From sequence record NC_111505.1: a stretch of DNA of 64,000 nucleotides. One strand, written 5' to 3'. Source of the DNA: a phage. Positions 1 through 64,000 of the stretch are shown one piece after another. A program made the position numbers and the translations under genes. Below the pieces are notes generated by a model, which saw nothing but the letters and a program-made list of their open reading frames with translations, had not been told where the DNA came from and ran no database searches. Numbering within the stretch: the first letter of the stretch is position 1; each line of letters begins with the position of its first letter.

Positions 1-36
1 GTGGATGTGGTTAACATCCGACTTAATCCCTGCCAT
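1..36 (-). CDS. hypothetical protein, 5' end only (gene continues past window start)
   Basis: ATG at 36..34 lies 11 nt downstream of the stop of the preceding minus-strand gene (48..50); the frame stays open to position 1. Only 12 codons visible. Confidence 0.25.
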   Translation of the reverse strand, partial: MAGIKSDVNHIH

Positions 37-47
37 ATTCCGCCGCC

Positions 48-1538
48 TTAAATAGTTTGTTGGAAAGTTATATTACTTTCATCGAGGTCAAACACCTCGG
101 TCATGTTTGCAACAATATCGTTTGTGGTGTAAGCTTCGTCAGAGGCTCCCACAGGTTTAACTTGAATTACCAATCTGTTAAATCTGCCTATCGACACAGC
201 AGCTGATGCAGCACCTACCAATTGGATATTGTACAACGTATCGGCGACATCCAAGCCGTTAACAACCTGCAAAAGAGCCTCTGTAATGGCATCTTTTTCG
301 GTAGTAGAAAGAGCAGCACCTGAGTAGGTAATTATCATATCCAGGCGGTAAGTGTTTGCCTTAGAATAATAAATCCTTTCAGTCTGACCGTCTGATGTGG
401 TAATATCGTAGAAGATATTCCCATAAGTTCTGTTTGTGCAAGCTATGGTTTGATACAGCGCCTGACAGATATCCTCTGTTGCACCACCAAACACCACCAC
501 TTGAAACTTATAAGGTGGTATACCTTTCGCATCCGTTTTATCGGTGTTGTTAGAGAACACTCTTACTTTCTCAACACCTTTCACTTCGCTTACAGCGCTA
601 AGGATTGCAGGGCGGGTAGCTTTAGATGTCAACTGTTTAGTGCTGGAAGCTCTTAGGCGATACTCTGAGTCCTTCTCAACATCCCTACCCTCATTGAATC
701 TTTCTCGGTTGGTAAGCTTGATAAATCCGCTGGGAGTAGGCGACATTGTTGTTACAGTTTCTGCCTCTCTTGACAGCTCACCTGCCTCGTTAGCGATAAC
801 ATCTAGGGTGATAGTTCTTTCACCTACAATCGGGGATACTCTGAAATCTACTCTGCTATTAAGCCCAACTTGATCAAGATTCGAATTGTATCCTATCCAC
901 AACGTTCCTGTCAACATATCTATCTGAATTAAATCGTCGTTCAACAGGGTTGTGTTATCTACAATAAATTGCTTAATCTCGCCGTAAAAGCTTGGTAAAT
1001 CAGAAGAGTCCAGAGACTTATCGGTTAAAACCAGACTTTTTGTTTTGATACTTCCATCTGTCTGGTTGGTAATTTGAAAGTTGTATTTACCGATTCTTAG
1101 ATCTGGAGCGTTTATCCTGTGAGCAATAAGATTCCCCGCCACCTGCACGTCACTGCTAAGAACAAAGTTGCCACTATCCAGCGTGTAGGTTTTGGAATCA
1201 TAAATCATATTGTACGGCACAGTTGTGTTAATTGTCAACTGGCAAGTGCCTGATGATTTAGAACGACCTCTCCGGTAAATACCTTGCCTTCCAAGAAGTT
1301 CATCAAGGTAAATACCTTCTGCCCCATACAGCGTCTGGGATGCGTATACAGATGCTGCCATAAGAATAAGTTGATACTCTCGCTCGTTGAAGATAGTGGT
1401 CAGCTTATCTGCAACGGAGTTACTTTGTACGTTGAAGTTTTCGCCAAAAGCACGGATCAGGCTTTGCTTAGTTTCAACGATTAGGTCATTTAGGGTTGGT
1501 ATAACGAAACCAGCCTCGGTCAATCCATACTTAGCCAC
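48..1538 (-). CDS. baseplate J-like (gp47/gpJ-family) protein
   Basis: 496-aa ORF; N-terminus (GFVIPTLNDLIVETKQSL...) resembles the N-terminal pattern of baseplate J-family wedge proteins; sits in the tail module. Family assignment from recollection, not searched. Confidence 0.5.
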   Translation of the reverse strand: MAKYGLTEAGFVIPTLNDLIVETKQSLIRAFGENFNVQSNSVADKLTTIFNEREYQLILMAASVYASQTLYGAEGIYLDELLGRQGIYRRGRSKSSGTCQLTINTTVPYNMIYDSKTYTLDSGNFVLSSDVQVAGNLIAHRINAPDLRIGKYNFQITNQTDGSIKTKSLVLTDKSLDSSDLPSFYGEIKQFIVDNTTLLNDDLIQIDMLTGTLWIGYNSNLDQVGLNSRVDFRVSPIVGERTITLDVIANEAGELSREAETVTTMSPTPSGFIKLTNRERFNEGRDVEKDSEYRLRASSTKQLTSKATRPAILSAVSEVKGVEKVRVFSNNTDKTDAKGIPPYKFQVVVFGGATEDICQALYQTIACTNRTYGNIFYDITTSDGQTERIYYSKANTYRLDMIITYSGAALSTTEKDAITEALLQVVNGLDVADTLYNIQLVGAASAAVSIGRFNRLVIQVKPVGASDEAYTTNDIVANMTEVFDLDESNITFQQTI

Positions 1539-1605
1539 GTCACTCCTCCGGTATGAAAATCTCTACAAGGTATTTTACCAAATTTTGTAACAATAGTCAA
1601 TCTGA

Positions 1606-1634
1606 GCATAAAAATAAACCCCGCCGAAGCGGGG
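1606..1634 (-). terminator. rho-independent terminator after large tail fibre gene
   Basis: Hairpin CCCCGC-CGAA-GCGGGG (1619..1634) followed on the minus strand by a U-run (plus-strand A-run 1609..1618), immediately 3' of the 1644..5483 gene. Confidence 0.5.
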
Positions 1635-1643
1635 CTTTAAAGG

Positions 1644-4600
1644 TTAGTCGTGAGACTCGTTCCAAGGTCCCTGGAAGCTAGAGTTTGAACGACTTACTAC
1701 AACGGTAGGACAGGATATTGTGATGCCTGTCACGTTCCCTGTTGACCACGGCGTGTAAATTTCAACGATAATGTCTATGGTTTGTTCTCCAAGGCCTGTT
1801 ATCCCGATAGCGCACATACCGTCATTGTCGTTTCCGTACTTCTTGCCAGCAAGGAGCTGATGACCAGCTATCCACGCATTCAGTTGAGAGTTGGCACGCG
1901 TACCGTTCAGTTTAAAGAAGAATGTTACGTTCTTACCTTGGCCTTGTACGTTGTCCACATATCTCCATCTCCAACGGCAAACCCTTTGCTGGGAGTTATA
2001 TACTGGAGCACAATCCCCGTAAGTCCTGTGTGCAACAATTGCACCTTCGAACTGGTTAGCGCGGATAACAGAAGCTTCTACACGACCACGGAAGGTACCT
2101 CCGGTTGCATCTATGGTGCCTCTAAAGCTACCATTATTGGCATAAACATCCCCACGGAAGGTACCACTAGTGGCGTTAACTGCCCCTGTGAAGTTACCAG
2201 AACTGGCGTTGATGTTGCCTTTCACCCACACATCCATAAATTGGGCGTGCCCGTTCTTGTTAATATACCAACCGTATTTATGGTACCCGTTGCCATCGTA
2301 GTTGTTTGACGAAATTTCTTGTGCAATCTTGGCAGAAGAGATCGTCCCGTTCTCTATAAAAGCATCTTTCAAGAACGCTTGGTTGTTCTTGATTGCGAAA
2401 GCAAGGGTTGCTGTTCCATTTCCAGGGTTGTATACCGCAAAGTTGTTTGCACTAACCATGAAGTATGATTGTACTTGGCCTCCAGAACCTTCCATGCCCA
2501 ATTGGATACCTGCCACATACTTATTCCCTGCGGAGTCTACCTGTATTTTTGTGCCCCATTGAGCATTTACTTTGCCCTCTAAGTCGGTCACAGCCTTAGA
2601 TGTTGTAGCCACTGCAGCTCTTAGCTCTGATACATCCCCAACATCATCAATGATCTCCTGCTTAGCAACAGCAAGTTCTTGACGAATAGCTGACGCTGTG
2701 CCATTAATAAGATCCACGGTTGCTTTGTTGGTATCGGAGATTGTAGCATCTAGAGCTGTTTTTGTGGAGGTCAGTTTACCATCCAAATCCGCAATCGCCT
2801 GTTTGTTGGTAGAAATCTCCCCACGTGCAGAAGTTATCTGCTCCGACAGTGCGGAGGTTTTCTGATTCAACAAATCTGTGGTGGCCTTGTTGGTATTGGC
2901 AATCAGGGTATTGAGATCAGTTTTTGCGGTAGTTATCTTACCATCAAGGGTGGTATAGTTCTTAGATACTGTCGCGTTTGTCTGACTGATCTTTTGATCC
3001 AGAGTTTCAGAGGTCCTGTTGAGAAGATCCACTGTCGCCTGGTTGGTGCTTAAGATGCTTGCATCAAGTTCCGTTCTCTGGGTATTGATCTTGCCATCTA
3101 GAGTTTTATCTCCAGCAAGGTATCCGCTCTCCACACCACTTATTTGTTCTACCAACTCCCCTTTGGCTGCAACCAATTTCTCGTCCAAAGCCTCTGTCTT
3201 TTTGTTCAGAAGATCAGTGGTTGCTTTATTGGTTGTCTCAATCAGGGATGCCAATCTTCCACTTTCAGTGTTCAAATCGTTGGTGAACTTGTTCTGTGCA
3301 GCAACAAGTTTCCTATCCAGCGCTGTGATATTGCCATTGACATCCTCAAACTTCTGAGTTGTCTCTGTAACTACCGCACCTATTCTGTCTCCAAGTTGCT
3401 GGAATGCCTCATCTACCCTACCATCCATGTACCTGTTAAGTTCTGTGACACGATTTTCAACCTCTTCAATAGAGGAATCCAAAGTGCTCATCAACTCTTT
3501 ATAAGTTTCTGTCTTTTTGAATTCAGCATCTATCTGAGGCATCAAATCCTCAATAGAGGTGTAGCAGCGTGCAGCGCATTCTACAAACTGAGAACTGCCA
3601 AAAGCGTTTGTGGTCCGAATATACCAATAATAAACCTTATCGTTCTGCAGACCTTCAGATGTCCAAGTTGAACCAACACCCATACGGGTGGCGTTTGAAG
3701 TAACGGTTGCATCACTGGTGTCGGGCAACCTTGTCATACCGGATGTCCAAAAGTCATACTGGGTGCTTACACTTGCCAAATCCCTGCTGTGTGGAATCAA
3801 GGTGATAGCAAAGTATCCCTGCTTAACCTCTACAGAAACCGGAGCCTCAGGTGCCTGAATGTTAAACTCGCAGTACGCTTCTGGAGATACACCACCTTTA
3901 TAAGATGTTGCAACCACGGTTGCTGTGTATGACCCTTTGGTCAAACCTTCTACTCTGACAAACTGCTCAACTGTCTGTGCTGTCCAAACAATCTCTCCGT
4001 TCTTTCTTACCTGCACAATATTTTGAGCGTAAGTCCCAACGTTGTCCCAAGCTAAAACACCGTGAGTTACTTCTCCAGCTTGGAGAACGGAATATCTGAA
4101 GTTTTGCGGTTGAGCTACACCAGATGGGGATATCGGAATATCTACATCGCCAGAATCCGGAAGTTGCCCTGTGGCATCATTCCACTCTTTAGCATCTTGA
4201 CGAAGTTTTACCTTGACACCGCCCTTTTTGGTGAACTCCCATTCAAGAACCCTCATTTCTTGGCCCACTATACCAATACTTGGGAGGTCCATTGTAACAT
4301 AACGGCCAGGCTTAAATTTAAAACCTCGCATATTGCAGGTGACTTCAATAATCCTGCCAGCTCTAGCACGTCTTAAGAAGATTGCAGAAACACGTTGAGC
4401 TTGATAAGGACTGGTAACAAAGCGATAGTCTATATCGATTATCTTTCTTTCTCCATCCTTCTCTATCCACTCTGGTACAAACACTGATGGGAAATCTGTT
4501 TCAGAATACCCTTTGGTCGGACTAGTGAATCTGCCAGTTATTGTGTTAGATCTTTTGTCAAATGAGGCTTCCGGATAGATCTTAACCTCACCACAGACAC

Positions 4601-5483
4601 AGTCCTCCCTCAATGTCATTGTTGCCGGACCATAGTATGCACCAACCAGCAAACCATACTTACCAGCAACATAACTAAGGTCTGCACCGCAAGCTTTCAG
4701 CATTTCTGCCATAATACTTGCTGGGGCCTCATCCATGTCAAACTCACCGTTAATGGTGTAACGTCGCTCACTGGTGCCGTCAGCGTTTTTTACCGCCTCG
4801 TCGCATATGTTGGCAGCCTCCCTGAAGGACTCCCAGTTGATGGTTTCGTCAGGACATTTAAGGTATGTTCTTAAATAGTCCAGAATCACCAAGGCAGCGT
4901 TATTGGTATACACCTCTTTACTGGTGCGAGGATCATAGCATTTTTTACCAACCTTAACGAGTGTTACGTTTGGCAACCCAAAAGGAAACTTGTTAGGGTC
5001 AAACCTAAAGCTGACCCGTAGCCAACTGATCCCTCTGCCTATCATGTCCGGTGACCACGATGGGCAGTGTGTTCCCATAAAAGGATCAGAGGTTTTTCTG
5101 TCGTTATGTAGCTCCCACGATACCAAATCCCCATACGAAGAAATAGGATTACCGTCGATAAGTATATCTTCTATACCTTCTAGAGGGTGATTGGCAAGAA
5201 CAATGGCACAATGGAGGGTTCTGTCTCTATCCTGCTCCAAAAATGCAAGCAATCCAGATGTACGTGTCTTCCCATATACTACAGAACAAGGTGCAGCAGA
5301 AGATCTAAGAAGCTTTTGCCTATCTTGCTGACTTCTGTAAGATTTGTTACCCTCGAAAATCTTATCCAGAGTTCTGGTGGTAACAGTGTTCAGGCTGTCA
5401 GCCAGAGCTGCCTTGGATGCGTTCCAGTCATAGCTTGAAGATCTTGCAGAAGCAACGATGTTATCAATCATTGCAATTGGCAT
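1644..5483 (-). CDS. large tail fibre / host-specificity-type structural protein
   Basis: 1279-aa ORF. Central segment has degenerate ~40-aa repeats (TNKATTDLLNKKTEALDEKL.../DGKINTQRTELDASILSTNQATVDLLN...) typical of a coiled-coil shaft; C-terminus carries short Gly-rich repeats (GNFTGAVNATSGTFRGDVYANNGSFRGTIDATGGTFRG). Confidence 0.6.
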   Translation of the reverse strand: MPIAMIDNIVASARSSSYDWNASKAALADSLNTVTTRTLDKIFEGNKSYRSQQDRQKLLRSSAAPCSVVYGKTRTSGLLAFLEQDRDRTLHCAIVLANHPLEGIEDILIDGNPISSYGDLVSWELHNDRKTSDPFMGTHCPSWSPDMIGRGISWLRVSFRFDPNKFPFGLPNVTLVKVGKKCYDPRTSKEVYTNNAALVILDYLRTYLKCPDETINWESFREAANICDEAVKNADGTSERRYTINGEFDMDEAPASIMAEMLKACGADLSYVAGKYGLLVGAYYGPATMTLREDCVCGEVKIYPEASFDKRSNTITGRFTSPTKGYSETDFPSVFVPEWIEKDGERKIIDIDYRFVTSPYQAQRVSAIFLRRARAGRIIEVTCNMRGFKFKPGRYVTMDLPSIGIVGQEMRVLEWEFTKKGGVKVKLRQDAKEWNDATGQLPDSGDVDIPISPSGVAQPQNFRYSVLQAGEVTHGVLAWDNVGTYAQNIVQVRKNGEIVWTAQTVEQFVRVEGLTKGSYTATVVATSYKGGVSPEAYCEFNIQAPEAPVSVEVKQGYFAITLIPHSRDLASVSTQYDFWTSGMTRLPDTSDATVTSNATRMGVGSTWTSEGLQNDKVYYWYIRTTNAFGSSQFVECAARCYTSIEDLMPQIDAEFKKTETYKELMSTLDSSIEEVENRVTELNRYMDGRVDEAFQQLGDRIGAVVTETTQKFEDVNGNITALDRKLVAAQNKFTNDLNTESGRLASLIETTNKATTDLLNKKTEALDEKLVAAKGELVEQISGVESGYLAGDKTLDGKINTQRTELDASILSTNQATVDLLNRTSETLDQKISQTNATVSKNYTTLDGKITTAKTDLNTLIANTNKATTDLLNQKTSALSEQITSARGEISTNKQAIADLDGKLTSTKTALDATISDTNKATVDLINGTASAIRQELAVAKQEIIDDVGDVSELRAAVATTSKAVTDLEGKVNAQWGTKIQVDSAGNKYVAGIQLGMEGSGGQVQSYFMVSANNFAVYNPGNGTATLAFAIKNNQAFLKDAFIENGTISSAKIAQEISSNNYDGNGYHKYGWYINKNGHAQFMDVWVKGNINASSGNFTGAVNATSGTFRGDVYANNGSFRGTIDATGGTFRGRVEASVIRANQFEGAIVAHRTYGDCAPVYNSQQRVCRWRWRYVDNVQGQGKNVTFFFKLNGTRANSQLNAWIAGHQLLAGKKYGNDNDGMCAIGITGLGEQTIDIIVEIYTPWSTGNVTGITISCPTVVVSRSNSSFQGPWNESHD

Positions 5484-5920
5484 TAATACCTCCAGACATC
5501 AACAACGATAGAATCTTTCATATCGAACGTAAAGATCCCTTTATCACCTTTCGCCCAAATCTGGTTGTTCCAGAACACACCAGCGGTGAGGCCGTTCAGA
5601 CCTTCGAAAATAACAATATCACCACGCTGAACCTGTTTAGGAGTATCCAGTCGAGTCAAAAAGAGATCAAAAATAGTAGGCAGGTGTGTGGTTTTGAAAC
5701 GGAGCATGCACCATCTCTTGCTTTCCAACTCTGTTTTATACGTTCCTTCAAAGTTAGAAAGAAAATCTGTTCCGTATTGGGCATCAACACATTTAGCCGC
5801 AAAAGTGCAACAATCGTGGAATCCCCATTCAAACGGGGCGGTGGCTTCTTCGTCAAATACTTTCCACAATTTTTCTTGCCAGTCTACTAAACGAGGGTGT
5901 GTGCTCATTAAACCTCCCAA
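5483..5920 (-). CDS. hypothetical tail-associated protein
   Basis: 145-aa ORF coupled to the neighbouring tail genes (shares the boundary nucleotide with the fibre gene). Contains an HDCC motif; function not assignable by eye. Confidence 0.45.
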   Translation of the reverse strand: MGGLMSTHPRLVDWQEKLWKVFDEEATAPFEWGFHDCCTFAAKCVDAQYGTDFLSNFEGTYKTELESKRWCMLRFKTTHLPTIFDLFLTRLDTPKQVQRGDIVIFEGLNGLTAGVFWNNQIWAKGDKGIFTFDMKDSIVVDVWRY

Positions 5921-6474
5921 ATGATCGGGCGGCTCGCCACCTGATCCACATATTTAAAAAATCTGTCATTATCGTTTCTTGAGCTATGGCTTTCCTCTGT
6001 GTATCGGTAAGGAAAACCTCTTAACCAGCTGTTGAAGATGGAAGAGATGGATATGGACAAAGCACTATTCTCCCCTGTCTGAATAGCCATGTCTGTTATA
6101 AGGCCGTCAAACAAGCCATTAGTTGTGACAGGTAAACCATTCTCCATAGCGGTGATATATAACGTGGCACGGCAACCAGAGTACTCCGTCTTCAGCAGAT
6201 CGCCAACATATTTAGGATCAAACCCGTTCAATGTTGCTACCACAGATCCGAAGTTGGTGGCATCTTTCTCAGACACAGCAGTCAATGTTGCTGATCCACC
6301 TATCCCTATAAAATGTTGCCCCTCAATCACCACAACACCAGTTCCTGAGCACACCCTGACAGTCCCTGTTGGTAGCTCTAACTTTGCAGCAATTAAGATT
6401 TCAACACCATCAAGCTCTAACTTTTCAAGAAATAAATTATCTAATGGCGCTCTTATCATCTTAGAAATCCTCAA
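5908..6474 (-). CDS. hypothetical tail-associated protein
   Basis: 188-aa ORF overlapping its neighbours by a few nt on the same strand within the tail-fibre block. Confidence 0.45.
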   Translation of the reverse strand: MRISKMIRAPLDNLFLEKLELDGVEILIAAKLELPTGTVRVCSGTGVVVIEGQHFIGIGGSATLTAVSEKDATNFGSVVATLNGFDPKYVGDLLKTEYSGCRATLYITAMENGLPVTTNGLFDGLITDMAIQTGENSALSISISSIFNSWLRGFPYRYTEESHSSRNDNDRFFKYVDQVASRPIIWEV

Positions 6475-7051
6475 AGAAGTTGATAACTATATTGTCACCT
6501 TTCTGCATAGCATCAACCTTTTGCTTAATTTTATAAAGATCCCTGATATGAAATCTACCCTTCGGAGATTGAGTTATTATCTTCATGGTATCCCCTGCGG
6601 CAATAGGTTTCCTAAGTCTTGGGGATATGTTTATAACAGCGGCCCCAACACCATCACTTCGTACTGATGCTGTCACCACTTTCAACTCATCATTGACAGA
6701 TATTTTATCCCCAGCCCTGGCTATATCCCTGTTGGGCTCCCAACCAACCGTCTTCAAAAAATCGTCGTTACCAGTCGGTCCGAGAGCGATTGGCTCGTTG
6801 GAGGTCACTGAATGCCCATAAGCCTTGATGAGAAAAATGTTTCCATCTTTGTAAACCTGATCAACAAAACTTTTAAGCTCCAACAACTGAGATTCACTGA
6901 TATTGGAAACCGTCAAAGTACCTTTCCAGTTAGGTGTGGCATAGGTTACTTTTTGCGTCTTACCTGTAAACGGGCTTTTAAATGTAACGATGTCTGCCAG
7001 TAACTCCAATCTAATATCTGGGAGGTATCTAGGCCTTTCCCATAAAAACAT
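6461..7051 (-). CDS. hypothetical tail-associated protein
   Basis: 196-aa ORF, first gene downstream of the terminator that follows the 1266-aa fibre gene. Confidence 0.45.
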   Translation of the reverse strand: MFLWERPRYLPDIRLELLADIVTFKSPFTGKTQKVTYATPNWKGTLTVSNISESQLLELKSFVDQVYKDGNIFLIKAYGHSVTSNEPIALGPTGNDDFLKTVGWEPNRDIARAGDKISVNDELKVVTASVRSDGVGAAVINISPRLRKPIAAGDTMKIITQSPKGRFHIRDLYKIKQKVDAMQKGDNIVINFFEDF

Positions 7052-7112
7052 TGTGCCTCCAGGTTAAACAAATATGATAGTTATTTTACCAGATTTTAAG
7101 TTAATACGCAAT

Positions 7113-7143
7113 ACAAACAAAAAGCCCCCGCCGAAGCGAGGGC
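7113..7143 (-). terminator. rho-independent terminator after 1266-aa tail fibre gene
   Basis: GC-rich hairpin GCCC(C)CGC-CGAA-GCG(A)GGGC (7124..7143) with a minus-strand U-run (plus A-run 7113..7123), directly 3' of the gene ending at 7151. Confidence 0.45.
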
Positions 7144-7150
7144 AAAACAG

Positions 7151-10100
7151 TTACTTCAGTTTCTCTTGCAACTCAGTAACAACCTCCGTCAATTTTTTAA
7201 CCTGCTCCTCAAGGGCGGTTATTTTATCATCCTGTTCCCTGCAAACCTGGACAAGCAAACCTGTTACAGCTGCGTAGTCAACGTTATAGAACCTTTCCTC
7301 GGTCATCAAAGGAATGCCGTCTTGAGTAGGACCTTCTATTTCCTTCCTTTTCACGAAAGACCCTACTGCCTCTGGCAATGCTTCCATAACCTCTTGAGCA
7401 ATCACGCCTGCATAAGGCATACCATTCTCTTTCAAGGTGTAGGTATAGCCATTCATCTTCCTGATAGCTTCCAGCGCGTCAGGTATGACCTCTATATTAT
7501 CCTTCAGATCCCTATCAGAACTTTGACTAACAGTGGTACATACTACCGCACCGTTGACAGCAAAATATCTTGACTTGGCCTCATCTGCCTTGGCCCCACA
7601 GTGGAATACCCAGCTGCCGGTTGTTGAGTTATCACCTATCTGAAACTCCAGCACGTTCTTCCTATCTGCGCCATTGCCCCAATAGTACAACCTGCCTGTA
7701 TTAGAAGGCATGTTGGAAGTGTTGGTAACATCCGCTCCACCACCTGTGTGTATTGTAAACTCTGGTTCAAGATTGGAGCCTTGAGTTTTTAAAGTGATAC
7801 CCTTACCACCTAGCTGCTGCCAATGGCCCCATGTGAAAACACCACCTATCGTTGTTCCATAACGTAGGAATTTTTCTCCAAGGTACGATATATATTCCTG
7901 TACGCAACTTTCTGGAACGTTGGCGTAGTTCCTGTATACGATAAGCGTACCTGCCTGGGAACATGGGTAGTTTCTATCAGGTGTGGCTTGAGCATTGGCC
8001 TCCTGATGATAAAAACCCTCCCTATCTCCTTTGTAGTCGTTAAGGTCATTAGTTCCCAACCCTTGACCACGGTGCTGAATAACTTTGTTCCACGCTCTGT
8101 GGTTACCCTGCTCTATGGAACGGGTGTACAGCTGATCTAAACGACCTGCCATCTGGAAAGCATAGTTTCCAGAAAACGCCACAGACAACCCGCCAACAAC
8201 CATTGAACCTTCAGGCCCGTTGACGTTGCCAGCCAGTATTTTGGACGGATTATTATTTCCGAACTGGTTGTTCCAGTCTGCACCTGTGTGGCATACAAAA
8301 CCACCAGGGGCCGAGAAAGTACCGTCTTTGTTGAAATTGTAGAATCTGTGAGCGGAACCTACAACATCACGAACAATAACTTGACCAGCTTCTGGAGTAG
8401 ACCTGAACTCTGCTTGACCTTGGAGGCCAGCACCATTACCACATTTAGAGGTAAACGTACCGTTAGTAAGATCATCTGTCCCATCTGATGCACACTGGAA
8501 TCCTGCATTAGAGAATAACGCCTTTCTAGGACTGCCGTAGCACAAATAGTCAATACCGTCAGCCCATAGTTCGACTTTAGGCATGTTCATTTTGCTCATC
8601 ACCGCATAGCGTTCAGCAGTGCCTATATAGTGCCACTGTGTGCCGCCGCCAGTGTAGAACCCAGAGGTACCTTTGAAGTCAACAATAGGTCTGGTGTTGG
8701 TATTGTTATCTCCAAGAACAGCCAGATTTAAATCTGCTGACTGGAGAGGTGCAACGAACTTAACACCGTCCTGATTGTTTGTTACAGAGCCGACTTGATA
8801 ATCTTGCTCTCTGGTAAACACTTCGACAACATTTCTACTTGCGTATATGCTGACAGGGAAAGCACGAGCCTCCGCATAGAAAGCAACATACTCTTGTTTA
8901 CCCCTTGTTGGAGCAACCATCCCAAGAAGTGCTTTTTCATTTTGATAGAAATTCACTACCCCGTAGAAAGAGTCTCCTCTATCTGTCCAACCACCAGTCC
9001 TATAGTGGCACTGTAAGGTGGCGCAGTTCATAGGGTCACCACCGGATGACGATCTGGTGACTAGGGTAATATCAGTGCCAGTTGCTGGAGCATAGTACGG
9101 ATCTGTTCTAACGATGATTGGGTAATATTTCCCATCTTCCATACCTGCAGTTCTTGGCAGTGTTAAGAAATCTTTGACACCCGCAGCTATAGGAACTTTG
9201 AACAGATTCTGAGCATCTGCCAGGGTTGTAGCCCCAGTACCACCCGCTGCCTGAGGTAAAGGTTCCCACTTGGCCTTCCGGTTGTTATAAACACCCCATT
9301 CCAGAGTACCATTACCGGATTCATCCATACCGCCATCCCAGACGACCATCTTAGCGGCTTTCTTGGAACCCCAGAACCCTCTTTCTGCCCCTGAACTACG
9401 AATCCATTCCCCAAGTCCCCAGTTTGTCAGCTGACCAGTGAGATCCCCGACCTGCATGTACTTAGGACAATCTAATACACCATCTTCACGGAATCCTAAA
9501 TACCGATGAGTTTCAGATCCTTTTGCGCCTTTGTGCAGGTGGACTGTTAACCAAGTCTTATTGTCGTTTCTTACCTCGGAGTAGATCCTATAACCATGCT
9601 CAAGAACACCATCAGCGTCATATTTATCTCCATGGAGAATACCTGAAGCATTTTTAACATCTCCTGAGTATTGAGCTAAGTAAAGGTGCCCGAAAGCAGG
9701 GGAGTTGTTTTTACCAAGGCCGATATGAGATCTGAAGGTGTCATCATTACGAGGTCTGACCATCGGCTGCCATGCAGTCCACTGGTTTGTGTTGGCCTGA
9801 TAGGTTCTCAAATACCAAACATCCACGTTAGAGAATGGATAGTATTCCTGACGACAACCTGTACCACCGTTAGCATTGTTCTGCCAAACAATCAAGTGAC
9901 CAGCACCAGAACCTGCAGGATAACCATTTGCCTCAGTTGCATTAGCAGTCATCGGCTGATAGTATATGCCGTCCTGATTACCAGTCAAGTTATTGATATT
10001 GAAATTTGCCTCAAGGGCTGCACGTTGCTTATAGAAAGCACCGATATTGATACGGACTCCAGCGGCATCTCTGGCACCTGTACCACCTTGCTCTATAGCA

Positions 10101-10951
10101 AGAGGTTGCCACGAGGCTGTTTGCTGGTTCCACATACCCCAACGGCCTGCTGCATCAAGCTGCAAGTACCCTGCCGTGTTTAAATCATCTCCAGCACGGA
10201 TAACTGTTCTTGTTGGGTTGTTTGCCTCCAGGCGTTTAAATTCATCACGAAGTGCTATTCTTTTTGTTGTTGCTACACCGTTGGTTACTGCAATGGTATA
10301 CATGGCTCCTGAGGTAGCGCCACGGAAAATACCATCAACAGTTGTAGTATCACGACGAGATACCACACCGTTCAGAAATTTTTCACCAGCTGCTTCAGAA
10401 GGGTAGTTAGTGGTTCTTCCCTCTTCAATAACTGCAGGGCCAACAAAGTTGACAAGGTGAATGACATCGCCTACAGTATGCACAGTACCAAAATCTACCC
10501 GCTGTGCAAGCGCTTTAGCATCGTTGGCTGTCTGAACCGTAACATCCATTACATCCTGGACAGACTGCCCTTCAGCTGTCATGATCATAGATGCGCCAAT
10601 GGTAGACTCCAGCTCCTCCCTTAAGGACGGGTCTGTATATACCATCCATGCAGCATCGGTAATCCCACCATCAGCGTACGGTGAAGACAGTGCAGGAACA
10701 GTGTGCGGAAATTCGCCTTTCCAACGCAGGTAGAGGTCTTCCTCTTCGAAGTAGGCAAAATCCATTGGGCCGTTTAACTTACCACCTTCCTTAAAGGAGA
10801 TTACATGAGAAACAGTCCCATCCACATGGACAACATCGCCAATTTTTACACGACGGGTCAGGTCTGGTTGTTGAACAACCAGGTAATCATCCTCTGTCAC
10901 TGCGGTAGTGGCAGGAAGAGATTCAATTCTGACAACTTTAATATCAGCCAT
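7151..10951 (-). CDS. tail fibre with C-terminal intramolecular-chaperone (peptidase S74-like) domain
   Basis: 1266-aa ORF. C-terminal SSDRDLKDNIEVIP...MNGYTYTLK matches the auto-processing intramolecular chaperone motif of endosialidase-type fibres. N-terminal ~95 aa are homologous to the N-terminus of the 13586..14254 protein (DDYLVVQQPDLTRRVKIGDVV vs DDFLVVNQTDGTRKAKIDDVV). Confidence 0.65.
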   Translation of the reverse strand: MADIKVVRIESLPATTAVTEDDYLVVQQPDLTRRVKIGDVVHVDGTVSHVISFKEGGKLNGPMDFAYFEEEDLYLRWKGEFPHTVPALSSPYADGGITDAAWMVYTDPSLREELESTIGASMIMTAEGQSVQDVMDVTVQTANDAKALAQRVDFGTVHTVGDVIHLVNFVGPAVIEEGRTTNYPSEAAGEKFLNGVVSRRDTTTVDGIFRGATSGAMYTIAVTNGVATTKRIALRDEFKRLEANNPTRTVIRAGDDLNTAGYLQLDAAGRWGMWNQQTASWQPLAIEQGGTGARDAAGVRINIGAFYKQRAALEANFNINNLTGNQDGIYYQPMTANATEANGYPAGSGAGHLIVWQNNANGGTGCRQEYYPFSNVDVWYLRTYQANTNQWTAWQPMVRPRNDDTFRSHIGLGKNNSPAFGHLYLAQYSGDVKNASGILHGDKYDADGVLEHGYRIYSEVRNDNKTWLTVHLHKGAKGSETHRYLGFREDGVLDCPKYMQVGDLTGQLTNWGLGEWIRSSGAERGFWGSKKAAKMVVWDGGMDESGNGTLEWGVYNNRKAKWEPLPQAAGGTGATTLADAQNLFKVPIAAGVKDFLTLPRTAGMEDGKYYPIIVRTDPYYAPATGTDITLVTRSSSGGDPMNCATLQCHYRTGGWTDRGDSFYGVVNFYQNEKALLGMVAPTRGKQEYVAFYAEARAFPVSIYASRNVVEVFTREQDYQVGSVTNNQDGVKFVAPLQSADLNLAVLGDNNTNTRPIVDFKGTSGFYTGGGTQWHYIGTAERYAVMSKMNMPKVELWADGIDYLCYGSPRKALFSNAGFQCASDGTDDLTNGTFTSKCGNGAGLQGQAEFRSTPEAGQVIVRDVVGSAHRFYNFNKDGTFSAPGGFVCHTGADWNNQFGNNNPSKILAGNVNGPEGSMVVGGLSVAFSGNYAFQMAGRLDQLYTRSIEQGNHRAWNKVIQHRGQGLGTNDLNDYKGDREGFYHQEANAQATPDRNYPCSQAGTLIVYRNYANVPESCVQEYISYLGEKFLRYGTTIGGVFTWGHWQQLGGKGITLKTQGSNLEPEFTIHTGGGADVTNTSNMPSNTGRLYYWGNGADRKNVLEFQIGDNSTTGSWVFHCGAKADEAKSRYFAVNGAVVCTTVSQSSDRDLKDNIEVIPDALEAIRKMNGYTYTLKENGMPYAGVIAQEVMEALPEAVGSFVKRKEIEGPTQDGIPLMTEERFYNVDYAAVTGLLVQVCREQDDKITALEEQVKKLTEVVTELQEKLK

Positions 10952-10986
10952 TCTTTCTCCTGAAAGGGGGCAAACAGCCCCCTATG

Positions 10987-13584
10987 TTAAAGGTACAATC
11001 CACGGTATTGAGCATAAAGTCCCAGACCGCGAAGGATTTCGCCAGAGTGATAGCCTACCGGATCAGAAACTGCCCAGCAGCCGTTTAAAACATTATCCCC
11101 GTTAATGAAGTGGTGCTTTTGTAGTAACTTCACACAGGCTTCTACAACAATATCTATTTGAGGTATTGTCTCTGAATACCCGCAAAGACCTAGCCAGCAG
11201 CAACCTGCAAGCCATTCACCTACCACCCACATCCTGTCCCCTCTGTCTTGATAAGAATATCCACCAGAGGTGTTAAAGTCTGTAGGGAGATTTCCGGAAT
11301 GAGATGACTGGAATCTGTTGAGGAACCATGCCCATTTCTGGCAGAACAGGAACAGTCTCTCATCAACAGGTTCTTTATGTTTCTTAAGCTCATACAGTGT
11401 GCGGCACGCAGCAACAAAGGCTCTTGATTGGAGTTTAGAGTTATCTACCATCTCCCACCAACCAGTCAACCCCTCATTACCCCTCTGCCATACGTAGCGG
11501 GATGCAACTGGTCCTTCTGTTCTAAATGTGTTATTATACCAAACTTGGGAGTCGTACATAAATCCAATTGTATTTGCCAATCTTTGACGATCTATGTTTT
11601 CCGCACCCATACAGTAGACTACCGGATATTGCATGCCGGGATAGGGCCAATTTGGCCTTTCCTCTAGAAGATAATTCTCCTTATCTATCACCTTTCCGGC
11701 AGGGAACACACCCGGAGTGTGTCTGTATGCGCCTTGCTTGTAGTTTCTGACATAGCAATCACCAACCTTGGCTGTTGATTCTGTCTTGCTTGCCATCCAT
11801 ACACTAAACCAGATCATATAAGCATCTCTGTCTGCAACATAAAATTGCGGCAGCGTGTTGACGCAATACAGATCGAACAAGCCATTGCCTATCTGCCTGT
11901 CGCTCAGGCTGAAATCTACAGAGGTAATTCCTTTAGGGTTAGCAAAGAAAGGTTTAATCTCATCTTCTGTGTGATGAGGTTGTGTCGGGTCTAGTTTAAA
12001 ATCCCCTAGGGTAAGAGTTTCTGTTATCCATTGTCCGTTAGTGGCATATAGATCAGCATACCATAACCAACGGTCTTTGTCAAGAAATTTGACCCTTACC
12101 ATCTCATCATCTGATCGATAAGTTACTGAGTTTAAAGAGATCTCTCTTCCAAAATTGAAAGTTACCTTGCCTCTTGCTATGTTGCAACGGGTGAAGTTGT
12201 CGGAGTGGTTATAAATGTCGGTATCATACTGCATACTAACACTAGCGCCACCGCTTACGACAATGTTTTCCTCTTTTGGTAAGAGATACGGGTTACCATC
12301 TTTACCAACCACCTCTACGAAATCGGTAACCTTGGCAACTGTCTCTGTTACCTCTGCCCCTCCAAAAGGGACACCTATCCTATACTGTTTTTTGTTATTG
12401 TTGCCATCATTAAGAATGAAGTGTGGCTGGAACAGAACCCCTTCTCCTCCGAAATTCATAACAATTTCAGCATCTCTGCCTATCTTGTATGTAGTCCCTT
12501 TTTGGATTATTTCGCAAGGTTGGCGTGCGTTCATTCTAAAATTGATATACCCGTCACTGTCCCTGCTCATGACAGGAACTGTTCCTGCAACAAGACAAGT
12601 ACCATCTGTAAACGGTGCCTTAATCAACGTGGTCTTTCTAAACAGTTTGTCGTAGGCATTTATATCACTGAAATTAAGCAGCTTGTTGTAAGACTGCTTA
12701 AACGCAGTGTAATACTTTTCCTCACCTGTCAAGGTGTAGAGTTGATAACAAGCGTCACACCACATTTCTTCCCCGTCCAACTCTGGGGCTTGATTGTCTG
12801 CAACCACATTTATAGGATTTACAATTACAGGGGATCCAGCAGGTATCACCGATCCACCCTGCTCTTGTGGCAATCTCACACAGTAGGTTACCTTGTGACT
12901 TCCTGTAACACCCTTATCTTGTAATTGGATTGTGCCGAACTCTACAGACGTATGACCACTGTCGGCTATACTACCGTTAGCCCAATAGCGGTTACCATCC
13001 CATGCTATATACCACTCAACCCACCAACTTAATCCGGATGTTGTCCAATCTGGGTTAGCATCTGTGCCACCGTAAACATCGGAGTCTACAGTGTTTCTTC
13101 CTAACACACCGTTATACGCTTGGAATGCCTTGTCCAGGTATTCACCCCATGTTGGAGATCCTGCTGGAATTTTTCCTCTACCATTGGTAAAAGACACCAC
13201 CACATCTTTAAACCCACCGTGTGATGGAACCCCATCTGTGGATAGAGGGTAGTGGGACAATCTTTGCATTTTACTTTCTACTGCATATGCACCCAGAAGA
13301 TGACTATTGTAAGCTTCCCAAGCATCTTTTGCCCTATCCAGATAGAAATCGCTTTTCGATGCCCTATATGCTTCAATGTATCCCAGAATCAACACAGCTT
13401 GGGACTCATGCATTGCCCAATCATTATTTATCTTATTACCTGCCCACCCTGCAGCTATAAGACCATCAGGGTTTACTAGCTTATTTTGTGTAGGGGTGTT
13501 GGTAATACCTGTGTTGTTATCGAGGCACTTCCTGTGCCCCTCAATCATCTGAAATACGTTATCAATGTTGTGTTGAATACGCAT
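10987..13584 (-). CDS. putative tailspike enzymatic subunit (depolymerase-like)
   Basis: 865-aa ORF coupled to the adaptor gene upstream (stop-1 nt-ATG, RBS GGAG). Aromatic-rich sequence suggestive of a polysaccharide-degrading fold; lacks its own N-terminal anchor domain. Enzyme class is inference. Confidence 0.45.
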   Translation of the reverse strand: MRIQHNIDNVFQMIEGHRKCLDNNTGITNTPTQNKLVNPDGLIAAGWAGNKINNDWAMHESQAVLILGYIEAYRASKSDFYLDRAKDAWEAYNSHLLGAYAVESKMQRLSHYPLSTDGVPSHGGFKDVVVSFTNGRGKIPAGSPTWGEYLDKAFQAYNGVLGRNTVDSDVYGGTDANPDWTTSGLSWWVEWYIAWDGNRYWANGSIADSGHTSVEFGTIQLQDKGVTGSHKVTYCVRLPQEQGGSVIPAGSPVIVNPINVVADNQAPELDGEEMWCDACYQLYTLTGEEKYYTAFKQSYNKLLNFSDINAYDKLFRKTTLIKAPFTDGTCLVAGTVPVMSRDSDGYINFRMNARQPCEIIQKGTTYKIGRDAEIVMNFGGEGVLFQPHFILNDGNNNKKQYRIGVPFGGAEVTETVAKVTDFVEVVGKDGNPYLLPKEENIVVSGGASVSMQYDTDIYNHSDNFTRCNIARGKVTFNFGREISLNSVTYRSDDEMVRVKFLDKDRWLWYADLYATNGQWITETLTLGDFKLDPTQPHHTEDEIKPFFANPKGITSVDFSLSDRQIGNGLFDLYCVNTLPQFYVADRDAYMIWFSVWMASKTESTAKVGDCYVRNYKQGAYRHTPGVFPAGKVIDKENYLLEERPNWPYPGMQYPVVYCMGAENIDRQRLANTIGFMYDSQVWYNNTFRTEGPVASRYVWQRGNEGLTGWWEMVDNSKLQSRAFVAACRTLYELKKHKEPVDERLFLFCQKWAWFLNRFQSSHSGNLPTDFNTSGGYSYQDRGDRMWVVGEWLAGCCWLGLCGYSETIPQIDIVVEACVKLLQKHHFINGDNVLNGCWAVSDPVGYHSGEILRGLGLYAQYRGLYL

Positions 13585-13585
13585 C

Positions 13586-14254
13586 TTAGATAGCTCCTGC
13601 GATAATCAGTGCCCCGTACCAAGTTAGCCCGTTGTCGTAGGTTTCCAACTTGAAAATGTCTGTTGCACCAGCTGTAAATGTTAGGATAGGATCTCTTCCG
13701 TAGGACCATTTAACATTACCAGGCCAATAGACTTTGTTGCCGCCAGAGGTCTGAGTAATGCATACGGTTATGGTTCTCGCCACCCCTTCAAGACCTTCTG
13801 TTTGATTTTCAAAAGAGATTGTGGTATTTGAAGTTAGTCGAACCTTAAAGGTATCCGCAACTTCAAGATCCATATCAAGCTGACCACCGATAGATCCGTA
13901 ATCAACTATTCTGCCAGAAGAAGTTGCAGCAAGCTCACCAAAAACAGACCAGGCATTTGCAGACACACCCCCAGCACCCTCTACAGTGGAGTCTGGGAGG
14001 ATTATTTTAGGATAATCCCCGTTCCACGTGTAGTAGCGCTTAGTTTCTGGATCATAAGCAAAGTCCTTCTTGCTCTTAAGATAACCACCCTCTGTGAAAT
14101 AGACTATCTTAGTAATGCTAAGATCGTTGACAACATCGTCAATCTTAGCCTTTCTTGTCCCATCAGTCTGGTTGACAACCAAGAAGTCATCACTCAGGAC
14201 TGTTTCTGCATCTTCAAGATCTGGAATTGGTATTGTAGGATAAGCTACAGCCAT
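13586..14254 (-). CDS. tail fibre adaptor protein sharing the N-terminal anchor domain with the 1266-aa fibre
   Basis: 222-aa ORF; N-terminal ~95 aa align with the N-terminus of the 7151..10951 fibre. Confidence 0.5.
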   Translation of the reverse strand: MAVAYPTIPIPDLEDAETVLSDDFLVVNQTDGTRKAKIDDVVNDLSITKIVYFTEGGYLKSKKDFAYDPETKRYYTWNGDYPKIILPDSTVEGAGGVSANAWSVFGELAATSSGRIVDYGSIGGQLDMDLEVADTFKVRLTSNTTISFENQTEGLEGVARTITVCITQTSGGNKVYWPGNVKWSYGRDPILTFTAGATDIFKLETYDNGLTWYGALIIAGAI

Positions 14255-14263
14255 GATTTCTCC

Positions 14264-14980
14264 TTAGTTAACATCAATAGCACGACCAGACTGGTTGGCA
14301 ATAGCCTCATCATTGGAGGTAGCAATAACACCAGAGTATTCGCGCTCATCTGGAGCAAGCGTCCAGGTATTGCGGTTAATGGTTTGTTCTGCCTCAGTCA
14401 TCAGCAGATCTTTATCCTGAGTCAACAGAGAGCCTACAGGGATCGGGTTTTCCATCTCAGGACCAGCATACTGGTTCCACCATGTGGCATCTCCGGTTCT
14501 AGGCAATCTGAAGTTGATCAGATAGTACAGTTTATTAGCCCACTTAATCCAACCCTCATCATCACAAAGAGAGGTTGTCCCAGAATCAGGCTGTGGGTAG
14601 GTGAGCTGATCAAGACCTACGAAGGCCAGCCTTACAATCTCGTTCTCTTTGGTAACAACCTCAAAGAACGCTTGGTATGTTCTCGATCTTCGATCCATGG
14701 TAGACTGGAAGTTTATGATGTTTAGCACATCCGGCTCTTGTCTTGCCACTTCCATAATCTTGTTATCAAGAACAGTCTTCATGACCTTCTTACTGAGAAA
14801 GTCCATATAAGGGAAGCCAAACAGCTCGTCAAAGTACCAGCTCCCCTTCCACGTATTAAACCTCATCCACAAGCGCTGGCGCAGACTTACCTGGTTTGAA
14901 TCTATCAACTCAAGACCTTTGTCTATCGCCAAATCTCCTGTTTGTGGGTCCATCAATATATCACTATAAAGCGTAGCCAT
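14264..14980 (-). CDS. baseplate wedge protein (gp25/gpW-like N-terminal region)
   Basis: 238-aa ORF directly downstream of the spike gene; N-terminal segment (DLAIDKGLELIDSNQVSLRQRLWMRFNTWKGSWYFDELFG) resembles gp25/GPW-type baseplate proteins. Confidence 0.4.
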   Translation of the reverse strand: MATLYSDILMDPQTGDLAIDKGLELIDSNQVSLRQRLWMRFNTWKGSWYFDELFGFPYMDFLSKKVMKTVLDNKIMEVARQEPDVLNIINFQSTMDRRSRTYQAFFEVVTKENEIVRLAFVGLDQLTYPQPDSGTTSLCDDEGWIKWANKLYYLINFRLPRTGDATWWNQYAGPEMENPIPVGSLLTQDKDLLMTEAEQTINRNTWTLAPDEREYSGVIATSNDEAIANQSGRAIDVN

Positions 14981-14992
14981 GAAAGCCCTCTA

Positions 14993-15670
14993 TTAGTGCG
15001 GTCCACTTGTCTCGCCATCAGGGCAAGAGTGGGTATGACCTTTATATTCTGCATAGAATGAATCCAAATCCACACCAGCAGCAGTTATAATTCTACCAGA
15101 TGGGTCTATTGTGGCACCATTCATTCTGATATTTCCATCCACAGCAGCTCGCAAATTGGCAGCCCCGTTAGTGAAAGAAAACTCCCCACTGCTGTCGCAC
15201 CGTAATGTCCCACCCGGTGTTTGAAGCTCAAAATCGCCAGAAGGTGTCAGTTTAAAATAAACCCTATCATTCCATAACTCTACGTTATCAGGATCAATTT
15301 GTAAAGCGTTCGAGTCTGAATGAACAGAGGTGATTGCCCACCCTGGAAACAGGCCGTGAGTTTGTTGATCGTCGTTATTGTTTTCATTCCTCTCTGAAAA
15401 CTGCAATCCTACAACATCTCCGGCCTTAATAGGGAGTGTTAACCTTGCCTTTCCGCTGTTTGCAGACATCACCTGAATCGGAACGTCATAGATAAGAGGG
15501 TATCTCTCCACATCTCCGTCATCAAACGTGGTTTCAGCTATTGGCTGCACGGCTGCAGAAGGTATACTGTAGTCAACACTGACAACTCTGGCCCTGATAC
15601 TGGTGTGGTAGTCCCTCATTATTTTTTCTATAAAGGATCTTACAGCAGCATCTTTCCTATTTATTGCCAT
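14993..15670 (-). CDS. baseplate central spike protein (gpV/gp45-like)
   Basis: 225-aa ORF with C-terminal HTHSCPDGETSGP apex motif characteristic of P2 gpV / Mu gp45-type spikes; size and position fit. Confidence 0.5.
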   Translation of the reverse strand: MAINRKDAAVRSFIEKIMRDYHTSIRARVVSVDYSIPSAAVQPIAETTFDDGDVERYPLIYDVPIQVMSANSGKARLTLPIKAGDVVGLQFSERNENNNDDQQTHGLFPGWAITSVHSDSNALQIDPDNVELWNDRVYFKLTPSGDFELQTPGGTLRCDSSGEFSFTNGAANLRAAVDGNIRMNGATIDPSGRIITAAGVDLDSFYAEYKGHTHSCPDGETSGPH

Positions 15671-16674
15671 TATACCTCCTCAGTTTTGTCAACAACTCCA
15701 CCTACTGTTTCCCCAAGACCAAGCTCTGTAGTGTAATCACCACCTTCTATGGTGCCCTTATGATGCACCGTGATCACCTTATAGAAGCCTGTATATTGAT
15801 TGCTTTTAAGATAAATAGTGGACTCTGGGAGGATAGCTCCGTTAAGGCATGTGGTTACAGTAAGGCCAACATCCTCTCTCGGGTTTTTCTTTTTCTTTTT
15901 AGATGTCGAACCACCTTTGGCAGCAGCTTTAGCTTTTCGTTTTTTAGCAGGTTCTGGGTTTTTAGGGGTAGGTGATCCGTGCATCCCAGACTCTGCACTT
16001 ATTTCAAACACAGAGTCCTTGAACCTTTTTCCAACCTTGGTCCAATATAAAGCACCGTCCTGAACGCTGAATGTTGAGTTTGTCAGCCTTGCAAACCTGC
16101 GGAGGTTTTCTGCGGTGTTTCCGGAGAAAGCCATAGAGTATTGCAAAGTCTGGTTTCCAAAACCAACAACCCTACCTTTTGGCAAGTTCATATCCTTCAG
16201 CAGGTCATTAAGCACAGAGTTCAGAGGTGTGCCTTTCTGATAAGATCTTGTGCTCTGGCACTTAATGATGTTCTCAGTGCCATCCCCAAAGATGAACTTA
16301 GTTTTTCTGGTCGGACCTTCCCACCTGTCTTCAACAAACTCCACAGTTCCGGAGAATATCAACTGGTTCTCATTATCATAGCCAGCTTCAAACATAACTG
16401 CAAGGGCATCAGCCTGATGCATATCCAGATAGTTAACTGTATCGTCAGACAGGTTGTAAACTGTCACATAGCCTTTGTTTGGCTCTTTGGTATTATCCTT
16501 TTGTATGTCAAACTCTATATTGGCAGCACCAGTGTCCGAGCTAATCTCATAAACTCCGGAATCACTCTCCCCTTTCTTTTCAACAGATTTTGGGATATTG
16601 GTTTTTGATTTGCCGCCATGTTCTACAGGACGACCAAATAGCAATCGCCATGTTCTACGTCTGTACTCTGCCAT
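15670..16674 (-). CDS. hypothetical baseplate/tail protein (hub-like position)
   Basis: 334-aa ORF immediately upstream of the spike gene; contains a Lys-rich linker (PAKKRKAKAAAKGGSTSKKKKKNP). Confidence 0.4.
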   Translation of the reverse strand: MAEYRRRTWRLLFGRPVEHGGKSKTNIPKSVEKKGESDSGVYEISSDTGAANIEFDIQKDNTKEPNKGYVTVYNLSDDTVNYLDMHQADALAVMFEAGYDNENQLIFSGTVEFVEDRWEGPTRKTKFIFGDGTENIIKCQSTRSYQKGTPLNSVLNDLLKDMNLPKGRVVGFGNQTLQYSMAFSGNTAENLRRFARLTNSTFSVQDGALYWTKVGKRFKDSVFEISAESGMHGSPTPKNPEPAKKRKAKAAAKGGSTSKKKKKNPREDVGLTVTTCLNGAILPESTIYLKSNQYTGFYKVITVHHKGTIEGGDYTTELGLGETVGGVVDKTEEV

Positions 16675-17054
16675 TATTCTAACCCTTGCTGTTCCTTGTA
16701 AAGATCAACTGGGGTACCGTATACAAGTTGCAGCTCAGATCTTGCTCCAAGGTTGTATCTTCCAACCCTTCCCCAATATTGATCGTCTTTAAACGACAGC
16801 ACCATCAATCTACCTTTCGGTAAATCGTCTCTGTAATGCAGTCCGTCTAGAATATCTTGACAAGCTGTTACTTTTCTGGTTACTAAAGGACTGTCACCTA
16901 CCGGACCAAGAGATAACCACCAGGACTCATCCCTCTCATTCCATTGCATACGCATTTCATACGTCTCATTGTCTAAAACAACACGCATGGTTTGATCAGG
17001 AAAGCCGTCAATGTCCCACACAAAGGTGATTATGCACCAATCTTTAAGCTCCAT
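16674..17054 (-). CDS. hypothetical tail protein
   Basis: 126-aa ORF in the tail block, shares its boundary nucleotide with the downstream gene. Confidence 0.4.
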   Translation of the reverse strand: MELKDWCIITFVWDIDGFPDQTMRVVLDNETYEMRMQWNERDESWWLSLGPVGDSPLVTRKVTACQDILDGLHYRDDLPKGRLMVLSFKDDQYWGRVGRYNLGARSELQLVYGTPVDLYKEQQGLE

Positions 17055-17066
17055 TACACGCTCCCC

Positions 17067-17978
17067 TTATTTTCCGTTAACTTTGTTGTAGTTCCCCTGC
17101 TCAGATGGGACTATGGTAGAAGGTCTTCCATATTCCTGATAATACCAATCCGCAGCAGATTGGGTAACACCGTTTTCATCCGTCCACATCATAGATTTGT
17201 ATGGCTGCCACTCTTCTGCAGCATTTGTGGATGCAGTGTCTGCAAATGCCCCTGTGTCCCTCTTGTTACCTACGTTACTGCCATTCTTACAGTCGTTGAC
17301 AGCACCTTTTTGCTGGGTCTTGCCCACTTTCTTAGGGTTGCTGTATACAGTTGCATTAACAACCTTGTTCAAGTAGAATGTGCGGAACTCTGTAAGTTCT
17401 ACATCAAACACCATCGCAGCACCTTCACCAACAGACTTGTTGGCAGAAAGGCTGGTTATGATGTAGTTCTCAAGGAGTCTCTCCTCGGTAACCAAAGAAA
17501 CCAACTGGCGCTTATTAATGATCTCAGTCAAAGCCTCCAGTGCAGCGCCCGGTCGCATAGATGCTGCAGGGTTTTTAGAGTCAGTATTCCTGTCAATGTA
17601 GTTTTGCTCATAGATTATATGTGGTGATGTATTTACCCTACCAGTAAAAGAAAATACACCATCTTTAATTACAGCGTGGTCTGACAGGGTAGATTTATCT
17701 TCCACCGCAAAATCAGTCTTATCAACCGTATGTTTGAAAGAGTAGTTCTCAATCTGATCGAAGATGATGGCAAGATCGTTAGTAAAGTTTTTACCCTTCA
17801 TCTCCGTATTGCGACCACCATAGTTAAGACCGCTGACAAACATAGTGTATTTTACATCGCTTTCAGTTTGCTGCTCTGCCTTTTCAGCCTTTGGAGATTT
17901 AACCTCTTGAGGCTTGTACAGGTCTTTTTCATCAACTATATTGCTTGGCATAACCTCTCCAGGACACTCCGATACCAT
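17067..17978 (-). CDS. hypothetical tail protein
   Basis: 303-aa ORF, first gene downstream of the tape measure gene. Confidence 0.45.
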   Translation of the reverse strand: MVSECPGEVMPSNIVDEKDLYKPQEVKSPKAEKAEQQTESDVKYTMFVSGLNYGGRNTEMKGKNFTNDLAIIFDQIENYSFKHTVDKTDFAVEDKSTLSDHAVIKDGVFSFTGRVNTSPHIIYEQNYIDRNTDSKNPAASMRPGAALEALTEIINKRQLVSLVTEERLLENYIITSLSANKSVGEGAAMVFDVELTEFRTFYLNKVVNATVYSNPKKVGKTQQKGAVNDCKNGSNVGNKRDTGAFADTASTNAAEEWQPYKSMMWTDENGVTQSAADWYYQEYGRPSTIVPSEQGNYNKVNGK

Positions 17979-18019
17979 CTAAATATTGTATCATAAAATA
18001 GCCGTTTTTACAACACCGA

Positions 18020-18044
18020 TAAAATAAAGGGGGCCGGAGCCCCC
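18020..18044 (-). terminator. rho-independent terminator after tape measure gene
   Basis: Hairpin GGGGGC-CGGA-GCCCCC (18029..18044) with a minus-strand U-run (plus A-run 18020..18028), just 3' of the gene ending at 18058. Confidence 0.45.
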
Positions 18045-18057
18045 TGTGTGCTGTTTA

Positions 18058-20397
18058 TTACCAAAGATCTGTTGACATAAAGTTAATATCTTTGTTATTC
18101 TCCCACTCAAGTTTTGCATCAAGTATTTTGCTAAACTCACCCTCATCTATTGAAATCGTGATTTTCCCATCGCTGATCTCTAAAGGTAGCATTTCCATAG
18201 TTCTTAATTGAGAAGCAAAACCAGGACCACCCGGCAACGGAAGAGTTCCTCCCGGCAAGGTGTCCAAAGGATCAACAAATCCGTTACCTCCCGATATGAT
18301 ATCTTTGCGAATCATATCACTGATAGTATCCAGTTGCTGATTTCTCTCACTTAGCGGGTTGAAACGGTCATTAAATAACTCCCCGGCACTTAATATTGTA
18401 CCGATAATACCAAGCTTCCCAAGCAGGCCAACTCTACCACCAGGTGTCTTGAGGCCACCTCCCCCTTTTCCTGCCGCACCACCACCAGATCCTTCTGTGG
18501 TAGCTGCACCTGCACCTGCTGCTCCAGCTGCGCCTCTTATAGAACTAAGGAATTTGAAGGTTTTTACAAGCATAGATGCCATGACAAAACCTTTTGTCAG
18601 GGCGTTCACTACCAGCATGATGGCAGCAGCAAACCCTGCCCATTTAGCATAGCTAAAGGTGTCATTAAGCTCTTCAGAATATTCCTTCGTCTTAGCTGTT
18701 ATGAATCCCCATTTAATCCCCCATTCAAGGAAAAACATGCGGATCTTGACTATGGTATTGTTTAGTTCGCCAACTACCCAGTTGAGACCTCTCACAAAAC
18801 CGCTAACAAAATCACCAGAGGCATCCCACACAAATTGCAAAGTCTCACCTGTGCGAATCAGTGTATAATAGAACTCTGTTAATTCATCAGCCCAACGGGT
18901 GAACAGCTTCTGACGAGATAGTTCGATGAAGGTTTTCAGTCTGTTTTCTGCCAGTACGTTAGACTTCTGCATTCTTTCATAACCAGCTGCAGATGCCTCG
19001 TTCATGTACTTAGCTACATACTTCATGATCTTGGCTGTCTTAACCTCACCTTTCTTCATCATGTCCATGAACTGATCCATGGATAGTTCAGAAAGACCAA
19101 AAGCCTCTTTGGTGGCTTTGATAAAAGGTTCGTATGCACCGGGCAATGCTTCAGCAAGTTGTTGCTTCAGTTCTTCGGACATTACCTGTCCTTTACCAAG
19201 CATTTGCTGGATTGCCATAATACCGCGCTGGTATTTTACCTCATCCGCACCATAAGCAGCAGCATACTGTGAGTATGCAGAGAATAGCTCATGCACTTCC
19301 TGATTTGTCATCTGGTTTTTGGCGTTTACCGCCATCTGGGCGTAACCTTGAAGACCAGATTTGAGATCAAAACCAAGACGCATAGCCTCTTGCTGGACAA
19401 ACGCAACCTCACTGTTGGCTTTGTTTGGATCTCCAGTAACAGCAGTAAGAGCAGCACTTGCCCCCTCCATCATGTGACCAGATCTGTTCACAGCAGTAAA
19501 TCCAGAGAAAGCCGTATACGCAGCTGTTGCATTAATAACAGATCTACGTAAGTCTCTCATGGCATCGCCTAGTGTAAGCGTTTGGCTGGTGGCGCTTTTA
19601 AATCCAGACTGCAGAGCTGACAGGTGGGCGTTAAAGGTTGACTTTTTCATCTCTCCGCGAGCAAACCTGGACTCTAACTCTGAGTATCCTGGCAAGCTTC
19701 CACGGAATCCGGCTCCATACTTGGCAGAAAGTCTTATCGCAGAGTTGTAGAGGTGGGTTCTCCTTGCCTCACGATCAGACATAAGCTTATTATCCATACC
19801 AGCTTTACTGTCTCTTCTTAGCTGTCTATGATAACGATTCATAGCGGCTGTCTGAGCTTTCACAAGGTTAGGGTCGGAAGCCACACCACCCATATTAGGG
19901 TTACCTGGGATATACTTGAAAGATTTGGCATTAGCCAAAACTCTTGCCTTTGGTGCCTTATAACCGCCGTAAGACACTGGTGTAGATTTGGCAGCCTTTT
20001 TGGCCTCTTTAGCTTGCTGCTGGTAGAACTTACGCATCCTGGCCATTTCTGGATTTTTAGCGGTAAGATTACCTACAGCCTGTTTACGTCTTGCGTTTTC
20101 CCTACGTTCTATTGCAGCCCTTACTGCAGCCTCTTTCTTGGCTTGTGCTACGCTCTCCCTGTGAAGTTTAGCATTTGCCTGAGATTGCTGTCTGGCAACC
20201 CGCTGCATTGTTTGCTGGGTTTTAACAGCCACTGCCTGCCATCTACTCATTGGGTTGGCTGAGTTAAAATCCTCGCCCAGTTTCCTGAACTCCCTCCCAA
20301 TACTGCGAATTTTCTCTACAGCTTTTTTGTAGGAGGAGTTCTCTATCTCAAAGCCAATCTTGTTGACTGTTGTGGCAACTATTTTGTTTGTAGCCAT
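18058..20397 (-). CDS. tail tape measure protein
   Basis: 779-aa ORF downstream of the tube gene and chaperone-like ORFs; helical N-terminal two-thirds and Gly-rich C-terminal region (AAGAAGAGAATTEGSGGGAAGKGGGG). Confidence 0.6.
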   Translation of the reverse strand: MATNKIVATTVNKIGFEIENSSYKKAVEKIRSIGREFRKLGEDFNSANPMSRWQAVAVKTQQTMQRVARQQSQANAKLHRESVAQAKKEAAVRAAIERRENARRKQAVGNLTAKNPEMARMRKFYQQQAKEAKKAAKSTPVSYGGYKAPKARVLANAKSFKYIPGNPNMGGVASDPNLVKAQTAAMNRYHRQLRRDSKAGMDNKLMSDREARRTHLYNSAIRLSAKYGAGFRGSLPGYSELESRFARGEMKKSTFNAHLSALQSGFKSATSQTLTLGDAMRDLRRSVINATAAYTAFSGFTAVNRSGHMMEGASAALTAVTGDPNKANSEVAFVQQEAMRLGFDLKSGLQGYAQMAVNAKNQMTNQEVHELFSAYSQYAAAYGADEVKYQRGIMAIQQMLGKGQVMSEELKQQLAEALPGAYEPFIKATKEAFGLSELSMDQFMDMMKKGEVKTAKIMKYVAKYMNEASAAGYERMQKSNVLAENRLKTFIELSRQKLFTRWADELTEFYYTLIRTGETLQFVWDASGDFVSGFVRGLNWVVGELNNTIVKIRMFFLEWGIKWGFITAKTKEYSEELNDTFSYAKWAGFAAAIMLVVNALTKGFVMASMLVKTFKFLSSIRGAAGAAGAGAATTEGSGGGAAGKGGGGLKTPGGRVGLLGKLGIIGTILSAGELFNDRFNPLSERNQQLDTISDMIRKDIISGGNGFVDPLDTLPGGTLPLPGGPGFASQLRTMEMLPLEISDGKITISIDEGEFSKILDAKLEWENNKDINFMSTDLW

Positions 20398-20451
20398 GCT
20401 TTCCTCATAATAAAAAGGGCCAGATCCCAGAAAAGGAATCCGGCCCTTAGA

Positions 20452-20700
20452 TTATCCTCTCCTGCGTTTAGCTTTCGCAGCAGCTGCGGCAGCCTTCTGC
20501 TCCCGCTCCATTTCCCTGTTTTGGACGGTATCTAGGAATTCTTCGATATCAAGATACTCACAGAGCTTCAGGAAATACGCCATATCTGCAAGATTTAGCG
20601 ATTCAAAATTTTCCCCTTTGAAATTCTTGAGCACCCTGCACCAAAGAAAGTCGAACCAGTTGAGTGAACTGTTCTTGGCTGCCCACTCACTGGCCCTCAC
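20452..20700 (-). CDS. hypothetical protein (tail assembly chaperone region)
   Basis: 82-aa ORF with a GTG start, in the -1 frame relative to the upstream 157-aa ORF; occupies the usual chaperone position between tube and tape measure. Confidence 0.4.
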   Translation of the reverse strand: MRASEWAAKNSSLNWFDFLWCRVLKNFKGENFESLNLADMAYFLKLCEYLDIEEFLDTVQNREMEREQKAAAAAAKAKRRRG

Positions 20701-20711
20701 AACAACCTTGC

Positions 20712-21185
20712 TTATTCCTGCTCTTCCGGAGTCTGATCCAGATTGTTCACCTGCTGAATCATACCCATCTGCTGTAACATCTCCAGAAGGCTTCCTAAAC
20801 CGTCTTGTGTGAAAAAACAGCCGTAGTTAACCTCCAGAACCTTACCTGCCAGCTTAATCATCTCCAGTAGATGCCCTGCAAACACAACATCAGGGTTAAG
20901 CTTATCCACACCATCCACGGTAATATCTTCGAACAAGATTTTAAATAACTCCTCAATAGAGTTATCATCAAGTTCTTGGAACAGGTAAGCCAGGGCTGTA
21001 GGAAGGACCTCTGCCATATTCTGACCGCCTGATAGAATAGATCCACCGATAGCACCTAGCGGGACAGCCACAATCTTACCGATTTTAGGCATGTTTTTCA
21101 TTGCTTTCATCGGCCCCCAGTGGGTGATCACAAAGTTGTGCCCTGCTAAATCAATCTCTGTTGTAGGTCTAAAGTTTATAGCCAT
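20712..21185 (-). CDS. putative tail assembly chaperone
   Basis: 157-aa acidic ORF between the tube and tape measure genes. Confidence 0.4.
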   Translation of the reverse strand: MAINFRPTTEIDLAGHNFVITHWGPMKAMKNMPKIGKIVAVPLGAIGGSILSGGQNMAEVLPTALAYLFQELDDNSIEELFKILFEDITVDGVDKLNPDVVFAGHLLEMIKLAGKVLEVNYGCFFTQDGLGSLLEMLQQMGMIQQVNNLDQTPEEQE

Positions 21186-21299
21186 TTTATAGCATCCTTA
21201 TTAGTCATGTTGTGCACCATATTTGTGTATTTTACCATGATTATGGTGCATTGTCAATTTAACCTTTCAAGCAATTCAAGAACGTGTGTCAAAACCATA

Positions 21300-21329
21300 A
21301 AAGCAAAAAGCCCCACCCGAAGGTGAGGC
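21300..21329 (-). terminator. rho-independent terminator after tail tube gene
   Basis: Hairpin 21310..21329 (GCCCCACC-CGAA-GGTGAGGC) with a minus-strand U-run (plus A-run 21300..21309), 3' of the gene ending at 21348. Confidence 0.45.
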
Positions 21330-21347
21330 CTATGCTAAAGTGTGCCC

Positions 21348-21821
21348 TTAGATAATACCTGCAAGACCTGCGAGGCCAGTGAGAGCACCAGTGATGTTGT
21401 CACGGTTGAGCCATGCATCCAGAATACCAATATCCCAGTCCAGCTGACCTACTTCGGTTCCGTAAGTCAGGTCAGGCTGTTTCTGGATCCAACCGATTGT
21501 AGAAATACCAGGGCCTTGGCTACCTTCCAGCAGAACCGGGAAGAATACCAGACCAGTAATCGATGCCTGTTTCTGCCAGTCAGAAAGGTAAGCGTTCCAT
21601 ACAGAAGTGTTCTGCAAGGATACAGTCATAACACCGGATTGGTTACGAGACAGTGCCGCAGACATTTCACCATCCACACCAACGTGAGGGTAGATGTTGT
21701 CTTCGTTTCTTGAAACAACGATCTTGGTGTCAGCAGCGAAGCCAGTGACACGCTGCTGCATCAGATACAGTTTGACCTTTTTAGGGTCATACGCATAAGG
21801 AGTTAAAATTTGAGTTTCCAT
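21348..21821 (-). CDS. tail tube protein
   Basis: 157-aa ORF immediately downstream of the sheath-like gene and followed by a terminator, the typical sheath-tube arrangement. Confidence 0.5.
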   Translation of the reverse strand: METQILTPYAYDPKKVKLYLMQQRVTGFAADTKIVVSRNEDNIYPHVGVDGEMSAALSRNQSGVMTVSLQNTSVWNAYLSDWQKQASITGLVFFPVLLEGSQGPGISTIGWIQKQPDLTYGTEVGQLDWDIGILDAWLNRDNITGALTGLAGLAGII

Positions 21822-21831
21822 CTAGTCTTCC

Positions 21832-23208
21832 TTATTCAGTCATTGCAACAGCATTGGTGGATTTAGAACCAACTTTGTCCAGGAGGACGTTGATCCGGAT
21901 ACGAACGAAGTGCAGGGCGTTGTTATACACCAGTTCTACTTTCACACCTTCCAGAACACGAGCAGCCAGCTGATTGGTTGGGATCTCTGCACGTTTAGGA
22001 ACTGTGATGATCGGGTCGTAGAACACATTGTTGTCTTCGTCAAAACCTGTCAGGATCGCGCCATTCTTAATGCCAGTGTTGATCGGGTTGTTCATCAGAA
22101 CAGACTTGATAACCGGAAGATCATCATCAGACATCTTCATGCTTAAACCCATATTGGAGCGGCGATGCATGTACCCGAACATGGATTCTTCAGATCTGAA
22201 CTTGATCCAGTGTGCAAAACGAATAGCGTCTGCATACTGACCTGAAGCACACTTACCTTCCCAGAAAGCGCCAACACCGTTAATCATTCTGTAGAAGTTA
22301 ACGTGGTTTTCCCAAATCGCCATACGCTGAGTTAAAGTCAAAGATGGTGCAATCACACCCGGCATCTGTTTTAAGTGCAAACTGTCACCATAGGACGGAT
22401 CGTTGGATGCCATAGCACCTATGATACCACCCTCCGGGAAGTCCTTATCTGCACGAGGATCGTACATGCCAACACTGTCATATTGTGCAGCCATTAGTTT
22501 GGTGGCGATGTTATTATCTTTACCAGTCACATCTTCTGCAGTAGAGTAGACATGCAGCTTGTAGTTAGCCTGAGCCCACTTAGCACATGCTTCAATGTCG
22601 GTGTGATCTTCATGGCACAGGAAGTACCAATTGTCACGCTCAGCATTGATCTTATCAACTACTGTAGAAGGTTTTTCAGCATTGGCGATATTTTTGATTG
22701 TATAGTTACCAGTATGATAACCAACAGTACAGTCACCCGTGATGGTGAGAACACCGTCTTCAGCCGCTACAGTGATATCGTTCAAGCTATCATCTGCTTC
22801 AATTTTAGTCTTCATTGACTCTGCAATCTGAGTTGCACCTGTTCCACCAGAGATAGGCACTATCAGAGAAGTATTGTAGCTACCTTTTGCAATAGTCATT
22901 ACGACATCAGTATCAGCTGCGGCAGCAATACCTTTAAAATCTACAGTGGTTTTTTCTTTTGCCTGTCTGCCGATCATAACATACTGTGGAGGGAATACAC
23001 CGCCGAAAGCTTTTGCTGCAAACTCATACGCTGCAGAGCCTTGTGCGAAACCGTCTTCCACCATCTGATCCAGCTCAGCATATACGCGAGCTCGCTCAGT
23101 AAAGTTGTTGTGGATAGCGATGAACAGCGGGGTTTCGAAACCTACAGTGTCAATAGGCTGGGTTCCGAGGTTAACTGTAACATCTACCACTTTATCTAAA
23201 TATGGCAT
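21832..23208 (-). CDS. tail sheath protein
   Basis: 458-aa ORF directly upstream of the tube gene; size and context consistent with a contractile sheath. No motif-level confirmation. Confidence 0.55.
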   Translation of the reverse strand: MPYLDKVVDVTVNLGTQPIDTVGFETPLFIAIHNNFTERARVYAELDQMVEDGFAQGSAAYEFAAKAFGGVFPPQYVMIGRQAKEKTTVDFKGIAAAADTDVVMTIAKGSYNTSLIVPISGGTGATQIAESMKTKIEADDSLNDITVAAEDGVLTITGDCTVGYHTGNYTIKNIANAEKPSTVVDKINAERDNWYFLCHEDHTDIEACAKWAQANYKLHVYSTAEDVTGKDNNIATKLMAAQYDSVGMYDPRADKDFPEGGIIGAMASNDPSYGDSLHLKQMPGVIAPSLTLTQRMAIWENHVNFYRMINGVGAFWEGKCASGQYADAIRFAHWIKFRSEESMFGYMHRRSNMGLSMKMSDDDLPVIKSVLMNNPINTGIKNGAILTGFDEDNNVFYDPIITVPKRAEIPTNQLAARVLEGVKVELVYNNALHFVRIRINVLLDKVGSKSTNAVAMTE

Positions 23209-23248
23209 TTGTTTCCTCTTAATATCTGTGCACGGATATCAAACACGC

Positions 23249-23265
23249 AGTGTAATCATTACACT
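23249..23265. promoter_or_regulatory. perfect 17-bp palindrome upstream of sheath gene
   Basis: AGTGTAAT-C-ATTACACT (8-bp arms) about 40 nt upstream of the sheath start codon (23208). Confidence 0.3.
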
Positions 23266-23280
23266 ACACAATTATAACGA

Positions 23281-23832
23281 TTACTGACCACTGTCTGTAA
23301 CCGATTTATCAGAATTGGGTGAAGGGAAGTGCGTGGTTATTTCAGCCTTAATTCCCTGAAGATCCTCAAAAGCCCCAATGTCTGTCTCAACAAACCTTAC
23401 GTTAAATGTCAGCATTACCGTGGCTCTATTTTCATACGTCTGCTTATTCAACGGCACCCTTTGAGGGGAGATTGTTGAATTGTTAGAGTAAGCAAAGCAC
23501 GATCCCAGAGGGAAATACTTGTCATAAAACATTGGAAGATTTATTGCTTGCAATACTCTGCTAAGTGCAGCATGTGCCCTGCCACGATAAGCTGTTAACA
23601 GATAGGTAACAGTGTAACTGTGTGTTACGTAAGCATTACCCTCCGCATCTTGAAACTCATTATCTTCCCAAGTGGTGGGATTGATCGCCAAGGTTTGTAA
23701 AAGTACAAACTCACCTTCCGGCTTCGGTATGGTAGAGCTTTCTGCCAGAACTACAGTTCTTCCTGTGGCAACCTTGACAAGCTTAGCAATGGTTGTTTCA
23801 AGATCAGAAAAAACTTTTTCGAAAGCTTCCAT
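23281..23832 (-). CDS. hypothetical neck/tail-completion protein
   Basis: 183-aa ORF between head and sheath genes. Confidence 0.45.
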   Translation of the reverse strand: MEAFEKVFSDLETTIAKLVKVATGRTVVLAESSTIPKPEGEFVLLQTLAINPTTWEDNEFQDAEGNAYVTHSYTVTYLLTAYRGRAHAALSRVLQAINLPMFYDKYFPLGSCFAYSNNSTISPQRVPLNKQTYENRATVMLTFNVRFVETDIGAFEDLQGIKAEITTHFPSPNSDKSVTDSGQ

Positions 23833-24257
23833 CAGTCTTCTCCTTCAGGCTCTTCTACCACAAAAAATCTATATCTTCCACCACCAGACGTTACATATGC
23901 ATCACATTTTAAAACGGTAAACCATTTCAAGTCACCCCGGATGCCAGGCAGTTGAATTTGATCAGCCATTGCATATGTTCCTTCATCTGGACTATACAAC
24001 TTGGTTGAGGAGTAAACTGTAAAAGCCTCGTACTGTCTGTCACCTTCAGGATTTATTTGAGAGGAGTAATCTTTAGCTGCCCTTCCCGTCAACGGCTGCA
24101 CAACACACTCTAAGACATCAAACTCTTCATACTCAAGTTCTAACCCCTCGTTAGCAAAAGGACCACCAACTGTTTTGTTATACACTCTGTGGCGACCTTT
24201 GAATGTTTTACGAGGTATTAGCCTGTTCTTTCCTATCAGCTTATAACCTGCTGCCAC
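23832..24257 (-). CDS. hypothetical head-tail joining protein
   Basis: 141-aa ORF coupled to the downstream gene (shares its boundary nucleotide). Confidence 0.45.
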   Translation of the reverse strand: MAAGYKLIGKNRLIPRKTFKGRHRVYNKTVGGPFANEGLELEYEEFDVLECVVQPLTGRAAKDYSSQINPEGDRQYEAFTVYSSTKLYSPDEGTYAMADQIQLPGIRGDLKWFTVLKCDAYVTSGGGRYRFFVVEEPEGED

Positions 24258-24266
24258 TCAACCCCC

Positions 24267-24743
24267 TTATTTTTGCTGTCCAATTTTAAAGGTTGCAGAT
24301 TCCAGCAGCACATCGTAATGCCGCATAGCCTCGTTGAAGCCCTTCTCTTGTGCCCACTGCTCACTAACAGTAGGGTTACTAAACTGACCAGCCTCAATAA
24401 CAAACTGGATAGCTTTGGCCCCTGTGTCCCCCATCTGCTTAAGAACAGCCTCTGCACTTGATCCTCTAGCCATAGCTCTCAACAATTTTTCTGTCAAGGT
24501 CTGCAGTTGCGTGCTGTGAAATGCAAAGGCCGTCTCCATGAAATTGCGAACAGGCAGCCCGTTCCAACCGAAGTTGTGAATAGCTGCCAATGTTGCCATA
24601 TTTAAGCCTGACGGGTGAGGTTCATCATAAAAGCCGTAGGTTATTGTTTTGCTTTCGAGTTTCACAAGGTCTTTGTAAAAGCGATCTAAACGCTTTAGGT
24701 TGAACCTGGTTTGACATTTAACCTTTAGCATTATATTCCTCAC
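24267..24743 (-). CDS. hypothetical head-tail connector protein
   Basis: 158-aa ORF in the neck region between capsid and tail genes. Confidence 0.45.
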   Translation of the reverse strand: MRNIMLKVKCQTRFNLKRLDRFYKDLVKLESKTITYGFYDEPHPSGLNMATLAAIHNFGWNGLPVRNFMETAFAFHSTQLQTLTEKLLRAMARGSSAEAVLKQMGDTGAKAIQFVIEAGQFSNPTVSEQWAQEKGFNEAMRHYDVLLESATFKIGQQK

Positions 24744-24784
24744 TAATGTATTTTACCACAAAGATACATCAAAAGCAACAATTT

Positions 24785-25462
24785 TTAAAAACTGCGTTTG
24801 CGTCTTGGGTGACGAGGAGGTTGATTATTTAGACCACTGATAGGTGTAATTCCCTGAACATCGAACGGGCCGTTACTGTTTTCATTAAATTTAACCCGAA
24901 TACCTTCGTCTACACGAACACCACCGATGATAATCATTCTGCTGTAAGCGTCTAGCTCAGAGTCTACATAATCCGGATGTGCCAGCAGCCAATCAAGGAA
25001 ATCTTTCCACTGGGCGTAAGAAGACCCGCCACGAATCTCTATGGTCTCATCACCTATTTTTTCCAGACGAGAAGTTATACTTGCATTACCGCTGGACACT
25101 TCCTGCATCATCAGCCACCGCACAAGCTGCACAAGCACATTGTATTTAAGCAGAGGTAGCTTATCAGGATCTGCCGGATAATTTAGTTTCAGCTTCTCCA
25201 TGTCAAGGAATGTTTTAATTACCTCATCAGGAAGTGTTTCCTCATCAACATTGCCAAGCAATAACCTCATAATATCAATAAGAGGTTGGTCTGGATCAGG
25301 TTCCGGAGGTACAGGATCTTCTTTTGGTGGTTCTTCTGGGGTATCGACTACACCATCCTGGTTAGGCGGGGACGGGATAATCTCTTCATCTTCATACCAT
25401 GCCATTTGAAAATACCTCGTAAAAATAAAGCCCCATTCCTGATTTGGAAGGGGCCTTAACAA
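24785..25462 (-). CDS. hypothetical structural protein
   Basis: 225-aa ORF with a Pro/Glu-rich N-terminal segment (PEEPPKEDPVPPEPDPDQP). Confidence 0.45.
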   Translation of the reverse strand: MLRPLPNQEWGFIFTRYFQMAWYEDEEIIPSPPNQDGVVDTPEEPPKEDPVPPEPDPDQPLIDIMRLLLGNVDEETLPDEVIKTFLDMEKLKLNYPADPDKLPLLKYNVLVQLVRWLMMQEVSSGNASITSRLEKIGDETIEIRGGSSYAQWKDFLDWLLAHPDYVDSELDAYSRMIIIGGVRVDEGIRVKFNENSNGPFDVQGITPISGLNNQPPRHPRRKRSF

Positions 25463-25464
25463 AA

Positions 25465-26280
25465 TTATGCCAGTGCAGCCTCAAAATCTTTCATCATATT
25501 TTGGAAAGTTTTTGCCTTACTTAAGGTAACACCGTACTCTTTAGCAAAGGTTTGGAGTGCATCTTTTGAACCACTTTTGTCATCTTCGTTGTTAAGAGCT
25601 GCGGCCTGTTTAAGGATTTCATCCTTATTCTCAACAGCTGCAGATGCGAAAGAGGCTACAGCCACATCTTGTGGATCTGCTACAGGACCTTCACTGTCAC
25701 CCTCAAGAGGTGGTTCCGGCACTTCAGGTTCAGGCTCTGGAGCCACTGTAGAGGTCAGTCCAAGATTTACAACCTGAGAGCGTTTCTTAGGCCATTCGAT
25801 GGTGAAAGTTTGGGTATCTTCCTCATAAACAATGCTGCATTGCTCATCGTTTATGGTAACTTTTTTAGGCATCCCTGCAAGGTCCCACAGATGTCCTTCT
25901 GCCACGGAAACTTTGAAAGCAGCATCTACCTCTTTAAACACTGACGGAGTGAGTGTAATATTGACATCCCCGCTTTGCAGTGTTAAAGTGCTTTCATCAA
26001 GGTTCTCTGTGAAGAACAGAAGAATAACACCCATACGGATAGTTGAAATACCAGTATCAATTGGCAGGCCTGTATGTTTTGCAATCTTCTCGAAGAAGTC
26101 TACAATAGTTCTGCATGGATAGTGAACACTGCCAATAACAAATTCTGTTGGTGGCAGCAGGGCTGATAAACCAACATTGATTTCTGGGTTATATTGTGCT
26201 AAAAATTGATAGAAACTTAACTGATTGTTGAAAACTCTTAATAGAGGATCATACTCAACTGGATATACGGCTCTCTTCAC
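25465..26280 (-). CDS. hypothetical head-associated protein
   Basis: 271-aa ORF directly downstream of the major capsid gene and its terminator. Confidence 0.45.
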   Translation of the reverse strand: MKRAVYPVEYDPLLRVFNNQLSFYQFLAQYNPEINVGLSALLPPTEFVIGSVHYPCRTIVDFFEKIAKHTGLPIDTGISTIRMGVILLFFTENLDESTLTLQSGDVNITLTPSVFKEVDAAFKVSVAEGHLWDLAGMPKKVTINDEQCSIVYEEDTQTFTIEWPKKRSQVVNLGLTSTVAPEPEPEVPEPPLEGDSEGPVADPQDVAVASFASAAVENKDEILKQAAALNNEDDKSGSKDALQTFAKEYGVTLSKAKTFQNMMKDFEAALA

Positions 26281-26300
26281 GGGACACTCCTGTTAAACCC

Positions 26301-26336
26301 TAATAAATAAAAAGGGGAGGGGAGAACCCCCTCCCC
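26301..26336 (-). terminator. rho-independent terminator after major capsid gene
   Basis: 9-bp G/C stem GGGGAGGGG...CCCCTCCCC (26314..26336) with a minus-strand U-run (plus A-run 26301..26313), 3' of the capsid gene ending at 26361. Confidence 0.5.
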
Positions 26337-26360
26337 ATATGGGATGAATCACCTTAGTGA

Positions 26361-27368
26361 TTATTCACTTTTCAGAGTTGCTTTAACAACCAGCTCTGGA
26401 CGGGTGTTAACTGCCAGCATGGAAGTTTCAGATTCAATCTTCTCTTCACGCAGGTATGCAGAGTGTTTGTACCACATGTACAGTTCCTGTGCTGGAGTGT
26501 TTGCTTCGTTAACATCGTCTGCTGGAGCAAAGTGCAGCTGGAACATCTGATCGATACCCATCGGCAGAATGCGAGCTTCTTTCTTAGGAATATTGCCAGA
26601 GATATCTTCGATAAAGGTGATACCTTTATGTTCAAACACACGGTATACGCTGTCCTGACCGCCAGCACCCAGACGGCGACGCAGAGGTTCCTGAGCAGAG
26701 CCGTAATAGGTATATGCCAGTTCTACCAGCGGGTGATGAGTAACAGCACTGAAGAACTCCGGTGAGCACAGTGCTACGATGCGATAGCCAGCTGCGTTAT
26801 CACCAGCTTGCAGTGCGATGTGCAGACGAGCTTCTTCCAGAACCTCCATAGGATCCTGATCTGCTTTTGCAGGGTCAATCTCAACAGACTTCTGAGACAC
26901 ACCCCACAGAGTGTAGTAGTCATACTGACAGGTGGTGTCACCAGGTGCATAGGATTTACCCAGGATAGCCTGGAACAGCGCTTTCTCACGCAGTGCTTCA
27001 TGAGAAACACGGATACGGCGAACAACGCGGGTTACTACATCCTGAACAGTTTTCGGAGCATCAGGAGTGAAGTAACGACGGAAGTTCTGAACATCTGCGG
27101 CGGTGATGCCTTTGTCCAGAGGGAAGAACGGGATGTTCAGGTTTTTAACCTGAGCGCGTTCATTACCAACGTAGTTACGCTCACCACCACGACGGCGTGC
27201 CGGAATGTCGGTTACAACTTCATCAACACGCTCAATCTGAGCAATTGTTGAGGTGCCGAGACGAGTTTCGAACAGATCCATACCGGTGATCAGGCGAAAT
27301 TGACGCGGAACAAGGTCCAGAGTAGCACCTAAATCAACAATGCCAAATTCATCTTTACGAGTAATCAT
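26361..27368 (-). CDS. major capsid protein (lambda gpE-like size class)
   Basis: 335-aa ORF downstream of portal, scaffold-like and decoration-like genes and followed by a strong terminator. Confidence 0.6.
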   Translation of the reverse strand: MITRKDEFGIVDLGATLDLVPRQFRLITGMDLFETRLGTSTIAQIERVDEVVTDIPARRRGGERNYVGNERAQVKNLNIPFFPLDKGITAADVQNFRRYFTPDAPKTVQDVVTRVVRRIRVSHEALREKALFQAILGKSYAPGDTTCQYDYYTLWGVSQKSVEIDPAKADQDPMEVLEEARLHIALQAGDNAAGYRIVALCSPEFFSAVTHHPLVELAYTYYGSAQEPLRRRLGAGGQDSVYRVFEHKGITFIEDISGNIPKKEARILPMGIDQMFQLHFAPADDVNEANTPAQELYMWYKHSAYLREEKIESETSMLAVNTRPELVVKATLKSE

Positions 27369-27416
27369 TTATTTCTCCAAAGTAAAACTTAAATATTTTC
27401 CCGAACAATTTAGGGC

Positions 27417-27806
27417 TTACTCTTCACCAAGAGTCTGGACGTGAACTTTGTTACCCAGAGCTTCCAGCTTTTCAAGAACAGCCTGCTTAGCTGCTTCACC
27501 GTTAGACCCCAGCAGCTTATCTTTTGCAAAGGTAACACCGTGAACTGCAACAACCAGTTTATATTTCTGACCTGTTTGCAGAGGCTCAGCGAGATGAACT
27601 TTTCCTGCATCTTTTACCAGAGCTCGGTCTACAAGAACACCATAAACATCTGAGCCATCATCGTTAGCGATAGTGCCAGTTTTTGTTACAACAGTACCAG
27701 CATGATGGTGCTCTGTCAGTGTAATTTCCATCTCTTTAAAATTGTAGCCAGCATCGCTAGAATCAACTTTGCCGAGCACGATATCAGAATATTGAGCGGT
27801 AATCAT
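27417..27806 (-). CDS. putative head decoration protein
   Basis: 129-aa ORF immediately upstream of the capsid gene, the position and size of a lambda gpD-type decoration protein. Confidence 0.4.
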   Translation of the reverse strand: MITAQYSDIVLGKVDSSDAGYNFKEMEITLTEHHHAGTVVTKTGTIANDDGSDVYGVLVDRALVKDAGKVHLAEPLQTGQKYKLVVAVHGVTFAKDKLLGSNGEAAKQAVLEKLEALGNKVHVQTLGEE

Positions 27807-27826
27807 TTATTTCCCCCGTTAATGTC

Positions 27827-36182: not shown

Positions 36183-36228
36183 TTATCACGTGATAGGTGG
36201 ATTTTATCACGGCAAATACTGATTGTCA
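36183..36228 (-). promoter_or_regulatory. sigma70-type promoter with palindromic operator-like site
   Basis: Minus strand: -35 TTGACA (36228..36223), 17-bp spacer, -10 TAAAAT (36205..36200); perfect 12-bp palindrome TATCACGTGATA (36183..36194) lies between the -10 and the RBS of the 35834..36172 gene. Confidence 0.45.
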
Positions 36229-36517
36229 AGTTCGCCGCAGGGTGGTATTCCCTGCGACTTGCCCAGCGTCCTAGACCAGCAAGACCCAACAAGTGGGTTA
36301 CCAGAGACCCATTACCGCGCTTTGGCTCGACCTTATTACAGGTTGGCTGGGGTCACATCGTCATGTGCTGGCTGCCCCTACCATTTTAAGTGTGGTGCAC
36401 TATCAAGCCCTCTAAGGGGAACTCAGCCTTCTCCGAACCCTGTTTCAAAGCATCCGGAGATAAAGCCATCAAACTCATCTTTAAATTGGATATTCATCAT
36501 GATACACGAAAACAACC

Positions 36518-36760
36518 TCATTGTAAAGCACAAATAAATAAAACATACTTAATTTGTTTGTTATCGGGCTCAGGGTAGAAGTAGAAGATCTTGCTATCAC
36601 CAATCTGAACACCACCATCCCAACAACATAAACCATAACCCGTATTCATACAAGCTAAGTCGTTGGCAAAATCTATTGCATCATCTAGTGCACGAAATTC
36701 ACCTTCATCTTCTAAATAATCCTCATTCATGGAACGGAAAACGAGCTTAACCTTAAACAT
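36518..36760 (-). CDS. hypothetical protein
   Basis: 80-aa ORF, acidic. Confidence 0.4.
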   Translation of the reverse strand: MFKVKLVFRSMNEDYLEDEGEFRALDDAIDFANDLACMNTGYGLCCWDGGVQIGDSKIFYFYPEPDNKQIKYVLFICALQ

Positions 36761-36836
36761 AGCATTACCTGTAGACCTCGTAAGTTAAAATTGTATCACA
36801 TCATATTGCAGATCTTATCAGGTAACATTATTTTTG

Positions 36837-37025
36837 TCAACAGATTCCGGCCTTATCCCTCCTGTCTGCGTATTCTTTAATCGCAACCTCACCTGCATTG
36901 GTAACCAGATCTTCAAAGTAATTCTCAAGCTCCTCGTCAATGTCCGGTGACCAGCTCTTTTTCCTGTCAGTGTGAATTGCAGACCTGTTGAACTTATTAC
37001 AGTTCTTTGCTACCGGATTGTTCAT
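36837..37025 (-). CDS. hypothetical protein
   Basis: 62-aa ORF on the same strand as its neighbours. Confidence 0.35.
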   Translation of the reverse strand: MNNPVAKNCNKFNRSAIHTDRKKSWSPDIDEELENYFEDLVTNAGEVAIKEYADRRDKAGIC

Positions 37026-37035
37026 TAAGCTCTCC

Positions 37036-37614
37036 TCAACGTTCGTAGTAAATCTTATTCAACATTACCTCATCGTTTGCAGAAAGGATATCAAGATATG
37101 CATCACCAAATCTGCCTGCAACAACCTCTGCATGATACATCACTTCGTCAACATCGTCAAGAGTGATAACCGGATGACCATATCTTTCTGAATATTGCCT
37201 CAGGGTGCGATGTAACGAGTCGTCATCATATGCAGACTTTTTAATATCACAAACACGACGAATGGCCTTGATGTCGAAAAAACCTGTGCGATACCACCCA
37301 AGAAAAAAGTTCCGTGTGGTGTCAACATCTACATCAATACCATCAAGAACCTTATCTACAAGATAGCTGTCATCCTTTGGACCAGCGTCCTTAGTGCGAA
37401 TGTAGTTGCCATCTTTTCCAGGCGATAGCTCCTTCTCATCACCAACCTGCATGCCATCATTTGGCGGTGTTAGCCACTTATCCGGATGCTTACGATCACG
37501 AGCGTTAGAATGATTACGCTGGAAACCTGGCTTCCACTTGAAAGTTTTCTCCATCTGTTCTTCATTCTGATAACGTTTTGCAATCTTTTCGCGGTCATCT
37601 TTGCGTGAACTCAT
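37036..37614 (-). CDS. hypothetical protein
   Basis: 192-aa ORF; first gene downstream of the 660-bp non-coding region. Confidence 0.5.
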   Translation of the reverse strand: MSSRKDDREKIAKRYQNEEQMEKTFKWKPGFQRNHSNARDRKHPDKWLTPPNDGMQVGDEKELSPGKDGNYIRTKDAGPKDDSYLVDKVLDGIDVDVDTTRNFFLGWYRTGFFDIKAIRRVCDIKKSAYDDDSLHRTLRQYSERYGHPVITLDDVDEVMYHAEVVAGRFGDAYLDILSANDEVMLNKIYYER

Positions 37615-37689
37615 AACTGCCTCCTCTTCAAGTTATAGAAAAACTCACTGTATCGCTTTGTAACGAGCTTTTCTATCAAACTGGTGCGA

Positions 37690-37985
37690 TTGCCTTACTT
37701 GGTATAGTTTACGCAGCTGTGTGGCGATTTAGGGGCCTTCCTGTCCGTTTCCACACATAAACTTTAACCAAACTCGCGCGGGAGGCTCTCAACCGACTCC
37801 TTACGGCGCTGGCAAGCTTTCGTCGGTGGCCCACATTAGTGCTCGGCATTTGGCCTGCGCTATCGCTTCGCTCCCACACATGTTAACAGTCCTGCATGTA
37901 TGCACTCCTGTTATTGTGTGCACTATGGAGGCCCGGCATCTCGCCCCTCGTAGGCGAGTGCCAATGAGGGGCCGACACTACCAAT
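37690..37985. other. GC-rich ORF-free island with multiple stems (candidate structured RNA or regulatory leader)
   Basis: About 300 nt visibly more GC-rich than flanking DNA, with no ORF of 60 aa or more in any frame and several complementary segments (GCCCCTC/GAGGGGC, CCGAC/GTCGG, GGGAG/CTCCC). Confidence 0.2.
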
Positions 37986-38117
37986 AGTAAGTAATAAATT
38001 TAAAACATGGTACTTAGGATCTAGTATATTCTACATAAGTTAAGTATATGTACTTTAGTACCATAAGTACTAGATCTTTTATTTTTTATTATTTAGTTAT
38101 TTTAGTTATATTCTTTA

Positions 38118-38201
38118 TGTGTCCGTATCACGGACAGTTAGTGTCCGTATTACGGGCAGATGTGTCCGCGTGACGGACAGTAGTGTCCGTATCACGGACA
38201 G
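38118..38201. repeat. four tandem iterons, each an inverted repeat (TGTCCGT-nnn-ACGGACA)
   Basis: Units at 38118..38137, 38141..38159, 38161..38180 and 38183..38201 (period 20-22 bp), each a palindrome with 7-bp arms; preceded by an AT-rich tract (37985..38117) with AGTAC-type repeats. Confidence 0.7.
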
Positions 38202-38275
38202 TTACTACCCTCTGCTCTGGGATGGACATAAAACATACGAATCCTTATAGTACAGATATTTAAGTTTTTACTGGT

Positions 38276-38626
38276 CTAACCAGTTGTTGACATTCGAATA
38301 ACCTCTTCTGGTGGCAAAACTTTGGAAAATGTGCACCTTTTACCTCTCCCTTGTGTGGATATTTCAACCACTCCTGCACATTCTAAAGTTTTAACGCACG
38401 CTGCTGCTTTTGTTTTCTTTATCCCAACATCTGCTGCAATTTTCCTTGTGCTGGGTGTGAAGCGTGAACTTCCTCCAAGCTTATACCAGTTGTGCAGGTA
38501 GCAGTATACGATCTTGTCATACAAGTCAAGAATAACAACCTCCCCAGTTGTGTCATTCAAAACTTTTGACATAGACAGTATTTCAAGGGGGACTTTAAGA
38601 TATAGCAGCTTATCCCCATCTTTCAT
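38276..38626 (-). CDS. helix-turn-helix DNA-binding protein
   Basis: 116-aa ORF with HTH-like segment (RKIAADVGIKKTKAAACVKTLECAGVVEI), directly adjacent to the iteron array. Confidence 0.5.
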   Translation of the reverse strand: MKDGDKLLYLKVPLEILSMSKVLNDTTGEVVILDLYDKIVYCYLHNWYKLGGSSRFTPSTRKIAADVGIKKTKAAACVKTLECAGVVEISTQGRGKRCTFSKVLPPEEVIRMSTTG

Positions 38627-38673
38627 ATCTCCTGATTCTCCTTGTGTGGCAATTTTCTTTAAAATAGCAGGGA

Positions 38674-39228
38674 TTACTCACCGCTGTCAATAGCAAAACT
38701 CATTGCAATACGGTATGCCTCTTCTAATGGTAAGAGTCTCCCCCACACATCCCAACCGACATCAAACTGCCTGCCAAACAACTGCTGTGTGGTTCCGTGA
38801 GCATGACCGAACAGTTGGACTGATCCGTGAGGCTTTCTGTTCCACTTTGCAAACTGGTAATGGCTCATACAGATCAAATTCTTGTTGTGGCGAAGCTCGT
38901 AATAATCTACAACCTCATGACCGAACTCTTTCATAATTCTGACAGTCGTTCTTGTGTCATGGTTACCACGAACAAGAATAATATGTCCGTTCAACATATT
39001 TAGAACATCTGGAAGCAATTTGTTGATATTCTTATCATTAGTGCACGCAATATCCCCCAAGTGAAACACAGTGTCTGCAGGTGACACAACAGAGTTCCAC
39101 TTGGTGATGATTCCCGCATTCATACTGTCAAGATTGTGATCATACTGAGATCTGTGTTTTTGACATGAGTCGAACTCCATTACCCGCTGGTGGAGAAAGT
39201 GTGTGTCGCTTGTTACAAAGTATTTCAT
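38674..39228 (-). CDS. calcineurin-like metallophosphatase (Ser/Thr phosphatase family)
   Basis: Metallophosphoesterase motifs SDTHF, GDIACTN, VRGNHD, GHAHG. Start at ATG 39228..39226, 7 nt after the stop of the upstream kinase gene. Confidence 0.6.
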   Translation of the reverse strand: MKYFVTSDTHFLHQRVMEFDSCQKHRSQYDHNLDSMNAGIITKWNSVVSPADTVFHLGDIACTNDKNINKLLPDVLNMLNGHIILVRGNHDTRTTVRIMKEFGHEVVDYYELRHNKNLICMSHYQFAKWNRKPHGSVQLFGHAHGTTQQLFGRQFDVGWDVWGRLLPLEEAYRIAMSFAIDSGE

Positions 39229-39235
39229 ACATTCC

Positions 39236-39646
39236 TCATTTAAGTTTAATGCAGTTTTTAAGCTGGCGTTCCATACGATCCACAACCCTGTCTGGAACAT
39301 CATGAATGCTTTTATTACCATGGCGGTTTTCAACCACGATCACGGTATAACTATATCCATGACTGATCGCCATGTCAATATATTCTTGCACATATTTTTC
39401 TTTTGTAAACGTATTACTTACCACGATACGGTCGTAGCCCATACGCATCATATCTTCTACGTTATCTTTGCACCATTTTGCTGCAAGTGTTACTTTACTT
39501 GCATCCCAATTGTAATTGCCGTCATCGTCGTACCAGAACATATCGTTCTCAAAATGTGGATACAGACCTTCTAAAGATAGCGCATTTGCCAGTGTTGATT
39601 TGCCAGACCCTGGTAGACCACGCACGATATATAGCATTTTAGACAT
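39236..39646 (-). CDS. P-loop kinase (polynucleotide-kinase-like)
   Basis: Start at ATG 39646..39644 (MSKMLYIVRGLPGSGKST, Walker A) with RBS GGAGAG; N-terminus resembles the T4 Pnk kinase domain as recalled. Confidence 0.55.
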   Translation of the reverse strand: MSKMLYIVRGLPGSGKSTLANALSLEGLYPHFENDMFWYDDDGNYNWDASKVTLAAKWCKDNVEDMMRMGYDRIVVSNTFTKEKYVQEYIDMAISHGYSYTVIVVENRHGNKSIHDVPDRVVDRMERQLKNCIKLK

Positions 39647-39674
39647 AGTAACTCTCCGTTTTAATTTTAATGAT

Positions 39675-39703
39675 AGTATACCTAACTGTTTTGTTAATTT
39701 CAA
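39675..39703 (-). promoter_or_regulatory. sigma70-type promoter for the kinase/phosphatase operon
   Basis: Minus strand: -35 TTGAAA (39703..39698), 17-bp spacer, -10 TATACT (39680..39675), about 30 nt upstream of the kinase start. Confidence 0.4.
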
Positions 39704-39706
39704 GTG

Positions 39707-39736
39707 TTGACACCAGGTTATTTGTGTGGCAGAATA
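39707..39736 (+). promoter_or_regulatory. candidate divergent plus-strand promoter
   Basis: -35 TTGACA (39707..39712) lies 4 bp from the minus-strand -35; the -10 is weak (CAGAAT/AGAATA around 39730..39736). Confidence 0.3.
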
Positions 39737-39746
39737 AAGGGACAAA

Positions 39747-40682
39747 ATGACAAATGAGGAATGTATGATGAAGTATTTTAATGCAGACGACCTGGTTGAC
39801 AAAGGTCTTGTAACCAGCAGATATTACCCAGATCTTGGATTAAAGATCTACAAATATGCCAGAAAAGTATTCTACAACAATTTATGGCATTTGTCTCCGC
39901 GTTTACTAGAGTGCCGAGGCATTGTTGTCGGTAATGAAGGAAATGTTGTGGCATGGCCCTTCACAAAAGTGTTTAATTTGGGAGAAAACTCCACCAACCT
40001 GCCTGACAATAAACTTGTGACGGCGGTAGAGAAAAAGAACGGATTCCTTGGTGTGGTATCATCTCATAAAGGTGAACTATTGTTTTCAACAACCGGGTCT
40101 CTTGATTCTCCATATTGTAACCTTGCAAAGGAAACCATCCAGGAGCAATGTGGTAATTTAGATCTCATCAAAAAGGTTATGGGCCATGAAAACATGACAT
40201 TCATGTTTGAAATTTGTCACCCTTCAGATCCGCATATTGTTCAGGAAGACCATGGCGCATATTTGATAGGTTGCAGATATAACGATTCTGGAATAATGCT
40301 ACCAGAAGCAGCTTTAGATGGGATTGCCAAATACCTTGGTGCAAAACGTCCTCACACTGTGCGTGAAATTCCGTTCAGCTATGCAAAAGAATTAGCTGCA
40401 GAAACAAGAGGTGAAGGGTATATGATTCGTAAGCCTTACTACCCTTATGATCTGCAGCTGAAGATCAAGTCTCCATACTATTTGGCACGGAAGGCCGTAA
40501 TGAGGGGTAAAGCTTGGAAGATTTGGGATGATGATATCTTTAAACGTATTGACGAAGAGTTTTACGGCATGGTAAACTTCATTCGTAACAATTACACAGA
40601 AGATGTGTGGAACTGCCTCCTAGAGCAGGAACGCCGTGAGATACTTGACTGCTATTTCCACAACGAGGACTATATGCAATGA
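39747..40682 (+). CDS. putative nucleotidyltransferase / RNA-ligase-like protein
   Basis: Lys-containing KKNGF segment (AVEKKNGFLGVVS) resembles ligase motif I (KxDG/KxHG). In-frame ATGs at 39747, 39765 and 39768; RBS GAGGAA (39756..39761) favours 39765/39768. Confidence 0.35.
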   Translation: MTNEECMMKYFNADDLVDKGLVTSRYYPDLGLKIYKYARKVFYNNLWHLSPRLLECRGIVVGNEGNVVAWPFTKVFNLGENSTNLPDNKLVTAVEKKNGFLGVVSSHKGELLFSTTGSLDSPYCNLAKETIQEQCGNLDLIKKVMGHENMTFMFEICHPSDPHIVQEDHGAYLIGCRYNDSGIMLPEAALDGIAKYLGAKRPHTVREIPFSYAKELAAETRGEGYMIRKPYYPYDLQLKIKSPYYLARKAVMRGKAWKIWDDDIFKRIDEEFYGMVNFIRNNYTEDVWNCLLEQERREILDCYFHNEDYMQ

Positions 40683-41029
40683 AGAAGTTGATTGTGTGGC
40701 TGGATGACTTGAGAGATCCGTCAAATTATGGGCTCCCAGATGCTCTTTGGCTAAAGAATTCCTCTGAGTTTATGGATTTTATTAACGATAAGGGAAAGCT
40801 CTACAGGCGCGTTTCTGAGTGGCACATGGACAACGACCTTGGAGAGGTATTTGAAGGGTACGATTGCCTATCTATGCTGGAGGAAAAATTTGTATTTGGT
40901 AAGCCTCCTGTAGTTGACAACGTGAAGATTTTCGTGCATACTTCTAACCCATCAGCTGCTCGTAAATTCATGCTTGCTGCTGACTCGTTTAAAAAGTTTG
41001 GAATAGAGATTAAACAAAACATCTACTGA
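40679..41029 (+). CDS. hypothetical protein
   Basis: 116-aa ORF overlapping the upstream stop by 4 nt. Confidence 0.45.
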   Translation: MKKLIVWLDDLRDPSNYGLPDALWLKNSSEFMDFINDKGKLYRRVSEWHMDNDLGEVFEGYDCLSMLEEKFVFGKPPVVDNVKIFVHTSNPSAARKFMLAADSFKKFGIEIKQNIY

Positions 41030-41037
41030 GGACACTT

Positions 41038-41799
41038 ATGCGACGACTGATCATTATCTCCGGTGCTGGTTTGAGCGCTGAATCTGGTATCCCAACTTTC
41101 CGATCTGGTGGCACTGCAATGTGGGAGAATTTCAGCATCGATGAGGTGTGTAACATCCACACCTTTGCCAAGAACTACTATAAGGTTCATGACTTTTACA
41201 ATGCACGGCGTGTAGCTCTTGGCAGTGTTGATCCTAACCTTGCACATCTCCGGATCGCTGAGTGGTATTCCCGCTGGTCTGGTCGTGTGATTAACCTGAC
41301 CACCAATGTAGATGATTTGCTGGAGCGTGCTGGTGTAAAACATGAAGATATTTTACATGTCCACGGATATTTGCCAGAAATAGTCTACGAGGATGATGAA
41401 GGGAGTAACGTCATTAAAGACATTGGATACTCTGAGGTAGATGCAAGCAAGTATACTTGGGTTAAGCCTAATGTAGTGTTCTTCGGAGAAGTAGCTCCAA
41501 AGTATACAGACATGTATGACCTGTTGACTTCTCTGACGAGCAATGATATGGTTATCCTTGTAGGGTGCTCCAACACAGTTATCAATTTTAACTGGGAGCT
41601 ATTCCCTGCCTGTAATAAGGGGACCAAACTGCTGATCGTTAACAAATACGACTCACAGCATTTAGGGGAGAATGGCATTTCACGTAGTGACATTTACCAG
41701 TATGAGGATCGCGGCATCCCAGTTTGGTTTAACGGGGCTGTTGACGCTTTCTCTGATAAAACATTCATTGACATCGTAGAAAACTTTATGGAACTGTAA
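41038..41799 (+). CDS. Sir2 (sirtuin)-family NAD-binding protein
   Basis: Sirtuin signatures GAGLSAESGIPTFR, TTNVDDLLERAG and catalytic-type HVHGYL; no CxxC...CxxC zinc-ribbon pairs visible. Confidence 0.7.
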   Translation: MRRLIIISGAGLSAESGIPTFRSGGTAMWENFSIDEVCNIHTFAKNYYKVHDFYNARRVALGSVDPNLAHLRIAEWYSRWSGRVINLTTNVDDLLERAGVKHEDILHVHGYLPEIVYEDDEGSNVIKDIGYSEVDASKYTWVKPNVVFFGEVAPKYTDMYDLLTSLTSNDMVILVGCSNTVINFNWELFPACNKGTKLLIVNKYDSQHLGENGISRSDIYQYEDRGIPVWFNGAVDAFSDKTFIDIVENFMEL

Positions 41800-41813
41800 G
41801 CGGAGGCCTTTTA

Positions 41814-42527
41814 ATGCTGAATACTAAACTGATTGACAACTTGGAAAAACTGTCTCAGCCTGAAAACTACCTTTGGTCTGCCAACTGGGTGGAAAATTGG
41901 AACCGTGTAGCAGCTAAAGTGAAAAAATCATACACACCATTCGAACTTCAGCTGAGTTTCATTGAGGAAGAGTTCAATGAAGTTTTGGAAGAGTTGGAGA
42001 AAGGTGATGGTGGGGATCATCTCCTAAAAGAGGCCTGCGATCTTCACGTTGTCACAAGTTATGCCGCTTATCTTGTTAACGATAACCATGAAAAGTGGTC
42101 AAACCTGTTTGATAATCCGCGAGGTCTTAAGTTTAAGATCGGTGAATTTTATGATACATTGATCGCTGCGAAAAATACCTCTAAGCAAAGAGCGTCTGCT
42201 TACCGCTTAGCAGAGTTGTCAACAGCTTTGCTGTTCCAGCTTCGCGGCGATGTGTGCGGGATGATGCGTAAGGTTCTCAAATCGAATGACAGCAAGTTTG
42301 CACGGGTCAACCATCTACGGTATTCACACGGTGCCAGTGCAGATATGCCTGCTGAACAACTCATCGAGTTGGAGATTAAAGATCTTGAGCGACGCTTTGA
42401 TGGTCGATATGAAGGTTTTGTTGCTAAGGAAGAATTCTACAACGGAAATAAAGTTATCATATTCCTCGACAGTAAAGGTAAGATTATGAAGCCTTCAAGC
42501 TTCAAGGATGTAACAGAATATATTTAA
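41814..42527 (+). CDS. putative MazG-like nucleotide pyrophosphohydrolase
   Basis: EExxE...E..D-type motif (EEEFNEVLEELEKGD...LKEACDLHVV); RBS GCGGAGG 7 nt upstream. Confidence 0.35.
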   Translation: MLNTKLIDNLEKLSQPENYLWSANWVENWNRVAAKVKKSYTPFELQLSFIEEEFNEVLEELEKGDGGDHLLKEACDLHVVTSYAAYLVNDNHEKWSNLFDNPRGLKFKIGEFYDTLIAAKNTSKQRASAYRLAELSTALLFQLRGDVCGMMRKVLKSNDSKFARVNHLRYSHGASADMPAEQLIELEIKDLERRFDGRYEGFVAKEEFYNGNKVIIFLDSKGKIMKPSSFKDVTEYI

Positions 42528-42533
42528 CAACAT

Positions 42534-42560
42534 AGCCGGGGCGATCCCGGCTTTACTTGT
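42534..42560 (+). terminator. rho-independent terminator
   Basis: Hairpin AGCCGGG-GCGAT-CCCGGCT (42534..42552) followed by a T-rich tract, 7 nt after the stop at 42527. Confidence 0.5.
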
Positions 42561-42591
42561 TTCGGAAAGTATGCAAGTGAGGTAGAAAGTT

Positions 42592-42900
42592 ATGTACAAG
42601 CACTCCAGAGACCTTGAAAACGATGCTGTGTTTGGAGATCAGATGAAAGAATTGGTTAAACTTATAGGTAGGATAGAGGATAAGTTTGACACTAAGATCT
42701 ACATCGACAGCAAAGTATTCAACCACAAAATATGGACAAATCTGTGTGTTGGACTACATGGAGATAAGGATGTGGTAAATTTAGTTGTAATTAAGTTCAT
42801 AGTGTGGCAGAATAGAACCATAAGTTATTACGATCCGCACCTACTTGTTTACCCGATAAAAGATCTATTAGAGAAGGAGGACTGCAATGCCGTTATTTAA
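42592..42900 (+). CDS. hypothetical protein
   Basis: 102-aa ORF with RBS GAGGTAG upstream. Confidence 0.4.
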   Translation: MYKHSRDLENDAVFGDQMKELVKLIGRIEDKFDTKIYIDSKVFNHKIWTNLCVGLHGDKDVVNLVVIKFIVWQNRTISYYDPHLLVYPIKDLLEKEDCNAVI

Positions 42901-43156
42901 TCTTGCTAAACCTGTAGAAGCACACCAGTTTGATGGAAGCTCTTCATCAGTATCTGATCTGCAACGGTGGATTGATACAGGTGTGTTTACATCGTCACCT
43001 GTTCGAACCAGAGATATTCTTCGCATGTGTGAGCTTGTCGAGCCGTTTGGTAACCTTGTCTTGTACCAAGGGGATTGGTTAGTTGACTTTATGGGAGACT
43101 GGTTGGTAATGAGCAAAGAAGAGATGTTTAAAATTTTTAAGGAAGAGGCTGAGTAA
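42887..43156 (+). CDS. hypothetical protein
   Basis: 89-aa ORF coupled to both neighbours. Confidence 0.4.
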   Translation: MPLFNLAKPVEAHQFDGSSSSVSDLQRWIDTGVFTSSPVRTRDILRMCELVEPFGNLVLYQGDWLVDFMGDWLVMSKEEMFKIFKEEAE

Positions 43157-44439
43157 TGCATCAGATCAAAACAACACTGTACGCACTGAACAAAGATGGC
43201 AGCTACCAACAGTGGAAAGTATTCACGGATGGTGATAAGGTTATCGTAGAGTTTGGCAAGCTTGATGGTAAACTGCAATACAAAGAGACGATCTGCACAC
43301 CTAAGAACGTTGGTCGTGCCAATGAAACTACAGCTGAGCAACAGGCTGAGCTGGAAGCGATCAGTAAGTGGGAAAAACAAGTCCGTCTTGGGTATGTTGA
43401 AAATATGGAAGATTGCGAGCAGGGTGTTGACCTTTTACCCATGCTGGTGCATGACTACCTGAAGCGTGGAAAGGCACTTAAATTACCTTGCTGGATCTTG
43501 CGTAAGTTAGATGGCCTTCGTCTACTTGTTGTTTTCCAAAATGGTGAGCCTAAATTTATTTCCCGTGGTAATAAGTCCTACCCTATTCAAGGAAAGCTTC
43601 TGGAGCAACTTCGTTCTTTCCACTTCACCACCGGTATTAAACAGCTCGACGGAGAGATCTATATTCATGGCCTGCCTCTGCAGAAAATAGTGTCTCTTGC
43701 TAAACGGTGGCGCACACAGGAAGAGATTCAGGCCGAGATCGATAAAGACTACGAGGCAGATAAAAAACGCCGTCATGCCGCAATTAAGGCAGGCTTATCA
43801 ACATACAAAAACTTCAACAAGGTAGATATTCCTGTTGATGTTGAGCCTGTTCGTGATGATTTGCGTTACGGTGGGTACTGTAGCTACGATCTAGAGTATC
43901 ACATTTTTGATATTCCTAGTGACAAGGTGTGGTGGGATCCAGAAACAGAATCTGGACGCTGCAAGGATCTTATGGATGTAGAAGATACCATTACCACTCT
44001 GATGCTTGACCATATCAAGGTTGTTGACGCAGAGCTTGCGTACACAGTTGATCATTGCGAAGAATCTGTCGGTGTATTCATGTCCGAAGGGTATGAAGGT
44101 ACTATCATGCGTAACTTCTGTGGTAAATACGAATACGGTCAGCGAACATCTGAAGCATTGAAATGGAAAAAGTTCAACGATGCTGAGGTGAAAGTTATTG
44201 ACGTTGAGAAAGATAAGAATGATGAAGGTGTTCTTATCTGTGTTGACAAGGAAGGTATTGTTGTTAAAATGAAGATGAAAGGTACGCACGAGGAGCGTAG
44301 CTATGACAGGATGCAGGAAATGATCGGCAAGTTTGTCACCTTCAAATATCAAGCAAGGACAGAAGACAACAACTACCAATTCCCTGTCGGTATCTGCGTC
44401 CGAAATGTTAACCCAGACACTTGGGAGGTGCTGGAATAA
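43156..44439 (+). CDS. ATP-dependent DNA ligase
   Basis: Ligase motif I KLDGLR (WILRKLDGLRLLVV), motif IV-like EGYEGTIMR and motif V-like KWKKF; 427 aa. Confidence 0.65.
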   Translation: MHQIKTTLYALNKDGSYQQWKVFTDGDKVIVEFGKLDGKLQYKETICTPKNVGRANETTAEQQAELEAISKWEKQVRLGYVENMEDCEQGVDLLPMLVHDYLKRGKALKLPCWILRKLDGLRLLVVFQNGEPKFISRGNKSYPIQGKLLEQLRSFHFTTGIKQLDGEIYIHGLPLQKIVSLAKRWRTQEEIQAEIDKDYEADKKRRHAAIKAGLSTYKNFNKVDIPVDVEPVRDDLRYGGYCSYDLEYHIFDIPSDKVWWDPETESGRCKDLMDVEDTITTLMLDHIKVVDAELAYTVDHCEESVGVFMSEGYEGTIMRNFCGKYEYGQRTSEALKWKKFNDAEVKVIDVEKDKNDEGVLICVDKEGIVVKMKMKGTHEERSYDRMQEMIGKFVTFKYQARTEDNNYQFPVGICVRNVNPDTWEVLE

Positions 44440-44466
44440 TTTAGGTATGTTTAGTAGCTAACGGTA

Positions 44467-44494
44467 GCCAATTGAATGAGTGTTTTCAATTGGC
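44467..44494 (+). other. perfect 10-bp-stem hairpin after DNA ligase gene
   Basis: GCCAATTGAA-TGAGTGTT-TTCAATTGGC, 28 nt after the ligase stop; no clear U-tract. Confidence 0.3.
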
Positions 44495-44589
44495 ACCTGC
44501 ATATGCCCTGATATTCGCACTGTGCAATATACCCATGCTGTACAGTGTTGTTGATCGGATATGCTATAAGTAGATTGGAGAGTAAAAAA

Positions 44590-45306
44590 ATGATTAATTT
44601 CTTCTTCAATGATAATTTTGCATTTTGGTACAAAGATGGGGAGCTAGTTTGGACAAAGAATCATTATAGAGGCCGAGGTAAAAATCAACTCTTCATAAAA
44701 GCTGGCACAAAAGCTGGTTGTAATGATGCACAAGGGTATGTTATAATCAACTCTCATAAAGGTGGTGATAAGAAGCGTCATAGAATTATTTACGACATGT
44801 TTTATAACTCTTTAACAAAAAACTTTCTTGTCAGGCATTTAAATGATATAAAAGGCCAGGATAATATAGAAAATCTTTCTATGGGCACCTACAGTGATAA
44901 CAACAAGGACCGTATAAGAAATAATTTACTCCCGAAAAATAACCCGCACGGTAACTTAGGAGTTTATAAGAAATGTGGTTTATGGTATGCAGTATATAAC
45001 ACCCTCGAAGGAGATAGGTTTGCTGGGTACTTTAAGACCAAAGATGAGGCTGTAGAGGCAAGAAAACAGCTAGTTTCAGGTACTTATAAAGGCAAAATAC
45101 TAAAACTTAATAACACATCTGGGTGTACAGGTGTTAAATGGAGACACGATACTGACAAGTGGCAAGTTCAGATTGCTGAAAACAGCAAAAGGTATCATTT
45201 GGGGCAATACACGGAGTGGTGGGATGCTGTATGCGTCAGAAAATCCGCAGAATATGCAAAACATGATGATTCGTTGGAAGAGTGGTTTAATCGGAGGTTT
45301 AAATGA
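44590..45306 (+). CDS. HNH homing endonuclease with AP2-like DNA-binding domain
   Basis: Start at ATG 44590 (RBS GGAG). HNH_3-type motif (RHRIIYDMFY...VRHLNDIKGQDNIENL) and AP2-like segment (GVKWRHDTDKWQVQI...RYHLGQY). Confidence 0.6.
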   Translation: MINFFFNDNFAFWYKDGELVWTKNHYRGRGKNQLFIKAGTKAGCNDAQGYVIINSHKGGDKKRHRIIYDMFYNSLTKNFLVRHLNDIKGQDNIENLSMGTYSDNNKDRIRNNLLPKNNPHGNLGVYKKCGLWYAVYNTLEGDRFAGYFKTKDEAVEARKQLVSGTYKGKILKLNNTSGCTGVKWRHDTDKWQVQIAENSKRYHLGQYTEWWDAVCVRKSAEYAKHDDSLEEWFNRRFK

Positions 45307-45782
45307 AGCTAGATAAAAATGTACAATTGAGAGCATTTTTTTCGATGATTTCACACTCAGAAGGTACTGACAGGTATGGTGGCGAAGATGCTTCGTACCA
45401 CATCCTTGTTGGTGGAAAATACATAGAGGATCTCAGCAGGCATCCCGGTATTTATGTCAAATTAAGACCAGGCCTTACCTCTTCAGCATTTGGCAGATAC
45501 CAAATTCTGGAGAAATACGCTAAGCATTACATGAAGCAGCTTGGCTTAAGAGATTTTGGTCCGGCAAGTCAGGATGCCATAGCAAAACAGTTGATCCGCG
45601 AATGTAAAGCCCTTGATGACATTTATGAAGGAAGGATCCGTTCAGCTATCTATAAATGCCGTAGCCGTTGGGCAAGTTTCCCACCACCACCGGGGGCTGG
45701 TAAACTGTATGATCAGCGTGTAGAAAACATAGAGAAGATGCTGGACGTCTTCCGAAAAGCCGGAGGCACAGTACTGGATTAA
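45303..45782 (+). CDS. endolysin, lambda R-like lytic transglycosylase
   Basis: Shares the lambda R signature blocks as recalled: SEGTD, LVGG, HP, FGRYQIL, KQLGLRDFGP.SQDA, WASFPP..GAG, KAGGTV. Confidence 0.7.
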   Translation: MKLDKNVQLRAFFSMISHSEGTDRYGGEDASYHILVGGKYIEDLSRHPGIYVKLRPGLTSSAFGRYQILEKYAKHYMKQLGLRDFGPASQDAIAKQLIRECKALDDIYEGRIRSAIYKCRSRWASFPPPPGAGKLYDQRVENIEKMLDVFRKAGGTVLD

Positions 45783-45785
45783 TGG

Positions 45786-45814
45786 TTGACATAACCACAC
45801 GGACGTGGTATTGT
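45786..45814 (+). promoter_or_regulatory. sigma70-type promoter
   Basis: -35 TTGACA (45786..45791), 17-bp spacer, extended -10 TGgTATTGT (45806..45814), 30 nt upstream of the ATG at 45846. Confidence 0.5.
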
Positions 45815-45845
45815 CACCTCATAAAATGTTTGGGAGGGTTTAACC

Positions 45846-46052
45846 ATGAAAGATTTTCTGTTGGCAATTTTGTTCATGGCAGCATGCCTTGTCTGTGGTG
45901 TCGTGTTTGCAGGTGAGACAGCGTACCTTGTAGATGTATATCGGGACAATGGTAAACGTATTTGCCTTTATGAGACAAGCCAAGGTGAGCTATATGAGCT
46001 TGTGAAACAAGGTGAGGCAGGTTCCTGCCCTCGCACCCATTTCTTTGAATGA
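45846..46052 (+). CDS. small membrane protein (possible holin-type)
   Basis: 68-aa ORF with one N-terminal hydrophobic helix (FLLAILFMAACLVCGVVFAG), immediately downstream of the endolysin and a promoter; RBS GGGAGGG. Confidence 0.4.
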   Translation: MKDFLLAILFMAACLVCGVVFAGETAYLVDVYRDNGKRICLYETSQGELYELVKQGEAGSCPRTHFFE

Positions 46053-46061
46053 GGAGGATAC

Positions 46062-46526
46062 GTGGAAGACGGACGTTTAATGAAGTCTGAACGCAGGCTT
46101 ATTGTGCAACTGATCCCAGAAACAGCTTGGTATAATAACCTCCGAAACGCTGTGAAGAAGAGTGAGTGGGATAAGATCCGTAAGAAGTGCTACAGAGAAG
46201 CCAACTACACTTGCGAGGTGTGTGGTGGCAAAGGTAGCAAACACCCTGTGGAGTGTCATGAACTTTACACCTTCGAAGAGGGGGTGATCCGGCTTGTCGG
46301 ACTGATAGCCCTGTGCCCAGATTGTCACACATCGGTGCATCCTGGGTTAGCAAATATCCGTGGGAAATATGCTCAGGCAGTTAATCAGTTGGCTAAGGTA
46401 AATAAGATCACTAAGGGCATGGCTGAAGCTTATTACCGAGACTGCTTTGCAGAGTGGCTGGAGCTTAGTAAAGTTCCGGAATGGAAGACCGACTTTTCGT
46501 GGATAGAGGGTTACCTTGATGGCTAA
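46062..46526 (+). CDS. zinc-finger / HNH-like nuclease-domain protein
   Basis: GTG start with RBS GAGGAGG; Cys/His cluster CEVCGG...HPVECHE...CPDCHTSVH. Confidence 0.35.
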   Translation: MEDGRLMKSERRLIVQLIPETAWYNNLRNAVKKSEWDKIRKKCYREANYTCEVCGGKGSKHPVECHELYTFEEGVIRLVGLIALCPDCHTSVHPGLANIRGKYAQAVNQLAKVNKITKGMAEAYYRDCFAEWLELSKVPEWKTDFSWIEGYLDG

Positions 46527-46809
46527 GAAACCTGTAAAAGAAAAATTTGATAAGACAGCTTTTGTATTCGATACACCTCTGGACGACATTATTAGAGGTA
46601 TGCAATCATTGTACCGGAAGGCTGAATCTGATCAGTTGTCTGAATCAGAACTTTACTGGCTTGGTTGGTGGGAGCTAAACCTTCCTAAAGCTGAAAGTTC
46701 TTGTCTGAGAACTGTTAAAACGTGCGCCCAAGAAAACGCTGCACTTGGAATCTACCACAAAAGGAAAAGATCAACAAAAAGCTCTCCAAGGAAGACTAAA
46801 AAGTCTTGA
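46516..46809 (+). CDS. hypothetical protein
   Basis: 97-aa ORF; its stop overlaps the -35 of the next promoter. Confidence 0.35.
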   Translation: MMAKKPVKEKFDKTAFVFDTPLDDIIRGMQSLYRKAESDQLSESELYWLGWWELNLPKAESSCLRTVKTCAQENAALGIYHKRKRSTKSSPRKTKKS

Positions 46810-46835
46810 CAAAAGTGTTATTAATCTGATATTAT
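46806..46835 (+). promoter_or_regulatory. sigma70-type promoter
   Basis: -35 TTGACA (46806..46811), 18-bp spacer, extended -10 TGaTATTAT (46827..46835); RBS GGAG before the ATG at 46869. Confidence 0.5.
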
Positions 46836-46868
46836 CAGTCAGATATTTATAAACCAGGAGAACTAGAT

Positions 46869-47177
46869 ATGCTTAAAATTTTTATTGTTGAAGATAAAGA
46901 TATTGTCCAGTTGTATGCAAACGAGAATCATAAAGGTATGATCCTGAAGAAGGCAAGCAACCTTCATGAAAACACCATTCAACCTGGCGATGTAATTAAG
47001 ATCTGTGGCTATCTGATACCAGACTCCTTGATGAAAATAACCCACCACTGGGGGTCTAATCCGTTCCTTTTTGAAAAATATTGGGATGTTGAGTCGCTTA
47101 TTGCAGAGAGTGATGATGCATTCCATTACAGCATCCAACCATCTTGCAGAGTAACTAACAGGAGGGTCTTTGAGTAG
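46869..47177 (+). CDS. hypothetical protein
   Basis: 102-aa ORF downstream of a promoter. Confidence 0.4.
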   Translation: MLKIFIVEDKDIVQLYANENHKGMILKKASNLHENTIQPGDVIKICGYLIPDSLMKITHHWGSNPFLFEKYWDVESLIAESDDAFHYSIQPSCRVTNRRVFE

Positions 47178-48309
47178 AGAATATCCACTTATTGAGTCCA
47201 TAGATTGTCTAGCTGATCTTCTTGAACCTGACGCTATAGTTTATTATGACTTCGATCAGGTTGCATATCAAGCTGCAGCAAGTTGCGAAAAAAGGACAAT
47301 TGAGGTAACACACAAAGCCTCCGGACGTAAGAAGATGTTTAAAACACGAACAGAGTTCTGGGGGCGGCAGAAGAACACAGTTGGTGGTTGGTTAAAAGCT
47401 GAGAATACCAACCGTGAAGCTGCATGTAAAAAGGCTGGCAAGGAGTTTATTCCGTGGACACGAGAAGATTTCGATGTCTTGGATATCCAAACCCCTGATC
47501 CTGTAGAGAACTGCTTGCACACAATTAAGTGTAAAGCTAATGCAGTCCTTAATTATCTCGGTATTCCGGAAGATCGGTGCGTGGGGGTACTTGGAGGCAC
47601 AGGTAATTTCAGACTAGATCTTCCCATGCCGGAAAGATATAAAGCCAACCGTAACAATACTCTTCGACCACTGCTGCTTGGAGATGCAAGACAGTATCTC
47701 CAAAAGCAGTATAATGCTCAAGTGATCAACGGTATCGAGGCTGACGACTGGTTAGCTATCCAGCAATTTGAAGGTTGGAACCACTACCAAAAAACAGGTA
47801 AGTTCAACAAGTTTATTATCTCTATTGATAAGGACCAAAGAACACTACCGGGGCTTGTGTTCGATCCCATGCGAAACGATAAGGGAGATTTTGTAAGGGA
47901 AACCCCTATGCTGATCGATAACGGTATGGGGAACATCTTCATGAAGCCTAATGGAGAGGTTGGTGGTTACGGGATGCTGTTCTTCGGATACCAAATGCTG
48001 TGTGGTGACTCTGCTGACAATATCAAGCCGTATCAAGGACTTATCGGTAAGGGTAAGTTCGGGGATGCCTCAGCATTCTACCTACTGTCTCAGTGCAGCA
48101 CTCCAAAGGAGATGTGGGTGGCTATTATTGATCAGTACAAGAAGTGGTTCCCGAAAGGTGTTGTTAAGTATACTGACTTCAATGGTATTGATCGCAGAAT
48201 TTCCGTAGGTCAATGGATGAGTATAATTTTTGACTGTTTGTATATGAAGCGAACATTCAATGATCAAACAAAACTTGTTAACGTTCTTAGAAATGTTGGA
48301 GCAATTTGA
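47170..48309 (+). CDS. putative 5'-3' exonuclease / flap endonuclease-like protein
   Basis: Acidic clusters resembling FEN-family metal-binding motifs: GIEADDWLA, ISIDKDQ, MLCGDSADNIKPYQGL. Confidence 0.45.
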   Translation: MSREYPLIESIDCLADLLEPDAIVYYDFDQVAYQAAASCEKRTIEVTHKASGRKKMFKTRTEFWGRQKNTVGGWLKAENTNREAACKKAGKEFIPWTREDFDVLDIQTPDPVENCLHTIKCKANAVLNYLGIPEDRCVGVLGGTGNFRLDLPMPERYKANRNNTLRPLLLGDARQYLQKQYNAQVINGIEADDWLAIQQFEGWNHYQKTGKFNKFIISIDKDQRTLPGLVFDPMRNDKGDFVRETPMLIDNGMGNIFMKPNGEVGGYGMLFFGYQMLCGDSADNIKPYQGLIGKGKFGDASAFYLLSQCSTPKEMWVAIIDQYKKWFPKGVVKYTDFNGIDRRISVGQWMSIIFDCLYMKRTFNDQTKLVNVLRNVGAI

Positions 48310-48641
48310 TGACTAAAAATGCTGTAGATAACGCAATTATGGAAGCTGTTTTTGAGGATGATCATACAACAGGGACACTTAAAACAAAAAACACATTCGT
48401 TGTTGCCACAGGTATGTGGCGGTTGTATGAAGATGACACCATTTCATACATCCTGTACACTGATGATTACGCAGATGACCGTGTATGGTCTGCTGTTTTA
48501 AAAGAGGATTGTGAGCTGATTGAGGGCGAGCGGTTATGCATGTTCACCAGTGTGGAAACAGATGTTAAGCTTTGCTCTCTCGTCTTGTTCAAAGATAAGG
48601 CTTATGCTCCTGATGAAGGAGAGGAGGATGAGGAAGCATGA
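48306..48641 (+). CDS. hypothetical protein
   Basis: 111-aa ORF overlapping its neighbours by 4 nt. Confidence 0.4.
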   Translation: MMTKNAVDNAIMEAVFEDDHTTGTLKTKNTFVVATGMWRLYEDDTISYILYTDDYADDRVWSAVLKEDCELIEGERLCMFTSVETDVKLCSLVLFKDKAYAPDEGEEDEEA

Positions 48642-49267
48642 GAGAGCGTCTATTATCCATAGACCAGTCGTTGACACACACAGCTTGCGTTGTATGGGAC
48701 GATGGAAAGCCTGTTCATAAGGTTGTGTTACGAACTCAAAGCTCATCTGCAAAAGAGAAGAAACCAGGGACGGTTTCTTTTGCAACAGCTGCTGAGCGTA
48801 TTGACTGGATCTGCAAACAGGTTAGATATTATATCCACACGCACGGCGTTGACACCGTGGTAATGGAAGGGCTCTCCTTCGGATCGCGAGGGGATGCTAC
48901 ACGTGAACTGGCTGGGTTGTTTTACGGTCTTGAAGTTATGTTATGGGATGCTTTAGCGGATTGTGAAAATGACGGCCTGTTTAAGGTCCACACAGTGACA
49001 CCTACAACTGCCAAAAAGTTTGCTCGTAGTCATCTACCTGAAGAACTTGCTTTTGAGGAGAAGAAAAAGCTTGACAAAAAGACAGGTAAAGAGCATACTG
49101 TGAAGAAACCTGTTACGATGGATAAAAAGTTGATGGTCAAGGCCTGCGAAGTATCTGAACCGGGGTTCCTAGATGGGATCAATTTAGTACAAGGTAAGGC
49201 CGATCTCGCAGATGCTTATTGGATAGGCAGGGCGCATCTGGAGGGATTATCGCAAAGCGTAAAATAA
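48638..49267 (+). CDS. RuvC-like Holliday junction resolvase
   Basis: RuvC-type blocks LSIDQSLTHTA (cf. LGIDPG), VVMEGLSFGSRG and LADAYWIGRAHL. Confidence 0.55.
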   Translation: MRERLLSIDQSLTHTACVVWDDGKPVHKVVLRTQSSSAKEKKPGTVSFATAAERIDWICKQVRYYIHTHGVDTVVMEGLSFGSRGDATRELAGLFYGLEVMLWDALADCENDGLFKVHTVTPTTAKKFARSHLPEELAFEEKKKLDKKTGKEHTVKKPVTMDKKLMVKACEVSEPGFLDGINLVQGKADLADAYWIGRAHLEGLSQSVK

Positions 49268-49794
49268 GAAAGAAAGCTGTCAAAGCCCCCGTTCATAACG
49301 GGTGGCTAAAAGATTCTAAGGATATAGCCAACTTTCGGAAAGAATTGTCAGAAGAGCAGGATGGTCTTGATCCGATCTTGTGCGAACCACTTCGTAAGCC
49401 TTGTTTAGATCATGATCATCTGACTGGTCGTTGCAGGGGTGTTTTGTCCCAATGCACTAATACCTTTGAGGGGTATGTGCTTAAATACTGGATGAAATAC
49501 TGTAACGAGTATACAGATTGCAGTTTATCAGAGGCGTTGCGCCGGATGGCTGACTATCTGGAGAAAGACTACAGCGACTTCCCGCTCCACAAAAACTACA
49601 GGGACGATATGACAAAGTTCTTGAGGAGATGCTCTAAAGCTACGATTATTGCACGGGCAGAATCGGATCTCGATCTTGTCATTAATTCAGAGTACACCAA
49701 GCATGAGGCTATTGAGGCCTACATGCAGGAGTTTATAAAGAAAACTGAGGAGAGAGATTTCTATGGAGACGAAAAAGGTATTCAATCCTTGTGA
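49219..49794 (+). CDS. endonuclease VII-like (HNH-type) protein
   Basis: Endo VII signature CEPLRKPCLDHDHLTGRCRGVLSQCTN. Overlaps the upstream gene by 49 nt; no alternative start found in frame. Confidence 0.5.
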   Translation: MDRQGASGGIIAKRKIRKKAVKAPVHNGWLKDSKDIANFRKELSEEQDGLDPILCEPLRKPCLDHDHLTGRCRGVLSQCTNTFEGYVLKYWMKYCNEYTDCSLSEALRRMADYLEKDYSDFPLHKNYRDDMTKFLRRCSKATIIARAESDLDLVINSEYTKHEAIEAYMQEFIKKTEERDFYGDEKGIQSL

Positions 49795-49984
49795 TTCAGT
49801 TCTGATCAGGATGAAATACCGTAACTGGAAAGGTGTTGTTGCAGATCGCTGCGTTACTGAGCCTAGTTTATGGTTTGGATCTACAGAGTATCATAAAGAA
49901 GAGCAGTGGTTGATGCATGCATTTGATGTAGACAAGGGCGAATATCGTGACTTCGCTTTAAAAGACATTCTTCAGTTTTACTAA
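49763..49984 (+). CDS. hypothetical protein
   Basis: 73-aa ORF. Confidence 0.35.
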   Translation: METKKVFNPCDSVLIRMKYRNWKGVVADRCVTEPSLWFGSTEYHKEEQWLMHAFDVDKGEYRDFALKDILQFY

Positions 49985-49996
49985 GGAATCTTAACG

Positions 49997-50980
49997 ATGA
50001 TGACAAAGTTAACTCTTGAGCAAATTTTAACACTGAAGCAACAGGGATACACTAATAGACAAATTGCTCGTGAATTTTTAGGTCGTGAGTCACGTGAGAG
50101 CTGGATCCGGCTACAGCTTAAACGTGCACAAGAGAATATGTCAGAGATTGTAGGAGAGGCAACGGAGCGCTTCCTTGAAGAACACAAAGGTGCCAAAGTT
50201 TGGGTGTATGATACAGAGACATCTCCAACAAACGGCTGGTTCTTTGGGCATTATAAGACCAACATTCAAACCTGCGGTATTGAAATTATGCCATATATGC
50301 TAACTTTCGCAGGTAAATGGTTAGACAGTCCTAGCGTGGTTGACTGTGCTCTTCCTGATTACAAAATGTGGGACGAGGATATCCACAACGATCTTGAACT
50401 GATTCAAGATTTGTGGTATTATCTGGATAAATGCGATGTCGCAGTAGCGCACAACTCTGGTTTTGACTGTGGGTGGGCCAACCAACGATTTGCATTTCAC
50501 GGTTTGCCGCCAACAAGCCCATACAAAGAGGTTGACACCCTCAAGATGATTAAAAAGGCATTCCGTTTGAATGCAAACACGTTAGAGTATGCATGTAAAT
50601 ACTTCCAACTGGCCCGACAGAAACTAATTGACCACACATTTGAAATGTGGATCAAGTGTGTTCATGGTGATCTTGAGGCGTTTAAACAGATGCGGGAGTA
50701 TAATGTTGGGGACATCTTGTCTCTGGAAGGTCTGTATTTGCTGGCGCGTCCGTTTGCTAAGCAGCACCCCAACATGTCGTTGTACTACCAAGATGAGGAG
50801 TCAAAAGTTCGTTGCCCACGTTGTGGTGGAGAACACCTTCACGAGGAAGAGGCTTTGGCGTATACTCAACTGAGTGCATTTAAAACCTACCGCTGCGAAG
50901 GTTGTGGATCTGTTGTTCGTGATCGTAACAACATCCGTACCCGAGAAGAGATGAAAAACACCCTGATTCAGATAATCTGA
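49997..50980 (+). CDS. DnaQ-like (DEDD) 3'-5' exonuclease with C-terminal zinc ribbon
   Basis: Exo motifs VWVYDTETS, VAHNSGFDCGW, YNVGDILSLEG; C-terminal CPRCGG...CEGCG. Confidence 0.5.
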   Translation: MMTKLTLEQILTLKQQGYTNRQIAREFLGRESRESWIRLQLKRAQENMSEIVGEATERFLEEHKGAKVWVYDTETSPTNGWFFGHYKTNIQTCGIEIMPYMLTFAGKWLDSPSVVDCALPDYKMWDEDIHNDLELIQDLWYYLDKCDVAVAHNSGFDCGWANQRFAFHGLPPTSPYKEVDTLKMIKKAFRLNANTLEYACKYFQLARQKLIDHTFEMWIKCVHGDLEAFKQMREYNVGDILSLEGLYLLARPFAKQHPNMSLYYQDEESKVRCPRCGGEHLHEEEALAYTQLSAFKTYRCEGCGSVVRDRNNIRTREEMKNTLIQII

Positions 50981-50995
50981 CAAGTAGAGGGAGGC

Positions 50996-51832
50996 TTGCG
51001 CCTCCCTTTTCATTTTGGAGGCACTTTGAGCAAGAAAGAGTCCAACGACAAATATTACACAGACCCTGAGTATGCAGAATATCTTGTTGGTAAAGTAAAA
51101 GGTAGGTATGGGAATTGTGCATACGTTGAGCCTTCTGCTGGAAAGGGTTCTTTTTCAAAACTATTTTCAGAGATACTGTCGTACGATTTGGTACCAGATC
51201 CTGGATTTGAAGGCCCAACACCGTGTATTAAGGCAAACTTCTTAGAGGTGTACCCTAAGGCTGATGTCTTCATAGGCAATCCTCCATTCGGCAAAAATTC
51301 GTCTTTAGCTTGCAAGTTCTTTAACCACTGTGCATCATTGCTAGAGCCTGGTGGGGCTATAGCCTTCATCTTGCCACGGACATTTGAAAAAATATTTTTT
51401 GCAAACAGGCTTGACATGTCGATGCACCTTATTTACAGCGAAAGGTGCCCCAAGAACTCGTTTTTACTTAACGGCAAACCTTATGACGTGCCATGTGTTT
51501 TCCAAATTTGGGAGAAAAAGGTGTGCAATAGGGATCCTGTAGAGATTGGAGAGAATAAGTTATTTTCTTTTAGCACCCCAGATGACTACGACTTCTGCAT
51601 AAGACGTGTTGGGTATAATGCTGGAAAAGTATTGGGAGAGGATGACCCAAAATCTGAAGAATCAACATATTTCATAAAATCTTTAGTTGAGGGTGTTGAC
51701 AGAGTGTTTGCTGAATGCTATTCTTCTTTTCAAGAAGAAGCAGGTAAGACTGCTGGAATGAAGAGTATAGGCAAGAAAGAACTACAATACATTTTGGAGA
51801 CCAGGTATGATCAAAAGTATAGACTTGACTAA
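50996..51832 (+). CDS. N6-adenine DNA methyltransferase
   Basis: SAM-binding-like YYTDPEYAEYLV...VEPSAGKGSF and catalytic NPPF (IGNPPFGKN). Non-ATG start; TTG at 50996 or 51026 (RBS GGAGG). Confidence 0.6.
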   Translation: MRLPFHFGGTLSKKESNDKYYTDPEYAEYLVGKVKGRYGNCAYVEPSAGKGSFSKLFSEILSYDLVPDPGFEGPTPCIKANFLEVYPKADVFIGNPPFGKNSSLACKFFNHCASLLEPGGAIAFILPRTFEKIFFANRLDMSMHLIYSERCPKNSFLLNGKPYDVPCVFQIWEKKVCNRDPVEIGENKLFSFSTPDDYDFCIRRVGYNAGKVLGEDDPKSEESTYFIKSLVEGVDRVFAECYSSFQEEAGKTAGMKSIGKKELQYILETRYDQKYRLD

Positions 51833-52265
51833 AGAGCTTACTGATGCAAAGGCTTTTGGTGAAACAGCCGTGCAAAGGGGACAGGCTATGGGGCTGGCAC
51901 TACCTTTTGTCTTAAAAGAGCATTTTACAGATTTTCAGCTTATCCGTGGTGAAAAGGGTATGCTTATTCTGGAACATAAGTTGAGTAAGAAACGTTATAA
52001 AGTTGTTTTTAATTCTAAAGCCCCAACAAAACTTGGATTCAGAACTTACAATCTCAACCCTTCTTATACTAAGGGTGTTGGAAGAGTGGAACAGCAGCAT
52101 TTCAGTGCTAGAGCTTCTTTAGCACCTTTGATGGTAAATTTCTCAGGTGTGGCTTTAGGATACCTGGATAAGAAAAGAGTTCTTCATGTTCGTTTTACAG
52201 ACTTTGTAACGCTTTTAGCTAACAACGAAGTAGATGAAAAGGGACGTGTAAAAACAAACTTCTAA
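51807..52265 (+). CDS. hypothetical protein overlapping the methyltransferase 3' end
   Basis: 152-aa ORF with RBS GGAGA, overlapping the methyltransferase gene by 26 nt. Confidence 0.4.
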   Translation: MIKSIDLTKELTDAKAFGETAVQRGQAMGLALPFVLKEHFTDFQLIRGEKGMLILEHKLSKKRYKVVFNSKAPTKLGFRTYNLNPSYTKGVGRVEQQHFSARASLAPLMVNFSGVALGYLDKKRVLHVRFTDFVTLLANNEVDEKGRVKTNF

Positions 52266-52280
52266 TAACGCACAGTATGA

Positions 52281-52484
52281 TTGGAGACCGCAATGACACC
52301 AGAGTTAACAATCCCAGACAGCTTTTCAGAAAGCTTTATTCCAGAAATGATGGGAAAGATGCGATCACTGCTTGATCAGATTGAGGAGGCTGTTTGGGAA
52401 GACGATGCTGTAGTGGCTAACGAGCTGGTAGATAAGTGTAAAAGTATTATTGATGCAGTCGAAGAATATCACGGAGGTTTTTAA
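52281..52484 (+). CDS. hypothetical protein
   Basis: 67-aa acidic ORF. Confidence 0.35.
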   Translation: METAMTPELTIPDSFSESFIPEMMGKMRSLLDQIEEAVWEDDAVVANELVDKCKSIIDAVEEYHGGF

Positions 52485-53086
52485 TGGATATTATTGTTCT
52501 TAATGCTCCACCAAGTTCTGGAAAAGACCATATCGCAGATCTTTTGTTGGAAGCCATTCCAAACTCGCATCACCGCGAGGTAAAGGAAATGCTATTCAGT
52601 GTGGCAATTAAGGCAGCTGGTATTTCACCACAGTTGTGGAATGCACTCTATGATCGCCGCTACAAAGAAGAACCGTGCCCGTTCTTAATGATAGACGGCA
52701 AGCATGTTTCTCCGCGAGAATGGATGATCCATTGTAGTGAAAATCTGATTAAACCTATCTTTGGTGAAGATGCTTTCGGTAAGGCAGCAGTCGCATCCTT
52801 GAAGAAAGATTTCCCTGAAGGCAAAGGGGTTGTTGTTTACTCCGATGGTGGCTTCAAAGAGGAGCTGGCATGCCTTGGCGAGTACGCATACAGCACAGGT
52901 GGCGATCTTCTACTGTTCCGTATCCACCGTGCAGGATATGATTGGGGAAATGATTCCAGAACTTACCTTAGCCTAGAGAAGAACGGGATAAAAGGTATCG
53001 AGTTTGATGTTGTTAACCCCGAGGGAGCTCCTTGGGAGTGCGCATCTGAGATTGTGTGCAAGTATATTGATGCTAAAGAGGGCTGA
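52484..53086 (+). CDS. putative deoxynucleoside monophosphate kinase (P-loop)
   Basis: P-loop LNAPPSSGKD near the N-terminus, similar in layout to phage dNMP kinases; 200 aa. Confidence 0.45.
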   Translation: MDIIVLNAPPSSGKDHIADLLLEAIPNSHHREVKEMLFSVAIKAAGISPQLWNALYDRRYKEEPCPFLMIDGKHVSPREWMIHCSENLIKPIFGEDAFGKAAVASLKKDFPEGKGVVVYSDGGFKEELACLGEYAYSTGGDLLLFRIHRAGYDWGNDSRTYLSLEKNGIKGIEFDVVNPEGAPWECASEIVCKYIDAKEG

Positions 53087-53091
53087 GAACA

Positions 53092-53685
53092 ATGCTGATC
53101 GGAATTGATGTAGATTTAACACTGGTAGACTCAGGAACAGCATGGTGGGAATGGCTAGAGCGTTTGTATGGCCCAGCCAGCAAGACAGTCGCTAAACCTT
53201 CTAACGGACTGATGTATTACGATCTGTCAAAGTATTGGCCTGATCGCCCCAAAGAAAACATCATAGGGCCTTTTGATTTCTGGAGTGACCCGTTCCTCTA
53301 CGACTTTCTTAAGCCTGAAGAGGGGGCTATTGAGGTTATGAAAGATTTGGTGGCTCGTGGTCACAAGCTTGCATTTATCTCTGTATGTAAGAAAGGTCAC
53401 CTTGCATCTAAATCAAGGTTCTTAAAGCGTTGGACCAGCGATTTTATGGATCTGGACGATCACACCCAGGGTCACGGCTTCTACGCCACACATTTCAAAG
53501 GTAATGTGGCTGTAGATGTTATAATTGACGACAGGCATGAATACCTGAATCAATTCGCTTCACGTCCTGAAGTTATTAAAATCTTAAAAGGCACTCCTTA
53601 CGAGCAATTCGAGGAGTTGAAGGTTAGTGTTGACTATACCGCTAACAGCTGGTATAAAATAGGGAAGTTTTTAGAAGGTATTTGA
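53092..53685 (+). CDS. HAD-superfamily phosphatase (5'-deoxynucleotidase-like)
   Basis: HAD motif I IDVDLTL at the N-terminus and C-terminal IIDDR. Confidence 0.5.
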   Translation: MLIGIDVDLTLVDSGTAWWEWLERLYGPASKTVAKPSNGLMYYDLSKYWPDRPKENIIGPFDFWSDPFLYDFLKPEEGAIEVMKDLVARGHKLAFISVCKKGHLASKSRFLKRWTSDFMDLDDHTQGHGFYATHFKGNVAVDVIIDDRHEYLNQFASRPEVIKILKGTPYEQFEELKVSVDYTANSWYKIGKFLEGI

Positions 53686-53686
53686 A

Positions 53687-53887
53687 ATGGGCAGATGTTC
53701 TAAAGGTGGAGATCCTGTAGTCAGATACGGTGACTGGATAGAGGTGTATGATCTGGGCGGTAAGCTGGTGTATGCCTCCAGGATCACCCAAGATATGTGC
53801 TCCGATATGTTTAACAGATACCTTGCATTTAAGGCCAACATAAACCCAGACGAAATTTCCAAAATTAAAACAAGGAGAGCTAAATAA
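53687..53887 (+). CDS. hypothetical protein
   Basis: 66-aa ORF. Confidence 0.35.
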   Translation: MGRCSKGGDPVVRYGDWIEVYDLGGKLVYASRITQDMCSDMFNRYLAFKANINPDEISKIKTRRAK

Positions 53888-54870
53888 TGCTAAAACTGTG
53901 CACTGCAAAGATTATTGCCGACAGCATTTCCGAGAAAGGTAAGCGTATCACTACTTTTGAGCTAGAATATCCTCGAATTATTCACTCAGAGCTTATGACA
54001 CATCGAATGTTCAGCCGAAACGCTATGTCTTCTCGTGCAGTGCCTGTCAGCAAGATGTTGCAGCAGATTGTGGAGAATCCGGCAATGCCAGTTCGCTTCG
54101 GTGTAAATAAGCGAGGAATGGAAGATGGAGGGGAACACGATCAAAAGATCCGTGTAGAATACACTGACATGGAGATGACTCCTGAAGAGTTTTGGAAAGA
54201 AGCTGCAAAAAACGCCGCTTGGCATGCAGAGAAGTTCGCCCTTGCTGGTTACCATAAGCAAGTATGTAACCGCTTAGTAGAGCCGTTTCAGCGCATGAAA
54301 ACAGTTGTAACAAGCACCGAGTGGAATAATTTTTTCCACCTGCGTTGCTGGCACGATGCGGATCCTACGATTCAGATGTTGGCTAATTGCATGCAGGATG
54401 CTATTATGAATAGCACTCCTGAAATCCTTAAACCGGGTCAATGGCACACCCCATATGTAGAGCATGTTTATTTGGACGGAGAGTTTAACTACGCTGTACG
54501 TGACACAGAAGGAAAGCTCTGCATTCTCGATACTAAAGAAGCTCTGTCTATTAGTGCTAGTTGCTGTGCACAAGTATCTTATCGAAATATTGACAGCACG
54601 TTTGAAAAGGCAGACAGTGTGGCTAAAAAATTGATTGGTGGGGATCGTATTCATGCAAGCCCTTACGAGCACCAGGCAACACCTATGGATCACGATAACG
54701 CAATGGAACGTTTAAACTACTACCTGTCTTCATGTGAAATCACACAGGACAGCTGTGTTTGGCAGGAAGGTGTAACCCATCAAGACCGTGATGGTAAATT
54801 CTGGTCTGCCAACTTTTGTGGGTGGGTTCAGCACAGACAGCTGCTTAATAACCACTTCATGAAAGGTTAA
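53887..54870 (+). CDS. thyX: flavin-dependent thymidylate synthase (ThyX-like)
   Basis: ThyX signature HR-x7-S present as THRMFSRNAMSSR; 327 aa; sits with nucleotide-metabolism genes. Confidence 0.55.
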   Translation: MLKLCTAKIIADSISEKGKRITTFELEYPRIIHSELMTHRMFSRNAMSSRAVPVSKMLQQIVENPAMPVRFGVNKRGMEDGGEHDQKIRVEYTDMEMTPEEFWKEAAKNAAWHAEKFALAGYHKQVCNRLVEPFQRMKTVVTSTEWNNFFHLRCWHDADPTIQMLANCMQDAIMNSTPEILKPGQWHTPYVEHVYLDGEFNYAVRDTEGKLCILDTKEALSISASCCAQVSYRNIDSTFEKADSVAKKLIGGDRIHASPYEHQATPMDHDNAMERLNYYLSSCEITQDSCVWQEGVTHQDRDGKFWSANFCGWVQHRQLLNNHFMKG

Positions 54871-54871
54871 T

Positions 54872-54898
54872 CCTATCACAGCGATAGGTAACTTTTGT
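54872..54898 (+). terminator. rho-independent terminator after thyX
   Basis: Hairpin CCTATC-ACAGC-GATAGG (54872..54888) followed by TAACTTTTGTGTT. Confidence 0.5.
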
Positions 54899-54899
54899 G

Positions 54900-54928
54900 T
54901 TGACTAATAGTATTAGATAATCTATAAT
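54900..54928 (+). promoter_or_regulatory. near-consensus sigma70-type promoter
   Basis: -35 TTGACT (54900..54905), 17-bp spacer, -10 TATAAT (54923..54928). Confidence 0.55.
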
Positions 54929-54956
54929 AATGGCTCACTTTGTTGGTGAGCCAGAA

Positions 54957-55430
54957 ATGGAGACAGATATGAGTAATGTTATGATTCCTAAAAAGACATT
55001 TATTTCAGTTACTTTAGATTTCCTATCTACTGTTCCCGGATTTAACGTTCGCACACGAAACGGTCTCCGAGCTGCACTCTTTGCTGTAGGGTTTGATTTA
55101 AAAAATATTGATGTTCTTCGTGGAAAAAACGTTCGATGCAAAAATAAGCCAACACATTATAGAAAGGCAGATGTATTTGCTGGTGTCATGCGTGCAGACT
55201 TTAGATACCCGCAAATGTATAACGGTGTAGATATTTTAGATGTAGATAAAGCACCCGATGAGGCAATGCTTGTTCAAGATCTTCCCTATGATATCCCTGT
55301 AGAAGATCGTGTTAATGTAAGAAAGTATACAAAACAATCTGAAAAGGCTGAAGATATTCATATTGTTGATGAACCTTTCAATTTTGAAGATCTGCATCGC
55401 CTGGAAAAATTATTCGGTATTGAAAGCTAA
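54957..55430 (+). CDS. hypothetical protein
   Basis: Start moved to ATG 54957 (RBS GGTGAG) because the ORF-track ATG at 54930 lies only 2 nt after the -10 element. Confidence 0.4.
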   Translation: METDMSNVMIPKKTFISVTLDFLSTVPGFNVRTRNGLRAALFAVGFDLKNIDVLRGKNVRCKNKPTHYRKADVFAGVMRADFRYPQMYNGVDILDVDKAPDEAMLVQDLPYDIPVEDRVNVRKYTKQSEKAEDIHIVDEPFNFEDLHRLEKLFGIES

Positions 55431-55440
55431 GGTGGTGAAG

Positions 55441-55671
55441 ATGAGTCATAACTCCAAGTGGAAGGATCTTGGTTTTGCAAGTCGGGCAGAATATGTTGGT
55501 TGGCTTTGGTTCAACGGTCTGACAAACGATATTAAAATGTATGATGATGTTTACTATGACGAGTATACAGGTAAAATTATAAATATCTCTGTAGAAGAGG
55601 ATACCTTTGTCCAGCAAGATACTGATACCTGCCTTGATAAATACGTTGATGAAGTGGAGGAAGCAAATTGA
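55441..55671 (+). CDS. hypothetical protein
   Basis: Start at ATG 55441 (RBS AAGGTGG); the longer ORF from 55363 would overlap the upstream gene. 76 aa. Confidence 0.4.
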   Translation: MSHNSKWKDLGFASRAEYVGWLWFNGLTNDIKMYDDVYYDEYTGKIINISVEEDTFVQQDTDTCLDKYVDEVEEAN

Positions 55672-57983
55672 TCACCAAGGTAATTAAAAGCAACGGATGT
55701 GAAGTGGCATTCGATCCAGAACGTTTAAATAAGGCGGCTATTTTCGGTGACGACGGTAACGGCAATTGGTCACATATTGCACTGGATGCATACAAGCGGC
55801 TGTATGATGGATGTACAACCAAAGAAGTTAACCAAGCTATTATAGACTCTTGTGTTAGCCGTAAAGACGAAGCACATTCCCGTATGGCTGGTCGTGTTCT
55901 TATTGGTCAGATTTATAAAGAGGCTTTTGGAGGGTTTACAAAGATCCCTTCCTTACCATCATTTTACAATACCATGGTTGAGAAAGGGTATTGGGAGGAT
56001 ATGGGTTATAGCTTTACCGAGCTAAACACTTTAGACGCTGTTATTGACCACAGTAAAGATCTCGGTTATGGCTATGCAGTCCTTAAACAGTTTCGAGACA
56101 AATACGGGATCAAGGATACTCTTAAAGACACCCTGTTCGAATCTCCACAGATGATGTTTATGGGGATAGCGATGGCTGTCATGAAAAATATGCCGAAAGA
56201 ACGCCGTATTGACGATGTTGTAAAATTATACACTTATCTGTCAGACTTAAAGATCAATGCCCCGACACCGTACTTAAACGGTCTACGCACAGGTAAGACA
56301 GGGTATGCATCTTGTTGTGTAATAAAAGCTGACGATACAGCAAAATCTATTGGTGTGGCACGTGAAGTTGCATACACAATGACGGTTAACCAAGCAGGTA
56401 TTGGATACTATTTATCATCAAGATCTGCAGGTGATGGTGTTCGTGGTAACACTATTAAACATATGGGCAAGATTCCATATTATAGAGGTATTGATGCTGG
56501 GGTTAAGGAGAACAGACAACAATCACGTGGCGGTTCTGCAACAGTATCATTCCTTGCACTGGACCCGCAGATTGATGAGCTAATCCGTTTGAGAAACCCT
56601 ATGACTGTTGCTTCAAAAAGAATCAACACCATGGACTACTCTATAGGTATTAATAGGTCGTTTATCAACCGTGTGGCTAAGAATTTAGATTGGATGCTTG
56701 TTTCTTATAAGCACGCACCTCAACTGCACGAGGGTATCTTCACCATGTCTATGGAGGAGTTTGATGCAGAGGTTGATCGTATTGCTAAAGATGACAACAT
56801 TCCTAAAACATGGATCCGTGCTAGAGACCTTGCTGTTGAACTGATCACGCAGCGTACCGAGGTTGGCAGGCTGTATGTGTACTGGACAGATGAGATGAAT
56901 AGACATACACCTTTTAAAGATGTAATCTATTCAAGTAATCTGTGTGCAGAGATAGCCCTTCCGACAAAAGGCTATTCAGATATGCGTAATATCTTCAAGT
57001 ACGATGCTGATGATGGTGAGGTTGCATTGTGCTTCCTGTCATCCCTTGTAGCGGGAAGGGTTACCCCAGAGGAGTATGAGGATGTTGCATACTACACTGT
57101 GCTTATGATTGACAATGTTATGGAAATCATGACATATCCGTATGAAAATATGGAGAGCACTGTTAAAAAACGCAGATCCATCGGGGTTGGCCTTACCAAT
57201 ATTGCACATTTTATTGCCAGCCACAAGGTTGCTTACGGGTCTCCTGAAAGTAAACAGCTTGTTCACGATCTTGCAGAGCTTCACAGCTACAGCTTGCATA
57301 AGGCAAGTTTACGATTGGCAAAAGAGCGTGGTGTCTGCGAGTGGATGCATAAAACAAAATACCCAGAGGGTTGGTTACCAATCGACACTTATAACAAAGA
57401 GGTCGATAGTGTGGTGAAAGATCCTTCTCTTAAGCAGGATTGGGAAGGGTTACGTAAAGAAATTATTGAAAACGGTGGACTACGTAATAGCGTTCTTGAA
57501 GCATATATGCCTAATGAAAGCTCCTCGTTGGCAACAAACACAACTAACGGGGTTTATCCTGTCCGTGAGCACATTATCTTTAAAAAGTCGCCACAAGGGC
57601 AGGTGCTGTTTATCGTTCCTGAATATGATGAACTGAAAGAGTATTATACCTCGGCTTGGGACGTTGATACTAACGACATGATTGATATGTATGCTGTGAT
57701 TCAAAAATTCACAGGACAGGCAATCAGTGCTGACCTATATATTGATTACACCAAGTTGAAAGATGGTAAAATTTCAATGAAGGAGCAGCTTGGGTATCTT
57801 ATCCGTGCTACTAAATTCGGGATGAAGACATGGTATTACTTAAACTCTCGGGTTGGTGCTGGTGACTCTTTGACAGAGGAGCTCCACGCGAAGAAACAGG
57901 CTGAAGATGAAACCAGAAAGAACTATCCTTTGATTGCAGATAGTTCAGTTGAAGATCCATATTGCGAAAGTTGTGCACTGTAA
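55668..57983 (+). CDS. nrdA: ribonucleotide reductase class Ia alpha subunit
   Basis: TTG start with RBS GGAGG; N-terminus ITKVIKSNGCEVAFDPERL matches phage NrdA ATP-cone starts; NLCAEIALP active-site block; C-terminal CESCAL. Confidence 0.9.
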   Translation: MITKVIKSNGCEVAFDPERLNKAAIFGDDGNGNWSHIALDAYKRLYDGCTTKEVNQAIIDSCVSRKDEAHSRMAGRVLIGQIYKEAFGGFTKIPSLPSFYNTMVEKGYWEDMGYSFTELNTLDAVIDHSKDLGYGYAVLKQFRDKYGIKDTLKDTLFESPQMMFMGIAMAVMKNMPKERRIDDVVKLYTYLSDLKINAPTPYLNGLRTGKTGYASCCVIKADDTAKSIGVAREVAYTMTVNQAGIGYYLSSRSAGDGVRGNTIKHMGKIPYYRGIDAGVKENRQQSRGGSATVSFLALDPQIDELIRLRNPMTVASKRINTMDYSIGINRSFINRVAKNLDWMLVSYKHAPQLHEGIFTMSMEEFDAEVDRIAKDDNIPKTWIRARDLAVELITQRTEVGRLYVYWTDEMNRHTPFKDVIYSSNLCAEIALPTKGYSDMRNIFKYDADDGEVALCFLSSLVAGRVTPEEYEDVAYYTVLMIDNVMEIMTYPYENMESTVKKRRSIGVGLTNIAHFIASHKVAYGSPESKQLVHDLAELHSYSLHKASLRLAKERGVCEWMHKTKYPEGWLPIDTYNKEVDSVVKDPSLKQDWEGLRKEIIENGGLRNSVLEAYMPNESSSLATNTTNGVYPVREHIIFKKSPQGQVLFIVPEYDELKEYYTSAWDVDTNDMIDMYAVIQKFTGQAISADLYIDYTKLKDGKISMKEQLGYLIRATKFGMKTWYYLNSRVGAGDSLTEELHAKKQAEDETRKNYPLIADSSVEDPYCESCAL

Positions 57984-57992
57984 TTTAAAAAA

Positions 57993-58012
57993 GGGGCTTC
58001 GGCCCCATTTTA
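57993..58012 (+). terminator. short hairpin with U-tract between nrdA and nrdB (possible attenuator)
   Basis: GGGGC-TTCG-GCCCC (57993..58006) followed by ATTTTA; only a 5-bp stem. Confidence 0.35.
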
Positions 58013-58023
58013 GAGGTAGAATA

Positions 58024-59112
58024 ATGGCTGTATTTAATACTGAGAACACTGCTCATAAAACTGGTGATTATCCGCTGTTTCTAGGACAGCAGATGGGGAT
58101 GTACGACTCTATTAACAAAAAGTATCCACAGCTGTTTGAACTATACAAAAAACAAAAAGAACAAGATTGGGCAGAGGACGAAGTAGATTTGTCACAGTCT
58201 ATTTCTGATTTCGTAACATGCTCAAAGTCAACTTACGATGTGATGGTGCAGACACTGATGTGGCAATGGGAGGCAGACAGTGTTGCAGCAAGATCTATCA
58301 TTTGTCTGTTTTCACCATTTATCACCAACAGTGAGCTTTTCACCTTGTTGATGAAGCAGTCTGAGATTGAGGTTCTTCATGCACTAACTTACTCAGAGAT
58401 TGTTAGACAATGCCTTCCTAATGCTCGCGAGATTATAGAAGAGATTCAGGAAAACCAGAACGTGCTGAGCAGATCTGGAGTTATTGTCAAATATATGCAA
58501 GAGCTTGAGGTTATTGGTGCAAAATACCGACTGGATCCTTCCAGTGTTGAAGAAGATGTTGTACGGAAATGTATCCTTAGAGCACTTTTTGCACTTTTAG
58601 CTCTAGAAAGTATTGAGTTTATTGCAAGTTTTGCATGTACGTTCGCAGTAGCTGAGCAAGGTATTTTTGTTCAAGTGGCACAACTTGTTCAAAAAATTAT
58701 GCTTGATGAAATGCTGCACTCGAAAGGTGATTTTGCTATCATCGATATCCTGCTTGATGATCCTGCATGGGAGCAAAGCTTTCTTGAGATTAAGGGTGAG
58801 TTAAAAGAAATTCTTGACGAAGTGCGGACCAAGGAGTACGGTTGGAGTGACTATATTTTCAGCGAAGGAAGAGCGATTATAGGTCTTAATTCACCGTTGC
58901 TTAAAGAATGGGTTGACTATAACTGCTCACCGATTTATGATTATTACGACATCGACAAAGACTTTGTGCCGCCAACAAAGGACCCGCTACCGTTTATGCA
59001 GGTGTGGATGAAACCTTCATTGCAACAGACGGCGAACCAAGAAATGTCGAACACTGACTACCGCGTCAACACAACTGTTAACGACGCTGAAGAAGAAATT
59101 TGGGAGTTTTAA
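58024..59112 (+). CDS. nrdB: ribonucleotide reductase class Ia beta subunit
   Basis: Start at ATG 58024 (RBS GAGGT); 362-aa ferritin-like R2 protein directly after nrdA. Confidence 0.85.
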   Translation: MAVFNTENTAHKTGDYPLFLGQQMGMYDSINKKYPQLFELYKKQKEQDWAEDEVDLSQSISDFVTCSKSTYDVMVQTLMWQWEADSVAARSIICLFSPFITNSELFTLLMKQSEIEVLHALTYSEIVRQCLPNAREIIEEIQENQNVLSRSGVIVKYMQELEVIGAKYRLDPSSVEEDVVRKCILRALFALLALESIEFIASFACTFAVAEQGIFVQVAQLVQKIMLDEMLHSKGDFAIIDILLDDPAWEQSFLEIKGELKEILDEVRTKEYGWSDYIFSEGRAIIGLNSPLLKEWVDYNCSPIYDYYDIDKDFVPPTKDPLPFMQVWMKPSLQQTANQEMSNTDYRVNTTVNDAEEEIWEF

Positions 59113-59115
59113 TAT

Positions 59116-59394
59116 ATGAGCTGCGAAAAATCTTTTTTCATCATCATTTACGGTAAGGATAACTGCCCACATTGTGTAAGAGCAAAAGAATTTGCAGTCA
59201 GTAAAGGCATACCTTTCGTATACAAGACGCTAGGTGAAGGATACACAAAAGAAGAGCTTATCGAGAAGTGTAGCCCATTTGTTCCCAGAACGTTGCCTCA
59301 GATCTTCTTGGAAAGCAACCTTGACAGTATTCACATAGGTGGTGCTGACGATTTCATCTCTTTTGTTAAGAATGGTTTTGGAGAGAAAAAGTGA
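59116..59394 (+). CDS. glutaredoxin-like protein
   Basis: 92-aa ORF with CPHC redox motif (YGKDNCPHCVRAKEF), between nrdB and nrdD. Confidence 0.6.
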   Translation: MSCEKSFFIIIYGKDNCPHCVRAKEFAVSKGIPFVYKTLGEGYTKEELIEKCSPFVPRTLPQIFLESNLDSIHIGGADDFISFVKNGFGEKK

Positions 59395-60551
59395 AAGTTG
59401 TAAAACGGGACGGTAGAGAAGAGTTTTATAACGGAATTAAGGTGATCAAGGCGGCAGAGTCCGCCTTACTTGAGTCTGGACATACTGAAGAAGAAGCTTA
59501 CCGGATTGCCTGTGCGGTTAATGAAGTTGTTGCCAACAATCTGCCAACTGACCAGTGCACGATCTCTGTAAAAAATATCCATATCCTTGTTGAAGATGCT
59601 CTTATGGATATGGGTTTAAAATGTGCAGCCAGAGAATACATCCAGTATAGACAGACAAGAGATAATAACAGAGAGGCAGGTGGAAAACTGCTTGCCGATA
59701 TTAGTGGCTTCTTGGATCGTACTTGTGATGAATTTACAAAAGAAAACGCAAATAAGCCTACTAATCATGTACACACTCATCGTGACCTGCTTGCAGGAAT
59801 CCTTAGCAAACATCTTGCATCAACACAGATCCTGCCAGACCGTGTCTCTGAAGAGCACAACAAAGGCTTCATCCATGTGCATGATCTTGACTACCTGATC
59901 AGTCCGTTAACAAACTGTTGTTTGGTAAATTATCCGGATATGCTGGAAAACGGATTCAACATTGGCAACGCCCATGTCAGTAAGCCGAAGTCAATAGGGG
60001 TTGCAACAACAATCCTTAGCCAAATCTCTAGTGCAGTAGCTAGTGCTCAATATGGCGGTCAGACCATGAGTCATATTGATCATTATTTGGCACAGTATGC
60101 TGAAGCAACTTATGAGAAGAACCTTAAATTTTGTCAGGAACATTGGTTGCCAGATGCTGAGACTGTTGCAATGCAAATGACAGATAAAGACGTGTTTGAT
60201 AGTATGCAAACTTTGCTCTACCAAATCAATACGTTAACTTCTGTCAACGGGCAAACCCCATTCATCACATTAAGTTTAGGGCTGGATACTTCGGTCTTTG
60301 GTAGAATGATTACCAAAAACTACTTGAAAGTTCACAAAATGGGTCTTGGTGAAGAACGGATCACACCTGTGTTCCCTAAAGTGCTGTTCTTCTTAGAGGA
60401 GGGTGTCAACATGAACCCTGGGGATCCTAACTACGATTTGAAACGGTTGGCCCTAGAATGCTCTGCAGAGCGGATTTATCCTGACTTTGTTTCTGTTCCT
60501 CTAAATCGTAAAGTGACAGGTTCAACAGACGGCAAAGTAACAAGCATGGGT
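59391..60551 (+). CDS. nrdD: anaerobic ribonucleotide reductase, exon 1
   Basis: GTG start overlapping the glutaredoxin stop (RBS GGAGAG). Exon ends after ...TSMG at U60551, which pairs with internal guide GCTCATG (60563..60569) to form a 7-bp P1. Confidence 0.8.
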
Positions 60552-61313
60552 AAACTATAACTGCTCATGTAAAATCTATCTAAACGGGGAAACTCCAGAA
60601 CGGACAATCCCGTGCTAAACGTAACAGAACTCCTGACTAAGAGGAGTCCTGAAATGAGAAAACAAATTCGTGATTTTGAAGGTTATGAAATTGACGAGAT
60701 GGGCAATGTTTATTGCACCCGATACGAAAATGAAAGAATTATTCATTCGTGGGAAGAGATAAACACAGGTTACCGTCTTGTCAGGATACGCAAGAACAAA
60801 AAGACTGTTTGCCTAAGGGTTCACAGACTTGTTGCTGAAGCGTTTTTACCAAATCCAGACAATTTACCATATGTTAAGCACAAAGGTGACAACAGGAAAG
60901 ATAACAGCGTATACAACCTTGAGTGGGGAGCTTGCCCAGACAATACTCAAGAAGGATACGACAACAACTGTTATGCTTTTTACACAAGATGTCACGGGGT
61001 GAAAGCCACCCACAAATTAACTGGTGTGGTTATTCACTTTAAGAGTCTGAGATGTTGTGCTGATGTTTTAGGAATAGATAGAAAAAGAATATCTGCTATC
61101 CTGAAACGTGGTGCACCTAATAACTATGATTACGAGTTCTGTTACGAAATGCCTAACGACTAACCGTGATGAATGTAGCGGTGTAGGGTGTAAGCTGATG
61201 ACACTCGAAATGGTAGACACACTAAGTGTGAAGATATAGTCTGATCTGCATGGGGACATGCAGCAGCACGTAAAGGTGCGGGGGTGGCCTTGCGAACCAC
61301 CTTGAACATAATG
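60552..61313 (+). mobile_element. group I intron in nrdD carrying an HNH homing endonuclease ORF
   Basis: 762 nt. 5' region AATCTATCTAAACGGGG...GACAATCCCGTGCTAAA and 3' end ...CATGCAGCAGCACG...GAACATAATG resemble T4 td-type group I introns as recalled; ends in G61313. Exons join in frame (SMG|CRSFL). Confidence 0.7.
60654..61163 (+). CDS. intron-encoded HNH homing endonuclease
   Basis: Start at ATG 60654 with RBS GAGGAG; HNH_3-type motif VHRLVAEAFLPNP...KHKGDNRKDNSVYNLEW. Confidence 0.65.
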   Translation: MRKQIRDFEGYEIDEMGNVYCTRYENERIIHSWEEINTGYRLVRIRKNKKTVCLRVHRLVAEAFLPNPDNLPYVKHKGDNRKDNSVYNLEWGACPDNTQEGYDNNCYAFYTRCHGVKATHKLTGVVIHFKSLRCCADVLGIDRKRISAILKRGAPNNYDYEFCYEMPND

Positions 61314-62276
61314 TGTAGAAGTTTCTTATCGAAATATAGCGACCCTGTAACAGGCGAGGAGAAATACCTTGGCAGATTCAACTTGGGTGTTGTTAGCCTT
61401 AACCTACCAATGATTGCGGCAAAAGCTAAGACGGAAGGTATTGATTTCTTTGCAGTTCTTGACGAATACCTGGATCTTGCATACGAGGCTCACCTTGTAA
61501 GGGTTAACCGTCTAAAAGGAACAAAGGCAGGGCAGAACCCTATCATGTGGTGTGAAGGAGCTCTTGCTCGCCTGGATCCTGAAGAGAGTATCGATAAACT
61601 CTCCTATGACGGGTACGCTTCCATCAGTATTGGGTATATTGGTGTGTATGAAACCTGTCAGATTTTGGGCAGAGAGGGTGACAAGGCTTTAGCTCTTGGA
61701 ATCCTTCAGCACATGAAAGATGCTTGTGAGCGATACAAGAAGGAAAGTGGACTAGCATTTAGCTTGTACGGCACACCTTCTGAGAGTTTATGCTATAAAG
61801 CTGCAACCTGTCTGGATCGTGAATACCCAGAAGTGTTGAAGCACGAGCATGAATACCTCACCAACAGTTTCCATCAGCCAGTATGGATCAATAGCTCGCC
61901 TTTTGATAAGTGGAAGTATGAGGAAGGTTTTGCTATGATCTCCTCTGGTGGCAACATTGGATACATAGAAACACCTAATCTGAAAAACAACCTGGATGCT
62001 TTGGAATCTCTTGTCGATTTCGGGTATAAACACATTATGTATTTTGGTATTAACCAACCTGTGGATAAATGTCTTAAATGTGGATTCTCTGGTGAGTTCA
62101 GTGCAACAGCTAAAGGCTTTGTATGCCCAGAGTGCGGAAACCATGAAGAGGGAACGATCAGTGTGATTAGACGTGTATCCGGGTATCTGTCCAGTCCAAA
62201 CTCCCGCCCTTACAATAAGGGTAAGCAAGCGGAGGTTATAGAACGGGTTAAGCACTACGGAAGTTGTGGTTGCTGA
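61314..62276 (+). CDS. nrdD: anaerobic ribonucleotide reductase, exon 2
   Basis: Begins CRSFLSKYSD... in frame with exon 1; C-terminal zinc site CLKCGFSG...CPECG and glycyl-radical motif RVSGYLS. Confidence 0.8.
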   Translation, partial: CRSFLSKYSDPVTGEEKYLGRFNLGVVSLNLPMIAAKAKTEGIDFFAVLDEYLDLAYEAHLVRVNRLKGTKAGQNPIMWCEGALARLDPEESIDKLSYDGYASISIGYIGVYETCQILGREGDKALALGILQHMKDACERYKKESGLAFSLYGTPSESLCYKAATCLDREYPEVLKHEHEYLTNSFHQPVWINSSPFDKWKYEEGFAMISSGGNIGYIETPNLKNNLDALESLVDFGYKHIMYFGINQPVDKCLKCGFSGEFSATAKGFVCPECGNHEEGTISVIRRVSGYLSSPNSRPYNKGKQAEVIERVKHYGSCGC

Positions 62277-62279
62277 TAC

Positions 62280-62309
62280 TTGACAAAAGTCACAAGGATG
62301 TGGCATATT
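62280..62309 (+). promoter_or_regulatory. candidate sigma70-type promoter
   Basis: -35 TTGACA (62280..62285) with a moderate -10 (CATATT, 62304..62309), 4 nt after the nrdD stop. Confidence 0.4.
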
Positions 62310-62339
62310 GTTGTCACACAGTAAACTAGGAGGTGCAGC

Positions 62340-62456
62340 ATGTCTACAGGTATTTATAAAATTTGCAAGTGTGGTTGTCATTGCAATCTTCGTTGGTGTA
62401 AGGCACTGGACGATTTTATTTGGCATTGTCCTAAATGCGATGCGGAGTATGTATGA
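62340..62456 (+). CDS. small Cys-rich zinc-ribbon-like protein
   Basis: 38-aa ORF (MSTGIYKICKCGCHCNLRWCKALDDFIWHCPKCDAEYV) with strong RBS AGGAGGT; its stop overlaps the nrdG ATG. Too short for the supplied ORF track. Confidence 0.3.
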   Translation: MSTGIYKICKCGCHCNLRWCKALDDFIWHCPKCDAEYV

Positions 62457-62926
62457 ATATTGTCGGGTATACAGAGATATCTTACACCGAGGGACCGGGT
62501 ATTAGGACAGCTTTGTGGGTATCTGGGTGCCCACACGCTTGCCCTGGTTGCTTTAATCAAGCATTTTGGTCAAAAGATAAAGGAAGAGAGTTCACCGAAG
62601 AAGATTTGCAGAAAGTTTTGTCGGACTTAGACAATGAATCTGTATGCGGTATTTCTTTACTTGGTGGAGAGCCTTTGGCTACTTATAATGAGCCAGGTAT
62701 TATTGACCTTATGAGGAGAATTAAGGAAAAGTTTGGTGACAAGAAAACTATTCTTGTGTATACTGGGTTCACATTTGAGCATATCTCTAGTGATGTTCTT
62801 AAACTGGCTGATATCGTCATTGATGGAAAGTATGTAAAAGATTTACCAACCAAGAAACCATTTCGAGGCAGTGATAACCAAAGAATGTTTAAAAAGGTAG
62901 CAGGAGGTTGGGTTCAGGTTGACTAA
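62453..62926 (+). CDS. nrdG: anaerobic ribonucleotide reductase activating protein (radical SAM)
   Basis: Start at ATG 62453; GPGIRTALWVSGCPHACPGCFN matches the NrdG cysteine-cluster region. Confidence 0.75.
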   Translation: MNIVGYTEISYTEGPGIRTALWVSGCPHACPGCFNQAFWSKDKGREFTEEDLQKVLSDLDNESVCGISLLGGEPLATYNEPGIIDLMRRIKEKFGDKKTILVYTGFTFEHISSDVLKLADIVIDGKYVKDLPTKKPFRGSDNQRMFKKVAGGWVQVD

Positions 62927-62929
62927 TTG

Positions 62930-62959
62930 TTGACAAAGTCTTGTTAAGTTGGTTATAAT
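62930..62959 (+). promoter_or_regulatory. sigma70-type promoter
   Basis: -35 TTGACA (62930..62935), 18-bp spacer, -10 TATAAT (62954..62959). Confidence 0.5.
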
Positions 62960-62988
62960 TAGCGTAATGAAAGCAGAGGAGGTGCCCA

Positions 62989-63102
62989 ATGGCTAAAAAG
63001 GCCTTGAAGAAGGCGTACAAAAAAGAGATTGCGCTTGAGCTTAAGAAAAAACACAAGCGTGAAAAGAAACATCATGAGGATGAAGAGGGGGTGCAACAGT
63101 GA
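62989..63102 (+). CDS. small Lys-rich protein
   Basis: 37-aa ORF (MAKKALKKAYKKEIALELKKKHKREKKHHEDEEGVQQ) with RBS AGAGGAGGT; its stop overlaps the next GTG start. Confidence 0.25.
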   Translation: MAKKALKKAYKKEIALELKKKHKREKKHHEDEEGVQQ

Positions 63103-63449
63103 CACAAGAACGTATCGATTTGGCTAATAAGTTTGTAGATCTCATTTTGCCACGGTTAGTTACTCAACATGCGGACGCTATTTCTACTAATCTTGATGGC
63201 TTACGCCTGATGCTGAATCGCACAGATGACCCTCGTATTCGGGCTGATTTAGAAGCCTCTGCCAACAAACTGGAAAAGTTCTTGCAAGTGGACACGCAAG
63301 AAGCCTTGCACAAGATTATGGTGGAAGGTTTCTCTAAAGAATTTACCATTAAAGAGCTTAAGGAGCTGATCCACCAAGAAGAGATGAATATCCGAGTTCA
63401 GGCTGTTGCAAGCAGCATGGAAGCGGCTATTGAAAAACTATTGCAGTAA
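63099..63449 (+). CDS. hypothetical protein
   Basis: 116-aa ORF with GTG start, predicted helical. Confidence 0.45.
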   Translation: MTQERIDLANKFVDLILPRLVTQHADAISTNLDGLRLMLNRTDDPRIRADLEASANKLEKFLQVDTQEALHKIMVEGFSKEFTIKELKELIHQEEMNIRVQAVASSMEAAIEKLLQ

Positions 63450-63487
63450 AAGTACTTGGCACATCTCAATCTGAAAGGAGTCCCAAC

Positions 63488-64000
63488 ATGGGTCGAGCTA
63501 AAGAAACAAAACGCATGCGTGATGAAGCTAGAGAGGCTCGCAAATCTGATCGCCTGCGTAAGGCTGCTGAAAAATTTGCTGACGAACGGGAGCACACCGC
63601 TCCAGCTCTCCGACCAATGAATAAAAAACAAGAGTATTATCTCCACCTTCTTAAAACTAAACAGTTAGTGATCGCAACAGGGCTGTTTGGCACAGGCAAG
63701 TCGTTTATGGCTGCAGCTTATGCTGCAGATCTGCTTCGTAAGAACGAGATTGATAGAATTATTGTTTGCCGACCAAATGTTGAATGTGGGAGCCATGGCA
63801 CAGGGTTCAAACCTGGCGGTGTATTACAGAAAAACGAACCTTTCTTAAAATCAATTTTAGAAACACTCAAAAAACGACTCGGACCTGGTGCTTATAGCAC
63901 GTTGTTGGGAGACGGTCAGACTGGGCGCATCGAGGTGCAAGAGGTTGCAACAATCCGAGGTCGAGATTTTTCTGATCGTTGCATCATCTTAGTTGATGAG
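63488..64000 (+). CDS. phoH: PhoH-like ATPase, 3'-truncated at window end
   Basis: ATG 63488 with RBS GAAAGGAG; translation contains Walker A GLFGTGKS and reaches Walker B-like ILVDE at the window edge; no stop within the window. Confidence 0.75.
   Translation, partial: MGRAKETKRMRDEAREARKSDRLRKAAEKFADEREHTAPALRPMNKKQEYYLHLLKTKQLVIATGLFGTGKSFMAAAYAADLLRKNEIDRIIVCRPNVECGSHGTGFKPGGVLQKNEPFLKSILETLKKRLGPGAYSTLLGDGQTGRIEVQEVATIRGRDFSDRCIILVDE

Follow-up and report, generated by a model that had tools for sequence, protein, structure and literature searches.

How does a large phage protein that carries no virion anchor of its own become part of the particle? This question is raised by three neighbouring minus-strand genes in the 64,000-nt stretch of phage DNA analysed here (record NC_111505.1, hereafter the window), which encode proteins of 222, 865 and 1266 aa (Table 1). 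Most likely, an enzyme of sugar-cutting type is borne on the virion by the small anchor protein, and a conventional fibre stands beside them. We put the probability of this overall explanation, in which the 222-aa protein acts as a modular adaptor with the 865-aa protein as its glycosidase-type cargo, at about 0.62.

The locus and its gene layout

The source phage is a Vequintavirus, with 95-98% nucleotide identity to published Vequintavirus records, and the locus corresponds to gp43/gp42/gp41, a tail-fibre cluster of rV5-like E. coli phage that has been catalogued before. In rV5 (Vequintavirus) the orthologs are 95-99% identical and stand in the same gene order, as they do in the BASEL Vequintavirus phages, and no sequence-level difference sets the rV5 system apart from the window genes. 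Mass spectrometry of rV5 virions detected gp41, gp42 and gp43 (PMC3606486). Virion association of the 865-aa protein, whose absence was named beforehand as refuting the reading, is therefore supported through gp42, its ~98% identical ortholog. The literature already contained these genes, their presence in virions and the prediction of a glycosidase. The advance is incremental, and what is mainly new is the comparative adaptor-enzyme pairing described below. The literature searched on rV5 gives gp43 no adaptor role and contains no activity test of gp42, and the BASEL paper states explicitly that which gene builds which fibre remains unresolved.

Table 1 Features of the locus, listed from the 222-aa gene towards the terminator-like hairpin
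Feature	Position	Strand	Basis
222-aa adaptor protein	13586..14254	-	ORF with RBS; ortholog rV5 gp43; counterpart phi92 gp140
Virion-anchor module at the N-terminus of the adaptor, residues 1-~108	13931..14254	-	Pfam, BLASTP, PDB sequence matches
Cdom, C-terminal ~105-aa domain of the adaptor, residues ~112-222	13589..13921	-	synteny, identity to partners, model
Putative translational-coupling junction of the 222-aa and 865-aa genes	13585..13600	-	AGGAG, TAA, one base, ATG
865-aa predicted (alpha/alpha)6-toroid glycosidase-like protein	10987..13584	-	ortholog rV5 gp42, phi92 gp141, PVP-SE1 gp50
Small GC-rich hairpin GGGGGC-TGTTT-GCCCCC, then TTTC	10966..10982	-	sequence reading
1266-aa trimeric fibre	7151..10951	-	ortholog rV5 gp41
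N-terminal anchor of the fibre, residues 1-105	10637-10951	-	PF18668
Peptidase_S74 intramolecular chaperone of the fibre, residues 1145-1196	7364-7519	-	PF13884, 54.8 bits
Strong intrinsic-terminator-like hairpin	7124..7143	-	terminator scan; 8-bp stem, 7 GC pairs, then TTTTTGTTTG

The 222-aa gene has its own GGAG, placed after the stop codon of the 238-aa sheath-initiator gene, and the 865-aa gene follows it immediately. As the preliminary description stated, the stop, the single nucleotide, the ATG and the ribosome-binding site can all be read at the junction (...GCAGGAGCTATC TAA G ATG..., with AGGAG ~10 nt before the ATG). In most homologous loci the two genes overlap or are separated by short gaps (about -8 to +12 nt). 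This layout is suggestive of translational coupling, and such tight spacing would keep the amounts of adaptor and enzyme in a constant ratio. The 865-aa and 1266-aa genes are separated by a 35-nt spacer with the small GC-rich hairpin. Because the terminator scan did not call this hairpin, it can be no more than a weak attenuator or an element of RNA stability. The strong terminator-like hairpin 3' of the fibre gene ends the transcription unit. Promoter-like matches in the region were no more frequent than in shuffled sequence.

The C-terminal PF13884 match places the 1266-aa protein among the endosialidase-type chaperone fibres, and an endosialidase chaperone domain has been described in rV5 gp41 (PMC3606486). 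In many relatives the distal ~270 residues of this fibre (7151-7963) are replaced; the 222-aa/865-aa module is highly conserved, whereas the adjoining fibre is variable.

A shared anchor and a recurrent pair of putative adaptor and enzyme

The ~95-aa N-terminal similarity between the 222-aa and 1266-aa proteins claimed in the preliminary description was confirmed by BLASTP, which aligned residues 8-105 of the former with 7-105 of the latter (99 residues, 38% identity, E 3e-18) and found no other significant match beyond the shared N-terminus. Both proteins carry PF18668 Tail_spike_N, the TSP1/Gp66 N-terminal domain, at 41 bits (residues 51-105) and 39.1 bits (residues 46-103), respectively, above the Pfam gathering cut-off of 25 bits. 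In the 222-aa protein this domain follows a ~45-aa N-terminal motif, the two together forming the anchor module. In a PDB sequence search the N-terminus of the 222-aa protein matched that of tail proteins including CBA120 TSP1/3/4, and the N-terminus of rV5 gp43 has been likened to that of the P22 tailspike (PMC3606486). Judged from such matches, the common PF18668-type module is a recognised virion-attachment domain. The earlier view of it as a sign of alternative receptor-binding proteins that dock at a single baseplate site is conjectural; gp41, gp42 and gp43 are all found in rV5 virion preparations. The 865-aa protein does not resemble the 1266-aa protein (best E 1.8) and gave neither a Pfam nor a PDB sequence match. 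Because of these negative results we regard it as lacking the anchor, in agreement with the earlier claim.

The 222-aa protein belongs to PHROG 7760, 'tail fiber protein' (E 8e-120), and its BASEL ortholog is labelled 'sialidase domain protein'. Its C-terminal domain, Cdom, has no Pfam family and is 42-44% identical to its partners in unrelated phage contexts. A beta-sandwich with pLDDT of 55-80 is predicted for it, in a poor model of the 222-aa protein that had a shallow MSA, because the word-indexed homolog search gave few relatives (four). A Cdom-like segment also lies at the far C-terminus of the 1086-aa fibre family PHROG 3904. We propose that Cdom serves to dock the 865-aa protein.

Cdom forms the C-terminus of the protein encoded directly upstream of an 865-family gene in 80 of 81 informative loci. 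The reciprocal scan found a Cdom gene followed by an 865-family gene in 72/72 loci, a figure biased toward paired examples because the scan patterns came from Cdoms already known to be paired (a five-sequence alignment subset was used, the full first alignment being too divergent). The pairing spans eight divergent 865-family clusters, as obtained by clustering with coverage limits, and very different phage types. The N-terminal part of the upstream Cdom proteins varies (107-563 aa) and comprises many different anchor-like modules; between myo-, sipho- and podovirus-type contexts the anchor part is swapped, while Cdom and the 865-family protein are kept. Cdom-alone genes (107-143 aa) occur in several lineages (L005, L057, L074 and L076), in which the paired enzymes are 1612-1638 aa long with extra C-terminal domains. 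One natural fusion, P0030, joins Cdom and the 865-family domain in a single protein. P0026, P0037 and L086, in which the N-terminus of an 865-family protein is extended by ~280 aa, are not counted as fusions of this kind because BLASTP and an HMM search with filters off gave no significant Cdom match in the extensions. Modules C-terminal to the 865-family domain in natural fusions are of the NCTSP type, GDSL esterase, RCC1 and Big_2, and in P0020 and P0026 the domain is joined directly to NCTSP_N and its TIM barrel.

The synteny in both directions and the natural fusion lend good inferential support to an arrangement of 'anchor plus enzyme'. The two-piece part of the 'two-piece tailspike' proposed earlier thus gains strong comparative support, but the word tailspike does not hold, the cargo being a predicted toroid and not a structural tailspike. 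Such a conserved pairing across many phage groups has apparently not been described in the literature searched. A conserved putative docking domain that always accompanies one enzyme family while the anchor is swapped amounts to a concrete, testable assembly rule, and Cdom with its 865-family partner can be regarded as a portable adaptor-cargo pair for engineering.

Fold and likely role of the 865-aa protein

The predicted fold of the 865-aa protein is an (alpha/alpha)6 toroid of paired antiparallel helices, as in the six-hairpin glycosidase superfamily, broken by two large beta-rich insertions (~residues 98-268 and 307-654); the model is moderate, and its MSA is shallow because only 6-7 relatives came from the word-indexed search. 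The polysaccharide-degrading fold suggested earlier is therefore retained as a predicted glycoside-hydrolase-type fold, though as an alpha/alpha toroid and not a trimeric beta-helix. On the same ground, a canonical tailspike depolymerase, with its trimeric right-handed parallel beta-helix, was rejected as a candidate. The BASEL ortholog is labelled 'lateral tail fiber protein with glycosidase domains'.

In the fold comparison, identity to any enzyme was 9-13%, and the structural viral tail protein SSV19 VP4 was also returned. No CAZy assignment was obtained, and no significant family-profile match to GH76, GH8, GH88, GH105 or GH48. Glyco_hydro_76 was matched in 1 of 34 relatives with no better than E 0.0049, and a profile-to-PDB match to GH76 (E 4e-5) spans just a ~35-residue hairpin. 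At the sequence level the nearest relatives are mannan- or ManNAc-handling scaffolds, namely GH76 and AGE epimerases. Across members 23-56% identical, the conserved set consists of acidic, polar and aromatic residues; from the alignment, E60, D270, E272, D502, D678 and E849, each kept in at least 85% of 62 members, are candidate carboxylates. The aromatic richness noted earlier is real but modest and, taken alone, weak evidence: W+Y+F make up 12.9% of the protein (W 3.1%). Five further large structural proteins encoded in the window have 8.5-10.3%, and the 222-aa protein has 11.3%.

A non-catalytic role of the 865-aa protein, as a part for structure or binding such as a fibre arm reusing an alpha/alpha-toroid scaffold, would agree with its missing Pfam and CAZy assignments, its low identity to enzymes, the toroid fold of SSV19 VP4 and the C-terminally fused modules, as expected of a scaffold in a longer fibre. 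We consider it improbable, since the strong conservation of acidic, polar and aromatic residues in so divergent a family is what one usually sees in an active site or in a cleft that binds sugars, and the fused partners are themselves glycan-processing enzymes.

Proposed assembly and comparison with known systems

In the proposed mechanism, the N-terminal ~108 residues of the adaptor would attach it to the baseplate or to the network of fibres through an anchor of the CBA120-like tailspike type, which is also that of the neighbouring 1266-aa fibre. The Cdom beta-sandwich would then hold, probably by a conserved N-terminal helix (residues 2-22), the anchorless 865-aa protein, a six-hairpin-type enzyme that would most likely bind and cleave a conserved host surface polysaccharide at adsorption, and strain-specific recognition would come from the adjacent, allelically variable fibre.

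Two other readings concern the 222-aa protein. It could be a self-contained small receptor-binding protein with Cdom as a lectin-like tip, the 865-aa protein attaching independently as a mere operon neighbour. The small beta-sandwich model, which resembles many carbohydrate-binding tips, the sialidase label, the Cdom-like end of the PHROG 3904 fibres and the presence of both gp43 and gp42 in rV5 virions (PMC3606486) are compatible with this, but the near-obligate pairing over eight clusters with a freely exchanged N-terminal part, the P0030 fusion and the way in which an anchorless protein reaches the virion would all be left unexplained, and we hold it to be quite unlikely. Alternatively, the Cdom protein may be an assembly factor or a non-anchoring accessory subunit (in folding, oligomerisation or substrate binding) and not a tether, as the Cdom-alone lineages with their longer enzymes and the close-set or overlapping gene junctions might suggest. 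This is unlikely, given that the many different anchor-like modules fit tethering better than chaperoning and that Cdom is here fused to a bona fide virion-anchor domain. The genes of known fibre chaperones, moreover, usually lie downstream of the fibre gene, and their products are as a rule not retained in the particle. For the 222-aa protein a fibre-chaperone role (Tfa/gp38/gp57-like) was rejected in view of its upstream gene, its anchor domain and the finding of gp43 in virions (PMC3606486). Tethering and accessory roles are not mutually exclusive.

In phi92 and PVP-SE1, gp140 (157 aa) with gp141 (958 aa) and gp51 with gp50, respectively, are equivalent to the 222-aa/865-aa pair. The Cdom of gp140 is 42% identical to that of the 222-aa protein (E 4e-30), the 865-aa protein shares ~35% identity over its full length with its phi92-like homologs in Justusliebigvirus (gp141), and here, too, the pair directly adjoins the sheath-initiator gene on its 3' side. 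Unlike the 222-aa protein, gp140 keeps the ~45-aa motif but lacks PF18668, and because BLASTP found no N-terminal similarity between gp140 and the fibre gp151, an anchor common to adaptor and fibre is not shown for phi92. The phi92 pair is followed by gp142, an NGR-binding deacetylase fibre, and gp143, an endosialidase, whereas a gp41-type fibre follows in the window. A 2017 review citing Schwarzer 2012 counts gp141 among the receptor-binding proteins of glycosidase type. In the 2026 cryo-EM paper on phi92, gp141 is not mentioned at all and fibre II has no gene assigned to it.

The NGR glycan is conserved, ManNAc-based and needed by Vequintavirinae and phi92-like phages (wecB, nfrB dependence). 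A speculative and rather unlikely extension is that the Cdom adaptor, the six-hairpin protein and the NCTSP-type deacetylase fibre (rV5 gp34/phi92 gp142) form one composite fibre, which in phi92 could be fibre II or the arm of fibre I that still lacks a gene assignment, with the six-hairpin protein as the missing NGR depolymerase. Leads in this direction are the P0020 and P0026 fusions, the consecutive gp140, gp141 and gp142 genes of phi92, the GH76 and AGE-epimerase relatives and a module conserved beside a varying fibre. Their 'Swiss-army-knife' adsorption apparatus with its multiple fibres makes rV5-like and phi92-like phages popular candidates for therapy and biocontrol.

Branched or adaptor-mediated receptor-binding complexes are known from CBA120 (TSP1-4), G7C (gp66/gp63.1) and K1-5/SP6 (adaptor and tailspikes). 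There the cargo, a tailspike of the trimeric beta-helix or the SGNH type, brings a docking domain of its own at the N-terminus. In the window, by contrast, docking would fall to a distinct ~105-aa domain without a Pfam family, and the cargo is a predicted alpha/alpha toroid without a recognisable docking domain. With its two large beta-rich insertions, this toroid also differs from the six-hairpin glycoside hydrolases (GH48, GH105, GH88, GH8 and GH76) and the AGE-family epimerases, to which the 865-aa protein is 9-13% identical.

Organization and conservation of the locus

Judging from length, order and published descriptions, three genes of the window are those of rV5 gp43 (222 aa), gp42 (865 aa) and gp41, the last of which has 1266 aa here compared with 1272 aa in rV5. 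In the tail/baseplate operon on the minus strand, the genes for the tape measure protein, the hub and spike, and the sheath initiator (238 aa) are followed by the 222-aa, 865-aa and 1266-aa genes, then by a lambda-like Dit/L/K/J block and Baseplate_J. As described previously, the 222-aa and 865-aa genes are separated by one base (TAA G ATG), with AGGAG ahead of the start. The 865-aa and 1266-aa genes are 35 nt apart, with a hairpin in this spacer, and the fibre gene is followed by a strong terminator; from these two features the three genes most likely end one transcription unit. The hairpin could attenuate or stabilise the transcript and in this way set how much enzyme module is made relative to fibre.

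The 3.3-kb region matched 119 phage records at 95-98% nucleotide identity, nearly all of them Escherichia Vequintavirus, including rV5, FV3, HMD-6, and Bas57 and others of the BASEL phages, and identity across the gp43 and gp42 genes was 95-99% in 104 of them. The fibre gene reached a coverage of at least 80% in only 78 of 122 records. Megablast similarity to its distal segment was missing in many close relatives, and the gene outside this segment was 90-95% identical among relatives, which indicates that the fibre tip is exchanged as a cassette while the remainder is kept. The BASEL paper describes allelic variation confined to the three largest lateral-fibre genes.

Other features of the window and the records were also observed. 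A lambda-type tail-tip block lies within this contractile-tail baseplate operon, after the fibre gene and before Baseplate_J; phi92 has no such block in the corresponding position. Near 40 kb, the GC and AT skews both change sign (negative before, positive after), consistent with two divergent gene blocks between which the coding strand switches. About 18-23 records in GenBank carry the name 'Campylobacter phage' (MG0656xx, host C. jejuni), and most of them are unannotated; they are 90-98% identical to the window phage and look like mislabelled or contaminant assemblies.

Features of the receptor-binding and tail-tip region
Feature	Position	Strand	Remarks
222-aa protein (gp43)	13586-14254	minus	proposed adaptor
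865-aa protein (gp42)	10987-13584	minus	proposed enzyme
Spacer hairpin	10966-10982	minus	6-bp, GC-only stem, then TTTC
1266-aa protein (gp41)	7151-10951	minus	trimeric fibre
Distal fibre segment	7151-7963	minus	~270 residues, including Peptidase_S74 chaperone
Lambda-type tail-tip block	1644-7051	minus	
Dit-like, 196 aa	6461-7051	minus	
gpL-like, 188 aa	5908-6474	minus	
gpK-like, 145 aa	5483-5920	minus	'cell wall hydrolase protein' in BASEL phage Bas57
J-like, 1279 aa	1644-5483	minus	Phage_Tail_Tip and Ig_J domains

Shared anchor and proposed adaptor-enzyme pairing

The N-terminus proposed earlier to be common to the 222-aa and 1266-aa proteins was recovered (residues 8-105 and 7-105, 38% identity, E 3e-18), and both proteins scored above the Pfam gathering threshold of Tail_spike_N (PF18668). 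By sequence, the 222-aa protein matched CBA120 TSP1/3/4 and further tail proteins of solved structure in their N-terminal regions, and the gp43 N-terminus had already been compared by HHpred to that of the P22 tailspike (PMC3606486). The 865-aa protein has no similarity to the 1266-aa fibre and thus lacks the anchor, as expected. All three proteins were found by mass spectrometry of total rV5 virions (PMC3606486), and therefore they are not mutually exclusive alternatives.

The C-terminal domain of the 222-aa protein (Cdom, residues ~112-222) accompanies the enzyme far beyond this genus. In four distant metagenomic or prophage contexts, the ORF directly upstream of an 865-family gene (107, 153, 244 and 473 aa) terminates in a domain that shares 28-44% identity with it, and the N-termini of these partners are unrelated. 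When a Cdom HMM was run on 85 loci carrying an 865-family gene, an ORF ending in Cdom abutted the enzyme gene in 80 (E 1e-14 to 1e-48); upstream DNA was missing in four, and in the remaining one (L086, a 237-kb IMG/VR contig) the Cdom gene is replaced by an N-terminal extension of ~280 aa on the enzyme. The reciprocal scan from Cdom patterns, which is biased to Cdoms resembling known partners, placed the enzyme immediately downstream in 72 of 72 loci. The sampled enzymes form 8 clusters at 45% identity, and inside a single cluster the adaptor varies from 157 to 563 aa. Across the adaptors, the N-terminal module may be Tail_spike_N, phage_tail_N, SPRY, a tail-tube-like segment or none. The 157-aa gp140 of phi92 belongs to these adaptors, with a Cdom 42% identical to that of the window (E 4e-30). 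The 865-family proteins almost always begin at a conserved Met without an anchor, and one natural fusion (P0030, 1512 aa) joins DUF7941-like, Cdom and 865-like parts, paralleling the gene order of locus L002.

Read most simply, these sequence patterns mean that Cdom would dock the enzyme, and the exchangeable N-terminal module would dock the pair to whichever virion is served. That the Cdom protein is an accessory subunit or assembly factor of the enzyme is a live alternative, since partners consisting of Cdom only (107 aa) exist and Cdom is thus able to act without an anchor. The model of the 222-aa protein is poor (pLDDT 50.6), with Cdom appearing as a beta-sandwich at pLDDT 55-80. Under the docking reading, domain homology suggests that the N-terminal anchor would seat gp43 on the baseplate or fibre network, and the homologous anchor would put gp41 on the same or a homologous site; synteny and fusion suggest that gp42 would be held by Cdom, and its fold and conserved residues that it may bind or cleave a conserved glycan.

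Several unusual arrangements were also seen. No Cdom was detected within the ~280-aa N-terminal extensions of the L086 enzyme and of two other family members (P0026 and P0037), and in L086-type enzymes the extension is perhaps a directly fused alternative anchor. L002 (at 7010-11006) has a separate DUF7941 gene ahead of its Cdom/enzyme pair and a second one 3' of a T4-like long fibre that carries a gp38 adhesin, and DUF7941 may be a baseplate-proximal connector in the phage type of L002. In a 293-aa protein (P0067), residues 18-195 match the 865-family N-terminus and residues 190-287 clearly match Cdom (E 9e-25); it could be a metagenomic gene that was rearranged or wrongly assembled, or a genuine permutation.

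Fold and distribution of the 865-aa family

The 865-aa protein had no sequence match in Pfam or the PDB, and no solved structure for the family was found in the PDB. In the AlphaFold2 model (alignment of 8 sequences, mean pLDDT 69.8), long helices at residues 2-22, 59-96, 269-306 and 655-861, mostly at pLDDT 85-95, pair as hairpins of an alpha/alpha toroid broken by two beta-rich insertions (roughly 98-268 and 307-654). Fold comparison gave scores of 26.1 for GH48, 25.3 for GH105, 24.6 for both GH88 and GH8, 24.1 for GH76 and ~22-23 for AGE-type epimerases, over ~300-355 aligned residues at 9-13% identity. Against the PDB, a profile of 34 family members matched a GH76 alpha-1,6-mannanase (E 4e-5), cellobiose 2-epimerases (~8e-4) and a 'six-hairpin glycosidase' (0.034), each over a single helix hairpin, and these matches are sequence evidence independent of the model. 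One relative also matched Pfam Glyco_hydro_76 (E 0.0049). Among 62 full-length relatives (23-56% identical), E60, Q62, D270, E272, R341, D502, D678, Q680, W699, R721 and E849 are each conserved in at least 85%, which fits a putative active site or sugar cleft. No defined GH family was assigned to the protein. The modelled toroid upholds the glycan-processing fold suggested in the preliminary description; the protein is not a beta-helix tailspike, and on the fold type that description is wrong. The aromatic richness noted there is real but weak evidence (12.9%, where five further large structural proteins have 8.5-10.3% and the 222-aa protein has 11.3%). In outline, the shared anchor, adaptor and glycosidase-type cargo of that description hold, with virion presence taken from the rV5 mass spectrometry.

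An exhaustive HMMER scan of 1.84 billion cluster representatives assigned 92 to the family, and 524 phage records had tblastn matches to it, among them Vequintavirus, Justusliebigvirus (phi92), PVP-SE1-like phages, ~52-kb Salmonella phages, Salmonella/E. coli phages of ~240 kb and larger, Cronobacter GAP52, Erwinia phiEa104-like phages, and Vibrio, Aeromonas and Klebsiella phages.

Comparison with known receptor-binding systems

The phi92 ortholog of the 865-aa protein is gp141. LL12 gp42 aligns with it across almost its full length (LL12 paper), and a 2017 review, citing Schwarzer 2012, counts it as a 'glycosidase' among the five receptor-binding proteins of phi92. Vequintavirinae and phi92-like phages require wecB and nfrB, that is, the ManNAc-based NGR glycan (PMC8669472), and a preprint points to phi92 gp142/rV5 gp34, an N4 gp65-like NCTSP/deacetylase fibre, as the probable NGR-binding protein. 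In two family members, P0020 (1557 aa) and P0026 (1795 aa), the 865-family domain is fused directly to NCTSP_N and TIM-barrel_NCTSP of this type (N4 gp65, phi92 gp142, rV5 gp34); other fusions carry a C-terminal GDSL esterase (P0066), RCC1 repeats (P0015) or Big_2 (P0038). Together with the consecutive order of gp140, gp141 and gp142 in phi92, the two NCTSP fusions suggest that a single composite appendage may be built from the adaptor, the six-hairpin protein and the NGR fibre. In the 2026 cryo-EM paper on phi92, fibre II has no assigned gene product and fibre I only an inferred tip, and neither gp141 nor gp142 is mentioned.

In conclusion, the element belongs to a known cluster of phage receptor-binding genes, in which it is ordinary and highly conserved, and its annotation is not new; the generalisable adaptor-enzyme pairing is the new part, a modest but useful addition.

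Follow-up and report, generated by a model that had tools for sequence, protein, structure and literature searches.

Signals for single-strand initiation (ssi) are found beside iteron origins, as with ssiA and ssiB at oriV of RSF1010, the G-site of plasmid R1, and oric of phage G4. The GC-rich element described here, which lies in a 64,000-nucleotide stretch of phage DNA (NC_111505.1; this whole stretch is referred to below as the window), resembles them in consisting of non-coding and apparently strand-specific hairpins next to iterons and an AT-rich region, with conserved loops on stems that are open to compensatory change; as with ssi signals, the primase or replisome using such a signal need not be encoded by the element that carries it. 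It differs from them in being larger (~200 to 300 nt, with several domains) and in its G.U-rich helices and its UUCG and GAUA loops, which are more RNA-like. The origin of phage lambda has a similar layout, with four ~20-bp dyad iterons followed by an AT-rich stretch and then by a GC-richer self-complementary segment, and there too the initiator and the iterons co-vary between relatives, their specificity being swapped among lambdoid phages. In contrast to lambda, the iterons here lie downstream of a small initiator-like gene and not inside it, and the folded flank is ten times longer and pairs in a strand-specific manner; no homologue of the P/DnaB loader was identified.

A transcript that runs through or into the origin, as proposed here, is a feature of ColE1 RNA II, of the R-loops at T4 oriF and oriG, and of the primary origin of T7, although these origins have neither iterons nor a Rep protein. 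The folding of RNA II determines primer formation; the element has no similarity to RNA II and no promoter at a defined distance, and an R-loop or primer role for it is hypothetical. Satellites are known to copy sites from their helpers: the cos site of P4 is that of P2, PICIs carry copied cos or pac sites, and the iteron origin of PLE recruits the ICP1 replisome. Like these, the element is a non-coding site nearly identical to that of the putative helper, with proteins that are far more diverged; unlike the P4 and PICI sites, it is folded, strand biased, and adjacent to iterons, it is not a terminase cut site, and the link to a helper comes from protein homology only. The antitermination RNAs put of HK022 and nut of lambda are cis-acting hairpin RNAs near the starts of phage operons, but the element is much larger, lies upstream of promoters in the satellites, and has no terminators to overcome that we could find.

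By analogy, the closest match to the way in which the element would work is an ssi or primer element that flanks an origin; as a shared site, the element resembles the cos site common to P4 and P2; it differs from both in its size, its multidomain fold, and its strand-specific wobble pairing. No replication origin has been mapped in Vequintavirus, and the genome paper on rV5 reports none and mentions only a "non-coding" box (PMC3606486); the word origin is therefore used here by analogy.

Location and domains of the element

Around the element, the window shares 98% identity with Escherichia phage FV3, with ~37.9-38.2 kb of the window corresponding to 64.0-64.5 kb of FV3. Matches to this region at megablast sensitivity were found in 119 phage records, all of them rV5-like Vequintavirus; the 64-kb window is from a Vequintavirus (FV3/rV5-like) of E. 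coli. Some of the rV5-like records are mislabelled as Campylobacter phages. An earlier reading from the sequence alone had described a GC-rich island within an ORF-free interval of some 660 bp, and both descriptions are borne out. The most GC-rich 300 nt of the 64 kb lie at 37686-37985 (GC of 0.553 against 0.434 for the whole window, the 99.98th percentile among 300-nt segments; the global 300-nt maximum, 0.56, starts at 37683), and 37615-38275 (661 bp) is the window's longest interval with no ORF of at least 60 aa in any frame, its longest ORFs having 56 aa on the minus strand and 53 aa on the plus strand. The surrounding genes are on the minus strand, and the element fills the gap between a gene for a 116-aa HTH protein and a gene for a 192-aa protein. 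The features of the locus, in the direction of the genes, are as follows.

38661-38690, minus strand: predicted sigma-70-like promoter (TTGACA-18-TATTTT with TG) that precedes the initiator-like gene; 10 of 12 matches in a consensus scan
38276-38626, minus strand: gene for a 116-aa winged-helix protein, initiator-like (matches to Pfam HTH_36 and DUF6945, neither of which reaches the curated cut-off)
38119-38204, no strand assigned: four iterons of 21 to 22 bp, GTGTCCGTATCACGGACAG, each an inverted repeat; found by repeat search, with spacings of 22, 21, and 21 bp
37981-38118, no strand assigned: AT-rich stretch (GC ~0.35) with interleaved inverted repeats, a candidate DNA-unwinding region
37709-37879, minus strand: 56-aa ORF, "hypothetical protein" in some GenBank records (BASEL, ECML-10)
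37635-37676, minus strand: 12-bp hairpin (inverted repeat I9) that immediately precedes the ribosome-binding site (37620-37626) for the 192-aa gene
37036-37614, minus strand: 192-aa gene, immediately downstream of the element

The 116-aa protein matches PHROG 12838 ("replication initiation protein") with an E value of 2e-79; its gene is annotated either as a "transcriptional regulator" or as a "replication initiation protein" in the records. The iterons are annotated as a repeat_region in two GenBank records. Together with the AT-rich stretch (37981-38204), they lie next to the initiator-like gene and just outside the interval that the sequence-only reading had marked. For the 192-aa protein, there was no match in Pfam or PDB, the PHROG that it matched has no assigned function, and its AlphaFold model was poor (pLDDT of 58), with nothing below E=1 in Foldseek. 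The 12-bp hairpin in front of this gene is near-invariant across all phages and a divergent lineage (IMG/VR contig 3300010279_000001, loci L003/L009); it is missing in the satellites described below and is therefore probably a separate feature, distinct from the element and specific to the 192-aa gene.

The predicted promoter upstream of the initiator-like gene would drive transcription through the iterons and the element, and no terminator-like site was found on the minus strand between this promoter and the 192-aa gene. No sigma-70-like promoter or intrinsic terminator of the element's own flanks it on the minus strand of the phage, and no sigma-70 promoter was found on the minus strand of the AT-rich stretch. 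Because neither promoter nor terminator separates the element from its neighbours, its minus strand is predicted to be transcribed in the phage. The sequence-only reading had placed the locus two genes from a tRNA cluster, as a context in which phages carry large structured RNAs; the cluster (35014-35737) is in fact ~1.9 kb and four ORFs away, and its proximity plays no part in our interpretation. A second GC-rich patch at 36176-36517 was set aside (fold z-score of -1.05, no similarity to the element).

The element itself consists of three domains, D1 to D3, and a looser D4, and folds on the minus (gene-sense) strand; the sequences below are given in this sense as RNA.

37930-37973, minus strand: D1, an outer helix GGCCC/GGGCC around an inner helix GGCA-CUCGCC / GGCGAG-A-UGCC with a 7- to 8-nt loop (UACGAGG)
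37886-37911, minus strand: D2, a variable hairpin, ACAG..UGCAU-ACAUGCA..CUGU
37776-37879, minus strand: D3, a closing helix GUGUGG(GAG)/(CUC)CCGCGC that encloses small hairpins and P3
37792-37827, minus strand: P3, a hairpin with the stem ACCGAC/GUCGGU and the 24-nt loop GAAAGCUUGCCAGCGCCGKAAGGA
37683-37737, minus strand: D4, a loosely conserved tail, GCCCCUAAAU..GCUGC.UAAAC..GCAAUYGCA

A pseudoknot is possible in D1 (CYUC/GAGG). The small hairpins inside D3 are GCGAAGC/GCGAUAGC, GGCC-AAA-GGCC, and CAC-UAAU-GUG. D4 is the most variable part within the phages (48 of 91 columns), and no supported helix was found in it. The D2 hairpin varies in several ways: one pair is A-U in nine sequences, C-G in one (the divergent lineage), and non-standard in four, including the G.A of the window; phages Murica and typing phage 5 have an 18-nt deletion between direct repeats, after which a hairpin can still form; and the apical stem is disrupted in pangalan.

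Carriers of the element among phages and plasmids

The element is present in all 118 Vequintavirus records at 90 to 99% identity, with one copy per genome, and at 84% identity in the divergent lineage. Searches of other phage genera by blastn and tblastn, with the element and with the 192-aa and 116-aa proteins, returned Vequintavirus only. When complete E. coli genomes were searched with the element, no chromosome matched; the matches were small plasmids, and a relic derived from the host was rejected, the E. coli match being on plasmids only. In PLSDB, the element matched only these satellite plasmids and one phage-like record, and the known plasmid ssi and origin sequences in that database had no similarity to it. 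Exact-pattern scans with the P3 loop over viral, genome, and metagenome collections gave true matches in Vequintavirus and satellite contigs only; the other matches (L004-L008, L012-L020, L022, L024, L025, and L027-L030) were dismissed as mostly chance occurrences in GC-rich coding DNA. A literature search on the Vequintavirus origin, the element, or the 13.5-kb satellite plasmids found nothing.

Rfam 15 (4227 covariance models, with the gathering threshold as cut-off) assigned only tRNAs in the window, and it gave nothing at the element in the satellites or in the divergent lineage. A permissive scan of 35700-38400 returned a single match, to rli43, which scored 25.8 bits against a gathering threshold of 100 and lay mostly on the AT-rich stretch; the Rfam search that had been suggested as a check thus links the element to no family, even at permissive thresholds. 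The initial description of the island as a candidate structured RNA stands insofar as the element is conserved, non-coding, and folded, but it corresponds to no Rfam family or described large phage RNA and has no promoter or terminator of its own. Likenesses seen by eye to the E. coli type I-E CRISPR repeat, the RfaH ops site, the XerCD cer arm, ssoA CS-6, T7 primase pentamers, and lambda boxA were partial only, and none of them was confirmed.

The sole other carriers of the element are circular E. coli plasmids of ~13.5 kb, one of which was assembled as a trimer. They encode a major capsid protein (MCP), Dit-like baseplate and tape-measure (TMP) proteins, and HTH/Rep-like proteins; no terminase, portal, sheath, or tube was found among their genes. 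Identity to the window/FV3 is 50% for the Dit-like protein, 44 to 45% for a Neck1-like protein (a homologue detected by tblastn), 25 to 26% for TMP, and 23% for MCP, and the Rep proteins have weak matches to HTH_36 and to O-like PHROGs. These plasmids are common: a single cluster of their capsid protein already comprises 441 member sequences, nearly all of them on contigs of 13 to 14 kb. Since these plasmids carry Vequintavirus-like virion proteins and lack packaging genes, they appear, from their gene content, to be putative satellites ("mini-phages") that parasitise Vequintavirus. They also encode an 86-aa HTH protein. The element is the only non-coding DNA that the satellites have in common with FV3, and its blocks are 82 to 88% identical, compared with 23 to 50% for the shared proteins.

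An nhmmer profile built from the phages aligns to the satellites over D3 and D4 (E values of 1e-19 to 1e-21) and reaches D1 in only two of them. D3 occurs in two architectures in the satellites: in type A, the P3 loop is identical to the 24-nt loop of the phages, and in type B, both the stem and the loop of P3 are different; the type-B element matches no phage. Given the different P3 of type B and the presence of D1 in few satellites, no single sequence feature is universally required. Variable strings of small stable hairpins (with loops UUCG, GAUA, GAA, and UAC) joined by UGUGU linkers are also found in the satellites, and some contain a boxA-like string, CGCUCUUU. On the upstream side of the satellite element, conserved non-coding DNA extends over 1.4 kb and is itself preceded by a strong terminator; on the downstream side, the Rep operon has its sigma-70 promoters. 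In the sense orientation, the satellites showed neither a sigma-70 promoter upstream of the element nor a terminator flanking it.

Comparative evidence for the fold and its strand

All three helices that the sequence-only reading had drawn by hand are present: GCCCCTC/GAGGGGC in D1 (37943-37955 / 37960-37972), CCGAC/GTCGG as the stem of P3 (37792-37827), and GGGAG/CTCCC as part of the closing helix of D3 (37776-37879). The accompanying claim of extensive self-complementarity holds for these helices and less well for folding energy, which is only modestly above chance, with z-scores of -2.3 for 376 nt as RNA, -1.7 for the 214-nt core as RNA, and -1.3 for the core as DNA. The case for structure is therefore made by comparison and not by folding energy.

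The comparison of phages with satellites spans only four to five independent lineages. The P3 stem is CCGAC/GUCGG in the phages, with CUGCC/GGCAG in its place in satellites of type A and GUCCGGAU/AUCCGGAC in those of type B; pairing is seen in 95.6% of its cells, four of its six pairs are changed on both sides, and its covariation score was reached by none of 500 shuffles. Pairing in D1 extends to 100% of cells, and three pairs, which are spread over both helices, are changed on both sides between the phages and the satellites L035 and L058, again with a covariation score that none of 500 shuffles reached. Two of the hand-drawn helices, the P3 stem and the D1 hairpin, thus carry compensatory changes in related sequences. 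The phages and satellites together provide 19 distinct versions of the closing helix of D3, which is lacking in none of them and measures 96 to 107 nt from end to end, and its cells over these versions comprise 75 Watson-Crick pairs, 39 G.U pairs, and no A.C pair. Among the phages of the genus alone, 38 of 50 pairs are invariant and just one covaries, and the shuffle control was not exceeded; variable columns make up 22% of paired positions there, compared with 36% of unpaired ones (Fisher p=0.04).

Several observations bear on the strand. Where a change on one side of a helix leaves the pairing intact via G.U, it does so on the minus strand only (A-U to G.U in P3, C-G to U.G in D1, and C to U in L056). 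In 15 of 15 versions, D3 is more stable when folded from the sense strand than from its complement, by a mean of 4.6 kcal/mol, and the UUCG and GAUA loops of the satellite hairpins, with C-G closing pairs, occur on the sense strand. The bias of G.U over A.C, the greater stability of the sense strand, and these loops favour the gene-sense strand and, slightly, RNA over DNA. GCGAAGC is also a classic stable DNA mini-hairpin. The fold thus appears to form on the minus strand, as either RNA or single-stranded DNA, two forms that are not separable by sequence and of which RNA is slightly favoured. RNAalifold also predicts that the 5' edge of D1 can pair over a long range with the interior of D3, in U-A, U.G, and C-G states; because satellites without D1 cannot make this helix, the global fold is tentative.

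Iteron cassette, proposed function, and alternatives

Across four unrelated iteron families, the order of iterons, spacer, and element is constant. The arrays differ in their units (4 x 22 bp in the window, 5 x 20 bp in the divergent lineage, and 6 x 19 bp in the satellites, with an extra 3 x 36 bp in L035), and those of the divergent lineage and the satellites have five to six copies at a spacing of 21 to 34 bp. In the divergent lineage, the counterpart of the winged-helix protein is 27% identical and the iterons are unrelated, whereas the element and the flanking genes are 82 to 90% identical, a pattern which indicates that protein and iterons were exchanged as a cassette and the element was retained. 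The AT-rich stretch, which is almost invariant in 15 Vequintavirus sequences, is also unrelated there, and that lineage has a purine-rich AT tract. As the context in the satellites otherwise differs, the iteron array is the element's one constant partner, in the same order and orientation. By sequence, the locus combines tandem repeats spaced by about two helical turns, an adjacent and co-varying winged-helix gene, and an AT-rich region, which would be expected of an iteron origin. No DnaA boxes (TTWTNCACA) were found in 37000-39000; they are not needed at phage origins.

The GC-rich locus is a real, conserved, and folded non-coding element whose function is probably linked to replication. Because the layout, with a winged-helix gene, two-turn iterons, an AT-rich stretch, and a GC-rich fold, matches that of iteron origins, we infer an origin function and a link to the replisome, and we tentatively propose that, within an iteron-type origin cassette, the element is the part that stays constant and folds as a single strand, with either RNA or displaced DNA as its active form; by analogy with the systems above this is the reading we prefer, though with less than even confidence. 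The cassette would comprise, in order, the winged-helix initiator-like gene, the four iterons, the AT-rich stretch, the module D1 to D3, and the tail D4. The initiator would bind the iterons and open the AT-rich stretch, and the module, once single-stranded, would then serve replication as an entry or priming site. In an RNA form, which we slightly favour, the module would be part of a transcript through the origin from the promoter of the initiator gene, and this form is in keeping with the predicted promoter at 38661-38690, which reads through the element without a terminator; in a DNA form, the signal for single-strand initiation would be the displaced minus strand. Initiator and iterons together would be exchangeable for another specificity while the folded module is retained, and satellites would place the module beside their own iterons, presumably to be served by the same replication machinery. 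The iterons could instead be operators of a transcription regulator and not initiator sites.

A further-reaching idea, which we consider somewhat unlikely, is that the module is a replication "key" of virulent Vequintavirus, namely a fold at the origin, as RNA or displaced DNA, on which the replisome depends, copied by satellites for their own replication upon helper infection while initiators and iterons diversify in an arms race around an unchanging key. If the module is what a satellite needs from its helper, it would represent a new type of hijacking signal and a sequence-only handle for pairing helpers with satellites; if it acts as RNA, it would found a new family of structured RNAs whose multidomain architecture is defined. 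Collections for therapy and biocontrol make wide use of rV5-like phages, and the element provides a testable candidate for the origin region of these phages. Through it, a family of plasmid-like satellites of strictly virulent coliphages has come to light that is apparently undescribed.

Two other readings also treat the element as RNA. It might be a cis-acting structured RNA in a polycistronic early or middle mRNA, that is, an intercistronic leader for the processing, stability, or translation of the downstream operon, which runs from the 192-aa gene onward to the tRNAs; the sequence-only reading had likewise offered a long structured 5' leader as an alternative. The sense orientation between two co-oriented genes, with no terminator or own promoter in the phage, would suit a leader, as would the G.U-rich helices and RNA-type loops and the switch-like choice of CUCCC between two pairing partners, GGGAG and the SD-like AAGGAG in the P3 loop. 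We nevertheless regard a leader as unlikely, since the element and the gene that follows it are uncoupled: another phage has a homologue of the 192-aa gene, with 50% identity, that is preceded by only 60 nt and no element, and in the satellites the element is separated from the next ORF by strong promoters and the non-coding region lies behind a terminator, so that transcription of the plasmid operon would start downstream of the element. Moreover, no terminator/antiterminator pair was found, and a leader would leave the constant linkage to iterons unexplained. The same linkage weighs on a trans-acting ncRNA gene that serves phage and satellite (for example, as an anti-defence decoy or a regulator) and is cut from a long transcript, as does the consideration that an RNA made by the helper would need neither a satellite copy nor a fixed place by iterons. 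The related phage phiTE uses an RNA mimic (pseudo-ToxI), which might be a precedent, and the conserved fold, invariant loops such as the P3 loop common to phages and type-A satellites, and the satellite strings of small stable hairpins with UGUGU linkers would be expected of such an RNA; however, no promoter or terminator marks out a gene, there is no Rfam relative, and tandem identical repeats of the type III antitoxin kind are missing, and we judge a trans-acting RNA to be less likely still than a leader.

That the element is a pac site of headful-packaging phages, copied by satellites that have no terminase of their own, seems very unlikely. The circular permutation of rV5 genomes and the fact that satellites without terminase or portal share no other non-coding DNA with the phage speak for it, but the large-terminase gene (TerL) is ~3.5 kb away, the only TerS-like candidate (35834-36175, E of 0.06 to 7joq) is ~1.5 kb away, and compensatory stem changes and strand-specific G.U pairs would be unexpected at a site bound by protein as duplex. 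Most of the shared sequence is also missing in type-B satellites, and packaging could be redirected by the 86-aa HTH protein of the satellites. We give least credence, and hardly any, to one or more small protein-coding genes, such as the 56-aa ORF at 37709-37879 on the minus strand. Of 16 phage sequences, 14 have this ORF uninterrupted, and the BASEL and ECML-10 records annotate it, but its variable sites are distributed 14/21/16 over codon positions 1, 2, and 3, with no excess at the third position; the ORF begins with GTG, has no ribosome-binding site, is interrupted in the other 2 of the 16 phages (L003 and L043), and is missing from satellites that retain the element, and a scarcity of stop codons is expected by chance in GC-rich sequence. 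A coding function was rejected on the basis of this codon-position pattern and the lack of conservation of the ORF. As a genome-wide motif, UGUGUGGR was likewise set aside: it is weakly enriched, with 11 sites compared with 5.3 expected, a number reached by 4 of 100 shuffles.

Putative origin beside the element

The region between the GC-rich folded non-coding element and the 116-aa winged-helix (wHTH) initiator-like gene holds two features:

38119-38204, four dyad-symmetric iterons of 21-22 bp
37981-38118, AT-rich stretch beyond the iterons, nearly invariant

Interleaved inverted repeats lie inside the AT-rich stretch (AGATCTAGTA/TACTAGATCC and TATGGTAC/GTACCATG). By analogy, the iterons, this stretch and the neighboring wHTH gene together look like a replication origin; none has been mapped to date in rV5-like phages (PMC3606486). 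In the divergent lineage represented by locus L003, the spacer between the iterons and the element is about 270 nt long (L003 2380-2620); where the window has its palindromic AT-rich stretch, this spacer has a long AT tract rich in purines, along with additional hairpins. The edge of the iteron array is also the exact linearization point of GenBank record MG065672.1.

Putative satellite plasmids carrying the element

Circular elements of about 13.5 kb form a common family (loci L034-L039, L021, L026, and L053-L058), which includes the E. coli plasmids NZ_CP020521, NZ_CP043822, CP148565, NZ_CP035869, CP134895, and NZ_CP178698, among others. Their genes include relatives of Vequintavirus proteins, namely, a major capsid protein of their own and Dit-like, Neck1-like, and tape-measure proteins, together with an HTH_36 Rep, iterons, and more than 2 kb of conserved non-coding DNA; terminase and portal are absent from their gene content. 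The family is apparently an undescribed group of plasmid-borne satellites. One member appears as a trimer in its sequence assembly, and another (L058) is joined to an aminoglycoside-resistance/IS region.

Terminator-like hairpins lie antisense to the element in the satellites, directly 5' of its domain D3 and also within the looser tail, D4, as in this example:

L034 14933-14961 and 15164-15181, minus, terminator-like hairpins

A weak divergent promoter is likewise present in satellite loci, and antisense RNA may cross the element there.

The close relative FV3 (NC_019517.1) has a gene-free region of its own, which is flanked by convergent gene blocks, probably corresponds to the box marked "non-coding" in the rV5 paper, and shows no similarity to the non-coding DNA of the satellites:

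FV3 104329-106593 (L051 4329-6593), outside the window, gene-free region of 2.2 kb

Neighboring genes and a second GC-rich patch

Four further features lie elsewhere in the window:

36176-36517, second GC-rich patch, ORF-poor, 51-53% GC
35834-36175, minus, gene for a 113-aa protein
35170-35268, minus, odd tRNA-like gene of 97-99 nt within the tRNA cluster
39236-40682 and 38674-39333, polynucleotide-kinase-like ATPase, metallophosphoesterase, and RNA ligase 1 homolog

The patch sits immediately upstream from rV5 promoter P074 and the 113-aa gene; it shows no resemblance to the main element, and the z-score of its fold is only -1.05. The 113-aa protein, with a strongly basic N terminus (KKRRRRGRP) and an acidic C terminus, faintly matches the solved structure of a small terminase subunit (7joq_I, at E 0.06) and may be the hitherto unannotated small terminase of rV5-like phages. 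ARAGORN assigns the tRNA-like gene a four-base anticodon, "atcc"; other annotations label it tRNA-Lys or tRNA-OTHER, and its Rfam score is just 37.5 bits. The ATPase, metallophosphoesterase, and ligase genes, which border the divergent promoter region near the tRNA genes, resemble a T4-like RNA-repair set.

Follow-up and report, generated by a model that had tools for sequence, protein, structure and literature searches.

A tandem palindrome array with an adjoining AT-rich element as a candidate iteron-type replication origin in an rV5-like Vequintavirus

The window, which is the whole 64,000-nucleotide stretch analysed here, belongs to the genome of a Vequintavirus (rV5/FV3-like), a phage of E. 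coli. A non-coding region flanked by ORF77 and a small HTH gene carries a tandem repeat array and an AT-rich element. The features of the locus are as follows.

37036..37614, minus strand: ORF77, 192 aa, flanking the non-coding region
37615..37984, no strand: GC-rich non-coding stretch (52-57% GC) from the AT element to ORF77
37943..37972, no strand: GC-rich palindrome GCCCCTCGTAGGC / GCCAATGAGGGGC, 13 bp beyond the far side of the AT tract
37985..38118, no strand: AT-rich element of 134 bp, candidate DNA-unwinding element, abutting the array
38007-38014/38057-38064 and 38018-38026/38068-38076: displaced inverted pairs in the AT element, both perfect
38073..38085, plus strand: oriC-type 13-mer GATCTTTTATTTT, a perfect match to GATCTnTTnTTTT
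38077-38109: T-rich mini-repeats inside the AT element
38119..38204, no strand: candidate iteron array of four 21-22-bp semi-palindromic direct repeats, unit G-TGTCCG-N5-CGGACA-GT
38119-38140, 38141-38162, 38162-38183 and 38183-38204, no strand: the four direct repeats, spaced 22, 21 and 21 bp
38120-38136, 38142-38158, 38163-38179 and 38184-38200: the palindrome cores TGTCCG-N5-CGGACA
38223..38251, plus strand: promoter-like site TGGACA-N17-TATAGT, with the array on one side and the 3' end of the HTH gene on the other
38276..38626, minus strand: HTH gene, encoding a 116-aa extended winged-helix protein (rV5 ORF79)
38661..38690, minus strand: sigma-70-like promoter TTGACA-N18-TATTTT upstream of the HTH gene, containing no palindrome copy

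An earlier note on this DNA had described four tandem palindromic units between the HTH gene and the gene at 37036..37614. The units are indeed present, with their spacing now refined to 22, 21 and 21 bp, and both flanking genes agree with the list of open reading frames and with the annotation of relatives. TRF gave a period of 21 and 4.0 copies for the array, a spacing of about two helical turns. One arm of the core at 38142 reads CGGGCA, a mismatch. When the palindrome was searched with up to 2 mismatches, the four copies of the array were the sole matches in the 64-kb window, while shuffled sequence gave a mean of 1.17 scattered matches. Hence, four phased copies inside 85 bp are far above chance. 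In the complete FV3 genome the array is the sole cluster of the motif, and elsewhere there is one singleton with 1 mismatch. The arrays of relatives hold 2-4 copies, with conserved arms and a variable centre. The units are directional, as semi-palindromic direct repeats: among 11 distinct site sequences from relatives the preceding G, the central T and the subsequent G are all invariant, the T after the trailing G is kept in 10, and the remaining central bases vary. With its 22/21/21-bp spacing, the array shows the tandem, helically phased repeats of an iteron origin. No description of it was found in the literature that we searched.

The AT-rich segment of about 130 bp that had been placed beside the array was recovered as the tract at 37985-38118, whose GC content is about 20%, and 22-28% in the 100-bp steps of the window. 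In FV3, no other 100-bp window of the 136,947-bp genome is as poor in GC as the counterpart of this tract (19%). By composition and by abutment the tract is thus a candidate for the AT-rich unwinding element that adjoins iterons in an origin. The repeated AGTAC/CTAGATC motifs reported earlier are arranged as displaced inverted pairs, of which there are two, both perfect: ATGGTACT/AGTACCAT and GATCTAGTA/TACTAGATC. The element contains two GATC sites and four GTAC sites, and it is the densest GTAC cluster of a genome in which GTAC occurs at half the expected frequency. Its 13-mer fits the E. coli oriC 13-mer consensus perfectly, as no other site of the 64-kb window does; sites with up to 2 mismatches occur at chance level. 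The window holds two copies of the core AGATCTTTTA, where 0.31 would be expected, and reading of the corresponding loci found this core also in the AT elements of Mydovirus, Henunavirus and GAP31/4MG-type Seunavirus, while the PVP-SE1-type elements carry the one-base variant TGATCTTTTA in its place. DnaA boxes showed neither clustering nor enrichment at the locus. Among relatives, 6-8% of the columns in the AT element are variable versus 12-20% in the flanking genes. Compared with the AT elements of other genera, that of the window shows marginal sequence similarity (z 0.4-2.9, and one Erwinia phage at 5.9).

The best match of the HTH protein to a solved structure by sequence was PDB 4RO3 (E 9.9e-6, residues 12-90), the iteron-binding N-terminal domain of PLE RepA, a RepA_N initiator from Vibrio cholerae. 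AlphaFold on the single sequence reached a pLDDT of 35; a 16-sequence alignment was used instead, and the resulting AF2 model has a pLDDT of 76.6. Foldseek with this model ranked 4ro3 first (E 2.7e-5) and placed the RepA N-terminal domains 4pql, 4pt7 and 5kbj after it, and many generic wHTH regulators were also close structural matches. The fold of the predicted model is the RepA_N/DnaD-like extended winged helix. All PHROG matches of the protein are "replication initiation" families. In Pfam it had no RepA_N (PF06970) match at E <= 1 and reached no family cut-off; the best scores were 24.6 bits for DUF6945 (cut-off 28) and 22.8 for HTH_36 (cut-off 25), and a Mydo-type homologue lies just above the DUF6945 cut-off with 28.7 bits. 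Both in sequence and in predicted fold the protein is closest to 4RO3, with the staphylococcal RepA_N N-terminal domains next.

The protein consists of a single DNA-binding domain, and its chain ends about 25 residues past the wing; lengths in the family are 81-116 aa, with a single exception of 194 aa. It lacks the C-terminal host-specific domain of RepA_N, and no domain that would recruit a helicase, primase or loader was found in it. Both the rV5 and the GenBank annotators labelled it a transcriptional regulator. A word-indexed search for distant homologues returned close relatives only, an exhaustive HMMER search returned one cluster plus weak matches to larger HTH_36/DUF6945 proteins, and no related loci were found in IMG/VR with the protein as query. 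Because the distant-homologue searches were poor, co-variation was sought via synteny in other genera.

Three small homologous proteins were recognized (hhalign probabilities of 91% and 74%, whole chain), each beside its own tandem palindromes. The Vequintavirus repeat type is TGTCCG-N5-CGGACA; type 2 (Mydo/GAP31/4MG/pEp01) is TGCTCA-N3-TGAGCA in two copies, and type 3 (PVP-SE1/KNP2/FENT2/KB57) is ATTCCC-N4-GGGAAT in three copies. The type-2 and type-3 palindromes adjoin a common AT/GATC element comparable to that of the window. These cassettes are swapped between backbones that are otherwise 97-99% identical (identity on the right flank), and protein and sites therefore co-vary. The premise shared by both alternatives of the earlier note, namely that the array serves the HTH protein, is backed by this co-variation of protein and repeat types across the Vequintavirinae. 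Sequence comparison thus favours the view that the adjacent HTH protein has its cognate binding sites in the array, and the observed adjacency, together with the way in which the three protein types go with the three repeat types, would suit a cis-encoded cognate initiator, with the HTH protein as the predicted binder.

Salmonella phage 19 was considered as a fourth cassette and discarded, its record being full of frameshifts and unusable. The phAPEC8-like phage "ukendt" has a divergent region rich in AT, GATC and AGTAC and has no adjacent small wHTH gene, so the scheme is not simply extendable there. When IMG/VR was scanned with a DNA pattern that represents the repeat junction, mainly chance single matches came up. 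Its one multi-copy match, an unrelated high-GC contig (L072), is a nice analogue of the array: an O-like replication gene (PHROG 270) holds five copies of TGTCCG-N5-CGGACA inside its own coding sequence. Since it was found by pattern search and its protein has no direct similarity to the HTH protein, it is regarded as an analogue and not as independent evidence.

The rest of the intergenic region was also inspected. The GC-rich palindrome at 37943..37972 is an inverted repeat that is conserved in the alignment of relatives. In lambda ori a palindrome lies beyond the AT tract, and by this analogy we infer that the palindrome here may have a role in the origin module. The stretch 37615..37984 may perhaps be part of that module; its RNA folding z values are -2.3 and -2.7 on the two strands. 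Rfam returned nothing for the intergenic region at gathering score, the best being rli43 at 25.8 bits against 100, and only tRNAs for the window. The rV5 "ORF78" was rejected as a gene, as it shows no third-position bias (variable columns 10/15/9 versus 8/11/37 and 21/12/60 in real genes). ORF77 was found in 119 phage records, all Vequintavirus, and is genus-restricted like the HTH gene; it has no Pfam or PDB match, and its PHROG, 12226, is of unknown function. It is a possible partner of the HTH protein. As a recruiting partner, however, it was dropped for want of a family or structure match.

The short gap in rV5 that corresponds to the promoter at 38661..38690 carries the annotated sigma-70-type promoter P76. 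As this promoter of the HTH gene contains no palindrome, the array is not at the gene's own promoter; in the window it is linked to the AT element instead. The promoter-like site at 38223..38251 is directed antisense into the HTH gene, and relatives keep its -10 and, partly, its -35. A promoter and terminator scan called no normal promoter and no terminator within the array or the AT tract, and the rV5 promoter tables have no entry at either.

The global cumulative GC-skew minimum of FV3 falls in the 65,001-66,000 bin, 0.6-1.6 kb from the array, which with its AT tract occupies about 64.3-64.5 kb of that genome, and the same minimum is found in the window. FV3 also has a 2.3-kb non-coding region at 104.3-106.6 kb as a conceivable alternative site. 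The rV5 genome paper sought an origin by skew and defined none; one of its skew switches, at 66,675-66,725, adjoins the array locus, and its authors found that it coincides with the point of divergent transcription. Because of this coincidence, skew is weak evidence for an origin. In the literature that we searched, there was neither a mapped origin nor a transcriptome for the Vequintavirinae.

Taken together, we hold with moderate confidence that the array at 38119-38204 and the tract at 37985-38118 form an iteron-type replication origin or an origin-like initiation site, with the 116-aa protein as its sequence-specific binder. What is established is the anatomy of the locus, the genome-wide uniqueness of the array, the extremes of composition and skew, the kinship with RepA N-terminal domains and the exchange of cassettes. 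The earlier note had left open whether the array is an operator array or an origin. The architecture on which it relied stands, and the evidence now leans to an origin through the RepA kinship, the uniqueness, the lowest GC, the skew minimum and the linkage of array and AT element.

A possible mechanism can be outlined. Judging from gene position, the protein would be produced early from the leftward operon. Its dimers would bind the four semi-palindromic repeats, as co-variation and homology to the PLE RepA N-terminal domain suggest, and since the repeats are phased at about two helical turns, all dimers are proposed to sit on one face of the DNA. The nucleoprotein complex would then strain the adjoining tract of about 20% GC, presumably the easiest melting spot of the genome and one that bears an oriC-type 13-mer. 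Because the protein has no recruiting domain, we speculate that the bubble is used directly by phage helicases, namely the T7-gp4-like primase-helicase, the PIF1/SF1B helicase, or both. Read-through transcription from early promoters may perhaps assist.

Several observations count against the origin reading. The C-terminal recruiting domain, which RepA_N and lambda O initiators use, is missing. The near-invariance of the AT element is above the needs of a plain unwinding element. The protein reaches no Pfam cut-off, the skew minimum is confounded by divergent transcription, the AT elements of other genera resemble that of the window only marginally, and DnaA boxes do not cluster.

Among known systems, PLE offers a direct comparison. 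Its RepA binds semi-palindromic iterons and drives phage-dependent replication, as evidenced by EMSA and genetics, and its origin consists of semi-palindromic direct repeats in a non-coding region that fires only with the replisome of ICP1. PLE replication requires an SF1B helicase. According to the rV5 paper, rV5 encodes a PIF1/SF1B helicase plus its own gp4-type helicase-primase, and the DNA polymerase of ICP1 is among the closest homologues of that of rV5. The likeness thus covers semi-palindromic direct repeats in non-coding DNA and an SF1B helicase. However, PLE RepA has a C-terminal domain whereas the window protein is the N-terminal domain alone, the two share only about 28% identity, and the repeat sequences are unrelated. 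Moreover, PLE is a satellite, while the window is the phage's own genome, in which the candidate origin is known from sequence alone. The staphylococcal RepA_N initiators (pSK41, pTZ2162; 4PQL, 4PT7, 5KBJ) have the same extended winged-helix N-terminal fold and occupy Foldseek ranks 3rd to 8th, but with TM-scores of about 0.5, and the window protein has no Pfam RepA_N match and no C-terminal domain. In the staphylococcal RepA_N plasmids the iterons lie inside the rep gene.

The lambda origin has the same layout as the candidate locus: four phased initiator-binding repeats with internal dyad symmetry, an adjoining AT-rich region and then a palindrome. Lambda encodes its initiator in cis and has its origin within an early transcription unit, as is proposed here. 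Lambdoid phages exchange initiator specificity and iterons as a unit, which resembles the cassettes of the Vequintavirinae. In contrast, the lambda iterons lie within gene O, and the C-terminal domain of O recruits P-DnaB, whereas the phage here has its own gp4-type helicase-primase. The HTH protein had no Phage_rep_O match in Pfam, and its Mydo-type homologue gave weak matches to O-like PHROGs. Iteron plasmid origins (RK2, pPS10, P1 oriR) and the oriC type of unwinding element share with the locus an architecture of iterons and an AT-rich unwinding element with a GATC-bearing 13-mer, but here no DnaA boxes are nearby and a perfect 13-mer occurs just once. The Rep proteins of plasmids carry two winged-helix domains.

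The most serious rival, which we judge less likely, is that the wHTH protein is a transcription factor and that its four sites serve transcriptional control purely, with no role in replication. Transcription that leaves the early genes (kinase, phosphoesterase, HTH) and enters ORF77, the tRNAs and the late genes might be blocked or modulated by the sites, or they might govern a promoter, either a weak one bordering the AT tract or the antisense one at 38223-38251. A lone DNA-binding domain is of a size typical for phage regulators, and the generic wHTH regulators among the close structural matches and the annotation as a transcriptional regulator point the same way. Small dimeric HTH proteins with several palindromic sites are familiar from repressor/operator modules (lambda OR/OL; MarR/GntR-type wHTH), and the cassette exchange resembles that of immunity regions. 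Indeed, swaps of repressor-plus-operator cassettes are as well known as those of initiator-plus-iteron cassettes, which we count for the operator reading. By eye, the small gene of PVP-SE1-type phages has a sigma-70-like promoter (TTGACA-N17-TACATT) with two type-3 sites immediately before it and the third immediately past its -10. This bracketing of the promoter is the classic autoregulatory layout of a repressor, and it also counts against an origin. In Mydo-type phages the sites have the AT element on one side and the ribosome-binding site of the small gene on the other. By eye, a weak leftward promoter in the window could be made up of the last half-site CGGACA and a TAAAAT 15 nt on, and the promoter-like site lies on the other side of the array.

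Against purely transcriptional control, the window array is 3' of the HTH gene, no sigma-70 promoter of normal geometry (16-18-nt spacing) overlaps it, and the gene's own promoter is free of sites. The nearest relatives of the protein by sequence are initiator N-terminal domains, not regulators. One cluster in 137 kb means that there is no regulon, which also argues against operators. Furthermore, the operator reading leaves unexplained why the sites always have next to them an extreme AT tract, located at the skew minimum. If a weak alignment is trusted, the module of array plus AT element seems, in comparison with other genera, to be inverted relative to the flanking transcription, and this would argue for an orientation-independent function.

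It is very improbable that the array is some other platform bound by the small protein, such as a pac recognition site, a centromere-like site, a roadblock or an insulator. Tandem phased sites with small wHTH proteins are typical of centromeres (TubR/tubC, SopB/sopC), and as the genome is circularly permuted, a pac site exists somewhere. The large-terminase gene lies about 4.5 kb from the array, and the Mydo-type protein gave weak SopB-HTH matches. However, these matches have E values of about 0.5, TubR matches the model poorly (TM 0.33), the neighbouring genes include no small-terminase, ParA or TubZ partner, and the Pfam and PHROG results include no terminase family. The module is placed among early genes, with tRNAs and spanins between the array and the large-terminase gene, whereas a pac site would be expected in or next to the terminase genes.

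Least credible of all is a role in RNA, in which the HTH transcript would carry the palindromes as hairpins in its 3' untranslated region and these would serve as a stabiliser, processing site or terminator. Although the array lies 70 nt past the HTH stop codon on the transcribed strand and its RNA folds very stably on either strand (z -6.9 and -5.7), no T-run stands behind any hairpin and no terminator was called; neither a U-run nor compensatory pairing was found in the array; the best predicted fold pairs neighbouring repeats instead of forming four hairpins; the conserved arm mismatch of copy 2 would put a C.A mispair into the sense RNA while the FV3 copy 3 variant is tolerated on the opposite strand only, so that neither strand is consistently favoured; the flanking G residues and the central T, which are invariant, and the flanking T, which is nearly so, are placed asymmetrically and stay unpaired; and the counterpart repeats of other genera are upstream of the gene.

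We thus return to the iteron-type origin, and offer a broader proposal more tentatively. A large virulent myophage may use an iteron origin whose initiator has been cut to a stand-alone RepA_N-type DNA-binding domain that melts or marks the origin, while a self-loading gp4-type primase-helicase or an SF1B helicase does the rest. Initiator and iterons would form an exchangeable specificity cassette on a shared unwinding element, and the same lineage might have given PLE-like satellites their origin-binding domain.

The rV5-like phages and their relatives (PVP-SE1, phi92-related phages, Klebsiella Mydoviruses) are widely used in therapy and biocontrol. If the reading is true, an origin with a specific binder would be an engineering handle, for example for phage-dependent replicons, conditional replication mutants, or reporter and payload plasmids that are amplified solely upon infection. 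The protein would then be a natural initiator stripped to its DNA-binding domain, which bears on the loading of replisomes where a dedicated loader is lacking. The locus most likely marks the origin of the rV5-like group, which the rV5 genome paper did not define by skew. The exchangeable protein/site cassettes suggest a system of replication specificity or incompatibility among co-infecting phages, and the kinship with PLE RepA hints at the source of satellite initiators.

The region 37000-39400 was matched at 96-98% identity by more than 100 Vequintavirus genomes, rV5, FV3, BASEL and Danish wastewater isolates among them. Eighteen 'UNVERIFIED Campylobacter phage' records (MG0656xx) share about 96% identity with E. 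coli rV5-like phages over the same region, and their host label is doubtful. As placed by the annotation of relatives, the array and the AT element lie inside a 660-bp gap between the HTH gene and ORF77, which matches the earlier note's position between the 3' end of the HTH gene and the region upstream of ORF77. The divergent point of two large transcription units is about 1.5 kb away.

Features of the region (window coordinates)
37036-37614, minus strand: ORF77, 192 aa, labelled hypothetical in relatives
37615-37984: conserved stretch of about 370 bp, GC 52-57%
37985-38118: AT-rich element
Starts 38119, 38141, 38162 and 38183: four direct repeats of 21-22 bp (the array)
38223-38251, plus strand: promoter-like TGGACA-N17-TATAGT, just past the array, antisense into the 3' end of the HTH gene
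38276-38626, minus strand: HTH gene, 116 aa

The array is labelled 'repeat_region', and nothing more, in a few GenBank records of relatives. The HTH gene is called 'putative transcriptional regulator' or 'replication initiation protein', the latter being its RefSeq name via PHROG transfer. ORF77 is genus-restricted like the HTH gene (119 versus 118 records), and no family or solved relative was detected for it. The whole HTH-to-ORF77 block may be one genus-specific module.

The four tandem units of about 20 bp noticed before were borne out by the four direct repeats, each of which contains TGTCCG-N5-CGGACA (the arm being CGGGCA in copy 2). No further match was found in the 64-kb window with up to 2 mismatches allowed, and the FV3 genome (136,947 bp) gave one extra match outside the array, a singleton with one mismatch. 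Seven distinct arrays were present among 15 related genomes and contigs. Across 11 distinct site sequences of relatives, G-TGTCCG, the central T and CGGACA-G show little or no variation, the T after CGGACA-G is kept in 10, and the remaining central positions are variable. Thus, the units are directional, semi-palindromic direct repeats rather than pure palindromes. Most genomes carry four copies, A135 three and YN3 two, as counted in assemblies where repeats may have collapsed. The Logan metagenomic contigs L135, L136 and L137 stop inside or just past the array, most simply through an assembly break at a tandem repeat; such breaks warn that copy numbers from short-read assemblies may be unreliable.

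The AT-rich segment reported beside the array is real, with a GC content of 22-28%. It contains two perfect displaced inverted pairs, T-rich mini-repeats, two GATC sites and the single perfect oriC-type 13-mer of the window, while a GC-rich palindrome lies on its far side. Its GTAC cluster is the densest in the whole genome, where GTAC overall occurs at half the expected frequency. It is also the best-conserved part of the region, with 6-8% variable columns versus 12-20% in the flanking genes. In the stretch 37615-37984, between the tract and ORF77, rV5 'ORF78' was rejected as a gene as it fails the codon-position test (variable columns 10/15/9 by codon position). This stretch folds slightly above shuffles on both strands (z -2.3 and -2.7), matched no Rfam family at gathering score, and might serve as a long 5' leader, form a stable RNA or belong to the origin. 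A second GC-rich gap (36173-36517, 50-57%), apparently non-coding, lies between a gene ending at about 36172 and gene 36518-36760, in the leftward unit of the HTH gene and just upstream of a tRNA cluster (35014-35737). This cluster includes a 99-nt tRNA-like gene (35170-35268) with a four-base anticodon (atcc) and no amino acid assigned by ARAGORN; it scores 37.5 bits with Rfam tRNA, is 'tRNA-OTHER' in phage naam and is absent from the FV3 annotation.

The family of the HTH protein is tiny: among 5.8 billion proteins it holds Vequintavirus members only (at least 86% identity), an exhaustive HMMER scan of 1.8 billion representatives gave one cluster, and all 118 phage records with the protein are Vequintavirus. 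Pfam returned DUF6945 and HTH_36 only, both sub-threshold, and PHROGs placed the protein in family 12838, with weak matches to other 'replication initiation protein' families. Among solved structures, the closest by sequence was PDB 4RO3 (E 9.9e-6, residues 12-90), identified in published work as the N-terminal domain of RepA from the Vibrio cholerae satellite PLE. This RepA_N-family initiator binds a semi-palindromic iteron in EMSA; PLE replication requires both RepA and the iteron, and RepA is active only during infection by phage ICP1. An AlphaFold model of moderate confidence (16-sequence alignment, pLDDT 76.6, pTM 0.73) again gave 4ro3 as the top Foldseek match (E 2.7e-5, TM 0.61), with 4pql, 4pt7 and 5kbj, N-terminal domains of staphylococcal RepA, coming next. 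By these matches, the protein belongs with the extended winged helices seen at the N terminus of RepA_N/DnaD proteins, and consists of that domain alone. Profile-found relatives measure 81-116 aa, with one exception of 194 aa. Membership of RepA_N is not established, as the fold agrees while the Pfam model is unmatched and the C-terminal domain is absent.

Since sequence search found no distant homologues, synteny was used in other Vequintavirinae genera, where a small wHTH gene lies at the main divergent intergenic region.

Protein-plus-repeat cassettes in Vequintavirinae
Type 1: Vequintavirus (window); 116 aa; TGTCCG-N5-CGGACA, 2-4 copies at 21-22 bp
Type 2: Mydo, BIS47, GAP31, 4MG, Erwinia pEp01 and two metagenomic contigs; 105-114 aa; two tandem copies at 23 bp, CCTATGCTCAAATTGAGCAC-like, core TGCTCA-N3-TGAGCA
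Type 3: PVP-SE1, SEW6S, FENT2, KNP2 and KB57; 118-123 aa; CTAATTATTCCC-N4-GGGAAT, two direct copies (24 bp) and one inverted copy

Profile comparison linked type 2 both to the window protein (91% probability, E 1e-6) and to type 3 (74%, E 2.7e-5), while types 1 and 3 compared directly gave a weak 8.6%. Seunavirus and Mydovirus each have both type 2 and type 3. With the GAP31 intergenic region as blastn query, type-2 genomes match 1-278 and type-3 genomes only from 56 or 102 onward. Between Mydo (type 2) and KNP2/KB57 (type 3), the right-hand intergenic part and the next gene show 97-99% identity, whereas the small gene and the adjoining ~110 bp with the repeats are unrelated. Hence, the small gene and its repeats have moved between phages together, as one cassette. 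This exchange, seen within a set of only three cassette types, is the strongest computational evidence that each protein would recognise its own repeats.

Behind the repeats of types 2 and 3 come an A-rich tract and dyads that contain GATC, e.g. AACAATAAAACATAAGATCT...GATCTTTTA. The window AT element showed marginal similarity to the AT elements of other genera (z 0.4-2.9; z 5.9 for that of pEp01, aligned directly after the repeats in both); we treat this likeness as shared architecture rather than proven homology. Two other loci were observed. In phage ukendt (L152:2390-2580; Phapecoctavirus, phAPEC8-like), the divergent intergenic region combines very AT-rich tracts that open with GATCTA and five AGTAC repeats spaced 7-8 nt apart, recalling the AGTAC/GATC motifs of the window AT element, with no small wHTH gene alongside. 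An unrelated high-GC viral contig (L072:2685-2795, IMG/VR UViG_3300034101_004648) has, within the coding sequence of its 387-aa replication-initiator-like gene (PHROG 270), five TGTCCG-N5-CGGACA repeats spaced 22-25 bp apart; the origin-in-gene layout resembles lambda O, and the half-sites shared with the window are a coincidence of the search.

In the whole FV3 genome, put together from three fetched pieces, three independent extremes meet at this locus: the repeat motif clusters nowhere else, GC content is lower (19%) than in any other 100-bp window, and cumulative GC skew reaches its global minimum (65,001-66,000 bin, 0.6-1.6 kb from the array), which coincides with the minimum of our window. 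The rV5 genome paper reported the skew switch, ascribed it to a change in transcription direction and defined no origin; skew alone is therefore weak evidence, and its minimum is more telling together with the other two. A separate 2.3-kb stretch without annotated genes (FV3 104,328-106,594; L147:4329-6593), at the convergent end of two transcription units and outside the window, lies near the skew maximum and contains 2 of the 12 lowest-GC windows. This stretch probably corresponds to the box marked 'non-coding' in the rV5 paper, and it is a candidate for a terminus or for a second origin.

Between the two readings offered earlier, operator array or origin, we give an even chance to the array and AT tract being a replication origin. 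In its favour, the nearest relatives of the protein are initiator domains, the iterons adjoin, in the classic layout, an extremely AT-rich tract that holds a perfect oriC-type 13-mer and has a GC-rich palindrome past it, and the array occurs at a single genomic location. Furthermore, it lies 3' of the HTH gene in Vequintavirus and stays attached to the AT tract, and the gene's own promoter (rV5 P76) has no repeat site. A role in transcriptional control only is possible but rather doubtful. In favour of this operator reading, the protein is small and without a recruiting domain, and type 3 has an autoregulatory-looking layout, where a promoter (TTGACA-N17-TACATT), read by eye, has the direct copies on one side and the inverted one on the other. 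Promoter-like sites also flank the window array, namely 38223-38251, whose -10 is kept in relatives (as TATAAT in the Aya clade), and, at the other edge and on the minus strand, CGGACA-N15-TAAAAT, found by eye. Origin and operator roles could go together, since autoregulation is common among the initiators of plasmids and phages. A role as RNA hairpins is unlikely, as no terminator was called, a mispair in copy 2 of the sense RNA is conserved, the flanking bases, invariant or nearly so, lack symmetry and the predicted fold pairs neighbouring repeats instead of forming four hairpins; neither partner genes nor family matches support a pac site or centromere.

If the locus is an origin, the early-made protein would bind as dimers to the four sites, all on one helix face, and the adjacent AT tract would be distorted and melted. 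The phage's T7-gp4-like primase-helicase and PIF1-type helicase could then enter without a dedicated loader, and read-through transcription from early leftward promoters may help initiation. Transcription assists at lambda ori, and the window layout would operate in the manner of lambda ori/O and of RepA_N or iteron-plasmid origins. The two helicases are gp230 and gp237 in the rV5 genome paper, which also names the DNA polymerase of ICP1 as one of the closest to that of rV5. The proposed use of the phage's own helicases is likened to PLE RepA, which depends on the SF1B helicase of its helper phage.

The searchable literature gave no paper tying the HTH gene to the repeats or mapping an origin in Vequintavirinae. 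The gene name 'replication initiation protein' and the skew switch were already known. On the sequence comparisons, the locus would be classed as an iteron origin of large virulent phages, served by an initiator that is an N-terminal domain only and carried as an exchangeable cassette.

Follow-up and report, generated by a model that had tools for sequence, protein, structure and literature searches.

In bacteriophage T4, Pnkp (pseT) and Rnl1 (gp63) form a tRNA repair pathway against PrrC. Residues 255-374 of T4 Rnl1 make up a C-terminal tRNA-specificity domain, and gp63 has a second activity in tail-fibre attachment. Two cellular systems work with comparable parts. The bacterial Pnkp of Clostridium thermocellum (Pnkp/Hen1) comprises a P-loop 5′-kinase, a binuclear metallophosphoesterase and an ATP-dependent ligase, and healing of RNA 2′,3′-cyclic-phosphate ends has been proven for the metallophosphoesterases CthPnkp and lambda phosphatase (PMC2190708, PMC3675462). 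Fungal and plant Trl1, which has the domain order LIG-KIN-CPD, acts with Tpt1, and a His-Arg-Arg triad for the 2′-PO4 has been described in the fungal enzyme (PMC11404444). For phages of the group studied here, Iyer et al. 2022 (PMC9503650) predicted that a gene neighbourhood "prototyped by Escherichia phage V5" serves in RNA repair, and tied its sirtuin clade to the same process.

Here we analyse such a locus in a window of 64,000 nucleotides of phage DNA (NC_111505.1). The window belongs to an rV5-like phage (Vequintavirus) and shows 99.3% identity to Escherichia phage ECP2303. We conclude, with a probability of roughly 0.7, that its phosphatase, kinase and Rnl1-type ligase constitute a three-enzyme RNA heal-and-seal pathway. 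The module is not new: it has been annotated before, and published work predicts it for the rV5 phage group. As a genome-scan finding it contributes nothing beyond that existing annotation and literature.

Results

Organization of the locus

Three ORFs had been proposed in the original prediction, at 38674-39228(-), 39236-39646(-) and 39747-40682(+), and all of them were found in the sequence, with CDSs annotated at matching positions in GenBank records of relatives. The module extends rightwards, where the ligase, cREC, Zn-less Sir2 and MazG-like genes lie in one apparent operon, as indicated by the ATGA overlap of the ligase stop with the cREC start and by a terminator-like hairpin after the MazG-like gene (Table 1).

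Table 1. Coordinates of the predicted repair module and neighbouring features in the window.
Feature	Position	Strand	Remarks
tRNA cluster: Ile2/Met(CAU), Thr(UGU), Lys(UUU), Ser(UGA), Tyr(GUA), Arg(UCU)	35014..35737	-	ARAGORN
Binuclear metallophosphoesterase, proposed 3′-end healing enzyme	38674..39228	-	184 aa
P-loop kinase, proposed RNA 5′-OH polynucleotide kinase	39236..39646	-	136 aa
Divergent intergenic region	39647..39767	.	about 118 bp; back-to-back sigma70-like promoter matches
Rnl1-type ATP-dependent RNA ligase (predicted)	39768..40682	+	304 aa from 39768; other ATGs at 39765 and 39747
cREC (cyclic-phosphate-processing receiver-like) protein	40679..41029	+	116 aa
Sir2-family NAD+-dependent enzyme (predicted), Cys4 zinc module absent	41038..41799	+	253 aa
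MazG-like nucleotide pyrophosphohydrolase (predicted)	41814..42527	+	237 aa; last gene of the rightward unit
Terminator-like hairpin, GC-rich with T-run	42534..42552	either strand	right end of the ligase-cREC-Sir2-MazG unit
ATP-dependent DNA ligase gene	43156-44439		near the trio

The conserved start of the ligase is probably ATG 39768 rather than the originally proposed 39747. GenBank records of relatives place it at 39765 or 39768, and we favour the latter because the earlier ATGs are missing from two other phages, ECP32 having ATA at 39765 and the diverged relative L003 having no ATG at either 39747 or 39765, and because GAGGA is found 9 nt upstream of ATG 39768. Ligase residues are numbered below according to the 305-aa reading, in which the motif I lysine is K90.

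The region between the kinase and ligase genes had been called a divergent promoter region. Divergence and promoter matches were both observed: the plus strand carries TTGACA (39707), a 17 nt spacing and CAGAAT with an extended TG, and the minus strand carries TTGAAA/TATACT (39703-39675) and TTAACA/TATCAT (39697-39670). TTGACA and the downstream TGTGTGGCA block are kept even in L003. It is not a promoter region private to the module, however: the coding strand of the whole genome switches here, and GC skew also changes sign. The tRNA cluster proved to be near the module but not adjacent to it; about 2.9 kb, occupied by a string of small ORFs and an HTH gene, separate it from the phosphatase gene. 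The phage tRNAs are possible repair substrates, or possible back-ups for cleaved host tRNAs. Splicing of a phage tRNA, in which the module would have acted as the splicing system, was considered for a 99-nt "tRNA-???" reported by ARAGORN and was rejected, as this tRNA has no anticodon-loop intron; Infernal identified it as tRNA-Lys(UUU), its anticodon loop normal and its variable arm lengthened by an insertion of 26 nt.

A predicted Rnl1-type RNA ligase

The ligase call, at first regarded as weak, turned out to be strong. The protein matched RNA_lig_T4_1 (PF09511) with 55.7 bits (E 8.3e-15), against a gathering threshold of 28.3, and phrog_562 among the PHROG profiles (E 1.8e-66). Single-sequence searches of the PDB with the ligase and with the kinase returned nothing useful, and family profiles were used for the PDB searches of the ligase, kinase and phosphatase. 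The ligase profile matched T4 Rnl1 (2c5u; E 6.3e-15, residues 51-250); Trl1 was not reached by this PDB profile search. The lysine of the K-x-N-G motif I, as originally noted, is part of an invariant set (K90, N92, G93) in the alignment of 31 family sequences, along with R51, K68, F70, F148-E149, E217, G218, K233 and K235. R51, K68, F70, K90 and G93 align with R54, K75, F77, K99 and G102 of T4 Rnl1, and E149, E217, G218, K233 and K235 with its E159, E227, G228, K240 and K242; motifs I (KxxG), III (FE), IV (EG) and V (KxK) and the equivalents of the Rnl1-specific Arg54, Lys75 and Phe77 are all present.

Structure prediction agreed with this assignment. In a Foldseek search with the AF2 model (pLDDT 92.5), the best matches were Trl1-LIG and T4 Rnl1 (E about 3e-12), and the top matches, which include Rnl3, ranged from E 3e-12 to 1e-8 with TM about 0.63. 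Archaeal RNA ligases came after Trl1-LIG and T4 Rnl1, and the first DNA ligase, from ASFV, appeared at E about 7e-5. The concern that the protein could be a DNA ligase was thus examined, and by profile and predicted fold it is Rnl1-type, with DNA ligases far lower. It does not belong to the NCBIfam equivalog of T4 RnlA (TIGR02308), for which it scored 39.1 bits where 242 are required, the match being confined to profile positions 32-251. The part following motif V is only about 70 aa long, compared with 120 aa in the C-domain of T4 Rnl1, and the position of T4 Rnl1 K119 is an invariant Thr in the family. Because of this Thr and the short C-terminal part, we consider tRNA a putative substrate only.

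The kinase and the phosphatase

Pfam searches, suggested earlier as a check on the three proteins, gave matches for each of them (Metallophos_2/Metallophos, AAA_33 and RNA_lig_T4_1). The kinase matched AAA_33 (E 2.7e-10), phrog_505 "polynucleotide kinase" (E 3e-10) and also phrog_2071. Its description as Pnk-like held over the full length of the protein: profile positions 1-128 matched residues 1-144 of the T4 Pnk chain 1ly1 (E 1.4e-7), positions 3-132 matched residues 10-143 of the CthPnkp kinase domain 4gp7 (E 2e-7), and the family profile also matched T4 Pnk 1ltq (E 4.1e-7) and Pnkp1 (4xrp; E 7.6e-8). Thus the closest solved full-length relatives are polynucleotide 5′-kinases, and nicotinamide riboside and other small-molecule kinases match over the P-loop only. 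Residues G10, G15 and K16 of the P-loop motif GxxGxGKS/T are invariant in the family alignment, as is D35, which aligns with the general-base Asp D35 of T4 Pnk. The acceptor-phosphate-binding Arg of T4 Pnk (R38) is absent, its position being W/F/Y-like across the family, and the lid Arg is not invariant, with T4 R122 aligning to the variable R of ENRHG and the R126 position being Lys in the window protein.

The metallophosphatase was recognized by Metallophos_2 and Metallophos above the Pfam cutoff and by phrog_547 "phosphoesterase" (E 5e-51), with its metal-ligand motifs intact. No variation occurs at D8, H10, G58-D59, G88-N89-H90, H123 or G141-H142-x-H144 among the 23 homologues, and every metallophosphoesterase motif (DxH, GD, GNH(D/E), H, GHxH) is present. 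The PDB profile search returned Aquifex aq_1665 (1xm7; E 2.5e-23), an uncharacterised protein and the closest solved structure, and GpdQ-like enzymes, and neither the CthPnkp phosphatase nor lambda phosphatase. The protein falls outside the clade of these two enzymes, as GDxxDRG is absent and the sequence reads LGDIACT. Identification as the ligase-associated DNA-damage endonuclease PdeM (TIGR04123) was rejected, since the score was 20.6 bits and the curated cutoff is 150. Since GDxxDR is absent and the nearest structure is an uncharacterised protein, we propose the RNA-end activity of this phosphatase from its gene context.

The cREC, Sir2 and MazG-like genes

cREC matched PF20274 (E 4.5e-14; 53.3 bits, threshold 27), and R12, D51, D53, H87, S89, N90 and K96 are invariant, with D9/D10 nearly so, in 30 homologues. 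Its AF2 model (pLDDT 91.9) resembled receiver domains best in the PDB, weakly (TM 0.61, E about 1e-2). The Sir2 protein matched PF02146 (E 1.1e-26) and phrog_2162 (E 9e-109), and contains GAGLSAESGIPTFR, TTNVDDL, HVHG and the NAD-binding GAGLS. No CxxC pairs were found in its sequence, which indicates that the zinc module is absent, and it scored below every NCBIfam deacylase cutoff. The MazG-like protein was recognized by phrog_671 (E 5e-22), with no match in the Pfam search. The three genes co-occur in Vequintavirinae-like loci, and in related phages the cREC gene is found between the ligase and kinase genes.

Linkage and fusions across phage lineages

In a survey anchored on the ligase, covering 53 dereplicated phage lineages (ligase identity <85%), a phosphatase gene lay no more than 3 kb away from the ligase gene in 45 lineages, a kinase gene in 42, and both in 39. 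The linkage is kept even though the gene order of the trio differs among lineages. Moreover, 11 loci carry kinase-ligase fusions of about 430 aa, and phrog_8238 (737 positions) is a profile with kinase and ligase in one polypeptide. cREC accompanied the ligase in 7/53 lineages and Sir2 in about 6/53, and both were confined to Vequintavirinae-like phages. NAMPT-like, PRPP-synthetase-like and Macro genes are located beside the trio in other lineages. No substitute phosphatase was recognisable near the fusion genes examined (L037, L041 and L051). Beside these same fusions we observed an apparent second ligase of another type, judged from its motif I sequence and no family search, and a gene similar to the PRPP-synthetase-like cluster. 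In the right arm of the window, ten large ORFs were checked and included no NAD-salvage genes; five of them matched families of nucleotide metabolism, and the other five matched nothing in Pfam.

Transposon sequencing in the relative Bas54

The relative Bas54 (95.6% identical DNA) has been studied by transposon sequencing. On E. coli K-12 its ligase, kinase, phosphatase, Sir2 and MazG-like genes were non-essential and cREC was "intermediate", which fits a system that is accessory and needed under certain conditions. On the clinical UPEC isolates CFE303/CFE311, insertions in the checked module genes were not depleted (log2FC +0.1 to +0.4, q >= 0.75).

Comparison with known repair systems

The T4 pair and, by prediction, the window module both combine a phage-encoded 5′-kinase, a 3′-phosphate-removing enzyme and an Rnl1-family ligase; the nucleotidyltransferase domains of the ligases are homologous with the essential residues kept, and homology also links the window kinase with the kinase domain of Pnk. 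The phosphatases are different, however, since T4 Pnkp has a DxDxT (HAD) phosphatase fused to the kinase, whereas that of the window is a binuclear metallophosphoesterase and a separate protein. The window ligase also lacks K119 and the 120-aa tRNA-specific C-domain of T4 Rnl1, and cREC, Sir2 and MazG-like genes are attached to the module, unlike in T4. A P-loop 5′-kinase, a binuclear metallophosphoesterase and an ATP-dependent ligase are shared with CthPnkp (PMC2190708, PMC3675462), but here the enzymes are on three polypeptides, an Rnl1-type ligase takes the place of the Pnkp-type one, the phosphatase is from another metallophosphoesterase clade (nearest aq_1665, no GDxxDR), and a Hen1 methyltransferase partner is missing. 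With Trl1/Tpt1 the module shares the ligase fold (E 3e-12), the P-loop kinase and the heal-and-seal principle, and related phages have kinase-ligase fusions, although in the order KIN-LIG instead of LIG-KIN; it contains neither a 2H cyclic phosphodiesterase nor Tpt1/KptA.

Iyer, Burroughs, Anantharaman & Aravind 2022 described this very locus, from this group of phages, as their type 2 ("Escherichia phage V5 / Proteus phage Mydo"), with genes for a T4-like tRNA ligase, cREC, a nucleotide kinase, a sirtuin, MazG and a calcineurin-like phosphoesterase. They place the sirtuin at the centre of the system and treat the phosphoesterase as an "occasional" member, whereas in our ligase-anchored survey the phosphoesterase and kinase form a widespread core (39/53).

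Discussion

The reading of the trio as RNA end-healing and sealing enzymes, made in the original prediction, is supported by the ligase profile and fold, the kinase, the phosphatase site and the linkage, and also by Iyer et al. 2022, who predicted RNA repair for the phage V5 locus independently. For the substrates and the reaction order we infer the following pathway. A ribonuclease cut, most plausibly in a tRNA anticodon loop, would leave a 2′,3′-cyclic phosphate on one side of the break and a 5′-OH on the other. The metallophosphoesterase would strip the 3′-terminal phosphate, whether 2′,3′-cyclic, 3′- or 2′-phosphate, the P-loop kinase would add a phosphate to the 5′-OH, and the ligase would reseal the ends via lysyl-AMP on K90. 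cREC, the Zn-less Sir2 and the MazG-like protein may be lineage-specific add-ons, which would handle cyclic/2′-phosphate or NAD-derived by-products. The purpose would be counter-defence.

An alternative, proposed by Iyer et al. 2022 (PMC9503650), is a Trl1/Tpt1-like NAD+-dependent route, in which cREC, not the metallophosphoesterase, opens the 2′,3′-cyclic phosphate to a 2′-phosphate, the ligase leaves a 2′-PO4 junction, Sir2 removes this phosphate with NAD+ like KptA/Tpt1, and MazG and the metallophosphoesterase clear by-products. The rV5-type module would then perform eukaryote-like tRNA ligation chemistry with non-orthologous parts, cREC and a zinc-less sirtuin. The coupling of cREC and Sir2 to the ligase, translational or operonic, is in line with this route, as are the cREC genes between ligase and kinase in related phages and the NAD/ADP-ribose theme (NAMPT-like, PRPP-synthetase-like, Macro) beside the trio in other lineages. 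The ligase model fits fungal Trl1-LIG as well as it fits T4 Rnl1, but the sequence profile detected T4 Rnl1 and not Trl1. Furthermore, cREC and Sir2 are rare with the ligase (7/53 and about 6/53, against 39/53 for phosphatase plus kinase), which means that the core pathway would operate in their absence; no sirtuin is known to act as a 2′-phosphotransferase, nor any cREC protein as a phosphodiesterase. We thus regard this route as unlikely. If it were true, cREC cyclic-phosphate opening and sirtuin 2′-phosphate removal would be new catalytic activities for both folds.

Two further explanations dispense with RNA repair. The kinase and phosphatase could heal DNA 5′-OH/3′-PO4 ends for the DNA ligase at 43156-44439, with the "RNA ligase" acting on DNA or RNA-DNA junctions; T4 Pnkp is active on DNA as well as RNA, an ATP-dependent DNA ligase homologue is near the trio in 21/53 lineages, and the phosphatase has a weak match to PdeM. 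Yet the fused kinases are joined to the RNA ligase and not to a DNA ligase, the window ligase groups by profile and fold with single-strand RNA ligases, DNA ligases being far below, and the PdeM match is far below the cutoff of that family, all of which make DNA-end processing very improbable. Alternatively, the ligase homologue might mainly catalyse tail-fibre attachment, as database labels reading "RNA ligase 1 and tail attachment protein" suggest, with the kinase and phosphatase being unrelated enzymes of nucleotide/NAD metabolism, to which the partial matches of the kinase to nicotinamide riboside and other small-molecule kinases would point. Those matches do not extend past the P-loop, whereas the ones to Pnk run over the full length, and the labels come from T4 by homology transfer. 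Besides, all catalytic residues of the ligase are invariant across the family, Bas54 does not need the ligase gene for plaque formation, and the tight linkage and the kinase-ligase fusions are left unexplained, so that we give this explanation hardly any credence.

The preferred reading, a heal-and-seal pathway of phosphatase, kinase and Rnl1-type ligase, bears on how phages meet host defence. tRNA-cleaving nucleases (PrrC, RloC, PARIS, retron-Eco7, HEPN effectors) make up one of the main branches of bacterial immunity, and to our knowledge T4 Pnkp/Rnl1 is essentially the sole phage repair answer proven by experiment. The rV5-type kit would be a second, widespread repair solution made of different parts. 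E. coli phages that are therapeutic candidates carry the kit. It would be worthwhile to find out which host nuclease it may defeat, and what cREC and the sirtuin do, and the Bas54 transposon library (HIDEN-SEQ) gives tractable genetics.

Features of the window discussed in this part
Feature	Position	Strand	Profile matches or content
tRNA cluster	35014-35737		
tRNA-Lys(UUU)	35172-35268	-	ARAGORN: 'tRNA-???', 4-base anticodon
Region between 192-aa ORF and HTH gene	37615-38275		about 660 bp
HTH protein	38276-38626		PHROGs 'replication initiation protein'
Phosphatase	38674-39228	-	Pfam Metallophos_2 and Metallophos; phrog_547
17-mer, phosphatase side	39225-39241	-	AAATGAGGAATGTATGA
Kinase	39236-39646	-	AAA_33; phrog_2071; weaker match to phrog_505 'polynucleotide kinase'
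Strand-switch region	39647-39767		sigma70-like matches
17-mer, ligase side	39752-39768	+	AAATGAGGAATGTATGA
Ligase	39768-40682	+	PF09511 RNA_lig_T4_1, E 8.3e-15; phrog_562, E 1.8e-66
Terminator-like hairpin	42534-42552		
nrdD (anaerobic ribonucleotide reductase)	59391-62276	+	two ORFs
183-aa ORF in nrdD gap	60612-61163		

Identification of the ligase, kinase and phosphatase

The three ORFs of the original prediction were present in the window, and their reading as an RNA end-healing and sealing set is supported by the profile and fold of the ligase, the Pnk matches of the kinase, the metal ligands of the phosphatase, and the linkage and fusion of their genes. The ligase call, regarded earlier as weak, proved to be strong by Pfam and PHROG matches (Table), invariant motifs, a profile match to T4 Rnl1 and the predicted fold. 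A search of 5.8 billion proteins gave 547 ligase relatives roughly 300 aa long, encoded by phages that infect Pseudomonas, Vibrio and other hosts, and 31 of them were aligned. The lysine of the predicted KxNG motif lies in an invariant K90-x-N92-G93, and F148-E149, E217-G218 and K233-x-K235, together with R51, K68 and F70, were likewise invariant. The family profile matched T4 Rnl1 (2c5u) over residues 51-250 (E 6.3e-15), the T4 counterparts being R54, K75, F77, K99, G102, E159, E227, G228, K240 and K242, and the position of T4 K119 was taken by an invariant Thr. The AlphaFold model (pLDDT 92.5) was closest to fungal Trl1-LIG and T4 Rnl1 (E ~3e-12, TM ~0.63), with archaeal Rnl3 next. Motif V of the phage ligase is followed by only about 70 residues, compared with a C-domain of 120 residues in T4 Rnl1. 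Identity as the T4 RnlA equivalog was rejected at 39 bits, against a cutoff of 242 bits.

Because single-sequence PDB searches were uninformative, family alignments of the kinase and phosphatase were built from related loci. The kinase profile matched T4 Pnk (1ly1 and 1ltq; E 1.4e-7 and 4.1e-7), in agreement with the Pnk-like assignment, as well as the Clostridium thermocellum Pnkp kinase domain (4gp7, 2e-7) and Pnkp1 (4xrp, 8e-8). Matches to T4 Pnk and the CthPnkp kinase were full length, whereas those to small-molecule kinases covered the P-loop only. The invariant D35 of the family aligns with D35, the general base of T4 Pnk, while T4 R38 has no equivalent in the phage kinase. The phosphatase family keeps all metal ligands of binuclear metallophosphoesterases, as expected for the predicted metallophosphatase. 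Its closest solved structure was the uncharacterised Aquifex aq_1665 (E 2.5e-23), rather than a member of the CthPnkp/lambda-phosphatase clade, and assignment to that clade was rejected, as was identity with PdeM.

Linkage of the three genes across phages

Scanning viral contigs with the ligase profile yielded 80 loci (37-90% identity), which were dereplicated at 85% ligase identity to 53 lineages, including that of the window. Of these lineages, 45 have a phosphatase homologue no more than 3 kb from the ligase and 42 have a kinase homologue at this distance, with 39 having both; several lineages without neighbouring homologues were contigs ending near the ligase. The phosphatase gene lies upstream or downstream, the kinase gene upstream, downstream or overlapping, and all are co-directional with the ligase in every lineage except that of the window. 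In 11 loci kinase and ligase form a single polypeptide of about 430 aa, and the PHROG profile phrog_8238 likewise covers both. The strongest evidence here for joint action of the three proteins is this linkage, which persists through rearrangement, together with the fusion. Two fusion phages also carry a nearby candidate second ligase of a different type (L037, 3550-6118; L041, 12509-13588), judged from the motif I sequence EKLDGSS alone; in L037 its gene is broken up by an inserted ORF.

Outside the rV5-like phages, the trio is accompanied by NAMPT-like, PRPP-synthetase-like, HD, Macro and ATP-dependent DNA ligase genes, which points to a NAD/ADP-ribose, anti-defence island context. Counted over the 53 lineages, NAMPT-like and PRPP-synthetase-like genes each occurred in 22, HD in 16, and Macro and dCMP deaminase in 10 each, in many non-rV5 lineages (L004-L082). 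The NAMPT-like and PRPP-synthetase-like genes resemble the NARP1 NAD+-reconstitution pair.

Extension of the module and its genomic setting

The module extends beyond the three genes first predicted. The ligase stop overlaps (ATGA) the start of cREC, a receiver-like protein of 116 aa (PF20274, E 4.5e-14) whose name and predicted cyclic-phosphate-processing function come from a 2021 jumbo-phage paper (PMC7824862); genes for Sir2-family and MazG-like proteins and a terminator-like hairpin follow. The acidic residues typical of receivers are retained in cREC, and its model, which is confident, gives weak matches to receiver domains. By sequence, the Sir2 protein retains NAD-binding and catalytic-His motifs and lacks the zinc-binding cysteines. 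Of the 53 lineages, only the Vequintavirinae-like ones have cREC, Sir2 and MazG-like genes near the ligase, and in these cREC sometimes lies between ligase and kinase genes.

The ligase start, formerly placed at 39747, needs correction, since 39768 is the sole ATG conserved in alignment with the rV5-like phages Bas54 (MaxBurger) and ECP32 and with L003, a diverged metagenomic relative of 90% identity. At 39765 ECP32 reads ATA, L003 has no ATG at either 39747 or 39765, and GAGGA lies 9 nt upstream of the corrected start. The window has just two exact copies of the 17-mer AAATGAGGAATGTATGA, identically placed relative to the phosphatase and ligase start codons (both proteins start MKYF) and forming an inverted repeat on either side of the kinase gene and promoter region; the ligase-side copy has one mismatch in Bas54 and ECP32. 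It may be a common translational signal or a rearrangement relic.

What had been taken for a divergent promoter is the meeting point of two genome arms, because ORFs above 150 aa are all minus left of 39647 and all plus right of 39765, except for a few shadow ORFs overlapping longer main-strand genes, and GC skew changes sign there (cumulative minimum ~39.7 kb). Sigma70-like matches point in both directions, and the rightward TTGACA and a TGTGTGGCA block are kept even where the remaining spacer has diverged. The region could be a replication origin as well. The HTH gene lies 1 kb left of the switch, and the region preceding it held no convincing ORF and no match to Rfam families; its Bas54 counterpart is annotated with only three CDSs of 31-56 aa.

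The tRNA cluster exists as predicted, but about 2.9 kb from the trio rather than beside it. Infernal alignment resolved one of its members as tRNA-Lys(UUU); the anticodon loop is normal, and the variable region has an insertion of 26 nt, which is unusual in tRNA-Lys. PrrC and PARIS both target tRNA-Lys(UUU), which makes it suggestive that the phage has an atypical copy close to a repair module. Elsewhere, nrdD is divided into two ORFs, which match positions 1-263 and 263-562 of the Pfam NRDD profile and have a gap of about 720 bp between them that contains the 183-aa ORF. The gap resembles an insertion of an intron or a homing endonuclease, but no group I intron of Rfam scored above threshold.

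Proposed mechanism and its alternatives

Healing and sealing in the manner of T4 or of Pnkp is the best-supported mechanism: the phosphatase would clear the 3' end, the kinase would phosphorylate the 5'-OH and the Rnl1-type ligase would seal the break, with cREC, Sir2 and MazG as probable lineage-specific extras. The chief alternative is the Trl1/Tpt1-like, NAD-dependent route already published (Iyer, Burroughs, Anantharaman & Aravind 2022; PMC9503650), which is probably not the core activity because cREC and Sir2 are missing from most lineages retaining the trio. In rV5 itself it could still apply, and it would be the interesting outcome, since both the receiver and the sirtuin fold would need new activities. 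DNA-end repair by the trio is poorly supported, the first DNA ligase in the fold search appearing only at E ~7e-5, and so is a tail-fibre attachment role of the ligase.

In Bas54 transposon sequencing on E. coli K-12 (HIDEN-SEQ, 2025 preprint, doi 10.1101/2025.11.20.689424), the ligase, kinase, phosphoesterase, sirtuin and MazG-like genes were scored 'Non-essential' and cREC 'Intermediate'; in the resampling rows retrieved from that preprint, which cover the sirtuin, cREC, ligase, kinase and phosphoesterase genes, insertions were not depleted between K-12 and the uropathogenic isolates CFE303/CFE311. Such dispensability fits a conditional accessory function. We found no biochemical studies of the module proteins in the literature.

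The 4.4 kb around the trio shares 99.3% identity with Escherichia phages ECP2303 and ECP2309. Its identity to 121 phage records, almost all of them from rV5-like (Vequintavirus) E. coli phages, is 90-99%. GenBank labels the phosphatase gene 'putative phosphoresterase' in Bas54 and 'phosphohydrolase' in ECP32; the corresponding labels are 'polynucleotide kinase' and '3'-phosphatase, 5'-polynucleotide kinase' for the kinase gene, and 'RNA ligase' and 'RNA ligase 1 and tail attachment protein' for the ligase gene. The trio is thus already annotated, and is already published as a prediction for exactly this phage group. Our survey adds, from a ligase-anchored view, that phosphatase and kinase form the conserved core, that natural kinase-ligase fusions occur, that the ligase start is corrected, and that the module lies across the genome strand-switch point in rV5-like phages.
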